A stretch of DNA of 61,574 nucleotides, counting the filler. It is 6 parts of 6 records of this genome, joined end to end, with 100 filler letters (N's around TTAATTAATTAA, not from the genome) between each part and the next. Parts side by side here need not be neighbours in the genome. Positions count along the whole stretch, not along the records: positions 12,958 to 23,422 come from DRR723986_14207; 5 more parts are not named here. One strand, 5' to 3'. The notes beneath the pieces were generated by a model, which was not told the DNA's origin, searched no databases, and saw only the letters and a program-made list of their open reading frames with translations. Made by a program: the position numbers and the translations under genes. Of this stretch, positions 1 to 61,574 are shown one piece after another. Within the stretch, counting starts at the first letter, position 1; each line of letters opens with the position of its first letter.

Positions 1-144
1 CCATTCATCATGAAACTCACCTTATTGTGAGGCCTTGTCTTGGCTAGGGGGCGAAAGCAGTCAGTGTAGAAAAAAATGCAATCGGCCTGTTTCACCAGCT
101 GGAATGGATGACAAATGCCAGCTGGCACGGCTAGTTTCAGAAGC

Positions 145-2463
145 ATGAAACCCGCCATTCACATCCTGTTTACTGTGCTCGCGGCTGCCATCATTTTTGC
201 CGCCGCCTCGATGGCTCAGACACCGCAAAATACAGTGGAGACCGAAATTTTGACTAACGCGCCAGACACTCTGCCGCTTGAACGCCTTTATGCGTCACCT
301 TCCCTATCCGGCCCCACAGCCCGAATGGTGAAATACTCCCCCGACGGAACACGCGTAACTTTCCTCAAATCGCGTGCTGACGAACAGAACCGGTTCGACC
401 TCTGGCAATATGACGTCTCGACCGGCACGCAGAGCATGCTGGTCGACTCAAGACTTCTCGAGCCCGAACCTGTGAACCTGTCAGAAGAGGAAAAAGCCCT
501 GCGGGAACGGATGCGAATTTCAGGCACGGTTGGAATTACCGACTATAGCTGGGGCTCGGCCGATACGATTCTCGTGCCGCTTGGCGGGGACCTGCACCTC
601 ATCTCGCTGTCAGAAGATGGACCGGTCGCGAGACAGCTGACTCACAGCGAAGCATTTGAATATGACGCCCGCATTTCTCCACGGGGGACTTATGTCAGCT
701 TTGTCAGGGATCGCGCCGTGTATGCCGTAGAGCTCGACACAGGAACAGAAATCCAGCTGACACCAAACGCCGTTCCGGACAAAGGTATCAGCTATGGCGT
801 CGCCGAGTTCGTGGCACAGGAAGAAATGAAGCGCTTCACGGGATATTGGTGGAGCCCGGACGAACGCTATGTCGCCTATACGGAAGTGGATGAAAGCGGG
901 GTCGACATTATTCCCCGCTTCGACATCGAGGCGGACAAGGTAACTGTCATTGAGCAACGTTATCCTCGCGCCGGAAGACCAAACGCCAATATCGCTCTAT
1001 ACGTACACGACCTGAAGAAAGGCCGCACAGACCGCATTTGTGAAACCGGGCCGAACGCCTATCTCGCTCGCGTTTACTGGACGAGCTCCAGTCTCTGGTT
1101 CCTGACCGTCAACAGAGAGCAAACAGAAATCCGTTACAATCGAACGGACTCTTCACCCTGGCGAATACGGTCTCCTTACAAGGAACAAAATGCCAAATGG
1201 GTAAATCTCTCGAAAGACTTCTTCGAACTCCCCGACGGACGCATTCTCCTGACGACGGAAGCCGGCGGCATGCGCCACGCAATCGCCATAGATCCGGAAG
1301 GGCATGGAGACACGAGCATCATTACCCCACCGGGCGAAGTGCTGAACGCCTTTCAAAAAGTCTCGCCCGATGGAAATACGCTCTATTACACCGGCTATGC
1401 TGATACAGTTCTGGAGCGGCATTTCTACAAAACCACAATTGGAAAAACCAATAAGCCTTCACCTCCTGCTCGCATCACTGAAGCCGGCAAGTCCTGGGAG
1501 ATACAGGTCAGCCCTGACGGGCAGAGCTTTGTTGGCACGTCCTCATCGCCCAGCCAGCCGCCACAAACAGGGCTCTACCGGATCGACGGTACACGTGTTG
1601 GCTGGATCGAAGAAAATGCACTCGATCAGAACCATCCATACACGCCATTCCTGTCGGGTCATGCAGAGCCGGAATTTGGCACCCTGAAGGCAGACGATGG
1701 ACAGGATCTCAATTACTCCCTCCTGAAACCGCCCAGCTTTGATGCCGCACTGAAATACCCGGTGATCATCGAAGTCTATGGCGGCCCACACGTACAGACG
1801 GTCACACGCAGCTGGGGCAGGCTGCCAGATCAGTACCTTGCCCGCCAGGGCTATATCGTATTCAGGCTCGACAATCGTGGCAGTGACAATCGCGGGCGAA
1901 AATTCGAAGATGTCATCTATCGCCGTACGGGCGGACCTGAAGTCCGGGATCAACTGGCCGGGGTCAACTGGCTGAAATTACAACCCTTTGTCGATTTCAA
2001 CCGGATTGCCATCAAGGGCGGATCGTACGGCGGTTACATGACCCTGATGACAATTCTGCAGGCTCCTGAAGGCACGTTTGCGGCGGCAATTTCTTCCGCA
2101 CCCGTCACGGACTGGAGCCTTTACGATACATTCTACACGGAACGCTACATGGGCACACCGGAAAGCAATCCGGACGGCTATGCCGCTTCCAACGTGCTGC
2201 CCCACGCTGGCAATCTGAACACCCCTCTCCTCCTGATCCACGGCATGGCAGACGACAACGTCACCTTCGATAATACCACTCGTCTGATGGCTGTTTTGCA
2301 GCAGGAGAAGAAAATGTTTGAACTGATGACCTATCCAGGTCAGAGGCACGGCATACGAGGCGAAGCATTGCAAATCCATGAGATGAAGACCGAACTGGAG
2401 TTCCTGAACCGGCACCTGAAAAGTGCCCCAAGTGCTCCAAACGGGTCACAAGGTCTTCCATGA
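145..2463 (+). CDS. S9B dipeptidyl-peptidase IV family serine peptidase, exported
   Basis: Signal peptide; DPPIV beta-propeller motifs (AEFVAQEEM, GYWWSPD, RYPRAG); nucleophile G-G-S-Y-G-G; DDNV Asp; late His. Start moved from 115 to ATG 145. Confidence 0.9.
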   Translation: MKPAIHILFTVLAAAIIFAAASMAQTPQNTVETEILTNAPDTLPLERLYASPSLSGPTARMVKYSPDGTRVTFLKSRADEQNRFDLWQYDVSTGTQSMLVDSRLLEPEPVNLSEEEKALRERMRISGTVGITDYSWGSADTILVPLGGDLHLISLSEDGPVARQLTHSEAFEYDARISPRGTYVSFVRDRAVYAVELDTGTEIQLTPNAVPDKGISYGVAEFVAQEEMKRFTGYWWSPDERYVAYTEVDESGVDIIPRFDIEADKVTVIEQRYPRAGRPNANIALYVHDLKKGRTDRICETGPNAYLARVYWTSSSLWFLTVNREQTEIRYNRTDSSPWRIRSPYKEQNAKWVNLSKDFFELPDGRILLTTEAGGMRHAIAIDPEGHGDTSIITPPGEVLNAFQKVSPDGNTLYYTGYADTVLERHFYKTTIGKTNKPSPPARITEAGKSWEIQVSPDGQSFVGTSSSPSQPPQTGLYRIDGTRVGWIEENALDQNHPYTPFLSGHAEPEFGTLKADDGQDLNYSLLKPPSFDAALKYPVIIEVYGGPHVQTVTRSWGRLPDQYLARQGYIVFRLDNRGSDNRGRKFEDVIYRRTGGPEVRDQLAGVNWLKLQPFVDFNRIAIKGGSYGGYMTLMTILQAPEGTFAAAISSAPVTDWSLYDTFYTERYMGTPESNPDGYAASNVLPHAGNLNTPLLLIHGMADDNVTFDNTTRLMAVLQQEKKMFELMTYPGQRHGIRGEALQIHEMKTELEFLNRHLKSAPSAPNGSQGLP

Positions 2464-2681
2464 TGGAGCTTCTCGACAAGCTGCCGCTCAGCCTCGCGAT
2501 CTTCGGATGCCTGACCCTCGGCCTGGCGCCATTTCTCCCTGAACCGCATATCTGGGAAAAACTGAAAATGCTTGCCGGCGGAACACTTCAGAAGCCTGTC
2601 GACATATTTGACCTTTGCTTCCATGCGGCGCCTTGGCTGCTTCTGGTCGCCAAACTGGCCCGCATGGCTGTAGTGAGATGA
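2460..2681 (+). CDS. small conserved membrane protein (LGLAPFxPEPH...DIFDL..H family), function unknown
   Basis: ATGA overlap with the peptidase stop; two hydrophobic segments; recognisable conserved motif. Confidence 0.75.
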   Translation: MMELLDKLPLSLAIFGCLTLGLAPFLPEPHIWEKLKMLAGGTLQKPVDIFDLCFHAAPWLLLVAKLARMAVVR

Positions 2682-2682
2682 C

Positions 2683-3249
2683 ATGAAGCCCTGGACAATT
2701 CTTTCCTCAAAACAGGTCATGCGAGACCGCTTCATGGGATTGCGGACTGACCGGTGTGTCCGTGAGGATGGACACATCGTTGAGGCGTATCATGTGACGG
2801 AGCTGACGGACTGGGTCACCGTCATTCCACTCACAGATGCCGGCAATATCGTTCTCATCCGGGAATACCGGCATGCCGCAGGCGTATTCACGCTCGGCCT
2901 GCCCGGTGGCGTCTCCGATCCGGGGGAGCTGGACTGGCCAGCCGTCGGCGCCCGGGAATTACGGGAGGAAACGGGCTACTCCGCCAGGGAGCTGCACCAT
3001 GTTGGCACCTGCTACCCCAACCCGGCGACACAGAATAACCGGCTGCACTACTACATCGCCCTGGGCTGCCAAATGACCAGTTCGCAATCACTGGACCCCA
3101 ATGAGGAGATAGAAGTTCTGGAAACGCCGTATGCTGATTTCCTGAACTATGGCGCCCTGGAAGTTCAGCACGCCTTGCACGCAGCGGCCCTCTTTTATGT
3201 CGAACGCTTTCTGACGCGTCACCCAGATCTGCACCCGCACCAGAAATAG
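2683..3249 (+). CDS. Nudix hydrolase (ADP-ribose pyrophosphatase-like)
   Basis: Nudix box GGVSDPGE...ARELREETGY; LDPNEEIEV. Confidence 0.9.
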   Translation: MKPWTILSSKQVMRDRFMGLRTDRCVREDGHIVEAYHVTELTDWVTVIPLTDAGNIVLIREYRHAAGVFTLGLPGGVSDPGELDWPAVGARELREETGYSARELHHVGTCYPNPATQNNRLHYYIALGCQMTSSQSLDPNEEIEVLETPYADFLNYGALEVQHALHAAALFYVERFLTRHPDLHPHQK

Positions 3250-3266
3250 CAACAGGAGGACAAAAC

Positions 3267-3686
3267 ATGCCCGCTTTCCAGCCCACCGCAGACCAGTTCC
3301 GCGCGTTTCGTGACGACCCCTATGACGGCCCCATTGCGCAGGTGAATATCCTCAAGTTCCGCGTGAAGGCGGAATACCAGCCAGATGATCCGGAATCAGG
3401 AAACGACGACCCCGGCAGCGTCGCCTATCAACGTTACGCTGATGCCTTTGGCAAAGCGGCAGCGGAAGTCGGCGGCCGGTGCCTGCTGATGGGCGAGGTC
3501 GAACGCTACTTCATCGGCAATGGCGACTGGGATGCCGTCATGGTGATGTTCTTTCCGGACCGTAAAGCCTTCATCGCAACCCTCAATCACCCCGACTATA
3601 AATCAATGGCACGCCATCGGGAGGCAGGTCTGTTGTGCCAGGAATTGCTGACAACACGCCCGGCCCGCGCCGAAGGGGTCCTTTAG
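3267..3686 (+). CDS. DUF1330-like protein
   Basis: SD AGGAGG; GPIAQVNILKF...AYQRY...GG...WD...HREAGL pattern. Confidence 0.75.
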   Translation: MPAFQPTADQFRAFRDDPYDGPIAQVNILKFRVKAEYQPDDPESGNDDPGSVAYQRYADAFGKAAAEVGGRCLLMGEVERYFIGNGDWDAVMVMFFPDRKAFIATLNHPDYKSMARHREAGLLCQELLTTRPARAEGVL

Positions 3687-4162
3687 GGCCGTCCTTCCGC
3701 TCACCTGACAATTGCACGTTCATCCCCGGTTTCGTCTCTGGCTTGAGGGATTATCGGGAATCTTGGTTCTCAGCGGATCTGCGCCTGCTATTCGGTCAGT
3801 CGAGCCACAAAGTCCTGCAGCGCAATCATTCAAAACGCTGAAGAAGGGATTTTGGCGCGACCGCCTATAATCATCTTGACGACGCCCCACGAGGGTCGAG
3901 AATTTTATTCAATTACTTCAATGACATAAAATGGCGTTTCCGCGTTTCCAAGTTCGCGACAGCGCATATTGCGCCTTTTCCACAGATCACGCCAGCACCC
4001 CAGATACACGAGCCTGCGTCCCGGTATTTTCTCCCAAGAGGCGATCATGTGTCCTTGTTAACACGGCGGTTGGATTCTCATGGTTAAACAAGGGGGCAAC
4101 TCGGTGACACCCCTATGTGGTCTGGTATAGTGATTGCACGATGCGGGGGTCGGGTAGATTAC

Positions 4163-5929
4163 ATGAAACGCCTTAGTATCATTCTGTTTTTTCTGCTGGT
4201 CGCAGCAGGTGTGTGGGGGTGGTTCCAACTGACCGCCCCGGCAAAACCGCTGGCCTTGGCTGAGCCTCTGCGTATTAACCAAGGGCTGGTTCTCGGCGGC
4301 ATCGATCCCAGAAATTCCGATATTCGGGTCTACAACGGCATCCCCTACGCGTCTGCGCGCCGCTGGTCGGTACCTGGTGCGCCACCCCAATGGGGCGCGA
4401 TGCCACGTGACGTGCGGACCTATGGCGCGGAATGCCTTCAGGCCCGGAAAGGCATGAACGGTTTCGTGAACGGCATTATTGATGGTGCCGGCCTTCCCTG
4501 GTGGAAGCGTTTTGCTGCCAAGAAATATATGGCGGCCATGCCCGCCCCGGCCGAAGCCGAAGACTGCCTCTTCATCAATGTCCGGACTTCGAATGTCGGT
4601 GGCGAAGCGCTGCTGCCGGTCATGGTTTGGATCCATGGTGGCAGCCATCAGGCTGGTGCTGGCTCCTCGGAATTCTACCAGGCTAACGCGCTGGTGGAGA
4701 ATGGCGTTGTGCTCGTCACATTCAATTACCGGCTTGGCCCATTCGGCTATCTGGCCCACCCCGCCTTGACCGAAGAAGCCGGTACATCTGGCAATTACGG
4801 CCTGATGGATCAGGCCGCAGCCCTCCGCTGGGTACGGGACAACATCCGCTCTTTTGGGGGCGACCCCGACAATGTCACCATTTTTGGTGAAAGCGCCGGC
4901 GCACAATCCATCAGTGAGCTGATGGCAGCCCCAATGGCGGACGGGCTCTATCACAAGGCCATCCTCGAAAGCGGGACAAGCAGCTACAACGCCAACTACC
5001 TCGACAAGGCCCCTCTGCCCGGATCGCGAAGCATGGAGTCCGTCGGCGAAGAATTCCTCAGCGCCTTCGTCGGCAAGGCAGCAACAGCTGCAGAACTGCG
5101 TTCCATTCCCGCCGCATCGATCGTCACTCGGGCGGAACAGCGCGTGGATCTCGTCGGCTACTTCGTTCCGAACGTCGATGGAAAACTCCTGCCGGACACG
5201 ATCGGCGCCACGATCCGCTCAGGCCAAGCCCCCAAAGTTCCCGTTCTCGCAGGCTACAATGCCGACGAAGGCAGTCTATTTTACGACGGCTTCCAGTCCC
5301 CCACCGTCCTGACCCGCAACATCACGGGTTCACTGGAAGAACGAGAGCAGCACCTGGCCGAAGTCTTCGGTGAAAATCCGGCTAAAGCCCTCCAGGCACT
5401 GTACGGTATGGACAAGCTGGCCACCTGGGACGAAGGCGCGGCCGACATGCTCGGCGATGACATGTTCGGCGTTCACATGCGCTTTCTCGGCAAGGCGAAC
5501 GCCATTTCCGGACATCCGACCTGGATGTATTTCTTTACCCGTGCGACGCCCACTCGCGGCCAGTCGATCGGCGCCTATCACGGTTCTGAAATCCCGTTCG
5601 TCTTTGGCTCGTCGTCACCTTTGCTGCCCATGTCCGACAAGGACGAGAAGCTCGCCGAAGCGATGCAGACCTACTGGACCAATTTTGCCCGCACCGGCGA
5701 TCCCAATGGGCTGGGGCTGCCCGAATGGCCAGCCTATGACCCGAACTCGGATGAGTGGCAGGTACTGGACCACGAAATCCTGACGGTTGCCGGTGTTCGG
5801 GCCCGCAAGCTGGATATTCTCGAAGAGCGCCTGATCGACCGGATCGATGCGGTTACCCGGGCCGCCTCGCCACAGGCGCCCTATGAAGCCACCCTGATGA
5901 CGACCGTGCCGAAATCAGGCGACGAGTAG
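4163..5929 (+). CDS. type-B carboxylesterase/lipase, membrane-anchored or exported
   Basis: GIPYA, EDCLFINV, WIHGG, NYRLG, GESAG nucleophile, AYHGSE His; N-terminal hydrophobic segment from ATG 4163. Confidence 0.92.
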   Translation: MKRLSIILFFLLVAAGVWGWFQLTAPAKPLALAEPLRINQGLVLGGIDPRNSDIRVYNGIPYASARRWSVPGAPPQWGAMPRDVRTYGAECLQARKGMNGFVNGIIDGAGLPWWKRFAAKKYMAAMPAPAEAEDCLFINVRTSNVGGEALLPVMVWIHGGSHQAGAGSSEFYQANALVENGVVLVTFNYRLGPFGYLAHPALTEEAGTSGNYGLMDQAAALRWVRDNIRSFGGDPDNVTIFGESAGAQSISELMAAPMADGLYHKAILESGTSSYNANYLDKAPLPGSRSMESVGEEFLSAFVGKAATAAELRSIPAASIVTRAEQRVDLVGYFVPNVDGKLLPDTIGATIRSGQAPKVPVLAGYNADEGSLFYDGFQSPTVLTRNITGSLEEREQHLAEVFGENPAKALQALYGMDKLATWDEGAADMLGDDMFGVHMRFLGKANAISGHPTWMYFFTRATPTRGQSIGAYHGSEIPFVFGSSSPLLPMSDKDEKLAEAMQTYWTNFARTGDPNGLGLPEWPAYDPNSDEWQVLDHEILTVAGVRARKLDILEERLIDRIDAVTRAASPQAPYEATLMTTVPKSGDE

Positions 5930-6394
5930 GATCTCGCAAATCGCGGTCAGTCCATCGCGGTCGATTTCATCAAACGCATCCGGCTCAGTCGAGTCGACAT
6001 CCAATACCGCCGCGAGCTGCCCCACCGCGTCGAATACCGGCACAACGATCTCGGAATTTGTGGCGGAATCACATGCAATGTGCCCCGGGAAGGCATGCAC
6101 GTCCGGCACGATAATCGGCTCCTGCGTCGCTGCCACATGACCGCAAACGCCTTTCCCGAAAGGTATCCGCAGGCAGCCAAGCGTTCCCTGGTACGGACCA
6201 ACCACGAGTTCACGCTCTTTCAGGGGGTCGACGACATAAAATCCGGTCCAGAAATAGCGCGGCCGGAAGGCCTGGGCCAGGATACAGCTCGCGGTCGCAT
6301 AGCGAGCCGTGACCGAGGTTTCTCCAGCGACCACGCTTTCAATTTCCGCTTTCAGGTCGCGATAAACCGCCGCCTTGTCCATGGTCTGCCTCAT
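5915..6394 (-). CDS. msrC: GAF-domain free methionine-(R)-sulfoxide reductase
   Basis: FWTGFY, GPYQG..CLRIPFGKGVCG, HIACDSATNSEIVVP, LDVDS. Confidence 0.85.
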   Translation of the reverse strand: MRQTMDKAAVYRDLKAEIESVVAGETSVTARYATASCILAQAFRPRYFWTGFYVVDPLKERELVVGPYQGTLGCLRIPFGKGVCGHVAATQEPIIVPDVHAFPGHIACDSATNSEIVVPVFDAVGQLAAVLDVDSTEPDAFDEIDRDGLTAICEILLVA

Positions 6395-6522
6395 CTCTGC
6401 CTTGGCTGCGCTATATCGGTTGGCCAGACCCGCTTCGCAATAGGGCGTTGAAGCCAGCTGCGACCTCTGAAATAGTCGGTCGGCAGAGGCAGGCGGTCCC
6501 GCCGCCAGCAGAGGAGTATCCG

Positions 6523-7356
6523 GTGCGGTTGAGGTTTAGGACAGGAACTGCCCTTGCGCTCGCCTGCCTGCTTGCCGGACCCATTTGGGCAAGCGCCGCA
6601 AACGCACAGGAAACAGGCGATGCGAATGCACCGCATGCCGGCCCGATCATCATCCCCCCGTCCGTTGACGCCGACCCTGTGCTGGACGACGAATTCGCTT
6701 ACGAAGCTGAAGACTGGCGGCCACAGACAGATCTCGATGCCCTGGACCGGGCCCATGCCGACTATCTCAATCGCCGAGACATGCAGCTGGAACGTCCGGA
6801 GTGGGAAGCTGAGCCAATTGATCCTCCAGACCCTCCGCCGCAATGGCTGAAATGGCTGGGCGATCTGCTCGGCAATCTGTCGCCGCTCTTTCAGTTCGTG
6901 TTCTACGCCGTCATTGCGGCGGTTGTGCTGGGTTTCCTGTACTTCGTGTTCGGCGAAGCGATCCGCGTCCGCTTTGGCAAGCGCGGAGAAGGTAAAGTGG
7001 ATGAGGGCGACGACATTCTGATCGACGTGCGCCCCGACGCGGGCATGGCGCGCGGCCTGCTTGAAGAAGCCGACGCGCTGGCACGCGCCGGCAAGTTCGC
7101 GGAAGCTGTTCACCTCCTCCTGTTCCGGTCCATCGAGGATATCCAGACCCGCCTCGAAGGCGGCGTGCCGAAATCGCTCACAGCTCGAGAGATCGGCGGC
7201 CTGCAACACCTGCCGGAACGTGCCAAAAGCGGCCTCGGCCCGATCATCCGGATCGTCGAGCGGAGCTTCTTCGGCGGGCGCCCCGTGGATTCAGAAGGAT
7301 GGCAGGAAGCACGTGCCTCCTATGAAGATTTCGCATTCGGTGAGGGCTGGGCATGA
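6523..7356 (+). CDS. DUF4129-domain membrane protein
   Basis: GTG after SD GAGGAG; C-terminal ADALARAG.FAEAVHLL...SLTARE...VERSFFGG pattern; first gene of the MoxR operon. Confidence 0.8.
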   Translation: MRLRFRTGTALALACLLAGPIWASAANAQETGDANAPHAGPIIIPPSVDADPVLDDEFAYEAEDWRPQTDLDALDRAHADYLNRRDMQLERPEWEAEPIDPPDPPPQWLKWLGDLLGNLSPLFQFVFYAVIAAVVLGFLYFVFGEAIRVRFGKRGEGKVDEGDDILIDVRPDAGMARGLLEEADALARAGKFAEAVHLLLFRSIEDIQTRLEGGVPKSLTAREIGGLQHLPERAKSGLGPIIRIVERSFFGGRPVDSEGWQEARASYEDFAFGEGWA

Positions 7357-8565
7357 GCGAGACCACGCAATCCTCTGCCGCACCATTTGCGGCGCGCACG
7401 GTTGCCATCCTGATTGCGGTGGCGGTCTTCTCCTTCGGGGCGATTATGGTGCTTGCCGGCTGGTCGCCGGAACTACGTGATCGCGACCGGGCAGGGGATC
7501 ACCCCTTCTCCACCTCCGCCATCGGATACAATGGCATCGTCCGGCTGCTGGAAGCACAGGGGTATCCGGTCGAGATCTCCCGTTTCAAAAGCAATCTGGA
7601 TGGGCATTACGGCCTGATGATCCTCACGCTCTCCACGCGCGGCATGGGCAAGTCTCTGAAGGAGTATGAGCTCCAATCGGATACCCTGATCGTCCTGCCC
7701 AAATGGTCAGGCATGGTCGACTGGACCAATCCGTCCCGCATGAAAGACACCGACCTCGCAAACGAAAGTTCGGTCGCCAGCGTGCTGGACGCATTGGGAA
7801 TCGAGGCCGAAGTCATACGGACTGATGTGCCCGGCCGCGTCGCCACACCCTTCGGACAAGCGACAATCAAACCGGATCTGCAGCTCCAGCTGCTCCAGTC
7901 GGAGGAACTGACGCCCATCATTCGCACAGGTGAGGGTGCCCTCCTGTCCCAGCTTCCCGGCCAGGACATCTACATTCTTGCCGACCCCGACCTGATAAAC
8001 ACGTTCGGTTTGGCGGAACGCGAGAATGCCCGTTTCGCGATGCAGATGATCAACATGATGCGCTATAGCGACGATGAGCCGATCATCTTTGACGCGACGC
8101 TGCATGGTTTCACACGGTCTGAAAACCTTCTGCAGATGATGTTCGACATCCCCTTCCTGGCAGTCACACTTGTCGCGCTGGCAGCGGCTCTGCTGCTCGG
8201 CTGGGCAGCCACGATCCGGTTCGGCCCGCCAGCCCGCGAGACCCGCGCGATTGCCCTGGGGAAGCAAGCACTCGCGGATAACTCGGCTGGTCTCGTGTCC
8301 ATGGCACGCCGCGAAACGCGGATGGCGCCCGGATACTTGTCCCTCATCCGCCGGCGTCTCAGCAAACAGATCGGCGCGCCTCGCAACCTCACCGAAGCCC
8401 AGTTATCTGAATTGTTTGACCGCCTTGGTCCGGAAGAAGTTTCTGGCAAGACGTTTTCACAGATTGAAGCCGGTCTGCGTGGCCCTGCCGCCAACCGGGA
8501 AGACTTGATGCACAAGGCCCGCGACCTCTGGCGCTGGCGCCGCGATATTCTCAGGAGATCCATGA

Positions 8566-8579
<14 letters not shown>
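7353..8579 (+). CDS. DUF4350-domain membrane protein
   Basis: N-terminal [35 protein letters not shown] overlap; operon position. Confidence 0.75.
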
Positions 8580-9518
<939 letters not shown>

Positions 9519-9522
<4 letters not shown>

Positions 9523-10832
9523 TCTCTCCGACCGCCCGCGCCATCTTCCTGATGCTGCTCGGCCTGCCGCTGATGGTCGGCATCGCCCTGCTGCGTCCGG
9601 ATCTCTGGACCCTTTCGGCCGGATGGATTGCACTGATCGGCGGTCTGATGGTTCTCGATGCCATGATCGGGCCGGCGCTCCGCGCTTTCGAAACCGATAT
9701 CGAGGCCCCGCCCATTCTCTATGCCGGAGACAGCGATCCGCTGCCGGTCACCTTCCGCTTCACGCGCGGCAGCCTCCCCGCACGGCTGGAGGTGCAACTG
9801 GAGACAAGCGAACTACTTGAAGACGTTCCCACGCGCGGCCTTCGCGGCTGGGAAGGGATTGAGCGCCGCTACGAATTTGCGCTCACGCCACTGCGCCGCG
9901 GCACGGCGAAACTGGTCCGCCTTTGGTGCCGCTGGCAGGGACCGCTGGGCCTCATCCAGAAGCGGCATATTCGCGATCTCGGCACAGAAATTGTCGTCAC
10001 GCCCAATATCCGCTGGGTGAAGGATGAAGCCGTCCGCCTGTTCTCGCGCGACGCCGAATTCGGCATCAAGACACAGATCGAGCGCGGCGACGGCAGCGAA
10101 TTCGACGCCCTGCGGGAGTTCGCCGCCGGCATGGACCGGCGCGCCATCGACTGGAAGCACTCCGCCCGGCACCGGCACTTGCTGGCCAAGGAATTCCGCA
10201 CCGAGCGCAACCACAATATCGTCTTCGCCTTCGACACCGGCCGCCTGATGAGCGAGCCGCTGGGCGGCGTGCCGAAGATCGACCGGGCGATCAATGCAGG
10301 CCTCCTTCTTTCTTATGTCTCCCTGCGCAATGGTGACCGGACGATGTATTTCGGCTTCGATGCGAAGCCCGGGCTTGCCAGCGGTTTCCAGTCCGGCTCC
10401 CGAAGTTTTCCGCGCATGCAGAGTCTCGCTGCCCGGCTCGACTATTCGGCAGAGGAATCCAATTACACACTTGCGCTTTCCACCCTGGCCAGCCAGCTGG
10501 AGCGACGCAGCCTGATCATCATCTTCTCCGACTTCGTCGATACCATCTCCGCTGAGCTGATGCTGGAGAATGTCCGCCGTCTGACTGACCGGCATCTGGT
10601 CCTGTTCGCAACCTTCGAAGACGAAGCCCTCTCCTCCATGGCGGATGCGCCACCGGAAACGACCGAGGATGTCTCCCGCGCTGTCATCGCAGGCAACCTC
10701 CTGTCCGAGCGCGATGTCGTTCTGCGGCGGCTGCAGCGCATGGGCGTGCAGATCATCGAAACCCGGCCGGAACACTTCGGCGGCGCACTACTCTCCCGGT
10801 ATCTTGAGATCAAGAGGAGGGACATGCTGTGA
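9519..10832 (+). CDS. DUF58 (VWA-like) protein
   Basis: EFDALREF..G...[20 protein letters not shown]; follows moxR. Confidence 0.92.
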
Positions 10833-11830
10833 GTGATATGCTGAAGTCCTACCGCTTCCGCGAAGAGCGGGAGTCCGACTGGCGCAAGCTGGACCTGATC
10901 CTTACCCGTGCCGAGAACTCCGGCGTGAAAGCGCTGTCAGATGAAGACATGATGGCGCTGCCGCATCTCTACCGGCAGGCCGTCTCGTCCCTTTCGGTCG
11001 CCCGCTCCATCTCGCTGGACCAAAATGTCATCACCTATCTGGAAGGCCTCTGCACGCGGGCTTATTTCTATGTCTACGGCGCACGCACCTCCCTTGGCGA
11101 GCGGATGGCACAATTCATTCGCGCCGACTGGCCGGAAGCTGTGCGCGGGGCGGTGCTCTCCACCATTCTCGCGGCCCTCTTCCTGTTCGGCGGCGCAGCG
11201 CTCGCCTTCTTCCTCTGCCTGCAGGACATGGACTGGTACTGGACCATCCATGGCCACAGTTTCGGCGAGATCCGCACACCGGACGCGACCGTGGACCAAC
11301 TGCGCTCCACGATCTACACCGAACCTGGCGAAATCGGACAGGACCGGCTGACCGCCTTTGCCGGTTTCCTGTTCAACAACAATGCACAGATCGCCTTGTT
11401 TGCCTTTGCGCTCGGTTTCGCGTTCGGCATACCGACCGCGTGGCTGCTGGTCTGGAACGGGATCATTCTGGGGTCCATGTATGCGGTCTTCTGGGACAAG
11501 GGCCTTGGCTATGAGTTCACCGGCTGGCTGCTGATCCATGGGGTCACGGAATTGTTTGCCATCGTGCTTGCAGGCGCAGGCGGGTTCGTCGTCGGCGGCG
11601 CGGTCGCATTCCCGGGACGAATGTCCCGCCTGACGTCTGCGAGGCAGTCCGGACAGAAAGCGGCGACCATAGCGATGGGCTGCGTGATCATGCTGATCAT
11701 CGCAGCGGTTCTGGAAGGCTTCGGACGCCAACTGATCAATTCCGATACGATCCGCTACGCCATCGCCGCCACCACGCTGGTGTTCTGGCTGCTGTATTTC
11801 TACCTTCCCCGGCAGAGGCCAGGCACATGA
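10829..11830 (+). CDS. stage II sporulation protein M (SpoIIM/DUF95) family membrane protein
   Basis: LFNNN, NGIILG, HGVTEL, AAVLEG motifs; multiple TMs. Confidence 0.9.
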   Translation: MSDMLKSYRFREERESDWRKLDLILTRAENSGVKALSDEDMMALPHLYRQAVSSLSVARSISLDQNVITYLEGLCTRAYFYVYGARTSLGERMAQFIRADWPEAVRGAVLSTILAALFLFGGAALAFFLCLQDMDWYWTIHGHSFGEIRTPDATVDQLRSTIYTEPGEIGQDRLTAFAGFLFNNNAQIALFAFALGFAFGIPTAWLLVWNGIILGSMYAVFWDKGLGYEFTGWLLIHGVTELFAIVLAGAGGFVVGGAVAFPGRMSRLTSARQSGQKAATIAMGCVIMLIIAAVLEGFGRQLINSDTIRYAIAATTLVFWLLYFYLPRQRPGT

Positions 11831-12768
11831 CAGCCCAGGCAGCCACACCCGTCAAGCGGATGGAGATAGAAGCCGCCCGCCGGCGCCGGGCGCGCATGGC
11901 CGAGGCTCAGCGCCTCAACAAGATGACACGGGAACTGGTCACCCCGGAAGGCGCGAAGCTGCACCTGAAGCTCGCCACCGCTGCAGAGCGGGCCGGCGCC
12001 TTTGCCATGGACGTGGCCATCCAGTGGGCCATCGTGATCGGCACTTTGCTCGGCCTCAGCTATGGCGCCGCGTCCATGGGCATCGAGAATGTGAACATCG
12101 CTTTCGCCTTCTGGCTGGTGTTCTACTTTTTCATCCGCAACTTCTATTACATCTTTTTCGAGATCGGCCGGAAGGCCGCCACGCCCGGCAAGCGCGCCCT
12201 GGGCCTTCGGGTGGCTTCCCGCGATGGCGGACGGCTGACGGCCAATGCGGTGCTGGCCCGTAACTTCACCCGGGAAATCGAGGTCGGCCTGCCGATCCAG
12301 TTCCTGCTGATGGGCGGCGACCAGCTCGGCGCCTGGATGGCCTTATTCGGCCTGCTGTGGTCCGGCGTGTTCCTGTTCTTCCCGGTGTTCAACAAGGACA
12401 AGCTTCGCGTCGGTGACCTGATCGCCGGTACCTGGGTGATCAAGGCGCCGAAGGTAAAACTGATGGGCGACATTGCGCAGGTCACCGTCACCGCCCCGCG
12501 CACCAACATGTTCCCTTTCACGCCGGAACAGGCAGACGCCTATGGGATTCATGAACTCCACGTCCTGGAGGATGTGCTGCGCCAGTCGACCGGCGATATC
12601 AAACAGCAGGTCGCCGAACGGATCCGCACCAAGATCGGCTGGGTCGCCCAGCCCGGCGAGACGGACATTGCCTTCCTCGAAGCCTATTATGCCGCCCTGC
12701 GCCGCCGGCTGGAACAGCGTATGCTGATGGGCGACCGGAAAGCCGACAAGTTCGACGTACGGCGATAA
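11827..12768 (+). CDS. RDD family protein with C-terminal helical extension
   Basis: TPEG..L, R..A..D, TPGKRALGLRV, RVGDLIAGTWV. Confidence 0.9.
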   Translation: MTAQAATPVKRMEIEAARRRRARMAEAQRLNKMTRELVTPEGAKLHLKLATAAERAGAFAMDVAIQWAIVIGTLLGLSYGAASMGIENVNIAFAFWLVFYFFIRNFYYIFFEIGRKAATPGKRALGLRVASRDGGRLTANAVLARNFTREIEVGLPIQFLLMGGDQLGAWMALFGLLWSGVFLFFPVFNKDKLRVGDLIAGTWVIKAPKVKLMGDIAQVTVTAPRTNMFPFTPEQADAYGIHELHVLEDVLRQSTGDIKQQVAERIRTKIGWVAQPGETDIAFLEAYYAALRRRLEQRMLMGDRKADKFDVRR

Positions 12769-12857
12769 AGCCGGCAAGTTTGCGCGGAAATATCTCGCTT
12801 TCCGTTTTCTCGAATTTATTGGTCCCCGGGCGCGGCTTCACCGGCGCGAGCTGGACA

Positions 12858-12957
12858 NNNNNNNNNNNNNNNNNNNNNNNNNNNNNNNNNNNNNNNNNNN
12901 NTTAATTAATTAANNNNNNNNNNNNNNNNNNNNNNNNNNNNNNNNNNNNNNNNNNNN
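12858..12957. other. artificial contig spacer (N44-TTAATTAATTAA-N44)
   Basis: Seen directly; the linker has stops in all six frames. Confidence 0.98.
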
Positions 12958-13005
12958 AGGGGGTGTACGGGGGGTGTACGCATGGCGCCCCCCCTATTGG
13001 TTAAC

Positions 13006-13033
13006 AAAAAGGGCCGCCCGAGGGCGACCCTTT
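13006..13033 (-). terminator. rho-independent terminator
   Basis: Minus strand AAAGGGTCGCCC-TC-GGGCGGCCCTTTTT, a GC hairpin followed by a U tract. Confidence 0.85.
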
Positions 13034-13190
13034 CCGAGAAATTAAGGAGGTGGGGTCGGTTAGACCAAGGCCCACCTGGGATGGATTGCGCAGCTAAGGC
13101 TGCCTAGCCGCGTCCCTCCCAGACTGTCCCGACGCACTTCTCCGATATCCCTCTAGACATGGGCACCTCCTTTCTGATTGTGAACTCGTA
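13006..13190 (-). ncRNA. candidate alphaproteobacterial sRNA (recalls BjrC1505-type, GAAAGGAGGTG..ATGTCT) containing an 18-codon ORF at 13104-13160
   Basis: TTGACA at 13223-13218, strong SD AAAGGAGG before ATG 13160 (MSRGISEKCVGTVWEGRG*), own terminator. Family resemblance is from memory, not a search. Confidence 0.55.
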
Positions 13191-13229
13191 CTAGGAGGGT
13201 GCCATAGATTTTGTGTTTGTCAAAAGTTT

Positions 13230-13853
13230 TTATGCAACCTGTGCTGTCAGTTTCGCCGTAAGCACCCGAAACGGCACAAGTGCCACCAAAGCGAGCGACA
13301 GTTTGACAAGCCAGTCGGCCACGGCCAGCGACACCCAAAGCGGCGCTTGCGGCCCGGCGCCAAGCAGCGGCAAAACCTCACCGGCCCAGGACACATCGTT
13401 GCCGGGTTCAAGGAAGGTCAGCGCACCCGAGAAGGCAATCGTAAAGAAAATCGCCGTATCCACCGAAGACCCAACCAAAGTAGACGCCAAAGGAGCCCGC
13501 CACCAAGCGCCCTCGCGCAGGCGATTAAAGACAGCGACATCAAGCAGTTGCGCGGTCAGGAAGGCAAGGCCGGAGCCAACCGCGATGCGCAGGGTCACCC
13601 ATGGGCCGAACTCGCCCATGATCTGGGTTCCGATCAGCGACCAGATGACACCGACGACGAATCCGGCAACGACAACTTTGCGCGCGGCAGTAACGCCGTA
13701 GACGCGGTTCATGACGTCGGTGACAAGGAAAGCCACCGGGTAAGTGAAGGCCCCCCAGGTCAGCCATTGACCGAAGAGAAACTGGACGAGGATATTTGAG
13801 GCGACAACAACGGTCGCCATGGCAAGAATGCCGGGCAGGTAAGAGCGGGTCAT
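13230..13853 (-). CDS. yhhQ: queuosine precursor (preQ0/preQ1) transporter, VUT/YhhQ family
   Basis: SNILVQ, TWGAFTYP.AFL.TD, RIA.GS..AFL.AQLLD, DT..FF.IAF. True start likely ATG 13853; the TTG at 13874 lies inside the riboswitch. Confidence 0.92.
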   Translation of the reverse strand: MTRSYLPGILAMATVVVASNILVQFLFGQWLTWGAFTYPVAFLVTDVMNRVYGVTAARKVVVAGFVVGVIWSLIGTQIMGEFGPWVTLRIAVGSGLAFLTAQLLDVAVFNRLREGAWWRAPLASTLVGSSVDTAIFFTIAFSGALTFLEPGNDVSWAGEVLPLLGAGPQAPLWVSLAVADWLVKLSLALVALVPFRVLTAKLTAQVA

Positions 13854-13861
13854 GTATATGG

Positions 13862-13890
13862 TCCGTTTTGACAAGGTAGCGGAGACTTGG
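13862..13890 (-). promoter_or_regulatory. preQ1 class I-like riboswitch aptamer (compact variant)
   Basis: CCAAG-UCUCCGCUAC-CUUG-UCAAAA-CGGA: P1 CAAG/CUUG, 10-nt loop, A-rich tail, P2 UCCG/CGGA pseudoknot. Ends 8 nt upstream of the yhhQ ATG. Confidence 0.75.
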
Positions 13891-13955
13891 CCCTGATCAT
13901 CAGGGACGGCGCGCTTTAACGCAGGCGAGGGGCCGATGGCAAGCCCCGCGCCATG

Positions 13956-14012
13956 GAAGACTTTTCAGGAAAAGTCTTCAGGTGCTGCAAAAAATCTTCG
14001 TGAAGATCTTTG
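13956..14012. repeat. two adjacent AT-rich palindromes (REP-like / possible terminator)
   Basis: GAAGACTTTTC-AG-GAAAAGTCTTC at 13956-13979 and ATCTTC-GT-GAAGAT core at 13994-14007. Confidence 0.55.
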
Positions 14013-15197
14013 TCAGCTCATGACCTCGGCCACAGCTTTGGCAACCAGCGGGATGGTTTCTGGGGTCAATCCTGCCACGTTCATCCGGCTGTCGAAGACA
14101 AGGTAGATGCCATGATCTTCCCGCAGGCGTTCAACCTGTTCCGGGCTTGCACCAAGCAGCGAGAACATTCCGCGATGTGCGGCGAGGAACGCAAAACGGT
14201 CAGACCCGGTGATGCGCTGCAACTCGGTCGCCAGTGCTTCCCGGTTGGCTTGCATGCCTTCGCGCATCTCGCGCAGTTCCGTTCGCCAGACATCTGTCAG
14301 GCCAGCATCCCCAAGGATCGTCTGCACCGCCCGCGCACCGTGATCGGGGGGGAAGGCAAAGTTCTGACGGTTGAGCCACGCCAGCATGCCGCCGGTTGCC
14401 GTCGCGGCCTTGTCGTCACCGCAGAGCGCAAGCGCGATCCCCACACGGTCACGATAGAGGCCAAAGTTCTTGGAACAGGAGGCAGCAATCAGCATCTCGG
14501 GCACCATGCCGGCCAGCAGACGCATCCCGGCGGCGTCTTCTTCAATGCCCTGACCAAAGCCCAGATAGGCCATGTCGACGAAGGGCACCGCGCCGGTCGA
14601 CAGGCACAGATCACCGACAGAGCGCCAGTCGTCCAGCGTCAGGTCCACGCCGGTTGGGTTGTGACAGCAGCCGTGCAGCAGGATCAGGTCACCTTTCTGC
14701 ACACCGGCCAGATCCTCCATCATGCCCGCCCTGTCCAACCCGCCGGTTTCCGCGTCGTAGTAGCGGTATTCGCGCATGTTGAGGCCAAGATAGCTGATGA
14801 TCGCCGGATGGTTCGGCCACGTCGGCGCGCTGATCCAGACCGTTGCATCGGGCGTCAGGCGCTTGACCATTTCCAAGACCTGCCGAACGGCCCCGGTGCC
14901 GCCGGGAGTGCCCGCAGCCGCGAGCCTTGTATGGGGCACCGCATCGGCGAAGAGCAGCCCCTTCATGGCGGCCAGATATCCGGCATCGCCCGCCAGCGCG
15001 ACATAGCCCTTGCTGTCCTGGGTCTTCCAGATCAGATCCTCGGCCGCTTTCACGGCTTTCATCACCGGCGTCTTGCCTTCTGCTGTCTTGTAGACACCGA
15101 CGCCCAGATCGACCTTGTCGTCCCGCGTATCCTCGCGGAACATCTGCATCAGCTGGATGATCTTGTCGGGTTGCGGGGCGATCAGGGTCTCGAACAT
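14013..15197 (-). CDS. tyrB: aromatic amino acid/aspartate aminotransferase (class I, PLP)
   Basis: DLGVGVY, TPGGTGA, PTWPNH, HGCCHNPTG, D.AY.GFG, SCSKNFGLY..RVG. Confidence 0.9.
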   Translation of the reverse strand: MFETLIAPQPDKIIQLMQMFREDTRDDKVDLGVGVYKTAEGKTPVMKAVKAAEDLIWKTQDSKGYVALAGDAGYLAAMKGLLFADAVPHTRLAAAGTPGGTGAVRQVLEMVKRLTPDATVWISAPTWPNHPAIISYLGLNMREYRYYDAETGGLDRAGMMEDLAGVQKGDLILLHGCCHNPTGVDLTLDDWRSVGDLCLSTGAVPFVDMAYLGFGQGIEEDAAGMRLLAGMVPEMLIAASCSKNFGLYRDRVGIALALCGDDKAATATGGMLAWLNRQNFAFPPDHGARAVQTILGDAGLTDVWRTELREMREGMQANREALATELQRITGSDRFAFLAAHRGMFSLLGASPEQVERLREDHGIYLVFDSRMNVAGLTPETIPLVAKAVAEVMS

Positions 15198-15209
15198 GGG
15201 TGCCTCTCC

Positions 15210-15767
15210 TCAGGCAGGGAATTGCGACGGGTCTCGGTCGCGGGTCAGGATGCGGGTGTGATCTTCGGTGCGGACGGGGGCAAAGCCCATCCGCTTGTAA
15301 AGATCCAAAACGCGCGGGTGGTCCAGCGTGCAGGTGTTGACGGTCATCTTCTGAACGCCCTCACGCGCCCATCCCGTGGTAATCGCGGTGCGCAGCAGGG
15401 TGCCACCGATGCCGCCACCGATTGCCTCGGGCACCAGCCCGAAATAGGCAAGGTCACAGACCCCGGCCTTGCGCCAGTCAAGCTGGAAGAACCCATTGGG
15501 CCAGCCATGGCGGTAGGCAACGAACAGTGAGACGTCCGGGTGCTGAACGAAGGATTTCACCGCCTCCGGGGCCTCGTTGAACTTGTCGACCCATTCATAC
15601 ATGCGCCCCACGGCATCGTAGAGCGACAGGAAGAACCAGACTGGGGGCTGCTCGCACCGTTCCAGCCGCACGTCGTCCGGCAATACAGGTGTCAGGGCCG
15701 GGGGGGCCGTCATCTCCAGATAGGTGATCGTGTAGGCGACTTCGGTGCCCGCAGGGGTGATGGTCAT
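15210..15767 (-). CDS. GNAT family acetyltransferase
   Basis: YFGLVPEAIGGGIG, VNTCTLDHP..L.LY...GF; ATGA overlap with the sseA stop. Confidence 0.88.
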   Translation of the reverse strand: MTITPAGTEVAYTITYLEMTAPPALTPVLPDDVRLERCEQPPVWFFLSLYDAVGRMYEWVDKFNEAPEAVKSFVQHPDVSLFVAYRHGWPNGFFQLDWRKAGVCDLAYFGLVPEAIGGGIGGTLLRTAITTGWAREGVQKMTVNTCTLDHPRVLDLYKRMGFAPVRTEDHTRILTRDRDPSQFPA

Positions 15768-16615
15768 CCCACCTCGACCTTCAACTGATCGAACTGGCCC
15801 CATTCGGACCACGAACCATCATAAAGCGCCCAATCCTTGTGACCGAGCAATTCAAGCCCAAGTGACAGGATCGCCGCCGTCACGCCAGAGCCGCAAGTGG
15901 TGATGATGCGCCGGTCCAGATCAACGCCCCCGGCCTCGAACGCAGCGCGCAGGGCGTCACCGCGTTTCATCGTGCCATCGGCATTCAGAAGTGTCGCGTA
16001 GTGCACGTTCTTTGATCCCGGAATACGGCCCGACCGAAGCCCCTCGCGCGGTTCAACCTCTTCACCCCGGAAACGACCGGCGCTGCGGGCATCCACGATC
16101 TGCCAGTCGCCCAGCTTGGCGGCGGCTGCCACCTGCGTGACGTCCTTGATCAGATGCGCCTGACGCTGCGCGGTCATGTGGCGGTCGCGCACGATAGGCG
16201 GCATATCCTCGATCTCGCGCCCCTCGGCCTGCCATTTGCGGATGCCACCATCCAGCACCGCGATATCGGTCTTGCCCATCAGGCGGAACAGCCACCAGAT
16301 GCGGGCCGCCGAAAAGAGACCATTTCCGTCATAGACAACCACCTGATGCCCGTCGCCCACGCCCATGGCGCGCATCCGGCTCATGAATTTTTCGGGCGGA
16401 GGGGCCATGTGGGGCAGGTCGCTGAGGGAATCGCACACATCGTCGATGTCGAAGAACCGGGCACCCGGGATATGGCCCGCGTCATATTCGGCCTTCGCGT
16501 CGCGGCCCATGTCAGGCAGGTAGTAGGACGCATCAATGATCCGCAGATCCGGATCTTTCATGTGATCGGCCAGCCACTGGGTGGATACAAGCATCTTGGG
16601 GTTATCTACGGACAT
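15764..16615 (-). CDS. sseA: 3-mercaptopyruvate sulfurtransferase
   Basis: Tandem rhodanese; GHIPGA, active site TCGSGVTA, LYDGSWSEW. Confidence 0.95.
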   Translation of the reverse strand: MSVDNPKMLVSTQWLADHMKDPDLRIIDASYYLPDMGRDAKAEYDAGHIPGARFFDIDDVCDSLSDLPHMAPPPEKFMSRMRAMGVGDGHQVVVYDGNGLFSAARIWWLFRLMGKTDIAVLDGGIRKWQAEGREIEDMPPIVRDRHMTAQRQAHLIKDVTQVAAAAKLGDWQIVDARSAGRFRGEEVEPREGLRSGRIPGSKNVHYATLLNADGTMKRGDALRAAFEAGGVDLDRRIITTCGSGVTAAILSLGLELLGHKDWALYDGSWSEWGQFDQLKVEVG

Positions 16616-16688
16616 CGGCGGTCTCCGTCAGGCACGGGGTTTTGATAGCCCTACGCGGGCCGGGGCCTGCTTTCAAGTGGGCGGGTTG

Positions 16689-17165
16689 TCAGCCCCTTTC
16701 GCGCAGCAGCCGCGATTTCTGGCGCTGCCAGTCGCGCTTGGCCTCTGTCGCGCGCTTGTCCTGGGTCTTCTTGCCCTTGGCGATGCCGATTTTCAGCTTC
16801 ACGATGCCCCGGTGGTTGAAATACATCACCAGAGGCACAAGCGTCATGCCCTGCCTTTGCGTGGCGTTCCACAGCTTGGACATCTCTTTCTTGCTGACCA
16901 GCAATTTGCGGCGGCGGCGTTCTTCGTGGCCCCATGTCTTGGCCTGCGCGTAGGGGGCAACATAGCTGTTGACGAGCCACAATTCGCCTTCTTCGACTGC
17001 GGCATAGCTTTCGGCAATGTTCGACCCGCCCTGGCGCATCGACTTGACCTCGGACCCTTGCAGGATGATCCCGCATTCGAGGTCATCCTCTATGGCATAG
17101 TCGTAGCGCGCCCGCCGGTTCTCGGCGATCACCTTGTAGTTGGGGTCTGATTTTGTCTGTGCCAT
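16689..17165 (-). CDS. smpB: SsrA-binding protein
   Basis: [24 protein letters not shown]. Confidence 0.97.
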
Positions 17166-17184
17166 GACGCTGCGATATAGGCGT

Positions 17185-17673
17185 TCAGTCTGCCGGATGC
17201 CAGCCCGGCGGCACGTCGATCGACGCTTTCCATGGCTTGATATCCAGAAGCGGCGTGTTGTCGTAGCAATCTATTGCGTCGATGGTCAGCAGGCCGGCGT
17301 CCCGGTCGATGCCTTGCAGGATCACCACTGCCAGTGCAATCGGGTTGGGACGCGCGGGGGACCGCAGGGCGAAGGTTCCGCGCGTTCCCTGTGCATGATG
17401 CGGGTTCTGGACCGCGATATTCCGGGACGCCTTGTCCATCCAGTAGAGCAGGACGACAGGCGTTCCCGGCTGCAACCCGTCCAGTGCCGGTATATAGGCA
17501 GGGGCAAGCTCTATCGTCGCGCCCTGCCCGGTGTCACGCGCCTGGATCAGGTTCTTCGGCCCGTGGCCCTTGGACCATGGCGTGCGGATCCGCCCGATGA
17601 AGGTGACACCTGCCTCGGCCCGGTCGGCCGGGTCGAAGGGCAGCGTCACTTCACCGTCGCGGATCTCGCCCAT
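17185..17673 (-). CDS. tsaA: tRNA (N6-threonylcarbamoyladenosine(37)-N6)-methyltransferase TrmO-like
   Basis: [30 protein letters not shown]. Confidence 0.85.
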
Positions 17674-17674
17674 G

Positions 17675-18550
17675 TCAGTTGATCAGGCCTGCGTGTTGCA
17701 TGGCGGACTTGATCTCGTCCTTGGTCCCGTCCGAGACACCGATCAGCGGCAGGCGCACCTCGTCCGAGCACAGGCCCAGAACCGACATGGCGTATTTCGC
17801 GCCACACAGGCCGGGTTCCATGAAGATCGCCTTGTGCAGTGGCATCAGGCGGTCAGCGACCTGCAACGCGGTGGCGTAGTCGCCCGCCAGCGTCGCGTTC
17901 TGCAAGTCGGCACAAAGGCGCGGAGCAACGTTCGCGGTGACCGAGATACAGCCCACACCGCCCTGAGCGTTGAAGCCGTGCGCAGTGGCATCCTCGCCCG
18001 ACAGCTGGCAGAAATCCGGCCCGCAGGTGATGCGGGTCCAGCTGACGCGGGCCAGATCGCCGGTGGCGTCCTTCACACCCACGATGGACGGCAACTTGGC
18101 CAGTTCACCCATGGTGGCGGGCGTCATGTCGATGACGGACCGGCCGGGGATGTTGTAGATCACGATCGGCAGATCGCAGGCCTCCGTCAGCGCGGTGTAA
18201 TGCGCGATCAGGCCCGCCTGCGTCGGCTTGTTGTAATAGGGCGTCACGACAAGGCCCGCATCCGCGCCAACAGCCTTGGCGTGTTGCAGGAAGCGAATGG
18301 CCTCGACCGTGTTGTTGGACCCAGCGCCGGCAATGACCGGCACCCGGCCACCGGCTGCGGCAACCACGGCCTCGATCACCTGTTCATGTTCTTCATGCGT
18401 CAGGGTCGGGCTTTCGCCGGTCGTCCCCACGGGCACCAGACCGCTGCTGCCCTCGGCGACATGCCAGTCGACAAGTTTCTTCAGCGTGTCAAAATCCACC
18501 GCGCCGTCCTTGAACGGCGTGACCAATGCGGGCATCGAGCCTTTGAACAT
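17675..18550 (-). CDS. dapA: 4-hydroxy-tetrahydrodipicolinate synthase
   Basis: GTTGES, PYYNKP, YNIPGR, GVKDATG; start ATG 18550. Confidence 0.97.
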
Positions 18551-18695
18551 CACACGCTTCCTTTCATGTCTGGTATCGCCGGGATCGGCGGAGGATCGCG
18601 ACCCGACGGTCGCCGCCCGCCTATTGCCAAGTAAGTGAGTTGCAAGCAAGGGCTGAGGCCCTATCCTTTAAGGATAGTTTCAAACCGGTGATCCG

Positions 18696-20633
18696 ATGCG
18701 ACAAGTTCTTTTTGCGATTCTCCTGACCTGCCTGCCAATCCCGGCTTTGGCGACGCCAGCGGCGCTGGCTGAGGCCATCGAGGCGCTTGGCAGCCGGGAT
18801 TACCCATCTGCGGAAGCAGCGCAAACTCGCGTGACCGACCCCGCCGCCGCCGATGTGGTGACGTGGATCCGGCTGCGTCAGGGGCAAGGAGAACTGTCGG
18901 AGTATTTCACATTCCTGTCCCAAAACCCGGATTGGCCCGGCCTGCCCTACCTGATCCGCCAGGGAGAGCGGAACATCGAGGACACCACGCCTGCCGCCAC
19001 GGTCATTGCTTATTTCGAAACGCAATTGCCCGAAACCGGATGGGGATCGCTTCGCCTCGCCGCCGCGCTGTGGGAGTTGGACCGGCGCGAGGACGCAATG
19101 GCCGAGGCGATCAGGGCATGGACGACCATGTCGCTGAGCGAAGAAGACCATGACCGGTTCATGATCGACTGGCCCCGCACCCTGCGCAGCCATCACGAAA
19201 CCCGGCTGGACCACCTGTTGTGGCAGGGAGAGGGCACGCAGGCGCGGCGTATGTATCCACTTGTCAGCGAAGGGTGGCAGCGGCTTGCCGAAGCGCGGCT
19301 GCTGCTGCGCGCCCGCCGGCCCGGCGTGGATGCCGCGATAGACGCCATTCCTTCGTCGCTGCGTGATCACCCCGGATTGGCTTATGAACGGTTCGTCTGG
19401 CGGATGCGTGAAGGGCTGACCAGCAGCGCAACGAGCCTGATTCGCGAAACCTCAGGCACTGCTGCTGCGCTCGGTCGGCCTTTGGAATGGGCCAACCGCC
19501 GCAGTTCTCTGGCACGAGATCTGATGCGTGAGGGGGATTTCCAGACCGCCTACGATGTGGCCGCGAACCATCATATCGACCCGGATGCAGACTACGTCAG
19601 TTACTCCGATCTCGAATGGATCGCAGGCTACAGCGCCCTGCGGATGGGGAATGCGGCCCGCGCGGCCGAGCATTTTTCCCACTTCACCGAAGCCGTGGAA
19701 TCCCCGATTTCCATGGGGCGGGCAGGTTATTGGCTTGGCCGCGCGCACGAGGCGCTTGGCAATGACGAAGCCGCCGCGCAGGCCTATGCGCTCGGGGCAC
19801 GGTTTCAGTCCAGTTATTACGGTCAACTGGCTGCCGAACGCGGCGGACTGCCCACGGACCCCGCCTTTCTGGGACAGGAAGATTTTGGCGACTGGCGGCA
19901 GGCAGCCTTCGTTCAGTCCAGCGTCTTCCGCGCCGCGGTACGCCTGCTGGAGGCGGGCGAGATTGCCCTGGCCGAACGGTTCTGGACGCATTTGACCGAG
20001 AGCCTGACCCGACAGGAAGCCGGACAGCTCGCCACGATGGTGATGGAGCTGGAAGAGCCCCATATCGCCCTGATGATCGCCAAGCGGGCTGCCACCATGG
20101 GCCACGAGATCATGCGCGCCTATTATCCGCTATCCGCAGAGCTGCTGGCCTATGATCTGCCTGTGTCGGACCGGCTGGTTCATTCCATCGCCCGTCGTGA
20201 AAGCGAGTTCGACCCGAGTGTGGTCAGCCACGCGGGCGCGCTTGGACTGATGCAGGTCATGCCCCGCACCGGGCGGGAAATGGCCCGGCGCCTCAGCGTG
20301 TCCTTCAGCGAGAGCCGCATGCGCGAAGACCCGGAATTCAATGCGACCCTGGGTGCGGCATACCTTGATCTGCTGATCGAGGAGTTTGGCCCCAACCCTG
20401 TACTGATCGCAGCCGCCTACAATGCCGGGCCAAGCCGGGCCGAACGCTGGATGGAAGCATTCGGAGACCCGCGCGATCCGTCGGTGGACGTGGTTGACTG
20501 GATCGAGTCGATCCCCTTCAGCGAAACCCGGAATTACGTGATGCGGGTGACCGAAAGCATGCGGATCTATGACGCGCTGCTAACTGGCCGGTTGCCGGAT
20601 CAGACCCTTTCGGACTTGTTGCAACAGCGCTAG
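18696..20633 (+). CDS. slt: soluble lytic murein transglycosylase (Slt70-like)
   Basis: Signal peptide, helical repeats, RESEF, GLMQVMP, AYNAG, ETRNYV. Confidence 0.92.
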   Translation: MRQVLFAILLTCLPIPALATPAALAEAIEALGSRDYPSAEAAQTRVTDPAAADVVTWIRLRQGQGELSEYFTFLSQNPDWPGLPYLIRQGERNIEDTTPAATVIAYFETQLPETGWGSLRLAAALWELDRREDAMAEAIRAWTTMSLSEEDHDRFMIDWPRTLRSHHETRLDHLLWQGEGTQARRMYPLVSEGWQRLAEARLLLRARRPGVDAAIDAIPSSLRDHPGLAYERFVWRMREGLTSSATSLIRETSGTAAALGRPLEWANRRSSLARDLMREGDFQTAYDVAANHHIDPDADYVSYSDLEWIAGYSALRMGNAARAAEHFSHFTEAVESPISMGRAGYWLGRAHEALGNDEAAAQAYALGARFQSSYYGQLAAERGGLPTDPAFLGQEDFGDWRQAAFVQSSVFRAAVRLLEAGEIALAERFWTHLTESLTRQEAGQLATMVMELEEPHIALMIAKRAATMGHEIMRAYYPLSAELLAYDLPVSDRLVHSIARRESEFDPSVVSHAGALGLMQVMPRTGREMARRLSVSFSESRMREDPEFNATLGAAYLDLLIEEFGPNPVLIAAAYNAGPSRAERWMEAFGDPRDPSVDVVDWIESIPFSETRNYVMRVTESMRIYDALLTGRLPDQTLSDLLQQR

Positions 20634-20760
20634 CGCCCCGATCAGACCGGTTTCGTCGCGCATCGACCCGCGGGGCCCGTTCCGGGCAACGGGAATGGGG
20701 GCGCTGCCCGCGTCACCTGTCAGGCGACACCCCCGAGACGGTTGGGCCAAGCTGAAGGGA

Positions 20761-21639
20761 TCAGGACGTTTCAGCCTCTCTGGCCCGGGCGCGCCAGAGC
20801 GTAAAGAGACCCGCCGCGACGACGATTGTCGCCCCAAGCACCACGTTCCATTCTATGCCTTCCCCGAACACCACGATCCCGAGCGAGGCGGCGAAGACAA
20901 GTTGCAGATAGGCGAAGGGCTGCACGGCGCTCGCCTCGGCCACTTCGTAGCATTTGATCAAGGTGAAATGACCCGCCGCTCCGGTTACACAGAGCAAGGC
21001 CATCCATGCCCAATCCGGCCCGGTCATCGGTTCCCAGAACCAGATACCCACGGCGGTCATTCCCACCGATCCGACAGTTCCGGTCCAGAAAAAGCTGGTT
21101 GCCGCGCTGTCCTTGCGGGCTGCGAACCGGGTCAGCAGACCATAAAGCGCAAACATCAATGCCGAGGCCAAGGGCACAACTGCACGCGGGTCAAAGACGC
21201 CAAAGCCGGGTTCCAGAATGATGATCACGCCGATAAAGCCAACACCAATCGCCGCCCATCTGCGCCAGCCGACGTTTTCACCCAAGACCGGCCCCGACAA
21301 CGCCGCGATCAACAACGGGTAGCAGGCAAAGACCGCGTGGCTTTCGACCAGACCCAACAGCGTAAAGCCCAGAACCATCACGCAGATCTCTGTCACCAGC
21401 AGGATGGCGCGGAAGCCCTGCAGGAAGGGTTGCTGCGTCGCCGCCGCCGCGCGCAGCCCGCCTGCCTTGCGAGAGGCCACCGCCATGACGAATGCCGCGA
21501 AGAACCAATAGCGGATCATCACCACCATCATGACGTTGTATTCCCCCGCCAGATGGCGCGAGATCCCGTCCTGCATTGCGAAGATGAAGGTGGTCAGCAC
21601 CATCAGCCAGATGCCGGTCCGCGTGTTCTGCTCGCTCAT
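20761..21639 (-). CDS. DMT/EamA family transporter
   Basis: About ten TMs in two EamA repeats; LGE.VGWRRW, QPFAY. Confidence 0.9.
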   Translation of the reverse strand: MSEQNTRTGIWLMVLTTFIFAMQDGISRHLAGEYNVMMVVMIRYWFFAAFVMAVASRKAGGLRAAAATQQPFLQGFRAILLVTEICVMVLGFTLLGLVESHAVFACYPLLIAALSGPVLGENVGWRRWAAIGVGFIGVIIILEPGFGVFDPRAVVPLASALMFALYGLLTRFAARKDSAATSFFWTGTVGSVGMTAVGIWFWEPMTGPDWAWMALLCVTGAAGHFTLIKCYEVAEASAVQPFAYLQLVFAASLGIVVFGEGIEWNVVLGATIVVAAGLFTLWRARAREAETS

Positions 21640-22310
21640 GTTTTTCTGCCCGTGCTCATATGCCTTTTACGGCCATAGCCGGGAACGCGCGCCACGTCGA
21701 ACCCGGCAGCGACAAGGGCGCGTCGCACGTCGCCTGCCGCAGTATACGTGGCAAAGCTGCCACCTGTCGCGGTGTGGCGGCCAACTTGCCCCATCAGATC
21801 GGCCCCCCAAAGTTCCGGGTTCTTGGCGGGGGAGAAGCCATCGAGAAACCATGCATCCGCCCGCCCATCCCACGCGGGAAGGGTCGCGCGCGCATCGCCC
21901 ACGATCAGGCGCATCTCTAAGTCATCACGGATCAGCGGGCGCTTTGGGTCAGCCAGCAATGTCGCGGTATCTTGGGCAAACTCCGCAGCCTCGGGGAACG
22001 CTGCCAGCGCCTGAAGCGCGTCCTCGGGCGGCATCGGGAAGGCCTCGAAACTGGTGAAGCGAAGCGGGCCCGACAGACCCGCCTGCCGCCAGGCCAAGCG
22101 TGCTGCAATCAGGTTCAGCCCGGTGCCAAACCCGAGTTCGGCAATGTGAAACCCCGGTGCAAAGCGCACGGGCAGGTCGTTGCCGCCAAGAAACACATGC
22201 CGCGTCTCGGCCAGACCGTTGTCGAGCGAGTAATAGGGATCGTCAAAGCGTTCCGACACGGGCACGCCATTGTCTTTCCACAGGGTCCGGTCTGTCTGGG
22301 CTTTGGTCAT
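21636..22310 (-). CDS. mnmD: tRNA mnm5s2U34 methyltransferase (stand-alone MnmC methyltransferase domain)
   Basis: S.RFDDPYYS..GLAETRHVF, ELGFGTGLN, WFLDGFSPAKNPELW; start ATG 22310. Confidence 0.92.
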   Translation of the reverse strand: MTKAQTDRTLWKDNGVPVSERFDDPYYSLDNGLAETRHVFLGGNDLPVRFAPGFHIAELGFGTGLNLIAARLAWRQAGLSGPLRFTSFEAFPMPPEDALQALAAFPEAAEFAQDTATLLADPKRPLIRDDLEMRLIVGDARATLPAWDGRADAWFLDGFSPAKNPELWGADLMGQVGRHTATGGSFATYTAAGDVRRALVAAGFDVARVPGYGRKRHMSTGRKT

Positions 22311-22358
22311 GGGCTGACCTATGAAGGGTTCTGTCAGGTTCGGCAAGCGGGGGCAGAC

Positions 22359-23393
22359 ATGGTGGATGTGACGGTCAGGGGGGCGGGTATTTTCGGATTG
22401 TCCGTGGCCTGGGCCTGCGTATCGCGGGGGGCGTCTGTCCGGGTGATCGACCCAAATGGCGTTGCGGCCGGCGCGTCGGGCGGCCTTGTCGGCGCGCTCG
22501 CCCCGCACACGCCAGAACGCTGGAATGACAAGAAAGAGCTTCAGTTTCAAAGCCTCGACATGGCCGAGGCGATGTGGGCCGAGGTCGCAGAGGTTGGCGG
22601 CGAAGACCCCGGCTACGCCCGCACCGGTCGCATTCAACCCGTCGGTGTGCTGGAGATTGCCACCGAACGCGCCCGCAATGCCGAGGACCTGTGGCGCGGC
22701 AAATACACGTGGGAAATCCGCGATGTGCGAGACTTCGGCCCGTTCGCGCCGGTCACGGCCTCTGGCCTCGTGATCCATGACACGCTGACCGGCCGCGCCC
22801 ATCCCCGAAAGGCGACATCAGCCCTCGCCGCGGCCCTGCGCGCAAAGGGCGTGGAGATAACGGATAACGCCCCGGAACGGGGCAAGGTCGTTCACGCCAC
22901 TGGCGCAGCGGGTCTGGTCGCCTTGTCCCAGGACCTGGGCAAGCCCGTGGGTGCCCCCATCAAAGGTCAATCCGCGATCTTCGGGTATGATGCCCGCAAT
23001 TGCCCCCAGATTTTCGTCGACGGGTTGCATGTCATTCCCCATGCCGACGGCACCACCGCGATTGGCTCGACCACCGAACGTGAATTCACCGACCCCACAC
23101 GCTGCGATGGCGGGCTAGATGATATCCTTGGCCGCATCATCCGGCTGGTCCCAGTGCTGCGCGAATGTCCGGTTCTGGAAAGATGGGCCGGCCTGCGCCC
23201 TCGTGCCCGATCCCGTGCCCCGATGCTTGGTGCCTATCCCGGTCGGCCCGGTCACTTCATCGCCAATGGCGGTTTCAAGATCGGCTTCGGCATGGCCCCG
23301 ATCGTGGGGCAACTCATGGCGGACCTGATTCTGGATGGCGAAGATACCCTCCCCGACAGTTTCCGGGTCGAGGCCTCTATCCCCAAAACCTAG
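22359..23393 (+). CDS. FAD-dependent oxidoreductase (DAO family; MnmC oxidase-like)
   Basis: GAGIFG dinucleotide motif, GASGG..G, WAGLRP; divergent from mnmD. Confidence 0.85.
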   Translation: MVDVTVRGAGIFGLSVAWACVSRGASVRVIDPNGVAAGASGGLVGALAPHTPERWNDKKELQFQSLDMAEAMWAEVAEVGGEDPGYARTGRIQPVGVLEIATERARNAEDLWRGKYTWEIRDVRDFGPFAPVTASGLVIHDTLTGRAHPRKATSALAAALRAKGVEITDNAPERGKVVHATGAAGLVALSQDLGKPVGAPIKGQSAIFGYDARNCPQIFVDGLHVIPHADGTTAIGSTTEREFTDPTRCDGGLDDILGRIIRLVPVLRECPVLERWAGLRPRARSRAPMLGAYPGRPGHFIANGGFKIGFGMAPIVGQLMADLILDGEDTLPDSFRVEASIPKT

Positions 23394-23422
23394 CCCTTCT
23401 TCTTGGCCCAAATACTCCCGCC

Positions 23423-23522
23423 NNNNNNNNNNNNNNNNNNNNNNNNNNNNNNNNNNNNNNNNNNNNTTAATTAATTAANNNNNNNNNNNNNNNNNNNNNN
23501 NNNNNNNNNNNNNNNNNNNNNN
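23423..23522. other. artificial contig spacer
   Basis: N run with TTAATTAATTAA. Confidence 0.98.
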
Positions 23523-23546
23523 GTTCAAATCCGCCCCCGGGCACCA
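23523..23546 (+). tRNA. 3' fragment of a tRNA (T-loop, acceptor 3' strand, CCA), most likely tRNA-Phe; or an att-site duplicate
   Basis: GTTCAAAT-CCGCC-CCCGGGC-A-CCA. The anticodon is not in the contig, so identity is inferred from resemblance to alphaproteobacterial tRNA-Phe 3' ends. Confidence 0.75.
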
Positions 23547-23553
23547 TTAAAAT

Positions 23554-23581
23554 AGGCCGTCCCTTCGGGAACGGCCTTTTT
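23554..23581 (+). terminator. rho-independent terminator after the tRNA end
   Basis: AGGCCGTCCC-TTCG-GGAACGGCCT followed by a T tract. Confidence 0.85.
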
Positions 23582-23781
23582 CATTTGTTGCTTAAAAACT
23601 ACATCCACAAATTCTGGATGACTTCTTATGTTGTCGCGCAATATTTCTTACGTTGGCCCTAGGCAGAACCTGTCACAGATAGTCCCCGCAACCAATTTAG
23701 GTAGATACACAATTTACATATTAACTAAATTTCCTCATGATACAAAAATAGAACCGCTACGTGCCTTCGGAGGCCTATATT

Positions 23782-24780
23782 TTGACCAAAACCTCTTGCC
23801 CGATTTCAAATGCTAAGGCAGTCACATTACAGCAATCTCCTGGGATTGATGGTGACCTCTATGATTCCCCTGATGCTGGAGGTAAATATCGGATATCCGG
23901 AACTGCTAAAGCCATGCTCAACTCTTTGAGTGCCGACGAAAGGCAGTACCTTATCGACCTGATAACATATGAAAACAACTTCGACGGCATACCTATAATT
24001 TCTAGCCTCACAATAAAAGAAGCTAAAAAGAAAGTTGCGAAGCGCGAAAAATCTAAGAGCGGAAAAAACAAAGCTCAAGAACGGCGGCTTGAAGCCGAGG
24101 CACAGTGGAAAAATTTCTTAAACTGGGTAGATGAATACAGTAGAGCAAACTGGTTGTTTCGTGGCGTCGCAGATGCACAAAACCACCAACTCGTACCCAA
24201 AATCGCCCGGCTTGATCTAGGGGGGTATAACGCCAATAGCGAAGCCACAATTTTCCGCAATTTTCAAAGACGTGCGCGCCAATATATCGATGCATCAAAC
24301 ATGACAGAGTGGGATTGGCTCGCAGTCGCACAACATCATGGTTTACCTACTAGACTACTCGATTGGACCAGCAATGCGCTGGTTGCCGCATATTTCTCGG
24401 TAACTAGTTTTCCCGAAGATAGCGACGCGATCATATATGCTTTAAATACGTCCAAATATGATTTGCTGGATTCAACTGCATCTTGCAGACCATTTGAAGT
24501 CACAGCAGACAACTTATTCAAGCCATCCAGCCACTCTTTAAGGGTAGTTTCCCAAAAAGGATTCTTCACCATCAGTCCAGATCCAAGCACACCACTCGAA
24601 GAGAAAGACAGCTTGTTGAAGACGTTCAACATTCCTGCCACAGACAAACACATATTCGCAAAAAAACTATTCTATCTGGGTATGGATAGCTCCCATATCA
24701 TGGCTGATATTGATGGGATTTGCCAAACATTGGGTTGGCAATACAAAAACAACATCGCAATTGGCAAGTTCAACTATTAG
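23782..24780 (+). CDS. FRG-domain protein with an extra N-terminal domain
   Basis: WLFRG, LVPKIAR, AQHHGLPTRLLDWT.N.LVA.YF; likely TTG start at 23782 after GGAGG (track start 23761). Confidence 0.9.
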   Translation: MTKTSCPISNAKAVTLQQSPGIDGDLYDSPDAGGKYRISGTAKAMLNSLSADERQYLIDLITYENNFDGIPIISSLTIKEAKKKVAKREKSKSGKNKAQERRLEAEAQWKNFLNWVDEYSRANWLFRGVADAQNHQLVPKIARLDLGGYNANSEATIFRNFQRRARQYIDASNMTEWDWLAVAQHHGLPTRLLDWTSNALVAAYFSVTSFPEDSDAIIYALNTSKYDLLDSTASCRPFEVTADNLFKPSSHSLRVVSQKGFFTISPDPSTPLEEKDSLLKTFNIPATDKHIFAKKLFYLGMDSSHIMADIDGICQTLGWQYKNNIAIGKFNY

Positions 24781-24785
24781 GATTC

Positions 24786-25130
24786 ATGATGGCAATAATT
24801 GATCAACATGAGCTGTTCGCTAAACTCCAGCCCTTCTTTGACAACGCAATACAAGACCCGGTTTCCGGGATTAACAATTGGGATGATCTGGATTGCCTAT
24901 CGGGACATACGCGCGTGGAAGACATCTATGCTGACCCAGACGGTTTGATTATCAAGGGGTCCAAGTTCTCTGGGATTGGTGAAGTGATAGTCGAATTATC
25001 ATTTGGAGGAGCGCGTGATCGCACTTCTTTTGGCGATTCTTTCCCCGTTACATATGTAGGAGAAGTATCTAAGGATGACACAATTCACGTAACATCTCTT
25101 ACTGTCGATACGAGTTCCTATTATGAATAG
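24786..25130 (+). CDS. small acidic protein resembling the predicted pPIWI-associating nuclease domain (pP_pnuc_1)
   Basis: LD.LS.HTRVE..., G.V.V.L.FG...D...DSFP..., terminal VDTSSYYE; starts 5 nt after the FRG stop. Confidence 0.6.
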   Translation: MMAIIDQHELFAKLQPFFDNAIQDPVSGINNWDDLDCLSGHTRVEDIYADPDGLIIKGSKFSGIGEVIVELSFGGARDRTSFGDSFPVTYVGEVSKDDTIHVTSLTVDTSSYYE

Positions 25131-25348
25131 CCAGCTACAAAGTCTCTATTGGGTTTCGAAAGATTAGGGTTTTGGTTTTTTTAAAGTTGCTAAGATAAAG
25201 CTACTATTCCGCCGACAATACCTTCCAGCAAGCTTAATGTATCTAGGCTTATTTGCAGTATCTCAGATAGGGGACTTCTCTGAGACCACACAAAATTAAA
25301 TTGATTTAGTGTTCACCTTGGTTAGGATCTCATAAATATCATCAGGGG

Positions 25349-25954
25349 ATGAATTCTAACATGACTGCTCCTTTCAATTCAAAAATCAAAGAAGCACTCG
25401 CCTACAATCGCGACAAGTCCGCACCTGGTTTACCGTTTTTACCTAGAATCGACGTACTCATTGATTCCGATCATTGTCAGCAAGTTTCAGATGCTTTGGT
25501 CAATAAAGGCTCGAATTGGTCAAAACTTGATGCCGGAACAAACATGGCGTTACATATTCCAGATCAATACGGTTTGTACATGTTCGTTTGGATACCTGAG
25601 CTTAAACTCAAGATCGAAGAACCCAACGGCACAACCAAATTCTCCAAATTTCCATGGTGTCTTTATGTCGGCAAAGCCCAAAATTCCACACTAAAGGCTA
25701 GATTCACGTCAGAATATCAGAAGTATATTGACGGCAACCCTAGTGATTTATGGGAACCAACCCAAGAAAAACGGGAAGTCTTGCTACGAACCTATCTACC
25801 GATTAGGCCACTTCAATATTGGTTTCTCCCGGTTCACAAGCCTGCCGATACAGATGAGTTGGAAAGAAAACTCATATACATATTGCAACCTCCGTTGAAT
25901 CTTCAGAGAAAAATCCGAGCTAGCCTAGCACAAAAACCAATCCCTGCTTTTTAG
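25349..25954 (+). CDS. GIY-YIG superfamily nuclease
   Basis: GLY...YVGKA...LKARF...ELERKLI...PPLN. Confidence 0.8.
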   Translation: MNSNMTAPFNSKIKEALAYNRDKSAPGLPFLPRIDVLIDSDHCQQVSDALVNKGSNWSKLDAGTNMALHIPDQYGLYMFVWIPELKLKIEEPNGTTKFSKFPWCLYVGKAQNSTLKARFTSEYQKYIDGNPSDLWEPTQEKREVLLRTYLPIRPLQYWFLPVHKPADTDELERKLIYILQPPLNLQRKIRASLAQKPIPAF

Positions 25955-25964
25955 GAGAACTAGA

Positions 25965-27254
25965 ATGTCAAACAAAACACTTATTCCGGCATTCAATGCC
26001 AAGGTGGGGGATTGGAATTATTATATCTGTCATATGAAGTATGGCGAAGTTGCTCGGCAAGTTAACTTCGCCTATGAACTTGGCGGCAATAAAGATCTCT
26101 CCACTATGATCCAAAGAGGTATTTCATCCAGGACGGAAGAAATTACTGAGTACCTTCTATCATCTGACCACAGGTTTTTAGGTGCTCTCATTGTCGCGGC
26201 TTGGGGGGGCGCTCCTGAGTACATCCCTGTAGAAATTACCGATGCAAACGGCGACCAAATGGTCACTGGCTTAGATCGCTCATTTGGTGTGCTGACATTT
26301 GATGGGTCACAGCAGTATTTTGCTCTGGACGGTCAACACAGACTTCGAGCAATAAAAGAGGCATTGATCGCCAACCCTGAACTGGCGAAAGAAGATATCT
26401 GTGTTTTGATGGTTGCTCATTACAATACTGAAGAAGGTCGCCAAAAGACTCGCAGACTTTTTACAAATATCAATAGGAATGCAAAAGTCACTACCGGCGC
26501 GGAGAATATTGTTTTGGATGAAGATGATGGCATAGCCATTTTGACTCGTCGGTTTATTACTGAGCACAGTTTTTTAAGCCAAAAAGGCAGAGTGAAAGTC
26601 ATCAATAAGAAGTCAGATGATGGCGAATTGAAACTAGCTCCATCAAATATTCCAGTTGGAGATAAGTTTGCTTGGACTTCTATTGTGCCGTTATACGATT
26701 GCCTCAAATTGCTGGCATTCGGTCTACCATCCTCAATGAAAAATCCTACTGCAAGACCAGCGAATGATGTCCTCGATAAGGCGTACGACGTGCTCAGCAA
26801 ACGCATTGAAGAATTACTAGAGGCCTGCGGCAAAACTGAACAGAGGCTTGACGGAGCCGACAATGCTAGAGAAATCCGGTTCCCAAAAGGTTCAGAATCT
26901 AACGGTCATCCATTTATGAGACCAGCGATTCAAAAAGCAGTATGTAAGGTAATAAACTCTTCAATGGAGAAAGATCCACAGGTGATTGAGTGGGAAGAAC
27001 TACTCGTAAGACTTGCTAAACTTGACTGGCGACTAGGGGCCGCGCCATGGAACGCAGTTTACTCGGTTGAAGGCAAAAAAATGTTGACTGGCAAAGAATT
27101 CAATGAAGTTTTGGACAAACTTCTTATTGCACACCTAGCTCCTTTAAATAAGGCCTTTGTAAGAAATGCTCGACGCTCATATAGAGAGCTGTTTGGTCAT
27201 CCCTATCCCTATTCAGAGGAAGACCTAATTCAGAATGTAGTGCAGCAGGAATAA
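25965..27254 (+). CDS. DGQHR-domain (DndB-like, ParB-superfamily) protein
   Basis: IQR, I.EYL, RF, LDGQHRL, RLFTNIN; SD AGGAG overlapping the GIY-YIG stop. Confidence 0.9.
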   Translation: MSNKTLIPAFNAKVGDWNYYICHMKYGEVARQVNFAYELGGNKDLSTMIQRGISSRTEEITEYLLSSDHRFLGALIVAAWGGAPEYIPVEITDANGDQMVTGLDRSFGVLTFDGSQQYFALDGQHRLRAIKEALIANPELAKEDICVLMVAHYNTEEGRQKTRRLFTNINRNAKVTTGAENIVLDEDDGIAILTRRFITEHSFLSQKGRVKVINKKSDDGELKLAPSNIPVGDKFAWTSIVPLYDCLKLLAFGLPSSMKNPTARPANDVLDKAYDVLSKRIEELLEACGKTEQRLDGADNAREIRFPKGSESNGHPFMRPAIQKAVCKVINSSMEKDPQVIEWEELLVRLAKLDWRLGAAPWNAVYSVEGKKMLTGKEFNEVLDKLLIAHLAPLNKAFVRNARRSYRELFGHPYPYSEEDLIQNVVQQE

Positions 27255-27322
27255 TTCGACTATGGAGGTACAGCAGACTCTTATACGACTCCAGTTGATT
27301 TCCGCCCAGAATTGGAAAAGTC

Positions 27323-27739
27323 ATGAGCGAAAAAATCTGTTTAGAAGAGATATATCGGCAGCAGTATGCGCATTTCGGAAGAATGAATGACCTACTCTAC
27401 AAACTTCCAGTCATTTTTTCAGCTGGGATTGGTGCGTTTTGGTATTTTGGTTACCAAGTGAAAAGCGATACTCCATCTGTGTCTATTGTAGTGTTTATTT
27501 TTTCTGCAGCTTTATCTATTGCCTGTTTTCAGGTTACCCGGCGTTTCGGAATGGCTTTCACAGCGTACATTGTGAACATTAATAAGTTAGACGGCTCGTA
27601 TGCAATTTCGTTGGAAAGTGATAACAGTCCGTCTGTAATTAATGTAATTAAATTCATCCTTTTGTTATCGACGGGACTTTCATTATTAGTTGCGGGCTTA
27701 ATTGCTTACTTCACTTATTGCCCAATGGCAGCGAACTAA
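27323..27739 (+). CDS. small 3-TM membrane protein, unknown function
   Basis: N-terminal helix, two TMs, amphipathic segment, third TM; clean 138-aa ORF. Confidence 0.7.
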   Translation: MSEKICLEEIYRQQYAHFGRMNDLLYKLPVIFSAGIGAFWYFGYQVKSDTPSVSIVVFIFSAALSIACFQVTRRFGMAFTAYIVNINKLDGSYAISLESDNSPSVINVIKFILLLSTGLSLLVAGLIAYFTYCPMAAN

Positions 27740-27774
27740 CTCAAAAAACTGAAAACCTCATATTCCATCACAAT

Positions 27775-28617
27775 CTATTTGTGACAAGTGACGCACATCT
27801 TCTGCTGACCATATAGATCGTCGATATCTATAGGATCATGGTTTGGCCGAAGCGGGTTTTGCACACGTTTCGCTTTCTCTCGTGCTAGACGTTTTTCATA
27901 ATCAGCCTGTATTGCTGCAACACGTTCTGGCTGCGATAGCTCGATGAGCGTTTCACCTTGGCTCCATGAAAAAGGCGAACCGTGTTCCAAGGCGTTCTTT
28001 TCATATGCCTTAGCTTCTTCGAAAGCATCTGGGTGTTCCTTCATGAGTCTTACCCATTCAATCTTTCGTTGGAAGAAACAGAAGGTACAGCCACTGCGCG
28101 ACCGCCAGGAGTAATAAGCAGGTAGACCCAAACCAGCAGAGTCTAGCAAATCCATAACGCCGGCTTTATCCACGCCGTCTTCTTTAAAAGGAAGTTTGAT
28201 AATTAACTTGTCACTTTTCGAAGCATAGCCTTCGCGAAACTCTTCATCAGCGCGAATAGCGACATAGCTATAAACGGTGTAGCCTTCATCCAAAAAGTCC
28301 CTCTTAACCCACTCCTCAAAAGGTTTGAGTTTCAACATCTTCGTGCACCACCTCGTTTGTGCAGACGGCAAAAAACTGTTATATTGATTGAGCCAAAAAT
28401 CAAAATCCCGACTTGGATCAAGCCGCGTTATATTTTTGCCGAGAAACCCTTCTAGGTTGGTGAGGTAGCTATAGACCTCTGGAAGCTCTTTACCTGTATC
28501 GGTGAAAAAATATTCGATTTCGAGTTCAGGGTGCATGAGGTTCATATAAACGGCGAGCGCCGCACTGTCTTTGCCACCAGAAATACCAAGAACATGTTTA
28601 ATCTTTTCACTAGGCAA
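27775..28617 (-). CDS. sspD: PAPS-reductase-family ATP pyrophosphatase, SspD-like (DNA phosphorothioation)
   Basis: PP-loop SGGKDS, DTGKELPE, RWCT..LK, RSGCTFCF, terminal CVTCHK. TTG start at 28617 after AGGAG, overlapping the upstream stop. Confidence 0.75.
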   Translation of the reverse strand: MPSEKIKHVLGISGGKDSAALAVYMNLMHPELEIEYFFTDTGKELPEVYSYLTNLEGFLGKNITRLDPSRDFDFWLNQYNSFLPSAQTRWCTKMLKLKPFEEWVKRDFLDEGYTVYSYVAIRADEEFREGYASKSDKLIIKLPFKEDGVDKAGVMDLLDSAGLGLPAYYSWRSRSGCTFCFFQRKIEWVRLMKEHPDAFEEAKAYEKNALEHGSPFSWSQGETLIELSQPERVAAIQADYEKRLAREKAKRVQNPLRPNHDPIDIDDLYGQQKMCVTCHK

Positions 28618-30785
28618 GTTTCTTCTCCTCGACCAAGCGATCATGCTCATCAATTAGAGAGGCACTAACTTGCGCTAGAGCGGCAAGGACAAGGTTGGGG
28701 TCAGACTTCGCACTTGCTGCCACAGCGGCCTCGATCTGTTGCACGAGAGAGCCAATTCTCTCGTTTTCAGAGTCAAGAACGTCAAACTCACGAACGTACG
28801 GTGCAGGCCTACCACTCATGCCCACGACTACGGCAATGGCTTCCCTTTTGTCTTTACGGCCTTTAACTCGTGCGACAGTTTCATGGCGATTAAACGCTTG
28901 CGCTAAATTTGTCAGTTCTACAGCCGCTTGATCGAGATCAGTGTCGATCCAATCCTTGGGTTGCCGGTTAACCGCCAAGCTAGCCAAAGCTTCAAATGAG
29001 CCAAGCGTCTCATCGAGTGATGAGACCCTATTGATAAATGCCTCTAATCGAGCGTCGCCCGTAATACCCTTTACATTAACCCCCCGCTCGCTGAGTTCAG
29101 AAAAGGCGCGCCCGGACAGGCTATGAACTTGTAACTCAGCAAGGATTTGGTCTCGCATTTTTTGAAGCATGTTCGGGTATGCATCTAGAATTTCTCTTAG
29201 GCCATCACGGGTCTGGGAGGCGACGTATTTGATTCCTTCAACCGACGTAACGTCTGTTTCAAATACATAGAGCTCAGGAATGTCGTTAAAAATAAATTTA
29301 TTGGGGTCACTTGCTTGTTTAAACACTGAGCGAAGCTGCATGGCGTTCTTTGATAGACGGAGGGTCTTATGGACCCACTTAGGCGCGCTGTCGAACGCAG
29401 CAATGAGCGCGCGTGCTACATCAATAGGCTCCAAGTCTAAAACAGGGTTTCCAGACAGCTCTGCAGCTATGTCAGCGAGTTCGCCTAACAAAGTCCGCGC
29501 AACTTCGGAAATGTCCATCCAGCGTATCTGGATAAGCTCCGGACTTTTCAAAAGATAATCGGTATCGACATCCGTAAGCCTCGAAAGAAAAATCCCTCTA
29601 TTATAATAGGCCAACTCTGCTTTTTCGGTCAGCATCAACAATACCGCCAATAGAGGCAAAACACCTTCTTTGATTCCGAAAGGAGCTGCAGTCCAAATAC
29701 CATAAAGCTCTTCAACAGTAACGCTTCGAGACTGATTTTCTTTCAAGAAGCTTTTGGCTGCTTCCCATGCCGGCGCCAAATTGGCAACTCCGTTAGCTTT
29801 AGGAGCAACAAACTTCCAATCATGCCCAGACTTGATGTGTAAACTGTTGGCTGCAAGAAGCGATGAATACAAGCCCCTCTCGGCTGGATATTTTTGGAAA
29901 CCTAAATTTTCTTCTGACTCTTTTGAAACCATGGCATGCAGGAGCATTTTCAAGGCTCCATTCGCACTTCCAGAAGGCTTCGACCGATTGATCAGCTCGT
30001 TATGTAAAACTGGCGCCTTGTTGAAGCGCTTGTCTGCAATATCAGATACTAACGAGTTCGCAGCCTGCCAAGACAATAGTTGAGGCTTGGTACCTGCAAC
30101 ATGCCAAAGCGACCCTGTAAGAATAAGCCAAACCTCTTGTTCGATTTTCAAATCAAGAGCTTCGATGCGCTCTTTGATTTCCCGACGTGCCACTTTGTCG
30201 TTTGCAATTTCCTGGTTGTTATCCAGCAAGTGAACCAATACGGCCCGATCTTTCGCTAAAGTAGCAAGCGAGTTCTCCTCTTTGGAGGCGACAGCTATTA
30301 CGTCAAAATCTGATATTTTTGCTTGTACTTTATCAATTGCATTCAGCGTGTCTTTATAAGATTCCCCAGCCGTCGGAATAGCCAACGCAACTAGACCAAA
30401 AGCCCCGCTCTTGTTCGAATGCTGAATAGCGGCACTCTCAAACTGATCCACCGGTAAAACAGCGAAGTCACACCAGCGCATATTGCCTGTTTGATGATAA
30501 TGCCTTTTCGCGGCGATGACCGGCGTTGCGACCGCAGAAGCAATGGCGCCGAGATCAATGTCATGGATTGCCCGCGACGCCTCAATCGTCGCTTCTTCAA
30601 TATCAAAGTCACTTCCTTCAAAAATCGCGTACGAATCACGGAAGCGTCTAAAAATAATGGCAGAATGGGTTTCAAGAACACGGATCGCGTGTTCAATATC
30701 ATCTCTTTCATGGCCTGGCAGTGCAAGGCACAACGCTTCTAAGCTTGCGCCAACACCGGTTTGACGACGCGTCATCTCCAACAAC
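28610..30785 (-). CDS. sspC: large ATP-binding protein, SspC-like (5'-truncated by contig end)
   Basis: More than 724 aa open to the gap; Y.IFEGSDFDI, AKRHY..TG.MR, NELINR, PFGIK.G. Coupled to an SspD-like gene. No Walker motifs in the visible part. Confidence 0.65.
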
Positions 30786-30885
30786 NNNNNNNNNNNNNNN
30801 NNNNNNNNNNNNNNNNNNNNNNNNNNNNNTTAATTAATTAANNNNNNNNNNNNNNNNNNNNNNNNNNNNNNNNNNNNNNNNNNNN
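30786..30885. other. artificial contig spacer
   Basis: N run with TTAATTAATTAA. Confidence 0.98.
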
Positions 30886-30886
30886 C

Positions 30887-31015
30887 TTTGAAGGCGACAG
30901 CCATGTGGAATGGTTCGAAGGCAACTTCGAAGACTACGAAAAGGACAAGGTCCGCCGCCTTGGCGCACATGCCGCCGACCCGCGCCGGATCAAGTACAAG
31001 CCGCTTACGCGCTAA
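30887..31015 (+). CDS. ettA: C-terminal fragment of energy-dependent translational throttle EttA (not in ORF track)
   Basis: Own translation FEGDSHVEWFEGNFEDYEKDKVRRLG...RIKYKPLTR* aligns with the C-terminus of the EttA at 57007-58677. Confidence 0.9.
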   Translation, partial: FEGDSHVEWFEGNFEDYEKDKVRRLGAHAADPRRIKYKPLTR

Positions 31016-31066
31016 GCGAACGGCCTGGGAGCTGAAATGGGGGGCGTGCCCCCTGTTTCCCGAATG

Positions 31067-31099
31067 TGCCGGCCCTGGAAACGGGCCGGCATCTTTTTT
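31067..31099 (+). terminator. rho-independent terminator
   Basis: TGCCGGCCC-TGGAAAC-GGGCCGGCA-TCTTTTTT. Confidence 0.75.
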
Positions 31100-31155
31100 G
31101 CCCGGCGGTATTAACCGGCCACCGGCAATTTTTGTCCTTGCGAGCGGCACAAGGC

Positions 31156-32118
31156 ATGTTCCACAGAACTCTCGTCTGTCTGTTTGCGGCCTTCGCTATC
31201 GCCGTTCTCGCCTCGTTTCTGGCGGCAGCTGGCTGGCCCGTCGATCTGCTGGCTCATTTTCAGACCCAATACGTTCTTGCCGGACTGCTGTTTGCTGCAG
31301 GGTTCGTCTTCTTCCGGAACTGGAACATGGCGGCACTGGCTATCTGCCTGTCGGTGGTCGCTCTCATGCGCATGGGCATCTTCGACAACGGACGCTTTGC
31401 CCCAACCGCCAATGCGGCAGAACCGGCGATCAGCGTCGTCACCGCAAATCTCTTCGGCAGCGCCGCAGCGCTCGGCAATCTGGTTGAGGAAAACAGCGCC
31501 CGCGGCTTCGATCTCATGATCCTCACGGAGCTACCGGTACCAGCCGACCAAGGGCTGCTCGACCGGTTTGAAGGCATGCTGCATGTGGCCGGAACGCGCC
31601 ATCAGGCGCTTGGTGGACGTCCCGCCGCAGTTATCCTCTCGCGCACTGCGCCGCACAGCGTTGAACTGATCCCTGTTGGCGGGAACCCATACGCGATTAC
31701 GAAAGCGATTTACTGCGGTATGCAGGCGGAGCCCTGTGTGAGTGTCCTTGCAGTTCACACACTGCCGCCTTTCAGGCGTGACTTCTATCTGCACCAGGCG
31801 GACATCCTTCAGAAGCTTGCATCCGAAGTGTCGAGGACGCCGGGACCTGTTCTTGTTGCCGGCGACATGAACGCCGCCTCCTGGGCACCGCTGCTGAAAC
31901 GGTTTCAGGAAACGGCAGGGGTGCGCAAGGCAGTCTGCGGCAGCCGTTGGACCCCGACATGGCTTGCCCCTGTTCCGGGTATCGGACTCGAACTCGACCA
32001 TTTTTTCGTCAGGAGCGGGCTTGCGGTCAAAAACTGCGAACTCGGACACTTCAACGGTTCCGATCACTGGCCGGTCTTTGCCGAATTCACGGTTGTCGAC
32101 GGCAAGTCGTCCGACTGA
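31156..32118 (+). CDS. endonuclease/exonuclease/phosphatase family protein with N-terminal TMs
   Basis: TANL, LTE, H..PP, AGDMN, PTW, LDH, SDH.P. Confidence 0.88.
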   Translation: MFHRTLVCLFAAFAIAVLASFLAAAGWPVDLLAHFQTQYVLAGLLFAAGFVFFRNWNMAALAICLSVVALMRMGIFDNGRFAPTANAAEPAISVVTANLFGSAAALGNLVEENSARGFDLMILTELPVPADQGLLDRFEGMLHVAGTRHQALGGRPAAVILSRTAPHSVELIPVGGNPYAITKAIYCGMQAEPCVSVLAVHTLPPFRRDFYLHQADILQKLASEVSRTPGPVLVAGDMNAASWAPLLKRFQETAGVRKAVCGSRWTPTWLAPVPGIGLELDHFFVRSGLAVKNCELGHFNGSDHWPVFAEFTVVDGKSSD

Positions 32119-32246
32119 TCTTCGGCGGTAAGCCTGCGTCCACCCGGTCAAAGCGCCATGGACACGAGACAATGCAGTCCGCATAAAAGATTTCCATTCA
32201 GAACGTCGGGGTTTTTGCCCTGAAGAGCCGGGTTCAAGTCAGACAG

Positions 32247-34346
32247 ATGCTGCAAGCCGCTTCGGACATAAAGACAAGTCTCCTGCGCACGGATCCCGGC
32301 GGCCTGCGGCTGATGCGCGGCGTTCATCTGATGCTGACCGTGCTCGGAGCGATCTTCCTGGCAAATGTCGTGGCAAGCTTCGTGCCCGGTCAGTCGGCCT
32401 TCAAACTGGCCGTTCTGGCAGCCGCGAGCGGCGGCCACTGCCTGATGTTCACGCCGGTCTCCACCAGAAAGGCCGAGGTCCTAGGTATCCTGAAGCTTGG
32501 AGTTCTGCTGACGTCCCTGTTTGCTCTTGGGGCTGTTGTCGCCGAGATGTCGGGGAAAAGCGCCTCAACCGTTCTGCAAGGGATCTGGATCGCCGCGATC
32601 ATGCTCGGCTTTGCCATGCAGGGGCTTGGTCCCTTCTGGCAACGCGCTGGGCGCAGCATGGCGATTTGCTGGCTTTTCGTGGTCCTCGGCAACGTCGGAG
32701 GATCGCCCGGCCTCTGGCTTCCGGTCATGGCGGTGCTTGGAATGGTGACAGCGCTCGTGGTTCGCACAGGGCCCTGGCGGCCTTCGACATACCGAACCTA
32801 CCTGCGGGTCGAAGCTGCAAATCGTCAGGCGATGGCAACCTATCTGAGGCAGCTGTCAGGCCGGGCGACCGGTTCGTCCGGCGATGCGGCCGTTCGGATC
32901 AGGGATCTGGCGAAGCTGCGCATGGAGCTTCAGGTCTGTGCCGATCTGCTCAGACCGGAAGGTGAGTTGCAGGGCATGTCGCCGGAAGCGGCTATCATGG
33001 TGGAACTTGCTCTGGAAGTGGTGGGCGATGCGCGCGACCAGCTGTCCCGGGACGCACGCACCCGACTGGCACAAGATGACGGCTTTCGCCGTGCGGTCGA
33101 CCGGCTTGTCCATCGCCTTGAAACCGGTGAGGGCGTTCCGGAAGAGAGCGATGTCGGGGAAGGCAAAACCGGCGAAAGCGCACCTGCCGCGAGCTGGCTG
33201 CAGGCCGATGCGGCAGTAACGGCACATGACCGGTTTCAGGAATTGCGCATTGCCCAGGCTTTCAAGCGTCTGTGGCTGCTGGCGGCAAAAGACCAGCCGG
33301 TTCGCCAGAGCCTCGTTACGGATGACGACAGCCGCGAGGGCGGCTGGTTGCGGAAGCTTTCCTGGCGCTTGTCACTTCAGGCAGGTGTCGCAGCCGGGAT
33401 CGGCTTTTCCCTTGGGCTCGCGTTCGATCTCAATCACGCCTATTGGGTCACGCTCACCATCATCATCGTGCTGTCGAACAGCCTCGGGGCGACACTGCTC
33501 CGAACCGCACAGCGGATCGGCGGGACGGCGGGCGGCGTTGTTCTGGCCATGCTGGTCGACCCGGCCTTGGCGGAGTTTCCGTCCGTCAGGCTGGTACTGG
33601 TTGTCATTGCCATACCCGGGGTCATCGTTTTCCTCGACCGCAATTACGCCATCGCCTCCGGTATCATCAGTTTCCTGGTGGTCATGGGGCTTCAGACGCT
33701 TGAAGGTCTGCCCATCGATGAACTCTGGTCGCGTCTCTATGACACGATGATTGGCGCAGGCGTGGGGCTTGCCGCGGCATGGCTGCTGTTTCCCAACCGC
33801 ACTGGCGCAAGCTTCAAGGAGCTGGCGTCCGATTACCTCAACGCCTGCCGAAGTTGCCTGCGTGCGCAAGGCGGCAAGGCGGATACGGACCTTCAGGATC
33901 TCGCCCGGCTTCGAACGGCAGCGAGCACGCTGATCGCCACCGCCAGGTCCTATCGGATCGAGCAAGCTCCCTGGTCGTCGTTCACACGCTCCGCCAGTGA
34001 CCTCAACGTGCTGGTAATCGTGCTGGCCCAATACGTGGTGCTTTACCGCGAAGCCCGTTCGGACGTCACGCGGGAAACGGTGGAAGCTCAGGCCAGGTCG
34101 GGGATAGAGGCGCTTGTCGTTCGCATGGACAAGCGTCTGGAAGATGAGTTCTCGGCTGTCCTGGATGGACGCCCGAGGCAGACCGTCCCGGGCCTGGAGG
34201 ATGACTGGATGACAGCCATGCCCGAGGGCGCAACAGGCAATCTTGCGCTGGAAACCGGTTGGGTCGCGATGCTCTACCACGCGCGGAAAATCGTCCGATG
34301 CCTGGACGGCTTGCGCAAAGAGAAATTCCTCTCCGAGCCAACCTGA
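32247..34346 (+). CDS. FUSC family (aromatic acid exporter-like) membrane protein
   Basis: Two TM clusters; HAYWV.LT, QRIGGT..G, RLYDT.IG. Confidence 0.85.
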   Translation: MLQAASDIKTSLLRTDPGGLRLMRGVHLMLTVLGAIFLANVVASFVPGQSAFKLAVLAAASGGHCLMFTPVSTRKAEVLGILKLGVLLTSLFALGAVVAEMSGKSASTVLQGIWIAAIMLGFAMQGLGPFWQRAGRSMAICWLFVVLGNVGGSPGLWLPVMAVLGMVTALVVRTGPWRPSTYRTYLRVEAANRQAMATYLRQLSGRATGSSGDAAVRIRDLAKLRMELQVCADLLRPEGELQGMSPEAAIMVELALEVVGDARDQLSRDARTRLAQDDGFRRAVDRLVHRLETGEGVPEESDVGEGKTGESAPAASWLQADAAVTAHDRFQELRIAQAFKRLWLLAAKDQPVRQSLVTDDDSREGGWLRKLSWRLSLQAGVAAGIGFSLGLAFDLNHAYWVTLTIIIVLSNSLGATLLRTAQRIGGTAGGVVLAMLVDPALAEFPSVRLVLVVIAIPGVIVFLDRNYAIASGIISFLVVMGLQTLEGLPIDELWSRLYDTMIGAGVGLAAAWLLFPNRTGASFKELASDYLNACRSCLRAQGGKADTDLQDLARLRTAASTLIATARSYRIEQAPWSSFTRSASDLNVLVIVLAQYVVLYREARSDVTRETVEAQARSGIEALVVRMDKRLEDEFSAVLDGRPRQTVPGLEDDWMTAMPEGATGNLALETGWVAMLYHARKIVRCLDGLRKEKFLSEPT

Positions 34347-34481
34347 AAAGAGCCGTATCCGGTTCAAATCTCGAGCGCAGCGGATCGATCTTTCGCGCTT
34401 ATGAAAACATCAATGAGTTTTGTTGGTCAGGAAGGCGCCTGCGCCCTAGCATCGCCTCTCGACTGCGACAGGAGACCCCGC

Positions 34482-35099
34482 ATGACAAACCAGCTCCAGC
34501 TTCTTGCCGATGACTTTCGGATTACGCCTGCATTCAGGACAAGTGGCAAGGTGGAGGGCGTCTTCAGGACAGTCTCTGCGGACGACTTCAGGACCACTGC
34601 AACGGATGCTTTGGAGATGACGTTTGAAGGCATTTCGGGAGACCGGCATGGCGGATACACCCGGAGGTCCGGTGGCCGCGAACCCTGGTATCCGCGTGGC
34701 ACGGAAATGTGCAATGAGCGCCAGATATCCATCCTGTCCACCGAGGAACTTTCGTTGATTGCCACTCGCATGGAGGTTGCCGAACTGAAAGCTGAATGGA
34801 TCGGCGGCAACATTACCTTGTCCGGCATTCCCAACCTTACGATGGTGCCACCGCGCACCCGGCTGGTGTTCGAGGGGGGTGTGGTTATTCGTGTGGACGG
34901 TGACAACAAACCCTGCCGTTTCGCAGGCGAGGCGATCGCCGAAGCCAATCCCGGCCGGGAAGGGCTGGACCTGTTGTTCCCGCAAAAGGCAAAGCGCCTG
35001 CGAGGCCTTGTTGGCTATGTCGAAATCCCGGGGAAGGTTGCGGCGGGCGAGGTGGTCACCGCTCATGTTCCCGAACAGTGGATCTACGAGCGCATCTAA
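34482..35099 (+). CDS. MOSC domain protein
   Basis: GISGDRH, NERQISILS.EEL, GGNI, N.PC, LRG; ATG after AGGAG. Confidence 0.88.
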   Translation: MTNQLQLLADDFRITPAFRTSGKVEGVFRTVSADDFRTTATDALEMTFEGISGDRHGGYTRRSGGREPWYPRGTEMCNERQISILSTEELSLIATRMEVAELKAEWIGGNITLSGIPNLTMVPPRTRLVFEGGVVIRVDGDNKPCRFAGEAIAEANPGREGLDLLFPQKAKRLRGLVGYVEIPGKVAAGEVVTAHVPEQWIYERI

Positions 35100-35192
35100 A
35101 TTTAAGGCTCGCAGCGAGGGAAACCTGTTTCCCGAGGTGCCAGACATTCTCTAGTCTGGATGCTCTGTAATAACCTTCCAACAGGAGCCTCC

Positions 35193-35585
35193 ATGCTGCC
35201 GATCCACCACATGATCGACCAGGCGCCACAGCCGGTCGCGCCATTCTCCCATGCCGTCGAAATTGACGGCTGGGTGTTTGTAACCGGCCAGATGCCGACA
35301 CTGCCGGACGATCCGGACGCCCCGCTGCCGGAAGGCATAGAGGCGCAGACTGTGCGGGTGATGGAAAACCTGAAGCTCGTTCTGGGCGGCCTCGGGCTCG
35401 GCCTTGAAAACACGACTTTCATTCGTGTCTATCTGACTGAATTCAAGCGCGATTATCAGGCTATGAACGACACCTACCGGTCATTTTTCGAACCCGGTAA
35501 ATTGCCGGGGCGTACCTGTATTGGCGTGTCGGGCCTTGCCGTCGATGCGCTGGTCGAGATCGATCTGATCGCCCGGCGGCCGTAA
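35193..35585 (+). CDS. RidA/YjgF family protein
   Basis: PVAPFSHAV, TGQMP, LPGRTCIGV, VEID. Confidence 0.92.
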   Translation: MLPIHHMIDQAPQPVAPFSHAVEIDGWVFVTGQMPTLPDDPDAPLPEGIEAQTVRVMENLKLVLGGLGLGLENTTFIRVYLTEFKRDYQAMNDTYRSFFEPGKLPGRTCIGVSGLAVDALVEIDLIARRP

Positions 35586-35654
35586 CGGCCGGCCGCCCGC
35601 AATTCACATCCCGGGTCGTGTGTGATGGGCACGGATCCGCTTTAAGCGCCGATG

Positions 35655-35978
35655 TCAGTCCTCGGTTGGGGAGGTATCGTCAGCTTCCAGGCGTTTCGCG
35701 CATCCCCAGGAGCTCAGAACGTCATTCATTTCGTCCAATACGAAGAACCGGGCAGCGTCATGGTCATAACCTTCGTCCAGTAACGTATCGTAGTCGGTCA
35801 GGGCGTGCCGGACATGACTGGTGGTGGCCTGCCAAAGGGCAATGCCGGGCGGCAGATGGCGCAGGTGTCCGGCGAGCGCAACTTCGAGAATGGCTTCCGC
35901 ATCTGAAAAGGGAACGCGCGGCAGCAGGACCCGCAAGGCCTTGCGCATGTCTTTTTGCCGCTTGGTGCCGCCGGTCAT
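35655..35978 (-). CDS. DUF2293 protein
   Basis: HVRHALTDYD.LL.EG...DAARFFV...L..WG. Confidence 0.8.
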   Translation of the reverse strand: MTGGTKRQKDMRKALRVLLPRVPFSDAEAILEVALAGHLRHLPPGIALWQATTSHVRHALTDYDTLLDEGYDHDAARFFVLDEMNDVLSSWGCAKRLEADDTSPTED

Positions 35979-36072
35979 GAACAGGTCCCGGTTTTTCATG
36001 GTTGAGACCGGAGAGGTAAACAAATCCCGGACGGATTAGAAGAGGTCTGGTGGAATTGGTCCGGATCGCCGG

Positions 36073-38082
36073 TCAGGCGCGGAAGAACTGAAAGCTGCTG
36101 GCCCCGGCAGTGCCGGACAGGGGAAGCCCTGCAACCCTTCCGTTTTCCCTGGCATCGGCAAGAAGGTCCTCGAAAGGCAGGGGAGCGCTGAAATGGTATC
36201 CCTGGACCAAACGGCAGTGCATCGCTTCCAGAAGTTCCAACTGGTTGCTTTCTTCAACGCCTTCCACCACGCACTGCATCTTCATGGACCGGCACAGGTT
36301 GACGATGGAGGTCACGACGCCGCTCGCGATCGGGTCCTTGATACCGGCAACGAAACTGCGGTCGATCTTGACGCAGTCGATAGGCAGCCGGTGCAGGTAG
36401 CCAAGGCTGGAATAACCGGTGCCGAAGTCATCCAGCGCGAGTTTGACACCGGCATTTCGAAGAACCTGCAGACAGGTTTCTGCCGCTTCATAACTGCCGA
36501 TCACGGAAGTCTCGGTAATTTCGAAGGTGATCTGCCGCGGGTCTATCGCCGTGCGGCGGATGATCTCGAGCAGCGCAGCCACGGTCTCGGCGGAGGTGAC
36601 GTCATGTGCGGACAGATTGAAGGACAGCGAAAGCGTCCCGGGCAGGGCCTTGATCTGCTCGACCGCCTTTTCGAACAGCGACAGGGTCAGCCTGTGGATC
36701 AGGCCGGCGCGCTCGGCAATGGGAATGAACTTGTCGGGGGCAATCCTGCCAAGCTGCGGGTTGTCCCACCGCGCCAACGCTTCGAAGCCGACAACGAACC
36801 GTTCCGGCAACTGGACAACAGGCTGGAAATAGACCTGGAATTCGCTGGCAAGATCTGCGCTTTGAAGCGCGGCCTCAATGGCCCGTTCCGAGCGGATGCG
36901 GGCTTCATGTTCAGCCGAATAGACCGTCGTCCGGCCGCGCAGGCTGGTCTTGGAATTGTAAAGGGCGTAGTCGGACCGGTCGAACAGAACATGGGCAGAA
37001 GTGCCGGCGTCAGGATAGAACGCAATGCCGCAGGACGCGCCAACGGAAACCTGCAGTTCACCGATCCGATAGGGGCGGCTGATCAGTTCGCAAATAGACT
37101 GCCCCGTCGAGGCTGCCTCGTAGATGTCTCCGAGATAAAGGAAACCGAACTCGTCGCCGCCGAGACGGCAGATCTCGACATTCGGCAGTCCAAGGCTTTT
37201 CAGGCGCGAGCCGACTTCCATCAGCAATTGGTCGCCCAACTGGTGGCCATAGGTGTCGTTGATGGGCTTGAACCGGTCCAGGTCGACGACGCCGACGGCA
37301 AACTGCCGGTCCGTGCCTTCCACTTCGCTGATCAGGGCTTCAAGCCGGTTGAAGAAATAGCGTCGGTTCGGCAGGTCGGTAAGCGCGTCGGTTTGGGCAA
37401 GCTTGGAGTTTTCTGCGTTGAGACGCTCCGTTTCTTTCTGTTTGGCGGCCAGGTCCGATTGCGATTCAATCAGTTTACAGAACCCTCGATAGCCGTTCAG
37501 AAGAACCTGCAGGACGACCAGGCACACCAGGAAGATATTGAGCCCTATGGCAATGTAGACGTCCTGATTCTGGCCGAGATAGTGCACCAGATAAGGGATC
37601 GTCACGATCACCATGACCATCAGGGCAGCCTGCGGCAGATGCATCAGACAGAAGATGCAGCCGATGACGGTGATGGCGATGAAAAGCGCCACATGACCGC
37701 GCTCCGCAGGTCCGCCATAGCCGTCCAGGCTCAGCGACCAGGCAATGTAGATGACGGACACCAGACTGCCGAGAATGACGGTCTGCCGCATCTTGCTGAT
37801 CGCTTCTTGCGGTGTCGGGTCAACTTTGCGGGCGCGTATCCAGGCCACCATGCGAAAGGTCGTGATCAAGAGGATCGGCGCAAGAATTCCGACGGTCAGA
37901 TAAGTCGGCGCGATATCGAAATGAGTATAGGCAACGGCAACCGCATTGACCATGAGGAGGGCATAGAGCGACGGAATCTGGGTCTTGAGCTCATTGTACT
38001 GAGCTTGTGCAATTTCCGGATGGCGAGGATCGATCATCATCCATCTCAGGAAAGCCCTGATTTTTTCCATCATTTTCTCCAT
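36073..38082 (-). CDS. membrane-bound diguanylate cyclase/phosphodiesterase (GGDEF-EAL)
   Basis: N-terminal TMs; intact GGDEF, FEALARW, DDFGTGYSSL. Confidence 0.95.
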   Translation of the reverse strand: MEKMMEKIRAFLRWMMIDPRHPEIAQAQYNELKTQIPSLYALLMVNAVAVAYTHFDIAPTYLTVGILAPILLITTFRMVAWIRARKVDPTPQEAISKMRQTVILGSLVSVIYIAWSLSLDGYGGPAERGHVALFIAITVIGCIFCLMHLPQAALMVMVIVTIPYLVHYLGQNQDVYIAIGLNIFLVCLVVLQVLLNGYRGFCKLIESQSDLAAKQKETERLNAENSKLAQTDALTDLPNRRYFFNRLEALISEVEGTDRQFAVGVVDLDRFKPINDTYGHQLGDQLLMEVGSRLKSLGLPNVEICRLGGDEFGFLYLGDIYEAASTGQSICELISRPYRIGELQVSVGASCGIAFYPDAGTSAHVLFDRSDYALYNSKTSLRGRTTVYSAEHEARIRSERAIEAALQSADLASEFQVYFQPVVQLPERFVVGFEALARWDNPQLGRIAPDKFIPIAERAGLIHRLTLSLFEKAVEQIKALPGTLSLSFNLSAHDVTSAETVAALLEIIRRTAIDPRQITFEITETSVIGSYEAAETCLQVLRNAGVKLALDDFGTGYSSLGYLHRLPIDCVKIDRSFVAGIKDPIASGVVTSIVNLCRSMKMQCVVEGVEESNQLELLEAMHCRLVQGYHFSAPLPFEDLLADARENGRVAGLPLSGTAGASSFQFFRA

Positions 38083-38388
38083 TGATATTTCTTCTAATCA
38101 AAATGAGATAAAGAATTGTTATGAAGGCGACTTCCCTGACTTTGCGTCGCATTGGGGTTCTTGAAGAGTTAAAGCGCCTATGGGAAATGCTGACGCGACG
38201 GTTATAAAATATTTCAAAGCGGAAACCGCGTGATCAAGCGATCAGGAGGTAATCTGGACTGGCACCGGACAACGGTTCATCGCAGGATATTATAGTGACA
38301 TTTCTTGCATGCTCCCGCCACGCTTGGCAAATAAACGTGACTGCCAAGGCAGGCTTGTTGGCGGGAAATGCTCTGGTCGCTTCACAAT

Positions 38389-38415
38389 AAGATAAGCAGA
38401 CTATTTTTTTATCTT
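38389..38415. promoter_or_regulatory. candidate operator, inverted repeat AAGATAA-N13-TTATCTT
   Basis: Perfect 7-bp inverted repeat 23 nt upstream of the regulator ATG. Confidence 0.4.
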
Positions 38416-38438
38416 TGAAATACGCTATATAGACGGCT

Positions 38439-39065
38439 ATGGCAGATCGTACTCGAACCCGGCTTTTGAACGCGCTGAAATCCTCCGGCCCACAGACTGC
38501 GGCAGATCTTGCCAGCGGGCTGAAGGTGACGTCAGTGGCTGTTCGCCAGCATCTGGACGGCCTGTTGCAGGACGGACTGGTGGACTTCGACGATCAGAAA
38601 GGTTCGGTCGGCCGGCCCAAGCGAGTCTGGGACCTGACACCGGACGGGCACAAGCGGTTTCCCGACAATCATTCCAACCTGGTGCTCGGATTGATTTCCG
38701 GCCTGAACGATATTTTCGGCGGAGAAGGTGTCGACAAGCTGATTGCCCACCGTGAAGCGCAAAGCCGGAAATCCTATACCGAAGCGGTTGGCAAGGCGCC
38801 GGATCTGCACGGCAAGCTGGAAGTGCTTGCCGACCTGCGCAACCGGGAAGGCTACATGGCCGACCTTGTTCCCGAAGGGGCAGGCTATCTGTTGATCGAA
38901 AATCACTGTTCGATCTGTGCCGCGGCAACGGCCTGCCAGGGGTTCTGCCGGTCGGAACTCAATCTTTTCAAGGATGTACTTGGGCCAAGTGTCTCGGTCG
39001 AACGTACCGAACATCAGCTCTCGGGCGGTCGTCGCTGTGTTTACAGGATTGAGCCAGCGGCCTGA
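38439..39065 (+). CDS. ArsR/SufR-like HTH metalloregulator with Cys-rich C-domain
   Basis: HTH VAVRQHL..L, GRP, ENHCSIC...C..FC..E, RRC.Y. Confidence 0.85.
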   Translation: MADRTRTRLLNALKSSGPQTAADLASGLKVTSVAVRQHLDGLLQDGLVDFDDQKGSVGRPKRVWDLTPDGHKRFPDNHSNLVLGLISGLNDIFGGEGVDKLIAHREAQSRKSYTEAVGKAPDLHGKLEVLADLRNREGYMADLVPEGAGYLLIENHCSICAAATACQGFCRSELNLFKDVLGPSVSVERTEHQLSGGRRCVYRIEPAA

Positions 39066-39089
39066 TCAGTCGCTGGTCTCAGTCGAGGA

Positions 39090-40982
39090 GTGTTTTGCGT
39101 GTCAATCGCCAGGCCGCTGCTTGCGCGGCTCATCGATCGGTATTTCCATCCGTTCGAAACCCACATCAAACCGCTGGAACTGCCTGTCACGCCTCTTCCG
39201 GATGAAGGGCCGCTGAAGCTGGTCTGGCATTTCGCGATGATGTTCCGCTGGCAACTGGTAATCGTTTCCTGCCTGGCGATGATCTCCTCCGGGCTGGGTC
39301 TTGCGGGCATCTGGGCGATAGCTTTCGTGGTCGACGGTGTGACCGAGGCAGGGGCGCAGGCGTTTCTGAAAGACAACCTCACCATCCTGGCCGGTTTCTT
39401 CCTCCTCTTCGTGATTATTGATCCACTCGCCTTTCTCCTGCGCCAGACCTTTGCCTTCCAGACCGTGCGCATTCTTCTGCCGGCGGCAATGCGCTGGCAG
39501 GCACACAAGGCCGTGGAAGCACAGGACCTGGCTTTCTTTGAGGACACATTCGCAGGTCAGGTTGCCTCCCGCATTGCCCAGGTCACCATGTCGGTCCACC
39601 GTCAGATGATGCTGTCCATCGAGACGGTTCCGTTCCTGGTCATTCAGTTTGGCGGATCGTTCCTGTTGCTTCTGGCCATGGCCTGGCCGCTGGCCATTCC
39701 GGTATTGTTCTGGATCTGCGCGAATATCCTCGTCGCCTGGTTGGCGATCCCGGCCTATCTGCAGCGTTCTGCCAAGGTGGCGGCGGCAAATTCCAAGGCC
39801 ACCGGCGCGATGACAGACGTTTATTCCAACATCGCGATGGTCAAACTGTTTGCGGCGGAAGATTCGGAAGCCGGTGCCATTCGCAAGGTTATCGGCGAAA
39901 CAATCGACACCAGGCACAGTGAGAACCGGTCCTATATCCTGACCGACAGCGGCGTCTATTTTCTGAACGTGCTGCTGATCCTGGCTGTGGTGGTCATTGG
40001 CTTTTGGGGCATGATGAAGGGGTGGGTCTCGATTGGCGACTTTGTCGCCGGGCTGACCGTCACACGCTCGCTGTCCCACGCTTCATCCAGCTTCATAGGG
40101 ATCGGACAGTCGATCACCAGCACGCTCGGTACGATCCGCGATGCCATGCCGATCATGACGAGCCGGCCGGCAATCATCGACCAGCCGGATGCCGGCGAGC
40201 TGAATGTCAGCGCCGGGGAAATCCGCTTCGACAACGTGTCCTTTGCCTATCAGAGCGACCGCAAGCCGGTCCTGGACAAGTTCGATTTGATCATCAAGCC
40301 GGGTGAGCGTGTCGGTCTGGTTGGCCTGTCCGGTGCCGGCAAATCGACCGCTGTGTCTTTGCTGATGCGCTTGCGGGACGTGACCGAAGGCCGGATTTCG
40401 ATCGACGGGCAGGACGTGCGCGATGTCACCCAGGCATCTCTGCGCAGCCGGATCGGCGTTGTCACCCAGGACATCTCCCTTTTGAACCGGTCGATCCGCG
40501 ACAACATTCGCTATGGCAGGCCGGAAGCCACCGACGACGAGATCCGTGCGGTTGCCCGTGCTGCCGAAGCGCTCGATTTCATTGAGGAGCAGAAGGACAG
40601 CAAGGGTCGGACGGGGTTGGATGCCCATGTGGGCGATCGCGGTGTCAAACTATCCGGCGGTCAGCGCCAACGCATCACGATCGCCAGGGTGCTTTTGAAA
40701 GATGCGCCGATCCTGATCCTCGATGAGGCAACCTCTGCCCTGGATAGTGAAGCCGAGCTTGCCATTCAGCAGAACCTCACCCGCATGATGGAAGGGCGCA
40801 CCACGCTGGCCGTTGCCCACCGTCTGTCGACCATTGCCGCAATGGACCGGCTCGTGGTGATGGATCAGGGCCGGATTGCGGAAGAAGGTACACACCGCGA
40901 GCTGCTTGCCTCCGGTGGTCTTTACGCTGCGCTTTGGGAACGTCAATCAGGTGGTTTCCTGGCGCTCAGCGCTGCTGAATAG
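39090..40982 (+). CDS. ABC exporter, fused permease/ATPase
   Basis: About 6 TMs, GLSGAGKST, LSGGQRQR, ILILDEATSALD, AHRLST. Confidence 0.93.
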   Translation: MFCVSIARPLLARLIDRYFHPFETHIKPLELPVTPLPDEGPLKLVWHFAMMFRWQLVIVSCLAMISSGLGLAGIWAIAFVVDGVTEAGAQAFLKDNLTILAGFFLLFVIIDPLAFLLRQTFAFQTVRILLPAAMRWQAHKAVEAQDLAFFEDTFAGQVASRIAQVTMSVHRQMMLSIETVPFLVIQFGGSFLLLLAMAWPLAIPVLFWICANILVAWLAIPAYLQRSAKVAAANSKATGAMTDVYSNIAMVKLFAAEDSEAGAIRKVIGETIDTRHSENRSYILTDSGVYFLNVLLILAVVVIGFWGMMKGWVSIGDFVAGLTVTRSLSHASSSFIGIGQSITSTLGTIRDAMPIMTSRPAIIDQPDAGELNVSAGEIRFDNVSFAYQSDRKPVLDKFDLIIKPGERVGLVGLSGAGKSTAVSLLMRLRDVTEGRISIDGQDVRDVTQASLRSRIGVVTQDISLLNRSIRDNIRYGRPEATDDEIRAVARAAEALDFIEEQKDSKGRTGLDAHVGDRGVKLSGGQRQRITIARVLLKDAPILILDEATSALDSEAELAIQQNLTRMMEGRTTLAVAHRLSTIAAMDRLVVMDQGRIAEEGTHRELLASGGLYAALWERQSGGFLALSAAE

Positions 40983-41089
40983 GGTCTGATGAAAGGCTCC
41001 CTGCTTGAGTGAACTCCCCACAGGCTGGTGCTTCGGGAAAATGTCAGCTTGTGTTGATTTTCCGAAATCCGGCTGACAATACTCCTCCC

Positions 41090-41938
41090 ATGGACAAGAG
41101 AGACCGCGCCGTACTTTTTCGCGAACGCCTGTCGGATGCCTTGCGCAGCCGGGATATGAACCGATCGGATCTGGCACGCGGTGCCGGGCTCGACCGGTCA
41201 ACCGTTTCCCAGTTGTTGTCGGAAGATGCACCCCGCCTGCCAAACGGGCAGGCATTGGCTGCCATTGCAACCGCGCTCAGCGTTTCGTCCGACTGGTTGC
41301 TAGGTCTTTCCACCCACCGCGGGGCCGCGGCCGAAATCCTGGATCAGGCAGTTCAGGTGGCCGAGACCGAGAGGCACCCGGTCGATGAACATCTGCTCGC
41401 CTGGTATCGCGATGCGGTCGGGGCGAAAATCCGGCATGTGCCCGCCAACCTGCCGGATGTCCTCAAGACCGAAGCTGTTCTGGCTTTCGAATACTCCGGC
41501 GAAACGTTGCGCACCGCCGACCAGGCCATAACCGGCACAAGGGATCAGAGGGCACTCCTCAGCCGGGCGGAATCCGACATGGAAATCGCCCTCTCGAAAG
41601 AGGCGCTGGAAGGCTTTGCGCGCGGGGAGGGGCTATGGCAGGGGCTTCCGGTTGACCTGCGTCGCGAGCAGCTGGAGGTCATGGGGCTTACCTTGAGAGA
41701 GCTTTACCCCTCGCTACGTCTGCACCTCTTCGGCGCGACCGACCGGTTCTCCGCACCTTTCACGGTCTTCGGGCAGAAATGGGCGGCACTCTACCTTGGG
41801 CAGCGCTACCTGGCGTTTTCCAACACGCGCCACGTCCAGCTCTTCTCCAGCCACATTGACGATCTCGTTCGCCACGCGGTCATCCGCTCGCATGAGGCAG
41901 GTGATTTTGCCGTTCAACTGGCGCGCCAGCTCGACTGA
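41090..41938 (+). CDS. XRE-family HTH transcriptional regulator
   Basis: SDLAR..GLDRSTVSQLL...LSVSSDWLLG. Confidence 0.85.
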   Translation: MDKRDRAVLFRERLSDALRSRDMNRSDLARGAGLDRSTVSQLLSEDAPRLPNGQALAAIATALSVSSDWLLGLSTHRGAAAEILDQAVQVAETERHPVDEHLLAWYRDAVGAKIRHVPANLPDVLKTEAVLAFEYSGETLRTADQAITGTRDQRALLSRAESDMEIALSKEALEGFARGEGLWQGLPVDLRREQLEVMGLTLRELYPSLRLHLFGATDRFSAPFTVFGQKWAALYLGQRYLAFSNTRHVQLFSSHIDDLVRHAVIRSHEAGDFAVQLARQLD

Positions 41939-42106
41939 CGTCTGTTCGTTTTTAGCTGCAAGAAATGTCACCTTGCAGCCATGGATATCATGTGAGCCGC
42001 AGGCACAGCCCGGTTGGGAGGATCGGCAGCAGGCGTGCGTTTCAAGAAAGCCTGCGTCCTGAAAACCTTTACCTTGAAGGTCGACGCAAGGCCTCCGCTT
42101 TTATTC

Positions 42107-43738
42107 CTAGGCGTGGGCGGACTTTGCAGCTTCCACCGACTTGGCCGGGTGAAAGCTTTCCGCTTCGGCCATTTCCCAATAGGTCGAGTAGCCCGGAATG
42201 TTGTGCGACTTTTCCAGGAGGGCCCCCTTCTTCAACCAGGACAGCGCGACGCTGGCCGGCATGATTTCACGAAGACCTTCGTGCAGGTAGAAATGTTCCG
42301 GCTTGAATTCGCGCGGATGGCTCAGCCCGGCAGCGGCGGAAAAATCCCGAAGGGACTTCAGCGTGTTGCGATGAAAATTCGCGACGCGCTGCGCCTTGTC
42401 GGGAACAACCAGGGCCTGCTGGCGCTTGGGATCCTGCGTGGCGACGCCGGTGGGGCAACGGTTGGTGTGGCAGCTCTGGGACTGGATGCAGCCGACTGCG
42501 AACATGAAGCCGCGCGCAGAGTTGACCCAGTCAGCGCCCAAAGCCAGCGCCCCGGCAATGTCGAATGCGCTGATCAGCTTGCCGGCGGCACCGATCCGGA
42601 TATCTTCGCGAAGACCCGTGCCAACCAGGCAGTTGTGTACGAAGGTCAGACCCTGGCGCAGAGGTGTTCCCAGCCTGTTGGCAAATTCCACCGGTGCGGC
42701 GCCTGTCCCGCCTTCGGCGCCGTCGACCACGATGAAATCCGGCTTGATGCCGGTCTTCAGCATGGCCTTGACGATGGCCATGAATTCCCAGCGATGACCG
42801 ATGCACAGCTTGAAGCCGACCGGCTTGCCACCTGAGAGCTCCCGCAACTGAACGATGAAATGCAGCAGTTCAACCGGGGTTGAGAAAGCGGAATGAGAGG
42901 CAGGTGATATGCAGTCGGTGCCGATCGGAACGCCGCGAGCTTCGGCGATTTCTTCCGTCACTTTCGGTCCGGGCAGCACACCGCCATGACCAGGCTTGGC
43001 CCCCTGGCTCATCTTGATTTCGATCATCTTGATCTGCGGTTCGACAGCCTGCTTGGCGAACTTTTCGGCATCGAAAGTGCCATCGTCCGCACGGCAGCCG
43101 AAATAGCCGCTGCCAAGTTCCCAGACCAGATCGCCGCCACCTTGCCGGTGATAGCGCGAAACGCTGCCTTCCCCGGTGTCGTGATAGAAACCGCCTGCCT
43201 TGGCGCCCTTGTTCAAAGCCAGAATGGCATTGCCGGAGAGCGAACCGAAGCTCATGGCCGAAATGTTGTAGAGGGAAGCCGAATAAGGCTGTTTGCAGTC
43301 CGGTCCGCCAATCGTCACGCGCATGTCTTCATGGTTGTGCGGTTTGGGACAGATCGAATGGTTCACCCAGCCATAGGAAGTGTCGTAGACGTCAAGCTCT
43401 GTACCGAACGGCAGAACATCCTCGATATCCTTCGCCCGGTCATAAACCATGGAGCGCCGCTCCCGCGAAAACGGTCTGCCGTCCTGGTTACTTTCAAAGA
43501 AATACTGGCGCAGTTCCGGCCGGATCGCTTCGAACAGGAAACGGAAATGACCGGAAACAGGATAGTTGCGCAGGATCGCATGTCGGGTCTGGCGGACATC
43601 GAGATAACCGATCGCTGAGAGCACTGCAAAAACCAGAAATGGCCAGACGAAGTAGCCGCTGAGGGCAAACGTCAGGACAAGTGCAACCAGGGCAAGTACG
43701 ATACAAAGAATGAAAACGGTATAGCGGGCGGGAAACAC
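42107..43738 (-). CDS. FMN-binding glutamate synthase family protein (YerD-like), N-terminal TMs
   Basis: SAMSFGSLS, TGEG, QGAKPGHGG, DGAEGGTGAAP, CIQSQSCHTNRCP. Confidence 0.93.
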   Translation of the reverse strand: MFPARYTVFILCIVLALVALVLTFALSGYFVWPFLVFAVLSAIGYLDVRQTRHAILRNYPVSGHFRFLFEAIRPELRQYFFESNQDGRPFSRERRSMVYDRAKDIEDVLPFGTELDVYDTSYGWVNHSICPKPHNHEDMRVTIGGPDCKQPYSASLYNISAMSFGSLSGNAILALNKGAKAGGFYHDTGEGSVSRYHRQGGGDLVWELGSGYFGCRADDGTFDAEKFAKQAVEPQIKMIEIKMSQGAKPGHGGVLPGPKVTEEIAEARGVPIGTDCISPASHSAFSTPVELLHFIVQLRELSGGKPVGFKLCIGHRWEFMAIVKAMLKTGIKPDFIVVDGAEGGTGAAPVEFANRLGTPLRQGLTFVHNCLVGTGLREDIRIGAAGKLISAFDIAGALALGADWVNSARGFMFAVGCIQSQSCHTNRCPTGVATQDPKRQQALVVPDKAQRVANFHRNTLKSLRDFSAAAGLSHPREFKPEHFYLHEGLREIMPASVALSWLKKGALLEKSHNIPGYSTYWEMAEAESFHPAKSVEAAKSAHA

Positions 43739-43845
43739 GGACGGGTGACTCCTATTCGGCGGGCTGTCTAGTTGTGTCAGGCTGCGGCCAAAAAGGAAAG
43801 AGCGATCAACACTGTTGATCGCTCTTGCTTGGAACCGATTTGAGC

Positions 43846-44217
43846 TCAGACCATGTGGTGCACGTTCAGCTTGTTGCCGTCCAGGTCCCGAAAATAGGCG
43901 GCATAAAAGCCGTTGTCGGCGCGCTGGCCGGGCTTGCCTTCGTCCGCCGCGCCAAGCTCTATGGCTTTGCGGTAGACCGCGTCGACCTGTGCCCGGTTCT
44001 GGGCGGACAATGCGACCATGACGCCATTGCCGACGGTCGCCTGTTTGCCGTCATAAGGAATATGCACGGAAAAGGCTGACGTGGTCGGCTGGTTCGCCCA
44101 GACGATGAAGTCATCGAACTCCATCAGCCGCTGTGCGCCGAGTTCAGCCAGCAATGCGTCGTAAAACGCTGCTGACCGCTTCAGGTCGTTGGTTCCCAAA
44201 GACGTATATCCGATCAT
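43846..44217 (-). CDS. VOC/glyoxalase family protein
   Basis: LGTNDL..S..FYD, GNG.M, FY.AYFRDLDGNKL. Confidence 0.92.
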   Translation of the reverse strand: MIGYTSLGTNDLKRSAAFYDALLAELGAQRLMEFDDFIVWANQPTTSAFSVHIPYDGKQATVGNGVMVALSAQNRAQVDAVYRKAIELGAADEGKPGQRADNGFYAAYFRDLDGNKLNVHHMV

Positions 44218-44310
44218 GAGTTTCTCCTGAAAATTGGTGTGTGCGGTGCCGGCGTGATGGATTTAGGTGTTTGCAAAAATGTTTGAAATAGGCAGATTTA
44301 AGTTGGAAGT

Positions 44311-44324
44311 TTTCAAATTTGAAA
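44311..44324. promoter_or_regulatory. perfect palindrome TTTCAAATTTGAAA, candidate LysR site
   Basis: 14-bp palindrome between the divergent VOC and lysR genes, just before the lysR ATG. Confidence 0.45.
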
Positions 44325-44328
44325 GAGC

Positions 44329-45210
44329 ATGATGGATTGGAACTACCTTCGAACGTTTCACGCGGTCGCCGAGACCAGCAGTCTCGGCAAGGCTGCTGAA
44401 AAGCTCGCAATCAGCCATGCCACGGCGTTCAGGCACATCCGTTCTCTGGAAGAGCAGCTTGGCTCCAGATTGTTCGAAAAGGTGAAGGGCCGTTACAGAC
44501 CGACCGAGGCTGGTGCCGAAATTCTGGACCTGGCGCAGTCTGTTGTCGTTGCCATGGAGGACATCGACCGTCGGATATCCGGGGCGGATCTGGCTTTGAA
44601 GGGGCGAATCCGATTGACGGCCCCCGCAAGTTTCGCAGCCCATTTCCTTCCTGGCTACCTAGGCGACTTCAGAGCCCGGTTTCCCGACATCACCGTTGAG
44701 CTGCTGACCTCCAACGAGGAGATCAACATGTCCAGCAGGGCTGCGGAGATCGCCCTGCGGGTCACGTCATCTCCACCCGAACACCTGATCGGACGCAAGG
44801 TCGCAGATATTCCCTGGGCCTATTTCGCAAGCCAGACCTATCTGGAGCGCAATGGCGCGCCGTCGAATTCGGCCGATCTCACAACACATGACCTGATTGG
44901 CGCAACCGGACTGCTATCCCAGCGGCCTGGCTTCCAACAGATGGACAGGACGCATCGCGACAGGATCGTGGTCCGAAGCGATGATCTGATGACCATGGCT
45001 GCATTGGCGCGCAAGGGGTTAGGGATATGTCTCGTTCCGGTGGATGTCGCACAAGGCGACTTGCAGAAACTGGCCCTCACCAATGACGTACCAGCAAATG
45101 AGCTCTGGGTGCTGACCCATCCCGACCTTCGCTCTGTCGAACGGGTCGCCTGCATGACGCGGTTTCTGGCAACAGCCTTCGGGGCCGAAGCCGCCTTTTC
45201 AGATACGTAG
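44329..45210 (+). CDS. LysR family transcriptional regulator
   Basis: N-terminal HTH (SL.KAA..L.ISH.T..R.I..LE..LG.RLF), substrate domain. Confidence 0.95.
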   Translation: MMDWNYLRTFHAVAETSSLGKAAEKLAISHATAFRHIRSLEEQLGSRLFEKVKGRYRPTEAGAEILDLAQSVVVAMEDIDRRISGADLALKGRIRLTAPASFAAHFLPGYLGDFRARFPDITVELLTSNEEINMSSRAAEIALRVTSSPPEHLIGRKVADIPWAYFASQTYLERNGAPSNSADLTTHDLIGATGLLSQRPGFQQMDRTHRDRIVVRSDDLMTMAALARKGLGICLVPVDVAQGDLQKLALTNDVPANELWVLTHPDLRSVERVACMTRFLATAFGAEAAFSDT

Positions 45211-45235
45211 CTTCGTTTTAGACGACATAGTCTAA

Positions 45236-46534
45236 TCAGATCCTGTCAGCGCCGATCAGCGACAGGAGCCGCTCTGCCGTACCTCGCGCACCCGGTTCGC
45301 TTGCCATGATGTCTGCCACCCGTTTGGCACCGACACGATACACAGGGTCTTCGAGTTGCATCAGCGCCCGAGCGAGTTTCGAAGGAGCGAGCGACTTTTG
45401 CCGGATCGGTGCAGGCCCGGCTCCGATCTTGTGAACCTGCGCACCCCAGAAGGGCTGATCGCCGAAGACGGGACAGACCAGCGAAGGTTTGCCCCAGCGC
45501 AGGGCTTCGTGGGTGGTGCCGGCACCACCGTGGTGAACGATTGCCGCGCAACGCGGGAAAAGCCAGCTGTGAGGTGCCTTATCCAGCAGGAAGACGCGGC
45601 CTGAAAGTGTCCGCGGCAGGCTTTGCCCGGACAATCCTCCCCAGCCCGTCGCCAGGATCGCACGTTGGCCGGTTTGTTCCAGGGCTGCAAGCACGGTTTC
45701 TGTCAGCTTTGCCGGGTTCCTGCTCGGCATGGAGCCAAAGCCCAGATAGATTGGCTCCGGGCCGTTTTCCAGAAACGAAGCCAGATCTTCCGGGGGAACG
45801 TAGTTCGGATCAGGTTCGGTCAGCCAATAGCCGCAGGCCCAGTTGTTCTCCGGCCAGTCTGGTGGTGTTGGCACGAGACCCCCGGAAAAAGCCTGAAGGG
45901 ACAGCGGCGATCCTCCGCCGGGCATATGGCCGTCCATCAGATCGCCCGAATGGGCAGGGGCATCCTTCGTCCCCGCTTCCGCGCGGACGGCCTTTGCGAG
46001 CGGCGCGATACCCAGCCGCATCAGGGTGCGACCGATGGCAAAACTTTGCCGATTCAGGAAGGGACCGAGGTCGGGCAATCCGAAAAGCGGTAGCGGAAAG
46101 GAACCCGTTGTCGCGCTCACCGGCTGAAGCGCTGTCGGCAGGGCGGGTACGTCGAGATGACGCGCTACAAGTGTCAGGACAGTTGCCTTGAGATTGAACA
46201 GGATAAGGTCCGGTTTTTCCTGCATGGCGATCTGCCAGAGGCGCCGGGCGGCTTCCTTCTGCAGATCGATATTCTTGCGGGCTGCACGGATTTTGCCCTT
46301 CAACGTGAACAGCGCAGCCTGAATGTCCTCATTTTGCAGAAGGGCTTGATAATCGAGTGGAACCGGCCGTGACCGGGCACCGGCAGCGGTGATCATGTCA
46401 TTGAAACCTTCTCCCGTCGTCACCACGACGTCGGCGCCCATCTTTGCCAGGTCGTGTGCCAGGGCAACATAGGGCTGAACGTCTCCGCGCGTGCCCAGAG
46501 AGGCAATGAGGATCTTCTTTCGGGGAGTTGGCAT
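45236..46534 (-). CDS. GT1/GT28-type (sterol glucosyltransferase-like) glycosyltransferase
   Basis: GTRGDVQP, GFGSM, HHGGAGTT, DQPFW. Confidence 0.92.
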   Translation of the reverse strand: MPTPRKKILIASLGTRGDVQPYVALAHDLAKMGADVVVTTGEGFNDMITAAGARSRPVPLDYQALLQNEDIQAALFTLKGKIRAARKNIDLQKEAARRLWQIAMQEKPDLILFNLKATVLTLVARHLDVPALPTALQPVSATTGSFPLPLFGLPDLGPFLNRQSFAIGRTLMRLGIAPLAKAVRAEAGTKDAPAHSGDLMDGHMPGGGSPLSLQAFSGGLVPTPPDWPENNWACGYWLTEPDPNYVPPEDLASFLENGPEPIYLGFGSMPSRNPAKLTETVLAALEQTGQRAILATGWGGLSGQSLPRTLSGRVFLLDKAPHSWLFPRCAAIVHHGGAGTTHEALRWGKPSLVCPVFGDQPFWGAQVHKIGAGPAPIRQKSLAPSKLARALMQLEDPVYRVGAKRVADIMASEPGARGTAERLLSLIGADRI

Positions 46535-46667
46535 CAGGGCCTCGGTTCGGAAAATCTGGCGGGGCTTCGGTAGGCTTCCCTCAGATGGCGGCCCGCAGCT
46601 GCAATTGCAACCGTAGCGTGGATCGCCTAAGCCAGTGCGAAGCGGCAAATGGTCCTCGGAGGAAACG

Positions 46668-47093
46668 ATGCAAACCAGATTCGCAATTGGCACCCGCGGG
46701 CAGGGCCTTTACGAATTCACCTCGTCGGTGGCTGAATGGCTTGCAGAAACAGGTGCGAAAGATGGCTTGCTCACACTGTTTGTCCGCCACACTTCGTGTT
46801 CGCTGCTGATTCAGGAAAATGCGGATCCGGATGTGCAGCGCGACCTGAAGGCGTTTTTCGAACGTTTGGTTCCGCCCGCAGATCACCCTTCCATGAATTA
46901 TCTGGTGCATACCCTGGAGGGACCGGACGATATGCCTGCCCACATCAAGGCTGCGATGATGCCGGTTTCGCTTTCCATTCCCGTCTCGGCAGGGCGCATG
47001 GCGCTTGGCACCTGGCAGGGAATTTATCTGTTCGAACATCGGGCCCGAGCTCATCAGCGTCAGATCGCCGCTCATTTTCTGCCTGACAGCTAA
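46668..47093 (+). CDS. yjbQ: YjbQ/UPF0047 family protein
   Basis: HTS.SL.IQENADPDV..DL, H..EGPDDMPAHIK, LGTWQGIYL.EHR. Confidence 0.93.
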   Translation: MQTRFAIGTRGQGLYEFTSSVAEWLAETGAKDGLLTLFVRHTSCSLLIQENADPDVQRDLKAFFERLVPPADHPSMNYLVHTLEGPDDMPAHIKAAMMPVSLSIPVSAGRMALGTWQGIYLFEHRARAHQRQIAAHFLPDS

Positions 47094-47263
47094 TCGGATG
47101 TTTTGTCTGCGCGATCGATGACCGTGATTGAGAAAAAAGGCGCTTTCGGAAAATTTGTGACGACTATCACATCCTGAAAAATTGAAGCCGGTAGAGTGGT
47201 TGCATGATCCGGAAATCCGTCTCAGAAAACCGGAAGTCGGTTGAGTTTCAGAGAGATAGTCAG

Positions 47264-47626
47264 ATGCGCACCACCCTTTTCCTTGCCGCACTGTTCCTGG
47301 CTGGTCCCGCCATTGCCGATAACGACCCGAACCGCCCGACCGACAGGATCGCGGCAGACCTCGGTATCGAGGAGGCGGTCTTCATCGAGTGTTTCAAACC
47401 CGTCAATCCGGAGCCGGGCAAATATCCCAGCGGTGCCCAGCAACGGGCGAACAAGGCGCTGTTGCTGCCGTGCCTGCAAAGGGCCAACGCTGCCATCACC
47501 AATGATCGCCTGGATGCGGTCATGGACAAATACCGGCCTGAGGGCGCATTCCGGAAAGAAGATTGTTCCCGCAAGTCCGCAAACCGGCCCGTTATGCAGC
47601 GTTGTGTCTTCCTGAAAGTCGAGTGA
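47264..47626 (+). CDS. small exported hypothetical protein with a Cys pair
   Basis: Signal peptide ending AIA; F.ECF..V.P ... LLPCLQ.AN..ITN..LD.VMD.YRP. Confidence 0.65.
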   Translation: MRTTLFLAALFLAGPAIADNDPNRPTDRIAADLGIEEAVFIECFKPVNPEPGKYPSGAQQRANKALLLPCLQRANAAITNDRLDAVMDKYRPEGAFRKEDCSRKSANRPVMQRCVFLKVE

Positions 47627-47633
47627 CGCTCAC

Positions 47634-48386
47634 TTACTTGCGAAGTGCCGGAAGGCCAACCCCGGTGCTTTCAAAACCACCATCGGAAGCAATTACCTGC
47701 CCGGTGACGTAACTCGCCTGCTCGGAGCATAGAAAGGCGATTACTTCGCCAATTTCCGTTTCCGAGCCATAGCGGTTGAGCGGGATCGCGTCGTGATAGG
47801 CATCGATGATGTCCTGGCTGTGCACCGCCATCGCCAGCTTGGTGCGCACGGGGCCCGGGCAGACACAGTTGGCACGAATGCCGTATTCGCCAAGTTCCGC
47901 TGCCTGTTGCTTGGTGAGCTGGATGACGGCGGCCTTGGAGGTTCCATAGGCAACCCGCAACGTTGATGCGCGCAGGCCGGAAATGGAGGCGATGTTGACG
48001 ATGGCGCCACGGGTTTTCTTCAAGGCGGGAACGACAGCTTGAGAAACCAGAAACACGCCGTCGAGATTGGTCTCCATGACCCGCCGCCACATGGCAAAAT
48101 CCGTCTCCTCGATCGGGCCGAATTCGGCGACGCCGGCATTGTTCACGACGGCATCCAGCTGACCGAATTTCTGCAAGATGGCAGGGATGGTTGCCTCGAC
48201 CTGCTCTGCGATGGAAACGTCACAGATAAACGGAACGGCACCTGCCAGACCTTCGGACGCAATCGCGAGTTGGTCGACATCCCGGTCAAGTATGGCAACT
48301 TGCCAGCCGCGGCTCAGCATGAGCTTTGCCGTCGCAAGGCCGATGCCCCGGGCAGCACCGGTGATGAGGATGGTTTTCTGGGTCAT
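47634..48386 (-). CDS. SDR oxidoreductase
   Basis: TGAARGIG, NNAG, YGTSK. Confidence 0.95.
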   Translation of the reverse strand: MTQKTILITGAARGIGLATAKLMLSRGWQVAILDRDVDQLAIASEGLAGAVPFICDVSIAEQVEATIPAILQKFGQLDAVVNNAGVAEFGPIEETDFAMWRRVMETNLDGVFLVSQAVVPALKKTRGAIVNIASISGLRASTLRVAYGTSKAAVIQLTKQQAAELGEYGIRANCVCPGPVRTKLAMAVHSQDIIDAYHDAIPLNRYGSETEIGEVIAFLCSEQASYVTGQVIASDGGFESTGVGLPALRK

Positions 48387-48439
48387 GGGGGGAGATCCGT
48401 TCAGGGCAGGGGAAAGGGGAAGCGGGCCTGTTGAGAAGG

Positions 48440-48880
48440 TCAGCGCGTTGAAATACAGACGCGAATGGAACCGGCATTGTCCGGCAGCGCGACATCCTTG
48501 TCGTTGATGCGGAAGGCATAGACACCGGCCGGATCGCGCGAGTTGACGGCGAGCGCGGCAAACTCCGCGAACGGAACAATGCGGCCCGCCTGATCTCGCA
48601 CAAGCATCTCGCCGAAAGCGTAGGATTGGTCAAACTTGTAGCCGTAGAGCGGGCCTAGCCGGCGCGCGTCTTCGCCCGTGTAGCCACGCGGGCCGACGGC
48701 CTTGTACATGCCGGCAATCACGCTCCAGCCGCCGGAATACTGCACGCCGGTGATCTTGCCGCCGGGCAGGGACAGTTGCTGCCAGCCGCGTTTCGCCTGA
48801 ACATCGATGCAATGATCGGCGGCAAATGCTGTGGACGAGAACAAGAGGGGCAGAAGCAGGCAAAGGCGAACAAGGGGCAT
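48440..48880 (-). CDS. exported LecA/PA-IL-like lectin-fold protein
   Basis: Signal peptide; V.A..GWQ, G.W, GP.G, G.ML, IND....DN.GS..V pattern. Confidence 0.6.
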   Translation of the reverse strand: MPLVRLCLLLPLLFSSTAFAADHCIDVQAKRGWQQLSLPGGKITGVQYSGGWSVIAGMYKAVGPRGYTGEDARRLGPLYGYKFDQSYAFGEMLVRDQAGRIVPFAEFAALAVNSRDPAGVYAFRINDKDVALPDNAGSIRVCISTR

Positions 48881-49004
48881 GGGCTGATCCGAAATGAACT
48901 TGCCCCAGAAGATAACAGCCCCGCGTGCGGGTCAAGCTGTGCCCGGGAGCGCTGGTTCCGGATCACGCAAGCCTCACACAGGCTTGCCTTGCAACTATTT
49001 GCGT

Positions 49005-49094
49005 GAAGACCCACATCGTAGGGTGAACGATGAGGGTCGTTCCTCCCCAGACTGGCGCCGGGCTTTTACGAAAAGCTGCGGCGCCTTCTTTTTT
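49005..49094 (+). ncRNA. candidate small RNA: hairpin + anti-SD UUCCUCCCCAGACU + terminator
   Basis: GACCCaCATCGT/ACGATGaGGGTC stem, single-stranded CCTCCCC, GGCGCCG..CGGCGCC stem with a T tract; no + strand gene leads into it. Confidence 0.6.
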
Positions 49095-49265
49095 CAACTC
49101 TTTGTCGGTATGCTGACCGTGTGGGCGACAAGGTCGCCAAAACCGGAAATGTGCTCCACTGCGCTCCTGGTGGGCCAGGACCTTTTCCTGGAGAGCTGCA
49201 TGTGGTGGCCCGCGCCGTCGGACGGGGACGGCGCGGGCTTTAACACCGGCCTGAAAAGGAGGGGC

Positions 49266-49520
49266 TCAGGACACGGTGTTAGCCGTTGCCGCCAGGATGG
49301 CAGCAATCTGGTCTTTCAGATTTAGTCTCTTCTTTTTCAGGTCTTCCAGGACATCGTCGGATGCCGGCTCCACATCTGTCTCGATGCGGTGCACTTCGCG
49401 ATTGACGGTGTGATATTCATCCGCCAGTCGGGCGAAATGGGCATCACTTGTTTTCAACGCATGCAAAGTGTCTGCGGCTTCCGGAAATTCTTCATGTAAC
49501 TCGTGTGGCACGTGGCTCAT
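49266..49520 (-). CDS. YdcH/DUF465 family protein
   Basis: MSH.PHEL.EEFP...LK..DAHF.RL..EY..VN...LKK.RL.LKD.I; SD GGAGG. Confidence 0.88.
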   Translation of the reverse strand: MSHVPHELHEEFPEAADTLHALKTSDAHFARLADEYHTVNREVHRIETDVEPASDDVLEDLKKKRLNLKDQIAAILAATANTVS

Positions 49521-49687
49521 TCTTGCCTCCTTGTAAGAACCACAAGGTGCCGCCAACCTGTTCAATTCACCTTGAGACAGATCAATCGTGCTCGAAATTG
49601 CATCGGAGTTTTTGTGGTGGCGCCGGTTTGCGCGCACGCGCGAGGCTGGAAGCCTGGAAAAGCAGGCGATCGGCGCTGGAACGGGTG

Positions 49688-50047
49688 TCAGCCGCTGACA
49701 GGCTTGAGCTTTGCCAAGCGACCGCTCGTCGGCATCTTTTCCTTCAAGGTCTGTTCCAGAAGGTAGAGGGAGAAGTCCCGGATGGGCATCGGTTTGGCAA
49801 AGAAATAGCCCTGGGCATAGTCCACATCTCGGTTCCTGAGGGACGCGAGCTGGTCCATCGTCTCGACACCCTCCGCACAGACTTTCATGCCGTGCGCCGA
49901 AGCAATGCCGAGGATCGCCTGAACAAAGGCACCGCGGGCCGTGTCGGTGGTGCTGCCGAGATCATCGACGAACATCTTGTCGATCTTCACCAGATCGGGC
50001 TTGAGCGCCTTGATCTGGGCAAGGTTGGAATAGCCGGTGCCGAAATC
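49688..50047 (-). CDS. EAL-domain protein, C-terminal fragment
   Basis: DFGTGYSNL, KIDKMFV, AEGVET, QGYFFAKP; open to the gap. Confidence 0.9.
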   Translation of the reverse strand, partial: DFGTGYSNLAQIKALKPDLVKIDKMFVDDLGSTTDTARGAFVQAILGIASAHGMKVCAEGVETMDQLASLRNRDVDYAQGYFFAKPMPIRDFSLYLLEQTLKEKMPTSGRLAKLKPVSG

Positions 50048-50147
50048 NNNNNNNNNNNNNNNNNNNNNNNNNNNNNNNNNNNNNNNNNNNNTTAATTAAT
50101 TAANNNNNNNNNNNNNNNNNNNNNNNNNNNNNNNNNNNNNNNNNNNN
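50048..50147. other. artificial contig spacer
   Basis: N run with TTAATTAATTAA. Confidence 0.98.
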
Positions 50148-50149
50148 CG

Positions 50150-50458
50150 GGCGGCCAGCAGCAGCGCGTCGCCATCGTGCGGGCGTTGGCGATGCAGCCG
50201 CGCATGATGCTTTTCGACGAGATCACCTCGGCGCTCGATCCCGAACTGGTGGGCGAGGTTCTGGACGTGCTGCGCCAGTTGCGCGCCGAGGGCATGACCA
50301 TGGTCCTTGCCACGCACGAGATGGGCTTTGCCCGCGAACTGGCCGATCAGGTCTGCTTTCTCGATCAGGGCCGCATTCTGGAACAGGGCCCGCCGGACCG
50401 GCTCTTCGGCGCGCCGCAGCAGGATCGGACACGCGCGTTCCTCTCTCGCGTGCTCTGA
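50150..50458 (+). CDS. polar amino acid ABC transporter ATPase, C-terminal fragment
   Basis: [34 protein letters not shown]. Confidence 0.92.
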
Positions 50459-50606
50459 CGGCCCGGGACCGCCGTTCAGATTGCGCAGGCCATGCCTGCC
50501 GGGGTCGGGTATACCGTGGTCGGGTTTTCCCGCGTTGACTCAAAAGCGTCCGCCGGGGAACATGAAAGGGCTTTCAAGACAAAGCCTTTTCCCGGGGGGA
50601 CCTCTC

Positions 50607-52784
50607 ATGCGCGCGCTGACGGCACTGGCCATTCTGGCAAGCACGATCGGTCTGCCCGACGCCGGGCGCGCCCAGGATTTCGTCGGGTTCGACCGGGCGA
50701 GCTTTGGCCGGGTTGTGCTGAACCGCACGGAATCCGCCGGGATCGACGATATCGAGTTCGAGCTTTCGGTCGGCGATTACAACAACGAGCCGATCCAGAC
50801 CTATTCGCCCACCAGCATCTTCCGCAAGATGGGCCTGTCGGTCGGGCGGCTGGACATCCTGACCGACAACGGCGTCTTTCCCTGCACCGCCTTCATCGTC
50901 GACGAAAAGCACTTGCTGACCAACCATCATTGCGTGCCCGGCATCCTCGAGAACGAGCGGGCCAAGGCCACGCGCATCGACTCGGTCATGTTCGTGGCGG
51001 GCTACATCCAGCAGGGCGTCGAGGAAGGCACCCAGCGCTACACCGTCATCCCGACCCCCGTCGAGACCTCGAAGGAGCTGGATTATTCCGTGCTCGAGGT
51101 CATTGGCGATCCGAGCGCGCAGTTCGGCCACCTGCGGCTGGCCTCGGCCCAGCCGCATGACAACGACCCCTACCTGGTGATCGGCCACCCCATGGGCGAG
51201 GCGCAGCGGATCAGCCGCGAGAAATGCCGCGCCAATGCGCCGGCGCTTTCCAACAAGCGGCTGCTGCACACCTGTGACACGCTGCCGGGCAACTCCGGCT
51301 CTCCGGTGATCGACGCAGGCCTTCAGATGGTCGTCGGGCTGCATCACGCCGGGTCCAAGAAGGATGCGGTCAATTTCGCCATCCCCATGGCGGCGATCCT
51401 CGAACAGTCGGCGGTGCTGAAGGCTGCGCTGACCGACCAGCCCACCGACACGCCCCAGCCCGCCCCGGAAAAGGCGCCCGACCCGACCGGGCCCGTCGAT
51501 CCAGTCGATCCCGTCGATCCGGTGATCGAGGCGGGCAAGCTCTGCGACGCGCTGTACAACGAGGCCAAGGCCTTTGGTCAGTGCTTCGCCTACGAGGCCT
51601 ATCTCGAGACCTGCGCCGAGCATTCCTACGCGATCTTCGCACGCTCCTATGTGAACGCCGAATGCTCGGAGGTGGCCGAGACGCCCATCGACCCGCCCCC
51701 CGGCACCGACGAGGGTGTGGACCGCGGCCCGCTGCGCCCGTGGTGCGACGCCTCGGCCCTGAACACGGCAGAGCGCACGATCTGCGGCGACGTCTACCTC
51801 GCCGGTCTCGACGAAAAACTCGACCGCGCCTATCGCAGCCAGTCCGGCGCCAGCACCGCTGCGCAGCAGAACGCGTGGCGCACCGGCACGCGGGATGCCT
51901 GCGGGTCCAACGCCTCTTGCCTGAGCCGCGCCATGATCGACCGCATCGCCTATCTGGAGACGCCCCCGGCGCCGAAGCCGCAGACCGGCTACCGCATCGT
52001 CCCCGGCAGCTACGCGCTGAACGATGGCACATGCTACATCGTCACCGCCTCGCGTCCCACGGTCGAAGAGGCCATCGCCTTCGTGAGGGAGTGGTTCCCG
52101 CGCCGCAGCGGGGTGCGCATCTTCGGCGCCGACAACGGCTATTACGGGGTGATCGTCGGCACCACGCCGCGCGGCTCCGCCGACGCGCGCATCGCCAGCC
52201 TTGTCAGCGGGCGGCAGGTGCCCTCGGACAGCTATTGCTCCACCGGCGGGCGCTACATCTCTGAGGTGCTGCGCCCGGGCGACAGCGCTCCTGCGCCGGG
52301 CAGCTACACCATGTACGTCGACAACAACGCCTCGGGCGGGCTGAACGTGCGGCGCGGGCCGGGCACCACCTACGGCGACTTCACCGAGATCGCGCCGGGC
52401 GTGCAGGTGACGGTGCTGCGCGATCAGGGCGACTGGTCCAACATCCGCATGCCCGACGGCCAGACCGGCTGGGTCTATCGCCCGCTGCTGACCAGCAGGA
52501 GGCCGCAGGTGCAAAGCTGCTCTGCCCGGGTGGTGAACCTGCAGCCCTATTCCAACGCCTCGCGCGCCAACGGGCTGGGCTTTCTGAACATCCGCGCCGA
52601 CGACAGCGCCCGCGCGCGCATCCTGTCCGAGGCCTATCTGGGCGACCAGCTGAAGGTGCTGGCGCAGAAGGGCAACTGGGTGCGGGTGCAATGCCTGTCG
52701 GGCCAGTGCAATTCCCCCTACCGGGGCACCGGCGGTGCCGCGGGATGGGCCTCGAAGAAGTACCTGTCGATCAGGTGCCAGTAA
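50607..52784 (+). CDS. exported trypsin-like serine protease with LprI-like, SPOR-like and two SH3 domains
   Basis: Signal peptide; TNHHC, LDY, GNSGS triad; AERTIC..LAGLD..L...Y...W...RDAC....C; LNVRRGPG and LNIRAD...GW SH3b repeats. Confidence 0.85.
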   Translation: MRALTALAILASTIGLPDAGRAQDFVGFDRASFGRVVLNRTESAGIDDIEFELSVGDYNNEPIQTYSPTSIFRKMGLSVGRLDILTDNGVFPCTAFIVDEKHLLTNHHCVPGILENERAKATRIDSVMFVAGYIQQGVEEGTQRYTVIPTPVETSKELDYSVLEVIGDPSAQFGHLRLASAQPHDNDPYLVIGHPMGEAQRISREKCRANAPALSNKRLLHTCDTLPGNSGSPVIDAGLQMVVGLHHAGSKKDAVNFAIPMAAILEQSAVLKAALTDQPTDTPQPAPEKAPDPTGPVDPVDPVDPVIEAGKLCDALYNEAKAFGQCFAYEAYLETCAEHSYAIFARSYVNAECSEVAETPIDPPPGTDEGVDRGPLRPWCDASALNTAERTICGDVYLAGLDEKLDRAYRSQSGASTAAQQNAWRTGTRDACGSNASCLSRAMIDRIAYLETPPAPKPQTGYRIVPGSYALNDGTCYIVTASRPTVEEAIAFVREWFPRRSGVRIFGADNGYYGVIVGTTPRGSADARIASLVSGRQVPSDSYCSTGGRYISEVLRPGDSAPAPGSYTMYVDNNASGGLNVRRGPGTTYGDFTEIAPGVQVTVLRDQGDWSNIRMPDGQTGWVYRPLLTSRRPQVQSCSARVVNLQPYSNASRANGLGFLNIRADDSARARILSEAYLGDQLKVLAQKGNWVRVQCLSGQCNSPYRGTGGAAGWASKKYLSIRCQ
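51492..51524 (+). repeat. 9-nt coding tandem repeat (PVD)x3-PV linker
   Basis: CCCGTCGAT CCAGTCGAT CCCGTCGAT CCGGTG. Confidence 0.8.
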
Positions 52785-52848
52785 TGCCGAAGAATTTTCG
52801 GGCGACACGGAAACCGCCCCAGGACCAACATTGCAGAGGAACCGCGTC

Positions 52849-55278
52849 ATGACCCCAAGTGATCTGATCAAGGTGAGCGCCCTGGCCCTGGTGGCCGCGC
52901 TGGCCGGCCCCGCCCTGGCCCAGGACGAGGCGGCGGAAGGGATGCCCCTGCCCGCCGATGCCACCCCCGAGGAAACCGCCGCCTACGCGGTCCTCGACAA
53001 GTATTGCAGCGAGTGCCACCAGATCGGCAAGCTCGACGCCGGGCTGACCACGCCCAAGGCGGGCTTCGGCCACGTCCTCGACATGCGCCGCCTTGCCAAC
53101 GACCCCAAGCTGGTGGTCGCGGGCGACACCGCCAAATCCAAGCTGTTCAACGTGATCGCCGGCGGCGCCCCGGCCATGCCCGACAACTGCTGGGACCCCT
53201 CCTGCGCCCCCTCGGCCGAAGAGATGGCCGCGCTGGAGGGCTGGATCGTCAAGCTGGGAGAGACCGCGCCCGAGCCGCGCGAGTTCGTGCCCCTGTCCGA
53301 GCTTTACGCCATGGCCCACGCCGACCTGCAAAAGCAGCCCACGAACCGCCGCGACCGCATCCGCTATTTCTCGATGCGCGAGCTCTGGAACGACAGCGAG
53401 GTCACGGACGAGAATTACACCGCCTATCTGGCCGCGACGGTGAAGCTGATGAACGCGCTCAGCTTCAACCCCAACATCTACAAGTACGAGAAGGTCGACG
53501 AAAAGGGCGTGCTGCTGCGCGTCTTCCTGCCCGACCTCGACTGGAACCACGACCGCTGGACGCTGCTCGAAGCCGAGTATCCCTACGCGATGGAAAGCGA
53601 CACCGACCCCTACCTCGGGCCGCTGCAGCATCTTTCGGGCACCAAGGTTCCGGTGATCCGCGCCGACTGGTTCACCGCCACCGCCTCTGTCTCTCCGCTG
53701 TATTACGACATGCTGGGGCTGGCGGACACGGTGCAGGGGCTGGAAAGGCAGCTTGGCTTCAGCATGGACCAGAACATCCTGAACGAGCAGGTGGTGCGCG
53801 CGGGCTTTCAGGATTCGGGCGTGTCGACCCACAACCGCCTGATCGAGCGGCACGCGCTGGGGACCGGCTTTTTCTGGACCTCCTATGACTTCGCCGGCTC
53901 CAAGGGGCGGCAAAGCTTCTTCGAATACCCGCTGGGACCGGCTTCGGCCTATGGCGACGAACTGGCCTTTCACCATGACGGCGGCGAGTCGATCTTCACG
54001 CTGCCCAACGGCTTCCACGCCTATTACCTGAACACCGCCGAGGGCGAGCGTCTGAACGTCGGCCCCACCTCGATCGTGCGCGACACCGATTACCCGGACG
54101 GCACCGGAGAGGTGGTCAACGGGATCTCCTGCATCTCGTGCCATGTGAAGGGGATGCGCTTCAACGACGACTCCGTGCGCGAGGTGGCGCTGAACAACCT
54201 CTCTCTCTCGCCCGCCGCGCGCCAGACCATCGACGCGATCTACCCGGGCAAGGACGAGGTGAACGCCTTCTTCCAGAAGGACATGGAGGCCTTCTTCGAG
54301 ACGCTGACCCTTGCGGGCATCGACCCGGAAACCAAGGCTGCCGGGCTCGAACCCGTGCGTGGGCTGTTCGTCTACCACGTCGACTACTTCATCGACTTCG
54401 AGCAGGCCGCGAACGAGCTTGGCCTGACCGAAGAGGACCTGCGCGGGCGCATGGCCTTCGCGGGCCATGAGAACGCCAGCCTGCTGACGCGCCTGGATGT
54501 CTCGCCCATCGCGCGGGACGAATGGAACGCGGCCTACCCGGTGCTGCTGGAGAAGCTGACCGACTACCGCCCGATCGACACCGACTACAGGGTCACGACG
54601 GCGCTGTCCCATTCGGTCGCGCAGGTCGTCAAGGGCACAGACTACGCCCCGCCGGCGGATGTCTACGACGCGCCCTCGCCCGCCAAGGCCCATGCCGCGC
54701 CGACCACCCACGCCGATCTCGCCAAGAGCCCGGCCAAGAACGACTATGTGCCGACGCAGCATTCCGTCCCGGCGCAAAGCCATCTGACGGTCTATACCGA
54801 CAAGCCGGCCTACAAGGTGGGCGAGGGCCTGCAGATCTTCGTCGAGCCGCGCCACGATTGCCGCCTGACGCTGATCTCGATCGACGACGACCACGACAGC
54901 TGCGTGCTCTATCCCTTCCCGGGGCTGGACGACGTGGTGATCAAGGGCGGCTCGCAGTATGTCTTCCCGCCGCAGGGAACCCTGCGCACCTCGGAACCGG
55001 GGCTGGAGACGATCCTCGCGATCTGCAACGGCGGGCAGAAGGCCATCGACACGGTGACGCGCGACACCACGCAGGTCTCCTGCGCGGCGGACCACAAGCC
55101 GATCTCGAAGGACCACTACGAGACGGTGGTGAACGAGACGCTGGTGCTCGACCTCAACGGCGGCGCGCCGGACAAGAAGACCACGATTTCGGGCGCCGAC
55201 TACCGCGCCGTCAGCGATCACAACCCGGACGTGACCAAGGCCCAGATCTCGGTCGTCGTCCACAACGAGCAATACTGA
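52849..55278 (+). CDS. exported c-type cytochrome (two CxxCH) with C-terminal DUF4384-like domain
   Basis: Signal peptide; CSECH at 53005-53019 followed by S.L...MP; CISCH at 54130-54144; TDKPAYKVGE...CRLTLISID...VLYP. Confidence 0.8.
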   Translation: MTPSDLIKVSALALVAALAGPALAQDEAAEGMPLPADATPEETAAYAVLDKYCSECHQIGKLDAGLTTPKAGFGHVLDMRRLANDPKLVVAGDTAKSKLFNVIAGGAPAMPDNCWDPSCAPSAEEMAALEGWIVKLGETAPEPREFVPLSELYAMAHADLQKQPTNRRDRIRYFSMRELWNDSEVTDENYTAYLAATVKLMNALSFNPNIYKYEKVDEKGVLLRVFLPDLDWNHDRWTLLEAEYPYAMESDTDPYLGPLQHLSGTKVPVIRADWFTATASVSPLYYDMLGLADTVQGLERQLGFSMDQNILNEQVVRAGFQDSGVSTHNRLIERHALGTGFFWTSYDFAGSKGRQSFFEYPLGPASAYGDELAFHHDGGESIFTLPNGFHAYYLNTAEGERLNVGPTSIVRDTDYPDGTGEVVNGISCISCHVKGMRFNDDSVREVALNNLSLSPAARQTIDAIYPGKDEVNAFFQKDMEAFFETLTLAGIDPETKAAGLEPVRGLFVYHVDYFIDFEQAANELGLTEEDLRGRMAFAGHENASLLTRLDVSPIARDEWNAAYPVLLEKLTDYRPIDTDYRVTTALSHSVAQVVKGTDYAPPADVYDAPSPAKAHAAPTTHADLAKSPAKNDYVPTQHSVPAQSHLTVYTDKPAYKVGEGLQIFVEPRHDCRLTLISIDDDHDSCVLYPFPGLDDVVIKGGSQYVFPPQGTLRTSEPGLETILAICNGGQKAIDTVTRDTTQVSCAADHKPISKDHYETVVNETLVLDLNGGAPDKKTTISGADYRAVSDHNPDVTKAQISVVVHNEQY

Positions 55279-55292
55279 GAAAGGAGAGAGCG

Positions 55293-55554
55293 ATGCGACT
55301 GACCACCCCCCTTGCCGTCGCTCTCTGCCTCGGCCTGCCCCATGCAGGCCTTGCGCAGGGCGAGATCTTCATCCCCGGGGCCGACGACACCCCCGAGATC
55401 CAGCGCGCGCCGCAGCCGACCAACCGGCTTGCGGGCTGCCTCGTGAACCCGAACGCGGCCAGTTGCGGCGGCGTCAGCATCGACCCCGACGGGCTGGCGC
55501 TGGAAAGCTCTGTGCCGGGCGCGGCGGATGTGCAGTTCGAGACGCTGGTGCTGG
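55293..55554 (+). CDS. exported protein, N-terminal fragment (truncated by contig end)
   Basis: SD AAGGAG; ATG 14 nt after the upstream stop; signal peptide MRLTTPLAVALCLGLPHAGLA. Confidence 0.7.
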
Positions 55555-55654
55555 NNNNNNNNNNNNNNNNNNNNNNNNNNNNNNNNNNNNNNNNNNNNTT
55601 AATTAATTAANNNNNNNNNNNNNNNNNNNNNNNNNNNNNNNNNNNNNNNNNNNN
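55555..55654. other. artificial contig spacer
   Basis: N run with TTAATTAATTAA. Confidence 0.98.
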
Positions 55655-55701
55655 GTCAAACGGCCAGTATTTGTGTTTAAGCGGGAAGTCTCAACATGTA
55701 C

Positions 55702-56553
55702 TCAATAGAACTCACCGCTTTGCATGGCGATATAAGCGTTCAGGAATTCAGCTACTTCCGCATCTGGGTTGTATGGGGCCAGTTCTATGCGCGGAGCAGG
55801 TGGCTCATATATGAATGGAGTCACGGATCCGGCGCGGCGGCAGGCCTCGTGCAGCAGCAGCTCCAGATTAACAACGTCGGCGGTATTGTAGGCAAGTAAG
55901 GCATCCAGAAAACGACGATCGCCGCTTTGCTCATAGCGACGCCAGAGCAGAACAGCAGCATATCCGTCAACGCCGTCCAGCTCCTCACGCGCGATTCCCA
56001 GCTCAGCTTCAATTTTTTTGAGTCCGCCACTAAACTTCAAGCCACGCAAAACAAATCGCAGATCGATATGCGCGTGCGGTAGCTCAGTTATGAAATGTGA
56101 TTCAATCCAGGGAGCGTCAAAACATCGTCCGTTAAAACTTACAAGAATCTTGTAGGCCTGTATATCTTCAATAAAGTCGCGCAGGTTCTCGCCATAAATG
56201 TACTGGCGGATTTCGCGGCCGTCGTAGGTCACAATAGTCGTGATGTGGGCGCCGAATTCAGGGCTGGTGCCCGTCGTCTCAATGTCAAAATAGAGTAGAT
56301 CTTCGCGGAACTCGTGGAACAAACGCCAATGTTCGCGCAATGGCAATGCTTTGGCAAACCAGGCCGCATCGCGATTGTCTAATCGCTCGCGACTCTGCTC
56401 CAGCTCGGCCGACCAGAAATCACGCCGTTTAGCACTGATCGATAAAAGGTCGGCCTGGTCGAAGTCATCCCAGCTTCGGACGCCGGCATCCCAAAACTTG
56501 CGTTCGCTTACCGGGCCGATGCGCGGCAAATGTTGAAAAGTGTTAAGCAGCAT
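55702..56553 (-). CDS. YprB/RNase_H_2-family exonuclease with N-terminal HhH-like segment
   Basis: FDIETTG, FNG..FD.P, HIDL, GGLK.IE, YN..D. Confidence 0.88.
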   Translation of the reverse strand: MLLNTFQHLPRIGPVSERKFWDAGVRSWDDFDQADLLSISAKRRDFWSAELEQSRERLDNRDAAWFAKALPLREHWRLFHEFREDLLYFDIETTGTSPEFGAHITTIVTYDGREIRQYIYGENLRDFIEDIQAYKILVSFNGRCFDAPWIESHFITELPHAHIDLRFVLRGLKFSGGLKKIEAELGIAREELDGVDGYAAVLLWRRYEQSGDRRFLDALLAYNTADVVNLELLLHEACRRAGSVTPFIYEPPAPRIELAPYNPDAEVAEFLNAYIAMQSGEFY

Positions 56554-56924
56554 TAGCGCGCCTCATCGTGGCCGGCCTCGCGCCAGGCACGCATCCCACC
56601 ATCCATGGAAATAACGTTCACATAACCCATGCGCAGCAAATTCTCGGCCGCCAGGGCTGAACGGAATCCACCACCGCAATATAGAATCAGCTCACTCTCC
56701 TGATCGGGGAACTGCTTTTCTATATCGCGCTCAATTACTCCCTTACCTATGTGCAAGGCACCAGGAATATGCCCGGCAGCGTACTCTTCAGCTTCGCGCA
56801 CGTCAATTAACTTTAATGCTTCACCAGCCTGAAGACGCGCATGTACCGTTGGAATATCGGTCTCCAGAATGCGCGTCTTGGCTTCGTGAACAATTCGAAG
56901 AAAACCGTCAGAATGTTTTTTCAT
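56553..56924 (-). CDS. single-domain rhodanese
   Basis: IDVRE..E...GHIPGA, YCGGGFRS, GG..AW; TAATG coupling to the next gene. Confidence 0.92.
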   Translation of the reverse strand: MKKHSDGFLRIVHEAKTRILETDIPTVHARLQAGEALKLIDVREAEEYAAGHIPGALHIGKGVIERDIEKQFPDQESELILYCGGGFRSALAAENLLRMGYVNVISMDGGMRAWREAGHDEAR

Positions 56925-57006
56925 ACAGAACTTCCTCCGAATAGAATTGTGTTAACAAACAAACGAACTGCAGCAGAGTTACCTTCGCGAACTACAACGC
57001 AAACGT

Positions 57007-58677
57007 TTAACGCGTCAACTTTTTGTATCTGATGCGCTCAGGCAGCAGTGTTTTAACACCTTTGCGGCGTTTATAGTCTTCCTCATACTGCGTGTAGTTT
57101 CCGTCGTACCAGACCACCTGACTATCACCTTCAAAGGCCAGAATGTGTGTTGCCACACGGTCCAGGAACCAACGGTCGTGCGTAATAATTACCGCACAGC
57201 CCGCAAAGTTCAGCAGCGCCTCTTCCAGGGCTCGCAGAGTGTTAACATCCAGATCGTTCGTCGGCTCATCAAGCAGCAGGACGTTAGCGCCCTCGCGCAG
57301 CGTTTTGGCCAGGTGCACGCGGTTGCGCTCACCACCGGAGAGGTCACCAATGCGCTTCTGCTGATCCCCACCGTTGAAGTTAAACCAGGAAACATACGCC
57401 CGTGAGTTAACTTCGCGCGATCCAACTTGAATCATATCGTCACCGTCAGAGATTTCCTGCCAGATCGACTTGGCCGGATCAAGCGGACGGTCCTGACGCA
57501 CATAACCGAGCGTGACAGTATCACCAACGTTGATATTGCCCTTGTCGGGTTTTTCCTGTCCCACGATCATCTTAAACAGCGTCGACTTACCCGCACCGTT
57601 GGGGCCAACCACACCAATAATTCCGCCGGGCGGAAGTGAAAACTCAACTTCTTCCATAAGCAGCTTCTCGTCAAAAGCCTTGGAGAGTTTATCGGCTTCG
57701 ATGACTTTACTGCCGAGGCGTGGTCCCGGTGGAATCGAAAGCTCGATGTCCTCGGGTGCCTTGTCTTGTTGTTCCTCTACCATGCGCTCGTAGGCTGAAA
57801 TACGGGCCTTGCTCTTGTCGTGGCGTCCCTTGGGGCTCGAACGCACCCAATCCAGTTCACGTTCCAGTACTTTGCGGCGTTTGGTGGCCGATTTTTCTTC
57901 CTGCGCCAGGCGTTTGCTCTTCTGGTCCAGCCAGGAGCTGTAATTGCCTTCAAACGGAATTCCGTGTCCACGGTCCAGCTCCAGGATCCAGCCGGCAACG
58001 TTGTCCAGGAAATAGCGATCGTGTGTTACCGCAATCACCGTGCCTTCATATTGGCTAAGGTGATGCTCCAGCCATGCTACCGACTCAGCGTCCAGGTGGT
58101 TCGTAGGCTCATCAAGCAGCAAAACATCAGGTTTGCGGAGCAGCAGGCGGCAAAGAGCCACACGGCGGCGCTCACCACCGGAAAGATGTGTTACAGCCGA
58201 GTCAGCCGGCGGACAGCGCAGGGCGTCCATCGCCATCTGCAACTGACTCTCAAGGTCCCAGGCGCCCAGGTGGTCAATGCGCTCCTGCAGTTTACCCTGG
58301 CGCTCAATCAGAGCTTCAAAGTCGGCTTCCGGGTCCGTAAATTTTTCGTTGATAGACTCGTATTCGCGCAGCAGGTCCACCGTTTCCTGCACACCTTCCT
58401 CAACTATTTGCAGAACGGTTTTGCTTTCATCCAGGGCCGGCTCCTGCGGCAGATATCCAAAGGTGATGTCTTTATTGGCACTGATTTCGCCAATATAATC
58501 CTGATCTTCGCCGGCGATGAGTTTAAGCAGCGTACTCTTCCCGGAGCCGTTCAAACCCAGAACGCCAATCTTTGCACCGTAGAAAAACGAGAGATAGATG
58601 TCGCGGAGTACTTGTTTGTTCGGCTTGTGGACTTTGCCGACGCCAGTCATCGAGAAAATAATCTTATTGTCGCTCAA
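57007..58677 (-). CDS. ettA: energy-dependent translational throttle protein EttA (ABC-F)
   Basis: Two ABC cassettes (GLNGSGKST, GPNGAGKST, LSGGE, LDEPTN); TTG start at 58677 after GGAG. Confidence 0.96.
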   Translation of the reverse strand: MSDNKIIFSMTGVGKVHKPNKQVLRDIYLSFFYGAKIGVLGLNGSGKSTLLKLIAGEDQDYIGEISANKDITFGYLPQEPALDESKTVLQIVEEGVQETVDLLREYESINEKFTDPEADFEALIERQGKLQERIDHLGAWDLESQLQMAMDALRCPPADSAVTHLSGGERRRVALCRLLLRKPDVLLLDEPTNHLDAESVAWLEHHLSQYEGTVIAVTHDRYFLDNVAGWILELDRGHGIPFEGNYSSWLDQKSKRLAQEEKSATKRRKVLERELDWVRSSPKGRHDKSKARISAYERMVEEQQDKAPEDIELSIPPGPRLGSKVIEADKLSKAFDEKLLMEEVEFSLPPGGIIGVVGPNGAGKSTLFKMIVGQEKPDKGNINVGDTVTLGYVRQDRPLDPAKSIWQEISDGDDMIQVGSREVNSRAYVSWFNFNGGDQQKRIGDLSGGERNRVHLAKTLREGANVLLLDEPTNDLDVNTLRALEEALLNFAGCAVIITHDRWFLDRVATHILAFEGDSQVVWYDGNYTQYEEDYKRRKGVKTLLPERIRYKKLTR

Positions 58678-59041
58678 GTTTAGCTCCAACGCAAAGGTTC
58701 GAATAGTTGAGTGGGATGGTCGCGTCCTGATACCATTCTCCAAAACGCGATAAGCTTAAAAATACGCATTTGCCAGAAAACCACAGCATCGTACTCCAGC
58801 GTGACGCCACGGCATTCAACATCAAAAAGTCGGCCAAACAACATCTTCCGGCCTGGGCCGTTATGCACAACATTCCCCGGCCTTGATCTACCCTGGAACC
58901 AAATACCCTGTTTCCCTTCCGGCTGTAGCCCAGGAAAAACGCGGTTCAACTCCGTTCCATGTGTGTTCTTTACTGTGAAAACTTCCCAACTCTTGAAATT
59001 TCGATTCTGCTCCTGAGAACATCATTGATGTGAGATTTCCT

Positions 59042-59638
59042 ATGTCTAAATTTGCCCTGCTTCTGTGCGGCTGCCTCGCCGCAATCATGACTCTCCAAAG
59101 TTGTCGCACTACCCCCTCCAGCGTTACGCGCGTGGACGAAACCAGCGTCGTAGACCTTAGTGGTCGCTGGAATGACACCGATGCACGCATCGTCGCCAAA
59201 GCAATGGTGGATCAGGTGCTCAGCCAGGCCTGGCTCAACAACTTTGTTCGTGATAACGACCGCAAACCAGTCGTAATCGTCGGTATGGTGCGCAATAAAT
59301 CACATGAACATATTGAGCCCGAAGTCTTTACCAAAGAAGTTGAACGCTCCTTCATCGGTGCGCAAACAGTTCGCGTAGTACAGGGTGGCGAAAAACGCGC
59401 CGAAGTGCGCGCCGAACGTGCGGACCAGCAGGATTATGCATCCAACTCCACCATGAAAAAATGGGGACTGGAAGTTGGTGCCGACTACATGATGCAGGGC
59501 TCAATCAACTCCATCGTTGACTCCAACAACAAACAAAAAGTGATCTACTACAAAGTCAACCTGGAACTTACCGACATCCAGACAAATGAGATTGTGTGGA
59601 TTGGCGATAAAGAAATCAAAAAGCTCGTAGACAAATAA
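59042..59638 (+). CDS. lpoB: penicillin-binding protein activator LpoB family lipoprotein
   Basis: Lipobox LQSC; DLSG.WNDTD, N.S.EHI, GADY...G.I.S, IVW...EIKK. Confidence 0.8.
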   Translation: MSKFALLLCGCLAAIMTLQSCRTTPSSVTRVDETSVVDLSGRWNDTDARIVAKAMVDQVLSQAWLNNFVRDNDRKPVVIVGMVRNKSHEHIEPEVFTKEVERSFIGAQTVRVVQGGEKRAEVRAERADQQDYASNSTMKKWGLEVGADYMMQGSINSIVDSNNKQKVIYYKVNLELTDIQTNEIVWIGDKEIKKLVDK

Positions 59639-59743
59639 ACTGCTCGCTACTTTAATCTCAAATGTGTGAACCGGGCGCACCCACGCGCCCGGGAGTGCAT
59701 AACAACGATCCTATTGTCTACCGAAGCACGGGTTAACTTTCGC

Positions 59744-61201
59744 ATGCTGCGCTCTATTTTTCTGCCGCTTGCCTTGGTTCTGCTGGCCTGTACCGCCGGT
59801 GCCTGCTCTACCTATTATCAGGATAATGTAGAGCTGGAACGCCGCCTGCGTGCAGGTGACATCAGCGGTGCACGCGATTTTGTAATTAACAGCGATGAAG
59901 CCGGCTCCGACAAAAACTACGTGCTTTACCTGCTTAACCGCGGCACAGTTGAGTGGATGCTCGGCGAGTACGACAGCAGCTTTGTCATGTTTGAACGCGC
60001 CAACAAGTTAATTGAATCGCGTCGCACCAGCCTGGGACAGGACATCCTGGCATATCTTGTTAACCCCGGCGTCCTGCCGTACCGCACCGAAGACTACGAG
60101 TCAGTATTGGTGCATTACTACATGTCGCTTAACTTCCTGATGCGCAATCGTTACGATGAGGCACTCGTGGAAGCGCGCCGTATTAACATTAAACTCAATG
60201 AGCTTAATGATTTGTACGAAGGCGAAATGCGTTATAAACGCGACGCGTTTGCACTTAACCTGAGCGGCTTAATTTACGACGCGGCCGGCGACCACAACAA
60301 TGCATTTATCGCCTACCGCAATGCCTACGAAACCTACCGCGACGAATACGACACTCTGTTTAATATCTCAGCGCCCACACAGCTGAAACGCGATCTGATT
60401 CGGGCTGCCGAGCGGACGGGTTTTGCGCAGGAAGCCGAGCGCTATCGCAAAGAGTTCAAGATGCCCAAAACTACTGAGGCGGCCACAACTGGCGCAAGCA
60501 GCAGCGATGAACCCGGCGAGCTCGTATTTTTCTGGAGCAATGGCCTCGGCCCCGTAAAAAGTCAATTTGCGGTTAACTTTGTGTCTGTTGACGGCGCCGG
60601 TGGCAGTCTCGTTTTTGAGAGCGACTACAAGGGCGCTTCCTTCCCGTTTTTCCTGGACAATCACAATGTGGACGACGAAGACAAAAACGCGCTGGAAAAG
60701 TTAACCACTTTCCGCGTAGCCTTTCCGCAGTACACTGAACGCCCACTGATTTACCGTAGTGCGCAGCTAATGGCGCAGGACACGATGCGCCTGGAGTTGG
60801 CCGAAGATATTAACGCGATTGCACATCAGTCGCTGGAAGACCGCATGTTCCGCGAGTTTGCCACGGCCCTTCTGCGCGTAGCAATCAAAAAAGCCGCACA
60901 ATATGCAGTTAAACAGAAGAACGAAACTTTGGCAGCATTGATTGGTCTGGCCGGCACCTTAACTGAACAAGCCGACACGCGCAATTGGCAGGTCTTGCCA
61001 CATTCAATTTATTACACGCGCTTACGCCTCCCCGCAGGTGAACAAACCGTTCGTTTTGTGGCGCAGGATCCGCGCGGTGGCGAGCTTGTAGAAGAGTTCA
61101 CATTTAATGTTCGCCCCGGCAAAACGGTATTCCATGGCTTCCGCACCCTGGCGTCACAATCACCTGACGACTACAGCTGGTTTGCTCCCGAATCGCGTTG
61201 A
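59744..61201 (+). CDS. COG3014-like TPR lipoprotein
   Basis: Lipobox-like Cys; LYLLNRG, PY..EDYE, ALVEARR, ADTRNW..LP; adjacent to lpoB. Confidence 0.75.
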   Translation: MLRSIFLPLALVLLACTAGACSTYYQDNVELERRLRAGDISGARDFVINSDEAGSDKNYVLYLLNRGTVEWMLGEYDSSFVMFERANKLIESRRTSLGQDILAYLVNPGVLPYRTEDYESVLVHYYMSLNFLMRNRYDEALVEARRINIKLNELNDLYEGEMRYKRDAFALNLSGLIYDAAGDHNNAFIAYRNAYETYRDEYDTLFNISAPTQLKRDLIRAAERTGFAQEAERYRKEFKMPKTTEAATTGASSSDEPGELVFFWSNGLGPVKSQFAVNFVSVDGAGGSLVFESDYKGASFPFFLDNHNVDDEDKNALEKLTTFRVAFPQYTERPLIYRSAQLMAQDTMRLELAEDINAIAHQSLEDRMFREFATALLRVAIKKAAQYAVKQKNETLAALIGLAGTLTEQADTRNWQVLPHSIYYTRLRLPAGEQTVRFVAQDPRGGELVEEFTFNVRPGKTVFHGFRTLASQSPDDYSWFAPESR

Positions 61202-61308
61202 TCTGATAATTCGGCGAATCCCTCTCCCAGGACTTAACATTTACGACTCGTGCCCAACTTAAACTGCTTGCAGTAAAGTTGATAAATGGCTTAGGCCTGG
61301 ACTTTTTT

Positions 61309-61500
61309 TTACGCTACTCTAAGTAATCTCATGAGCGCTTCGCCTCCACTGCGTGGGCGGCTTACTGTTTCTTTTTGTTTGGCATTGAGGCGCAGGCTGG
61401 AAGCATCATAAACAACGCCGTTAAGTGAGTAAGCTATTGTGAGCCACAAGTCTGTCGTTCGGATTTCGACATAACTTTCAGCAGTCGAGCTTTTACGCAC
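61309..61500 (-). CDS. possible small hypothetical protein
   Basis: 63-aa ORF only; no recognisable motif. Confidence 0.25.
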   Translation of the reverse strand: MRKSSTAESYVEIRTTDLWLTIAYSLNGVVYDASSLRLNAKQKETVSRPRSGGEALMRLLRVA

Positions 61501-61574
61501 TTGCTACTAGCCCTTATCCTAAAGCACGATTGTTAACGGATTGTGCCGCTCATTCTTTGTGACTTGACTTGAAT

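Follow-up and report, generated by a model that had tools for sequence, protein, structure and literature searches.

A compact preQ1-I-class riboswitch candidate in the yhhQ leaders of Rhodobacterales

PreQ1-I riboswitches are found mainly in Firmicutes and sporadically in gamma-proteobacteria, according to a 2007 survey (PMC2258182) and a RegPrecise-based account (PMC3766115). In all three subtypes of the class, as described in PMC11625349, the ligand is contacted by the C that precedes the 3′ strand of P1 (Watson–Crick), by a uracil of L1, by an adenine of L3 and by the closing G of P1. The ceiling of the Tte pocket is a C7·G11-C30 triple (PMC11625349). Control of yhhQ by preQ1 riboswitches is already known (PMC5372724, PMC10622847), and the accounts in PMC11625349 and PMC10622847 report yhhQ-linked type III elements almost only from gamma-proteobacteria.

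We examined a minimal preQ1-I-type element that a first-pass annotation had placed ahead of a yhhQ gene in a stretch of DNA of 61,574 nucleotides (the window). From the comparisons given below we consider it probable, at roughly 80%, that this element is a compact, type-II-like riboswitch of the preQ1-I class, which would turn off YhhQ translation when free preQ1 is plentiful.

The motif and its surroundings

The string and the coordinates given by the first-pass annotation agreed exactly with the minus strand of the window, where positions 13890 to 13862 read CCAAGTCTCCGCTACCTTGTCAAAACGGA, followed by the spacer CCATATAC and an ATG (13853–13851). Written as an RNA, the 29-base motif is CCAAG-UCUCCGCUAC-CUUG-UCAAAA-CGGA, and its 3′ end lies 8 nt from the yhhQ start codon. 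The whole leader, on the minus strand from 13943 down, runs CTTGCC-N-GTTAAAG-CGCGCC-GTCCCTGATGATCAGGG-CCAAGTCTCCGCTACCTTGTCAAAACGGA-CCATATAC-ATG. The dimensions proposed earlier, a P1 of 4 bp, an L3 of about 6 nt and a Watson–Crick P2 (UCCG/CGGA) covering the GGA, were borne out on the window sequence. The features are collected in Table 1.

Table 1. Features of the yhhQ locus, in window coordinates
Feature	Position	Strand	Remark
Class I/II aminotransferase gene, upstream of yhhQ	14013–15197	–	
Promoter-like TTGCCA (13942–13937), spacer, TAAAGC (13918–13913)	13913–13942	–	From leader pattern counts
P0 hairpin, CCCUGA (13905–13900) with UCAGGG (13896–13891)	13890–13907	–	RNAfold of the window
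P1 5′ strand, CAAG	13886–13889	–	Pairs standard in 94/94; G13886 is the closing G, equivalent to the pocket floor
L1, U13885 and C13884	13884–13885	–	U in 94/94, C in 80/94 (column counts)
P2 5′ strand, UCCG	13880–13883	–	CCG invariant or nearly so; first base covaries
L2, CUAC	13876–13879	–	C13876 is the predicted specificity cytosine, preceded by A13877
P1 3′ strand, CUUG	13872–13875	–	Pair counts from alignment A3
L3, UCAAAA, A-rich loop	13866–13871	–	A13866 is the predicted ligand-edge adenine
P2 3′ strand, CGGA, with SD-like GGA	13862–13865	–	CGG in 94/94
yhhQ/QPTR queuosine-precursor transporter gene	13230–13853	–	ATG at 13853; matches to PF02592 and TIGR00697

The downstream gene encodes a product of 207 aa that matched Pfam Vut_1 (PF02592, E 9.4e-30) and the NCBIfam model TIGR00697, 'queuosine precursor transporter' (97.7 bits, cut-off 50.95), in agreement with the earlier assignment. 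Its description as belonging to a 'Rhodobacteraceae-like' genome is also correct, since the nearest yhhQ relatives are those of Nioella spp., with 91–93% protein identity.

Several other features of the neighbourhood may be recorded. The window carries at 12859–12957 a run of N, TTAATTAATTAA and a second run of N, that is, a contig-joining spacer; hence the window is a draft made of joined contigs, with yhhQ close to the start of one. Beyond the yhhQ stop (13230) there is a terminator-like hairpin (GGGUCGCCC..GGGCGGCCC, then U5, at about 13010–13040), and the region 13010–13229 on the minus strand includes about 190 nt, between that stop and the hairpin, with no ORF or Rfam match. The interval that separates the yhhQ promoter from the aminotransferase stop (14013) holds two inverted repeats, within 13956–14010. 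One, at 13956–13979, is a perfect 10-bp palindrome, GAAGACTTTT/AAAAGTCTTC; the other, at 13991–14010, has T6 after it. Neither was called in a terminator scan. Rfam matches at E ≤ 10 to snaR-A, ZNFX1-AS1_2, mir-4878 and mir-2329 fell on neighbouring hairpins and were rejected as spurious, the one to snaR-A being due to the 10-bp palindrome.

Conservation and structure of the leader

A 27-base degenerate form of the motif matched the window once, even when 3 mismatches were allowed, against 0.00 matches expected from 100 shuffles. The motif was present in 79 of 80 orthologous yhhQ leaders, at the same place ahead of the ATG, the exception being L055. These are the 80 top-ranking loci out of at least 528 related ones in species genomes, and all come from Rhodobacterales (Nioella, 91–93% identical, Phaeobacter, Dinoroseobacter, Rhodovulum, Sulfitobacter and others). 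A covariance model, R1, was built from the motif copies of the orthologous leaders and contains the four P1 pairs only. At E ≤ 0.001 it gave exactly one match in each of 130 out of 151 evenly sampled Rhodobacterales genomes (24–54 bits). The 20 lowest-scoring of these matches were inspected by eye, and all lay just 5′ of an ATG that opens a yhhQ-like N-terminal coding stretch. Placement ahead of this queuosine gene was seen both at the 79 loci and among these weakest matches. The conservation in orthologous leaders that the first-pass annotation called for is thus present.

When 185,579 species genomes were scanned for the exact pattern, at least 120 stretches matched; among the 80 matches listed, the named records were Rhodobacterales genera (Ruegeria, Planktomarina, Rhodobacter, Gemmobacter, Tabrizicola and others) or unclassified alphaproteobacterial and proteobacterial MAGs. 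When R1 was run over 151 genomes sampled across the class Alphaproteobacteria, with strict filters by which weak relatives may have been lost, only the Nioella genome (G001) gave a convincing match (52.6 bits), and in none of the next-best 27 loci did the motif stand before a start codon. (G045 enters this sample as one member of the tally and nothing more.) A search of 301 class genomes gave 65 yhhQ homologues; in the leaders of the 30 best of these the motif was absent, except in that of the same Nioella genome. From the leader, order-genome and class-genome counts, the element is real, present in single copy, tied to yhhQ and, as far as sampled, limited to one order.

Close orthologues of yhhQ that lack the motif were seen at L116 (genome G098, 84% identity), L117 (G263, 74%) and L055 (78%); G098 has QueF. 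In two alphaproteobacteria (loci L132 and L141 of G132 and G286) a different conserved GC-rich leader, ..GGGGCTATGTTCCCCGCTGGGGCGG..AGGAG.., lies about 110 nt 5′ of the yhhQ homologue and may be another regulatory element.

Pairing was examined in A3, an alignment of 94 distinct motif copies made with R1, which leans to P1 and not to P2; a MAFFT alignment (A2) misplaced the gaps of L3, and pair counts were taken from the model-fitted A3. All four P1 pairs were standard in 94/94 sequences. The counts were CG 91 and AU 3 for columns 3–24, AU 89 and GU 5 for columns 4–22, AU 89, UA 4 and GC 1 for columns 5–21, and GC 94 for columns 6–20, so that both sides had changed at two pairs and a G-U appeared at a third. 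The covariation score of the whole structure was 0.091, compared with 0.039 ± 0.006 in shuffles, and was reached by 0 of 500; pairing cells amounted to 87%, against at most 63% when the 3′ partners in A3 were slid by 1–3 columns. The shuffle statistics overstate independence, because the sequences are related and A3 was fitted to P1.

In P2, the variable first pair covaried: of the 56 copies with U, 52 had A opposite it, and of the 10 with C, 9 had G; where the base was G, its partner was A in 13 copies, G in 9 and U in 5 (chi-square p 6e-15, the relatedness of the sequences being ignored). No standard pair was formed there in 27 of the 94 copies. The CCG/CGG pairs were invariant or nearly so, and P2 therefore rests on one covarying pair. 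The covariation of P1 and P2 that the first-pass annotation had suggested as a check was accordingly found at three of the four P1 pairs, which change and stay standard, and at one pair of P2, but the other three P2 pairs vary almost nowhere. It may be noted that RNAalifold, which is unable to draw pseudoknots, chose the CCG/CGG pairs unaided.

Loop lengths bear on the same point. L3 was 5–7 nt long in 86 of the 94 copies, 8 nt in one and 9 nt in seven. A fifth P1 pair was possible in 15/94, and the 9-nt L3 occurred only in copies in which a fifth A-U pair lengthens P1 (7/7). This supports an H-type pseudoknot, in which L3 would be expected to span the P1 groove. The minimum free energy fold of the leader did not surpass those of shuffled sequences (z 0.02), but a pseudoknot lies beyond what nested folding can represent. 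Taken together, the pair counts, the covariation and the RNAalifold result agree with a P1 hairpin whose loop pairs with the 3′ tail to form P2.

Each published preQ1-I pocket residue had been claimed to have a counterpart here, and these counterparts were invariant or nearly so in the 94 distinct copies. The closing pair of the pocket floor, G13886-C13875, was G in 94/94 and C in 94/94 (columns 6 and 20), the equivalent of the specificity cytosine, C13876, was C in 94/94 (column 19), and the first base of L1, U13885, which would face the ligand edge, was U in 94/94 (column 7). The last positions of L3 (columns 28–30) were A in 94, 93 and 93 of 94, which gives 93–94/94 for A13866. Of the ceiling equivalents, C13884 (column 8) was C in 80/94, G13880 (column 14) was conserved in 92/94 and C13865 (column 34) in 94/94. 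Column 18, the base before the specificity C (A13877), was A in 80/94, C in 13 and G in 1. Neighbouring loop positions varied freely, column 17 for example (A45/T22/G15/C12).

Upstream of P1, the pattern TTGNNN-N16–18-TANNNN, ending 18–36 nt (mode 24–26) 5′ of P1, was found in 91/94 leaders, against about 2/94 in 200 shuffles. A promoter scan did not call TTGCCA/TAAAGC; the consensus used in it is from E. coli. From the position of the pattern, the transcription start is predicted near G13907, about 17–19 nt before P1. The P0 hairpin adjoins P1 directly and would lie at the 5′ terminus of the mRNA. Hairpins of 5 bp or more that end no more than 2 nt from P1 occurred in 77/94 leaders (shuffle mean 37/94, maximum 50), and the P0 stems have 93 distinct sequences. 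P0 may stack on the short P1 or protect the 5′ end of the mRNA. Contigs from RNA libraries of two studies reach from within yhhQ to 13888 and 13886, and 13912–14047 was uncovered; contig ends and uncovered stretches are no evidence of transcript ends, and the contigs indicate, weakly, no more than that the aptamer and the yhhQ coding sequence are joined in RNA libraries.

The GGA is a weak Shine–Dalgarno sequence and a candidate ribosome-binding site. As CGG/GGA lies 8–10 nt 5′ of the ATG in 80/94 copies, P2 would bury the sole SD-like purines. A different start, at TTG 13874, would make the motif part of an N-terminal extension of the protein and its conservation that of a coding sequence. 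This start was the one taken by a mechanical ORF call, and it is in frame with ATG 13853. However, among the 85 copies with TTG at this position, 46 were out of frame and 10 had an in-frame stop before the ATG, leaving 29 in frame and open. As the frame is shifted or interrupted in 56/85 copies, conservation of TTG 13874 as a start can be rejected, which is the point that the first-pass annotation had wished to see settled; indels of 1–3 nt in L2 and L3 also speak against coding, and we regard this explanation as very improbable.

Relation to described riboswitch types

With type II of the preQ1-I class (Thermoanaerobacter tengcongensis, B. subtilis; RF00522) the motif has in common the H-type pseudoknot with a G-C closing pair of P1, the 'UC' after the P1 5′ strand and the 'AC' before the P1 3′ strand (PMC11625349), the loop G that pairs with the C after the A-run, the ...UCAAAAC... 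tail and the GGA in the 3′ tail near the start codon. By the column counts it has the type II 'AC' and the bases of the C·G-C ceiling, the triple itself being predicted. However, its P1 has 4 bp where type II has 5, its L3 has 6 nt where type II has about 9, and its P2, UCCG/CGGA, is Watson–Crick throughout, whereas the P2 of type II, GCAG...CAAGG, includes non-canonical pairs. Compared with queC leaders and the RF00522 consensus, therefore, the motif lacks the combination of a 5-bp P1, a long L3 and a non-canonical P2.

Type III, known from the E. coli yhhQ leader (PDB 8fza; PMC10622847), regulates the same gene with an element of similar size (about 30 nt), and resembles the motif also in its canonical, RBS-burying P2, in the 'AC' at the specificity base and in being missed by RF00522 at E ≤ 10. 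Where type III (PMC11625349) has 'UU' after P1 and a pyrimidine loop of 9 nt, the motif has 'UC' and a loop of 10–11 nt; the ceiling pair is A-U in the former and G-C in the latter, and the tails are AAGG and CGGR, respectively. In 39 distinct enterobacterial type III leaders, which read GGG-UUCCCUCAC-CCC...AAAAAGG, the core was nearly invariant; among the 94 motif copies UC occurred in 80 and UU in 4. The features of type III, 'UU' with a short pyrimidine loop and an AAGG tail, are thus not those of the motif.

The SAM/SAH riboswitch (RF01727) occurs in the same host order, is of similar size and forms an RBS-sequestering pseudoknot (PMC6411933). Its gene context is metK, whereas that of the motif is yhhQ, and cmscan gave no RF01727 match at E ≤ 10; this assignment was rejected.

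Profile searches did not place the motif. It was without a match in Rfam 15 at the gathering score (for RF00522, 39 bits, an operational and not a structural criterion) and, whether 251 or 71 bases were searched, without a match to any Rfam family including RF00522 at E ≤ 10; that covariance models could miss it had been foreseen. RF00522 likewise did not match the yhhQ leaders of five relatives' genomes, and gave 0 matches at E ≤ 0.01 in 151 sampled alphaproteobacterial genomes. The RF00522 miss is weak evidence against membership, because the validated E. coli type III yhhQ riboswitch was also without a match to RF00522 or the rest of Rfam at E ≤ 10.

Elements of another kind were found within the same clade. 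Phaeobacter (G002) has a 19.7-bit RF00522 match directly before queC, in a queC...queF cluster, and the same arrangement occurred in 3 of 5 further QueF-positive genomes. The preQ1-I elements of these four QueF-positive Rhodobacterales (L081:1501–1543, minus strand; L274:1501–1543, plus; L275:1501–1543, plus; L276:1501–1543, minus) scored 19–31 bits against the RF00522 cut-off of 39, and are missed by annotation at the Rfam threshold. They read (U)CCGG-UC-GCAG-CCUAC-CCGG(A)-N-AUCAAAAC-AAGG, a sequence pattern which, by the criteria given in PMC11625349 ('AC' before the P1 3′ strand), is that of canonical type II.

When the queC leaders were set beside the yhhQ motif, CAAG-UC-UCCG-CUAC-CUUG-UCAAAAC-GGA, loops and tail were nearly the same. 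In the yhhQ motif L3 is 2–3 nt shorter, L2 is 1 nt shorter and the AA of the tail is lost, whereby P2 becomes four Watson–Crick pairs. The yhhQ leader carries P0 abutting P1 and serves a transporter gene, whereas the type-II-like elements have no P0 hairpin and serve queC. A local alignment of one queC leader with the window motif scored 24, against 13.9 ± 2.8 in shuffles (reached by 6/2000); the same alignment with L021, the yhhQ copy of the queC element's own genome, scored 21 and was not significant (66/2000 shuffles).

With filters off, R1 found neither the queC-type nor the E. coli type III elements, so that the yhhQ motif, the queC type and the E. coli type III are distinct at the profile level. 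Since profile scores connect nothing, it is the architecture and the conserved positions that tie the motif to known types. On the sequence comparison we class the motif as a putative type-II-like variant, a class I member by structure that stands outside the three published consensus descriptions.

A conserved structure in the leader need not sense a ligand: it could be a pseudoknot that masks the RBS constitutively, or a site for a protein or a small RNA. That profile models do not tie the motif to validated riboswitches would fit such a role, and promoter-proximal or RBS constraints could explain part of the conservation. Against this, the unpaired equivalents of the preQ1 contacts are invariant while a neighbouring loop position (column 17) is free, and the element is specific to a queuosine gene and close to the preQ1-I element in the queC leaders of the same clade. 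We consider a non-sensing structure quite improbable.

Proposed function and queuosine supply

For the preQ1-I reading, the following course of events may be proposed. The mRNA would start near 13907, with P0 abutting the 4-bp P1. The P1 loop would pair with the downstream CGGA, forming P2 and closing the H-type pseudoknot, a pairing seen by comparison of the copies. To judge from the conserved positions, preQ1 would be sandwiched by two G-C pairs, the one that closes P1 and that of P2, where C13876 (Watson–Crick), U13885 and A13866 would read it as in the solved class I structures. Binding would stabilise P2 and bury the GGA 8 nt from the ATG, so that the ribosome could not load. By analogy, this mechanism would be that established for the Tte and E. 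coli preQ1-I riboswitches, in which the ligand promotes P2, the RBS is occluded and translation is turned off.

The queuosine genes of the hosts were examined by six-frame searches of draft genomes, and absences are accordingly provisional. TGT, QueA and QueG were found in 5/5 relatives, QueF in 1/5 and QueC clearly in 2/5. In the Rhodobacterales order sample QueF was present in 44 of the 151 genomes, namely in 31/130 genomes with the motif compared with 13/21 without it (Fisher p 0.0012, phylogeny ignored; the 21st motif-less genome was taken as G453 by elimination). By the pathway rules described in PMC11130926, preQ1 has to be imported by genomes that have TGT, QueA and QueG but lack QueF; an importer under the control of a preQ1-sensing switch fits this, and in such genomes the switch would meter the imported preQ1.

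Alternatively, the ligand of the same fold might be a different 7-deazapurine or purine, namely preQ0, queuine or guanine. YhhQ substrates do differ, being preQ0/preQ1 in E. coli and queuine in Chlamydia (PMC11130926), the P2 and L3 of the motif differ from those of all three described subtypes, and ligand-switched variants are known in other riboswitch classes (PMC11625349). The class I ligand-contact positions, however, are all kept, and 4/5 relatives lack QueF but have QueA and QueG, for which salvage of preQ1 is predicted (PMC11130926). As described in the same source, preQ0 is of little use without QueF, and users of queuine are without QueA/QueG. We therefore think another ligand unlikely.

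A wider reading joins these points, and we offer it as a tentative one that we would not yet favour. The yhhQ motif may be an undescribed fourth subtype of preQ1-I that arose from the type II queC switch of the clade by trimming of L3 and regularising of P2, with a 5′-terminal P0, stacked on the 4-bp P1, as an integral part of the aptamer, and it may be the sole queuosine-related switch in the approximately three-quarters of motif-bearing Rhodobacterales that lack QueF.

A full-text literature search found no paper that links a preQ1 riboswitch to Rhodobacterales or to an alphaproteobacterial yhhQ; the alignments of McCown et al. 2014 (PMC4145258), and figures such as Fig. 2A of PMC5372724 and Fig. 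1C of PMC11625349 with their supplements, may already contain alphaproteobacterial cases. The kind of element and the logic of its gene are well known, and the surprise to a specialist would be modest. If the assignment is right, it would extend the preQ1-I class to Alphaproteobacteria, where Rfam-based annotation sees none, and show to what extent the smallest riboswitch fold tolerates trimming with its pocket kept; R1 offers a ready annotation model for a single-copy regulator present in most Rhodobacterales. The presence of QueF in only 44/151 genomes suggests that riboswitch-metered salvage of preQ1 is widespread in this abundant marine clade. Should the reading as a fourth subtype prove true, preQ1 would be a scavenged and exchanged micronutrient for marine roseobacters.

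Follow-up and report, generated by a model that had tools for sequence, protein, structure and literature searches.

Do a nuclease gene and a gene for a DndB-like protein that lie almost end to end, facing genes for DNA phosphorothioation, belong to one functional unit, and what would such a unit do beside a phosphorothioate (PT) writer? The first-pass annotation had read this GIY-YIG and DGQHR pair as a possible split analogue of SspE that could be an undescribed PT-coupled restriction module, with the Dazbog defense system as the alternative. Our analysis indicates that the locus very probably represents a conserved but unnamed module of two genes, in which a stand-alone GIY-YIG nuclease gene is followed by a gene for a DndB-like protein of about 430 amino acids, that is attached to PT operons and whose two genes travel together.

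The window, by which we mean the whole 61,574-nucleotide stretch of DNA that was analyzed, consists of six contigs chained by artificial linkers of the form N...TTAATTAATTAA...N. Treating these contigs as one continuous locus was rejected, since the contig carrying the pair is joined to unrelated contigs by the N linkers. This contig (23523–30785; 7263 bp) has a GC content of 44.5%, whereas the remaining contigs range from 52 to 67%, and it wholly contains both the pair, with its two genes intact, and the sspD gene and truncated sspC gene on which the pair converges. The DGQHR and sspD stop codons are 520 nucleotides apart. Within the short gap between the paired genes, an AGGAG-type ribosome-binding site overlaps the stop codon of the GIY-YIG gene, and therefore translational coupling of the two genes is suggested. 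The FRG-domain protein is a defense-island neighbor that lies outside the module, and the adjoining nuclease remnant aligns with positions 173–267 of the 267-position PADLOC Aga_Nuclease profile.

Features of the contig that carries the GIY-YIG and DGQHR genes, with positions counted from the first letter of the window
Feature	Position	Strand	Basis or remark
Artificial linker between contigs (N run, TTAATTAATTAA, N run)	23423..23522	.	Left edge of the pair's contig
FRG-domain protein, PADLOC candidate system PDC-S15	23761..24780	+	Pfam FRG E 1.2e-25; PDC-S15 E 1.3e-71
pPIWI/Argonaute-associated nuclease remnant, C-terminal third	24720..25130	+	Pfam pP_pnuc_2 E 1.1e-8; PADLOC Aga_Nuclease
GIY-YIG nuclease gene, 201 aa	25349..25954	+	ORF call, structure, motifs
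Intergenic gap, 10 nt	25955..25964	+	Ribosome-binding site read from sequence
DGQHR/DndB-like protein gene, 429 aa	25965..27254	+	ORF call, Pfam DndB, TIGR03187
138-aa ORF with hydrophobic stretches	27323..27739	+	No family match
sspD, 292 aa	27775..28653	-	PADLOC SspD, Pfam PAPS_reduct
sspC, C-terminal 724 residues only	28610..30784	-	PADLOC SspC
Artificial contig linker	30786..30885	.	Right edge of the pair's contig; N linker from 30786

The identity of the facing genes is as first reported. The SspD assignment (PADLOC E 2.1e-131) aligns residues 19–292 with positions 1–277 of a 277-position profile, and the product, which also matches Pfam PAPS_reduct, is the Ssp writer's PAPS-reductase-like ATP pyrophosphatase. 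The SspC assignment (E 1.2e-186) is restricted to the C-terminal 645 profile positions, 400–1044 of 1045. Specifically, because the contig stops at 30785, about 400 N-terminal residues are missing, the ATPase part among them, and this truncation reflects the contig end rather than biology. Thus, sspB, sspA or any sspE would lie outside our view. PADLOC matched no Ssp gene in the other five contigs. The candidate assignment of the pair to SspFGH was rejected on the finding that SspF, SspG and SspH match none of the ORFs in this contig, which stops inside sspC, nor any of the 67 ORFs in the other contigs. The hydrophobic, membrane-type 138-aa ORF between the pair and sspD matches no family in Pfam, PADLOC or NCBIfam at E ≤ 0.01 once a meaningless YccF hint is set aside, and has no tblastn match at E ≤ 1e-5 across 80 related loci. 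It is not conserved beside the pair elsewhere and probably lies outside the module.

The 201-aa protein comprises a core domain at approximately residues 56–187 and an N-terminal helical extension. Its AlphaFold model (pLDDT 89.8) is matched best in VIA-align by the N-domain of UvrC (Z 9.7, rmsd 1.7, 85 of 89 residues), and further by T4 EndoII (Z 8.0), R.Eco29kI (Z 7.2), I-TevI (Z 7.1) and PD-T4-3. These top matches are all GIY-YIG nucleases, and only at Z 3.8 does a fold of another kind appear; the best Foldseek matches are likewise UvrC and Eco29kI. The GIY-YIG catalytic set (G75-x-Y77, Y106-x-G108, R118, E172 and N184) is fully retained, and among 51 relatives at least 96% keep each of its named residues as well as Y123. 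Profile searches gave no PADLOC match at E ≤ 0.01, no NCBIfam match, and only a hint in Pfam below the gathering score (PF20815, 20.8 versus 22.4 bits). The predicted structure and the conserved motifs together identify the protein as a divergent GIY-YIG nuclease that curated models miss.

The 429-aa protein carries an N-terminal domain of ParB/Srx fold (residues ~12–190), followed by a helical C-terminal half (~200–429) in which no known fold was recognized. Pfam DndB (PF14072) matches residues 7–217 (E 9.1e-26, 91.1 bits versus a cut-off of 29.1), covering only positions 1–193 of the 338-position profile, and the TIGR03187 DGQHR domain scores 81.3 bits against a cut-off of 58.85. DndB (PDLC02658) is its sole PADLOC match at E ≤ 0.01. 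The structure model (pLDDT 81.9) resembles PadC (Z 7.3), the pNOB8 ParB N-domain (6.6), CTP-bound KorB (6.5) and sulfiredoxin (6.4) in VIA-align, with SspE (4.6) and BrxU (4.3) scoring lower. Across 30 sequences, residues Q50-R51, D122-G-Q-H-R126 and F166...N170 show no variation, and the QR, DGQHR and FxxxN motifs are those that define the ParB-like NTP-binding domain (PMC4619093). Reading frames, fold, catalytic residues and the TIGR03187 score all agree with the original description of two tightly coupled genes.

Evidence for a module comes from 80 species genomes that carry a relative of this DGQHR protein. A GIY-like gene lies directly upstream on the same strand in 66 of them (62 of these ORFs at E ≤ 2e-39, four weak) and is absent in 14. 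When sspD neighbors are defined by at least 40% identity and a location within 10 kb of the DGQHR gene, they occur in 56 of the 80 loci, and in 49 of these sspD lies upstream and shares the strand of the pair, giving the order sspD, GIY, DGQHR. The interval of 611–1140 nucleotides between sspD and the DGQHR gene is occupied by the GIY gene in 47 of the 49. Eight further loci have dndC/D/E adjoining the pair. Altogether, SspC/D or DndC/D/E are found in 65/80 loci and SspB only in four more, such that 69/80 have PT genes within 10 kb; two truncated loci belong to genomes in which a full-scoring SspD sits at the edge of a different contig. The pair occurs with Ssp in four phyla and with Dnd in three. 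Its usual place is the end of an sspA-sspB-sspC-sspD-GIY-DGQHR operon. The window copy is inverted and faces sspD, a convergent layout that recurs in three other loci (L004, L065 and L035). The pair is no local coincidence, and it accompanies Ssp writers as well as PT writers of the double-strand Dnd type. The proposed association with phosphorothioation genes is borne out by strong linkage across phyla, though not as an exclusive property of Ssp. The earlier statement that no same-strand gene follows sspD is true of the window, where the plus-strand 138-aa ORF intervenes, but it fails as a general trait, given that the pair itself usually occupies that place.

The same loci show what the pair does not replace. 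SspE is present in 4/80 and DndFGH in 4/80; this coexistence indicates that the pair is an add-on to PT operons and not a replacement for other effectors. In seven Dnd-linked loci, a canonical DndB is still encoded beside dndC, and the DGQHR protein is therefore no simple DndB substitute. The nuclease itself may vary. In two loci that lack the GIY gene (L017 and L036), the gene directly before the DGQHR gene encodes a helicase whose N-terminal region is nuclease-like (DUF559/MTES_1575), which suggests, with weak matches (E 6e-5 to 4e-3), that the nuclease partners are swappable. Of 80 metagenome loci centered on the nearest relatives of SspD, only five have a DGQHR gene directly after sspD, four of them with a weak upstream GIY-like ORF. 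The 56 such loci with at least 2.5 kb downstream contain DGQHR in 2, SspE in 6, a helicase in 18 and none of these in 31. Five genomes whose DGQHR locus has no nearby PT gene have no SspD or DndC match anywhere in the assembly, all five being metagenome-assembled and possibly incomplete, and only one of them (L076) has a GIY partner.

How does the pair compare with known systems? Like SspE of the SspABCD-SspE system and DndI of the IscS-DndBCDE-DndI system, it combines a ParB/Srx-superfamily NTP-binding module (QR, DGQ(Q/H)R, FxxxN) with a DNA nickase or nuclease, is encoded beside Ssp or Dnd writers, and can coexist with other effectors. Unlike them, it has two chains rather than one, a GIY-YIG nuclease rather than a DUF1524 HNH domain, and a DGQHR protein of the DndB branch rather than DUF262 with DGQQR; a single family serves Ssp and Dnd contexts alike, and its PT sensing is putative. 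Neither protein matches the PADLOC SspE model at E ≤ 0.01, and together with the separate GIY-YIG chain and the DGQHR motif this led us to reject the pair as SspE itself. The DGQHR protein has no detectable sequence homology to six SspE sequences (hhalign probability 0.3), so kinship is at the level of fold and motif only. With this result and the coexistence described above, the idea of a split analogue standing in place of SspE is not supported.

With canonical DndB, the protein shares the DGQHR domain, the ParB superfamily and linkage to PT operons. It is nevertheless about 70–90 residues longer with a different C-terminal half, is preceded by a nuclease gene and is not followed by dndC. 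Its assignment as canonical DndB was rejected: the equivalog TIGR03233 scores 59.9 bits against a cut-off of 328, the profile match is partial, and it forms a clade separate from the seven dndC-adjacent DndB proteins (SH-aLRT 100). Dazbog is a two-gene defense system said to include a DndB-like protein, and the PADLOC 2.0.0 library presumably includes its models (DzbA/DzbB). At E ≤ 0.01 neither protein was matched by a Dazbog model, which speaks against that alternative, and the pair differs from Dazbog in its GIY-YIG partner and in being embedded in PT operons. URI/GIY-YIG genes at Dnd borders, proposed as defense-related effectors by Rakesh, Aravind and Krishnan (2024; PMC10853773), probably coincide with the nuclease genes of the Dnd-linked subset; the main text of that paper treats neither an obligatory DndB-like partner nor a setting in Ssp operons, and does not present the family as a unit. 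Our literature search, which for that study covered the main text, found no description of the pair, in keeping with its original billing as possibly undescribed.

SspE and DndI each use a ParB-like NTPase domain to read PT and to gate the HNH nickase fused to it (PMC11662687; PMC8092258). Because of this analogy, we infer a sensor-plus-nuclease mechanism, and as the leading explanation we give roughly even chances that the pair is a PT-status-sensing nuclease module in two chains, probably an extra defense unit. The DGQHR protein would bind DNA and nucleotide, read the PT status of the DNA, and then license or restrain its GIY-YIG partner, which would nick or cut DNA lacking the host's mark. 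Such a restriction-type effector would be layered on the writer and be compatible with SspE, DndFGH or a nuclease-helicase. Several observations run against this mechanism, namely the weak structural match to SspE (Z 4.6), the hhalign result, the coexistence with SspE and DndFGH, which makes the pair dispensable as the sole effector, the few DGQHR genes found directly after sspD in the SspD-centered loci, the 14/80 loci without a GIY gene and the writer-less genomes. Moreover, a place inside the writer operon would suit a modification accessory or regulator equally well.

That regulatory role, which we regard as somewhat unlikely, would have the DGQHR protein limit or target PT incorporation or repress the operon, as DndB does for Dnd, while the nuclease introduces nicks at PT sites or clears them, for instance when oxidized or excess PT is turned over or repaired, and no foreign DNA is attacked. 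The co-oriented position directly after sspD in 49/56 Ssp-linked loci, which looks like co-transcription with the writer, fits this role, as do the absence of canonical DndB from Ssp operons, the description of DndB as a non-essential negative regulator (PMC10853773; PMC12914056) and the resemblance of the nuclease to the excision-repair enzyme UvrC. Yet the pair is surplus where the seven Dnd-linked loci already have DndB, the SspABCD systems studied in Vibrio and E. coli lack such genes and still modify DNA (PMC8092258), the C-terminal half is unlike that of canonical DndB, with the Pfam profile matched only to position 193, and the DGQHR gene occurs without a detectable writer in 5/5 genomes tested.

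The nuclease might instead be a non-discriminating toxin for abortive infection, restrained by the DGQHR protein and freed upon failure or inhibition of the PT system. Such a backup role has been proposed for URI nucleases at the boundaries of Dnd neighborhoods, sometimes on the opposite strand (PMC10853773), and would accord with coexistence with the primary effectors SspE and DndFGH. We consider it unlikely: the text of that proposal is silent on an obligatory DndB-like partner and on Ssp contexts, and the close partnership of the nuclease with a ParB-like NTP-binding protein suggests that its action is guided by DNA and not indiscriminate. Quite improbable, in our assessment, is an independent defense pair, Dazbog-like or other, that merely shares islands with ssp or dnd genes. 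The window contig is indeed a defense island with FRG/PDC-S15 and an Argonaute-nuclease remnant as neighbors, the pair is inverted relative to sspCD there, and some relatives occupy genomes without a detectable writer. Against this, neither protein matches any PADLOC model except DndB at E ≤ 0.01, four phyla share the constant gene order sspD-GIY-DGQHR, in which the gaps measure tens of bases, and PT genes accompany 69/80 loci while dnd or ssp genes occur in about 10% of prokaryotes (PMC12914056).

A further reading, which we offer tentatively and hold to be less likely than not, is that the pair represents a third kind of PT reader-effector, independent of writer type. Here a ParB-like protein of the DndB branch would recognize the sulfur mark as such, on one strand (Ssp) or on both (Dnd), and would switch a separate GIY-YIG nuclease, or a nuclease-helicase in some lineages, in trans. 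Were such a writer-independent reader to exist, PT immunity would be modular, with one sensor serving exchangeable nucleases.

The gene pair lies entirely within the third of the six draft contigs of the window, which are divided by five linkers, each an N-run, TTAATTAATTAA and a second N-run. Because the window chains separate contigs in this way, genes outside the third contig are not physical neighbours of the pair, and neighbourhood arguments that cross a linker are invalid. This contig (7263 bp) has a GC content of 44.5%, against 52-67% for the other five (full range 44.5%-66.8%), a spread that could mean that the assembly is a mixed or patchy bin. The low-GC contig may come from a different organism than the contigs around it. 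Regardless, the finding is unaffected by the organism of origin, since it falls within one contig.

The ORFs are as the first-pass annotation described them, and its account of a GIY-YIG nuclease gene and a DGQHR/DndB-like gene facing sspC and sspD is borne out. An AGGAG-type ribosome site lies in the 10-nt gap between the paired genes and overlaps the stop codon. PADLOC identifies the 292-aa protein as SspD (E 2.1e-131, profile matched in full) and the 724-aa protein as SspC (E 1.2e-186). The SspC alignment covers only positions 400-1044 of the 1045-position profile; thus, the first ~400 residues are missing at the contig end. None of 67 long ORFs on the other five contigs matched an Ssp or Dnd model (PADLOC, E <= 1e-5).

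Features of the window, in order of position
Feature	Position	Strand	Length	Remarks
Linker 1	12858-12957			N/TTAATTAATTAA/N
Linker 2	23423-23522			N/TTAATTAATTAA/N
Third contig	23523-30785		7263 bp	contains the whole finding
tRNA-3'-end-like bases and hairpin	23523-23580			contig start
FRG-domain protein	within 23761-25130			PADLOC candidate PDC-S15, E 1.3e-71; upstream of the pair
pPIWI/Argonaute-associated nuclease	within 23761-25130			C-terminal third; after the FRG gene
GIY-YIG nuclease ORF	25349-25954	+	201 aa	
DGQHR/DndB-like ORF	25965-27254	+	429 aa	
Small ORF	27323-27739	+	138 aa	between the pair and sspD
sspD	27775-28653	-	292 aa	
sspC	28610-30784	-	724 aa	partial
Linker 3	30786-30885			N/TTAATTAATTAA/N
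PD-T4-2_B-like fragment	35106-35582			E 8e-18; another contig
Linker 4	50048-50147			N/TTAATTAATTAA/N
Linker 5	55555-55654			N/TTAATTAATTAA/N
ABC/AAA ATPase	57010-58755			mad3 E 1e-57; another contig

With an FRG-domain protein and an Argonaute-associated nuclease fragment, apparently a remnant, upstream of the pair, the contig looks like a defence island. Its first bases include ~25 that resemble a tRNA 3' end (T-arm, acceptor strand and CCA), followed by a 10-bp GC-rich hairpin. ARAGORN and Rfam gave no tRNA match there; an island inserted beside a tRNA gene would fit this start. The 138-aa ORF has hydrophobic segments, matches no family, and no equivalent of it was seen in 80 related loci; it may encode a small membrane protein or be an ORF by chance alone. 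Scans for promoters (12 found, 11.6 expected) and terminators (7 found, 7.2 expected) were at chance level. Elsewhere in the window we observed a PD-T4-2_B-like fragment and an ATPase that matches several defence ATPase models, probably as a generic ATPase.

The 201-aa protein is nearly invisible to sequence libraries. Pfam GIY_YIG_2 scores 20.8 bits, under the 22.4 cut-off, and neither PADLOC nor NCBIfam gives a match. Nonetheless, its identity follows from structure and conservation. A model built from an alignment of 31 relatives (pLDDT 89.8) was compared against ~48,000 representative solved chains, and the best matches are all GIY-YIG nucleases: the UvrC N-domain (Z 9.7, rmsd 1.7 over 85 residues), T4 endonuclease II (Z 8.0), R.Eco29kI (Z 7.2), I-TevI (Z 7.1) and PD-T4-3 (Z 5.1). 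Unrelated folds begin at Z 3.8. Residues G75-x-Y77, Y106-x-G108, R118, Y123, E172 and N184 are kept in at least 96% of 51 relatives. Thus, the protein is a divergent GIY-YIG nuclease that is predicted to be active. Among 1.84 billion representative proteins, 416 belong to its family at E <= 1e-3 and 121 at E <= 1e-30; none of the 150 best-scoring of the 416 exceeds 228 aa, so these are stand-alone proteins. A search of longer proteins with a 31-sequence profile, which is weak evidence, found no fused forms.

The 429-aa partner matches Pfam DndB (E 9.1e-26) over only the first 193 of 338 profile positions, passes TIGR03187, the DGQHR domain model (81.3 vs 58.85 bits), and fails the DndB equivalog model (59.9 vs 328 bits). 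In its structure model (pLDDT 81.9), residues ~12-187 adopt a ParB/sulfiredoxin fold, as Foldseek concurs. This domain matches PadC (Z 7.3), pNOB8 ParB-N (Z 6.6) and KorB with CTP (Z 6.5), and at lower scores sulfiredoxin (Z 6.4), SspE (Z 4.6) and BrxU (Z 4.3). The helical C-terminal half has no structural match, and an atlas search with it returned unnamed clusters only; searching the solved structures by sequence was unproductive for both proteins of the pair. Invariant in 30 sequences are QR (Q50-R51), DGQHR (122-126) and FxxxN (F166...N170), the signature motifs of DGQHR and DUF262 domains (PMC4619093). Profile-profile comparison against six SspE sequences detected no homology (probability 0.3), so kinship with SspE is limited to fold and motifs. 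More than 1000 relatives from many phyla share 54-67% identity with the 429-aa protein across its whole length; they are usually labelled 'DndB' at source. Prediction of the two-protein complex scored 0.23 against a mark of 0.34, which speaks neither for nor against binding.

The association of these genes is best seen in other genomes. One genome per species was scanned, which confirmed 120 DGQHR relatives; the best 80 loci (L001-L080) were kept with 10-kb flanks. In 66 of these best 80, a GIY gene detected with the nuclease profile lies immediately upstream of the DGQHR gene on the same strand (62 matches at E <= 2e-39, 4 weak). The remaining 14 of the 80 have no nuclease gene; three of them (L007, L018 and L080) have <450 bases of upstream sequence. 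An sspD gene (>= 40% identity) is present in 56 of the same best 80 loci. It is upstream on the same strand in 49, and in 47 of those sspD lies 611-1140 nt from the DGQHR start, a space that the nuclease gene fills exactly. The other sspD loci comprise three with sspD downstream on the same strand, one divergent and three convergent as in the window (L004, L065 and L035). Clustering and annotation of all flanking ORFs yields the canonical order sspA-sspB-sspC-sspD-GIY-DGQHR.

Eight further loci carry DndC/D/E, and in seven of them the pair adjoins dndE-dndD-dndC-dndB, four of these seven also with dndFGH. In total, SspC/D or DndC/D/E occur in 65 of the best 80 of 120 loci, and four more have SspB only. 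Of five truncated loci, two come from genomes where a full-scoring SspD sits at the edge of another contig, and one has a DndC-like gene. The pair accompanies Ssp genes in Actinomycetota (42), Pseudomonadota (7), Myxococcota (2) and Armatimonadota (1), and Dnd genes in three phyla. Both genes are intact, their catalytic and nucleotide-binding motifs are conserved, and they travel together within phosphorothioation (PT) writer operons of two kinds.

Several loci show variant arrangements. A Myxococcales genome (L078:7799-12000) contains two copies of a divergent small-protein and DGQHR pair, one after sspD and the other convergent on it. In four Dnd-linked loci (L061, L062, L064 and L073, ~8000-9500), the space between dndH and the pair holds an Mrr-type nuclease with a HARE-HTH domain, a 166-172-aa protein without known family (cluster 20, also found in L043), or both.

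A tree of 84 rows (cluster members <330 aa omitted; quick search with SH-aLRT support only) places seven canonical dndC-adjacent DndB proteins apart from 77 pair-type proteins (support 100). Near the base lie seven of the eight Dnd-linked pair proteins, and the Ssp-linked proteins make up a single group of 64 (support 91). The window protein clusters with alphaproteobacterial Pelagibacterium and Roseovarius proteins (support 98; 59% identity). This tree is no proof of co-evolution, because its root joins long branches and taxonomy varies together with context.

The proposal that the pair stands in for SspE did not survive, although the part of that interpretation describing a conserved module linked to PT systems did. 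SspE is present in the same locus in 4 of the best 80 of 120 loci and DndFGH in 4 of the 80; with these effectors beside it, the pair is no substitute for them, and it also serves Dnd systems. The suggested alternative, a Dazbog relative, fared no better: no PADLOC Dazbog model matched either protein at E <= 0.01, and we judge the pair not to be Dazbog.

A reverse test started from 80 metagenome loci of the closest relatives of the window SspD (L081-L160; 59-76% identity). A DGQHR gene directly follows sspD in five of the 80 (L086, L094, L098, L113 and L158), four with a weakly scoring GIY-like ORF, and in L106 it is 4.8 kb away and convergent. Among the 56 evaluable loci with at least 2.5 kb downstream, two have DGQHR, six SspE, 18 a helicase (one with SspE too) and 31 none of these. 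Thus, only a minority of Ssp writers have the pair as a partner, and in this sample its frequency is about that of SspE.

That SF2 helicase (ResIII + Helicase_C, 540-760 aa; examples: L097:5864-7492 and L101:7380-9035; cluster 6, L026:357-2075 and L017:4458-6677) is found beside the window's SspD clade more often than any other gene and is also present in 38 of the best 80 of 120 pair loci. It gives a weak PbeA-like PADLOC match, and long forms have a weak N-terminal DUF559/MTES_1575 nuclease-like region. It looks like another unnamed Ssp partner. In four loci without the nuclease (L013, L017, L036 and L037), the gene before DGQHR encodes an SF2 helicase, which in L017 and L036 has the weak nuclease-like region.

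In SspE and DndI, a ParB-like NTPase domain uses a hydrophobic patch to read PT, and the NTP hydrolysis that PT stimulates acts as the switch for a fused HNH nickase (PMC11662687, PMC8092258). ATP and GTP binding has been reported for a DndB-like protein (PMC12704722). The most economical reading, to which we give about half of our credence, is that the pair would be a split form of this logic, a PT-reading nuclease acting as an additional restriction layer. Whereas the NTPase and HNH nickase are fused in SspE and DndI, the nuclease here is of the GIY-YIG type and is encoded by a separate gene.

Other readings of the same operons would assign the pair different roles. It might, with lower probability, be an accessory or regulator of the writer, one whose action depends on a nickase. 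Doubtful is a backup suicide nuclease, as PMC10853773 proposes for URI genes at Dnd borders. That the pair is merely co-located with PT genes is the least likely of these. In five genomes where the locus has no PT gene nearby (L013, L036, L070, L074 and L076), neither SspD (0/5) nor DndC (0/5) was found anywhere; all five are metagenome-assembled and of unestablished completeness, and only L076 has the nuclease. A split PT-reading nuclease is the reading we prefer.

In the full texts searched we found no account of the two genes as one unit or of their position within Ssp operons, nor in passages of PMC10853773, PMC8092258, PMC12839542, PMC12914056, PMC12704722, PMC11662687 and PMC4619093. The nearest statement in print places URI/GIY-YIG genes at the borders of Dnd neighbourhoods (PMC10853773), and the supplement of that paper may list these nuclease genes.

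The present copy is a poor starting point for experiments because its contig is short and its sspC truncated; complete loci, such as L001 and those from Streptomyces, are better suited. The pair is a genuine, conserved and undescribed module, an add-on to PT systems with a predicted function only. In many Actinomycetota the operon normally ends with this pair, which is also found in Pseudomonadota, Myxococcota and Armatimonadota. About 84% of 2,678 sspBCD clusters lack a known restriction partner (PMC8092258), and a conserved nuclease with a candidate sensor explains part of this gap. Moreover, the link between a nuclease and the DndB branch of the ParB superfamily, regarded until now as a regulator, offers a testable route to how PT marks get read.
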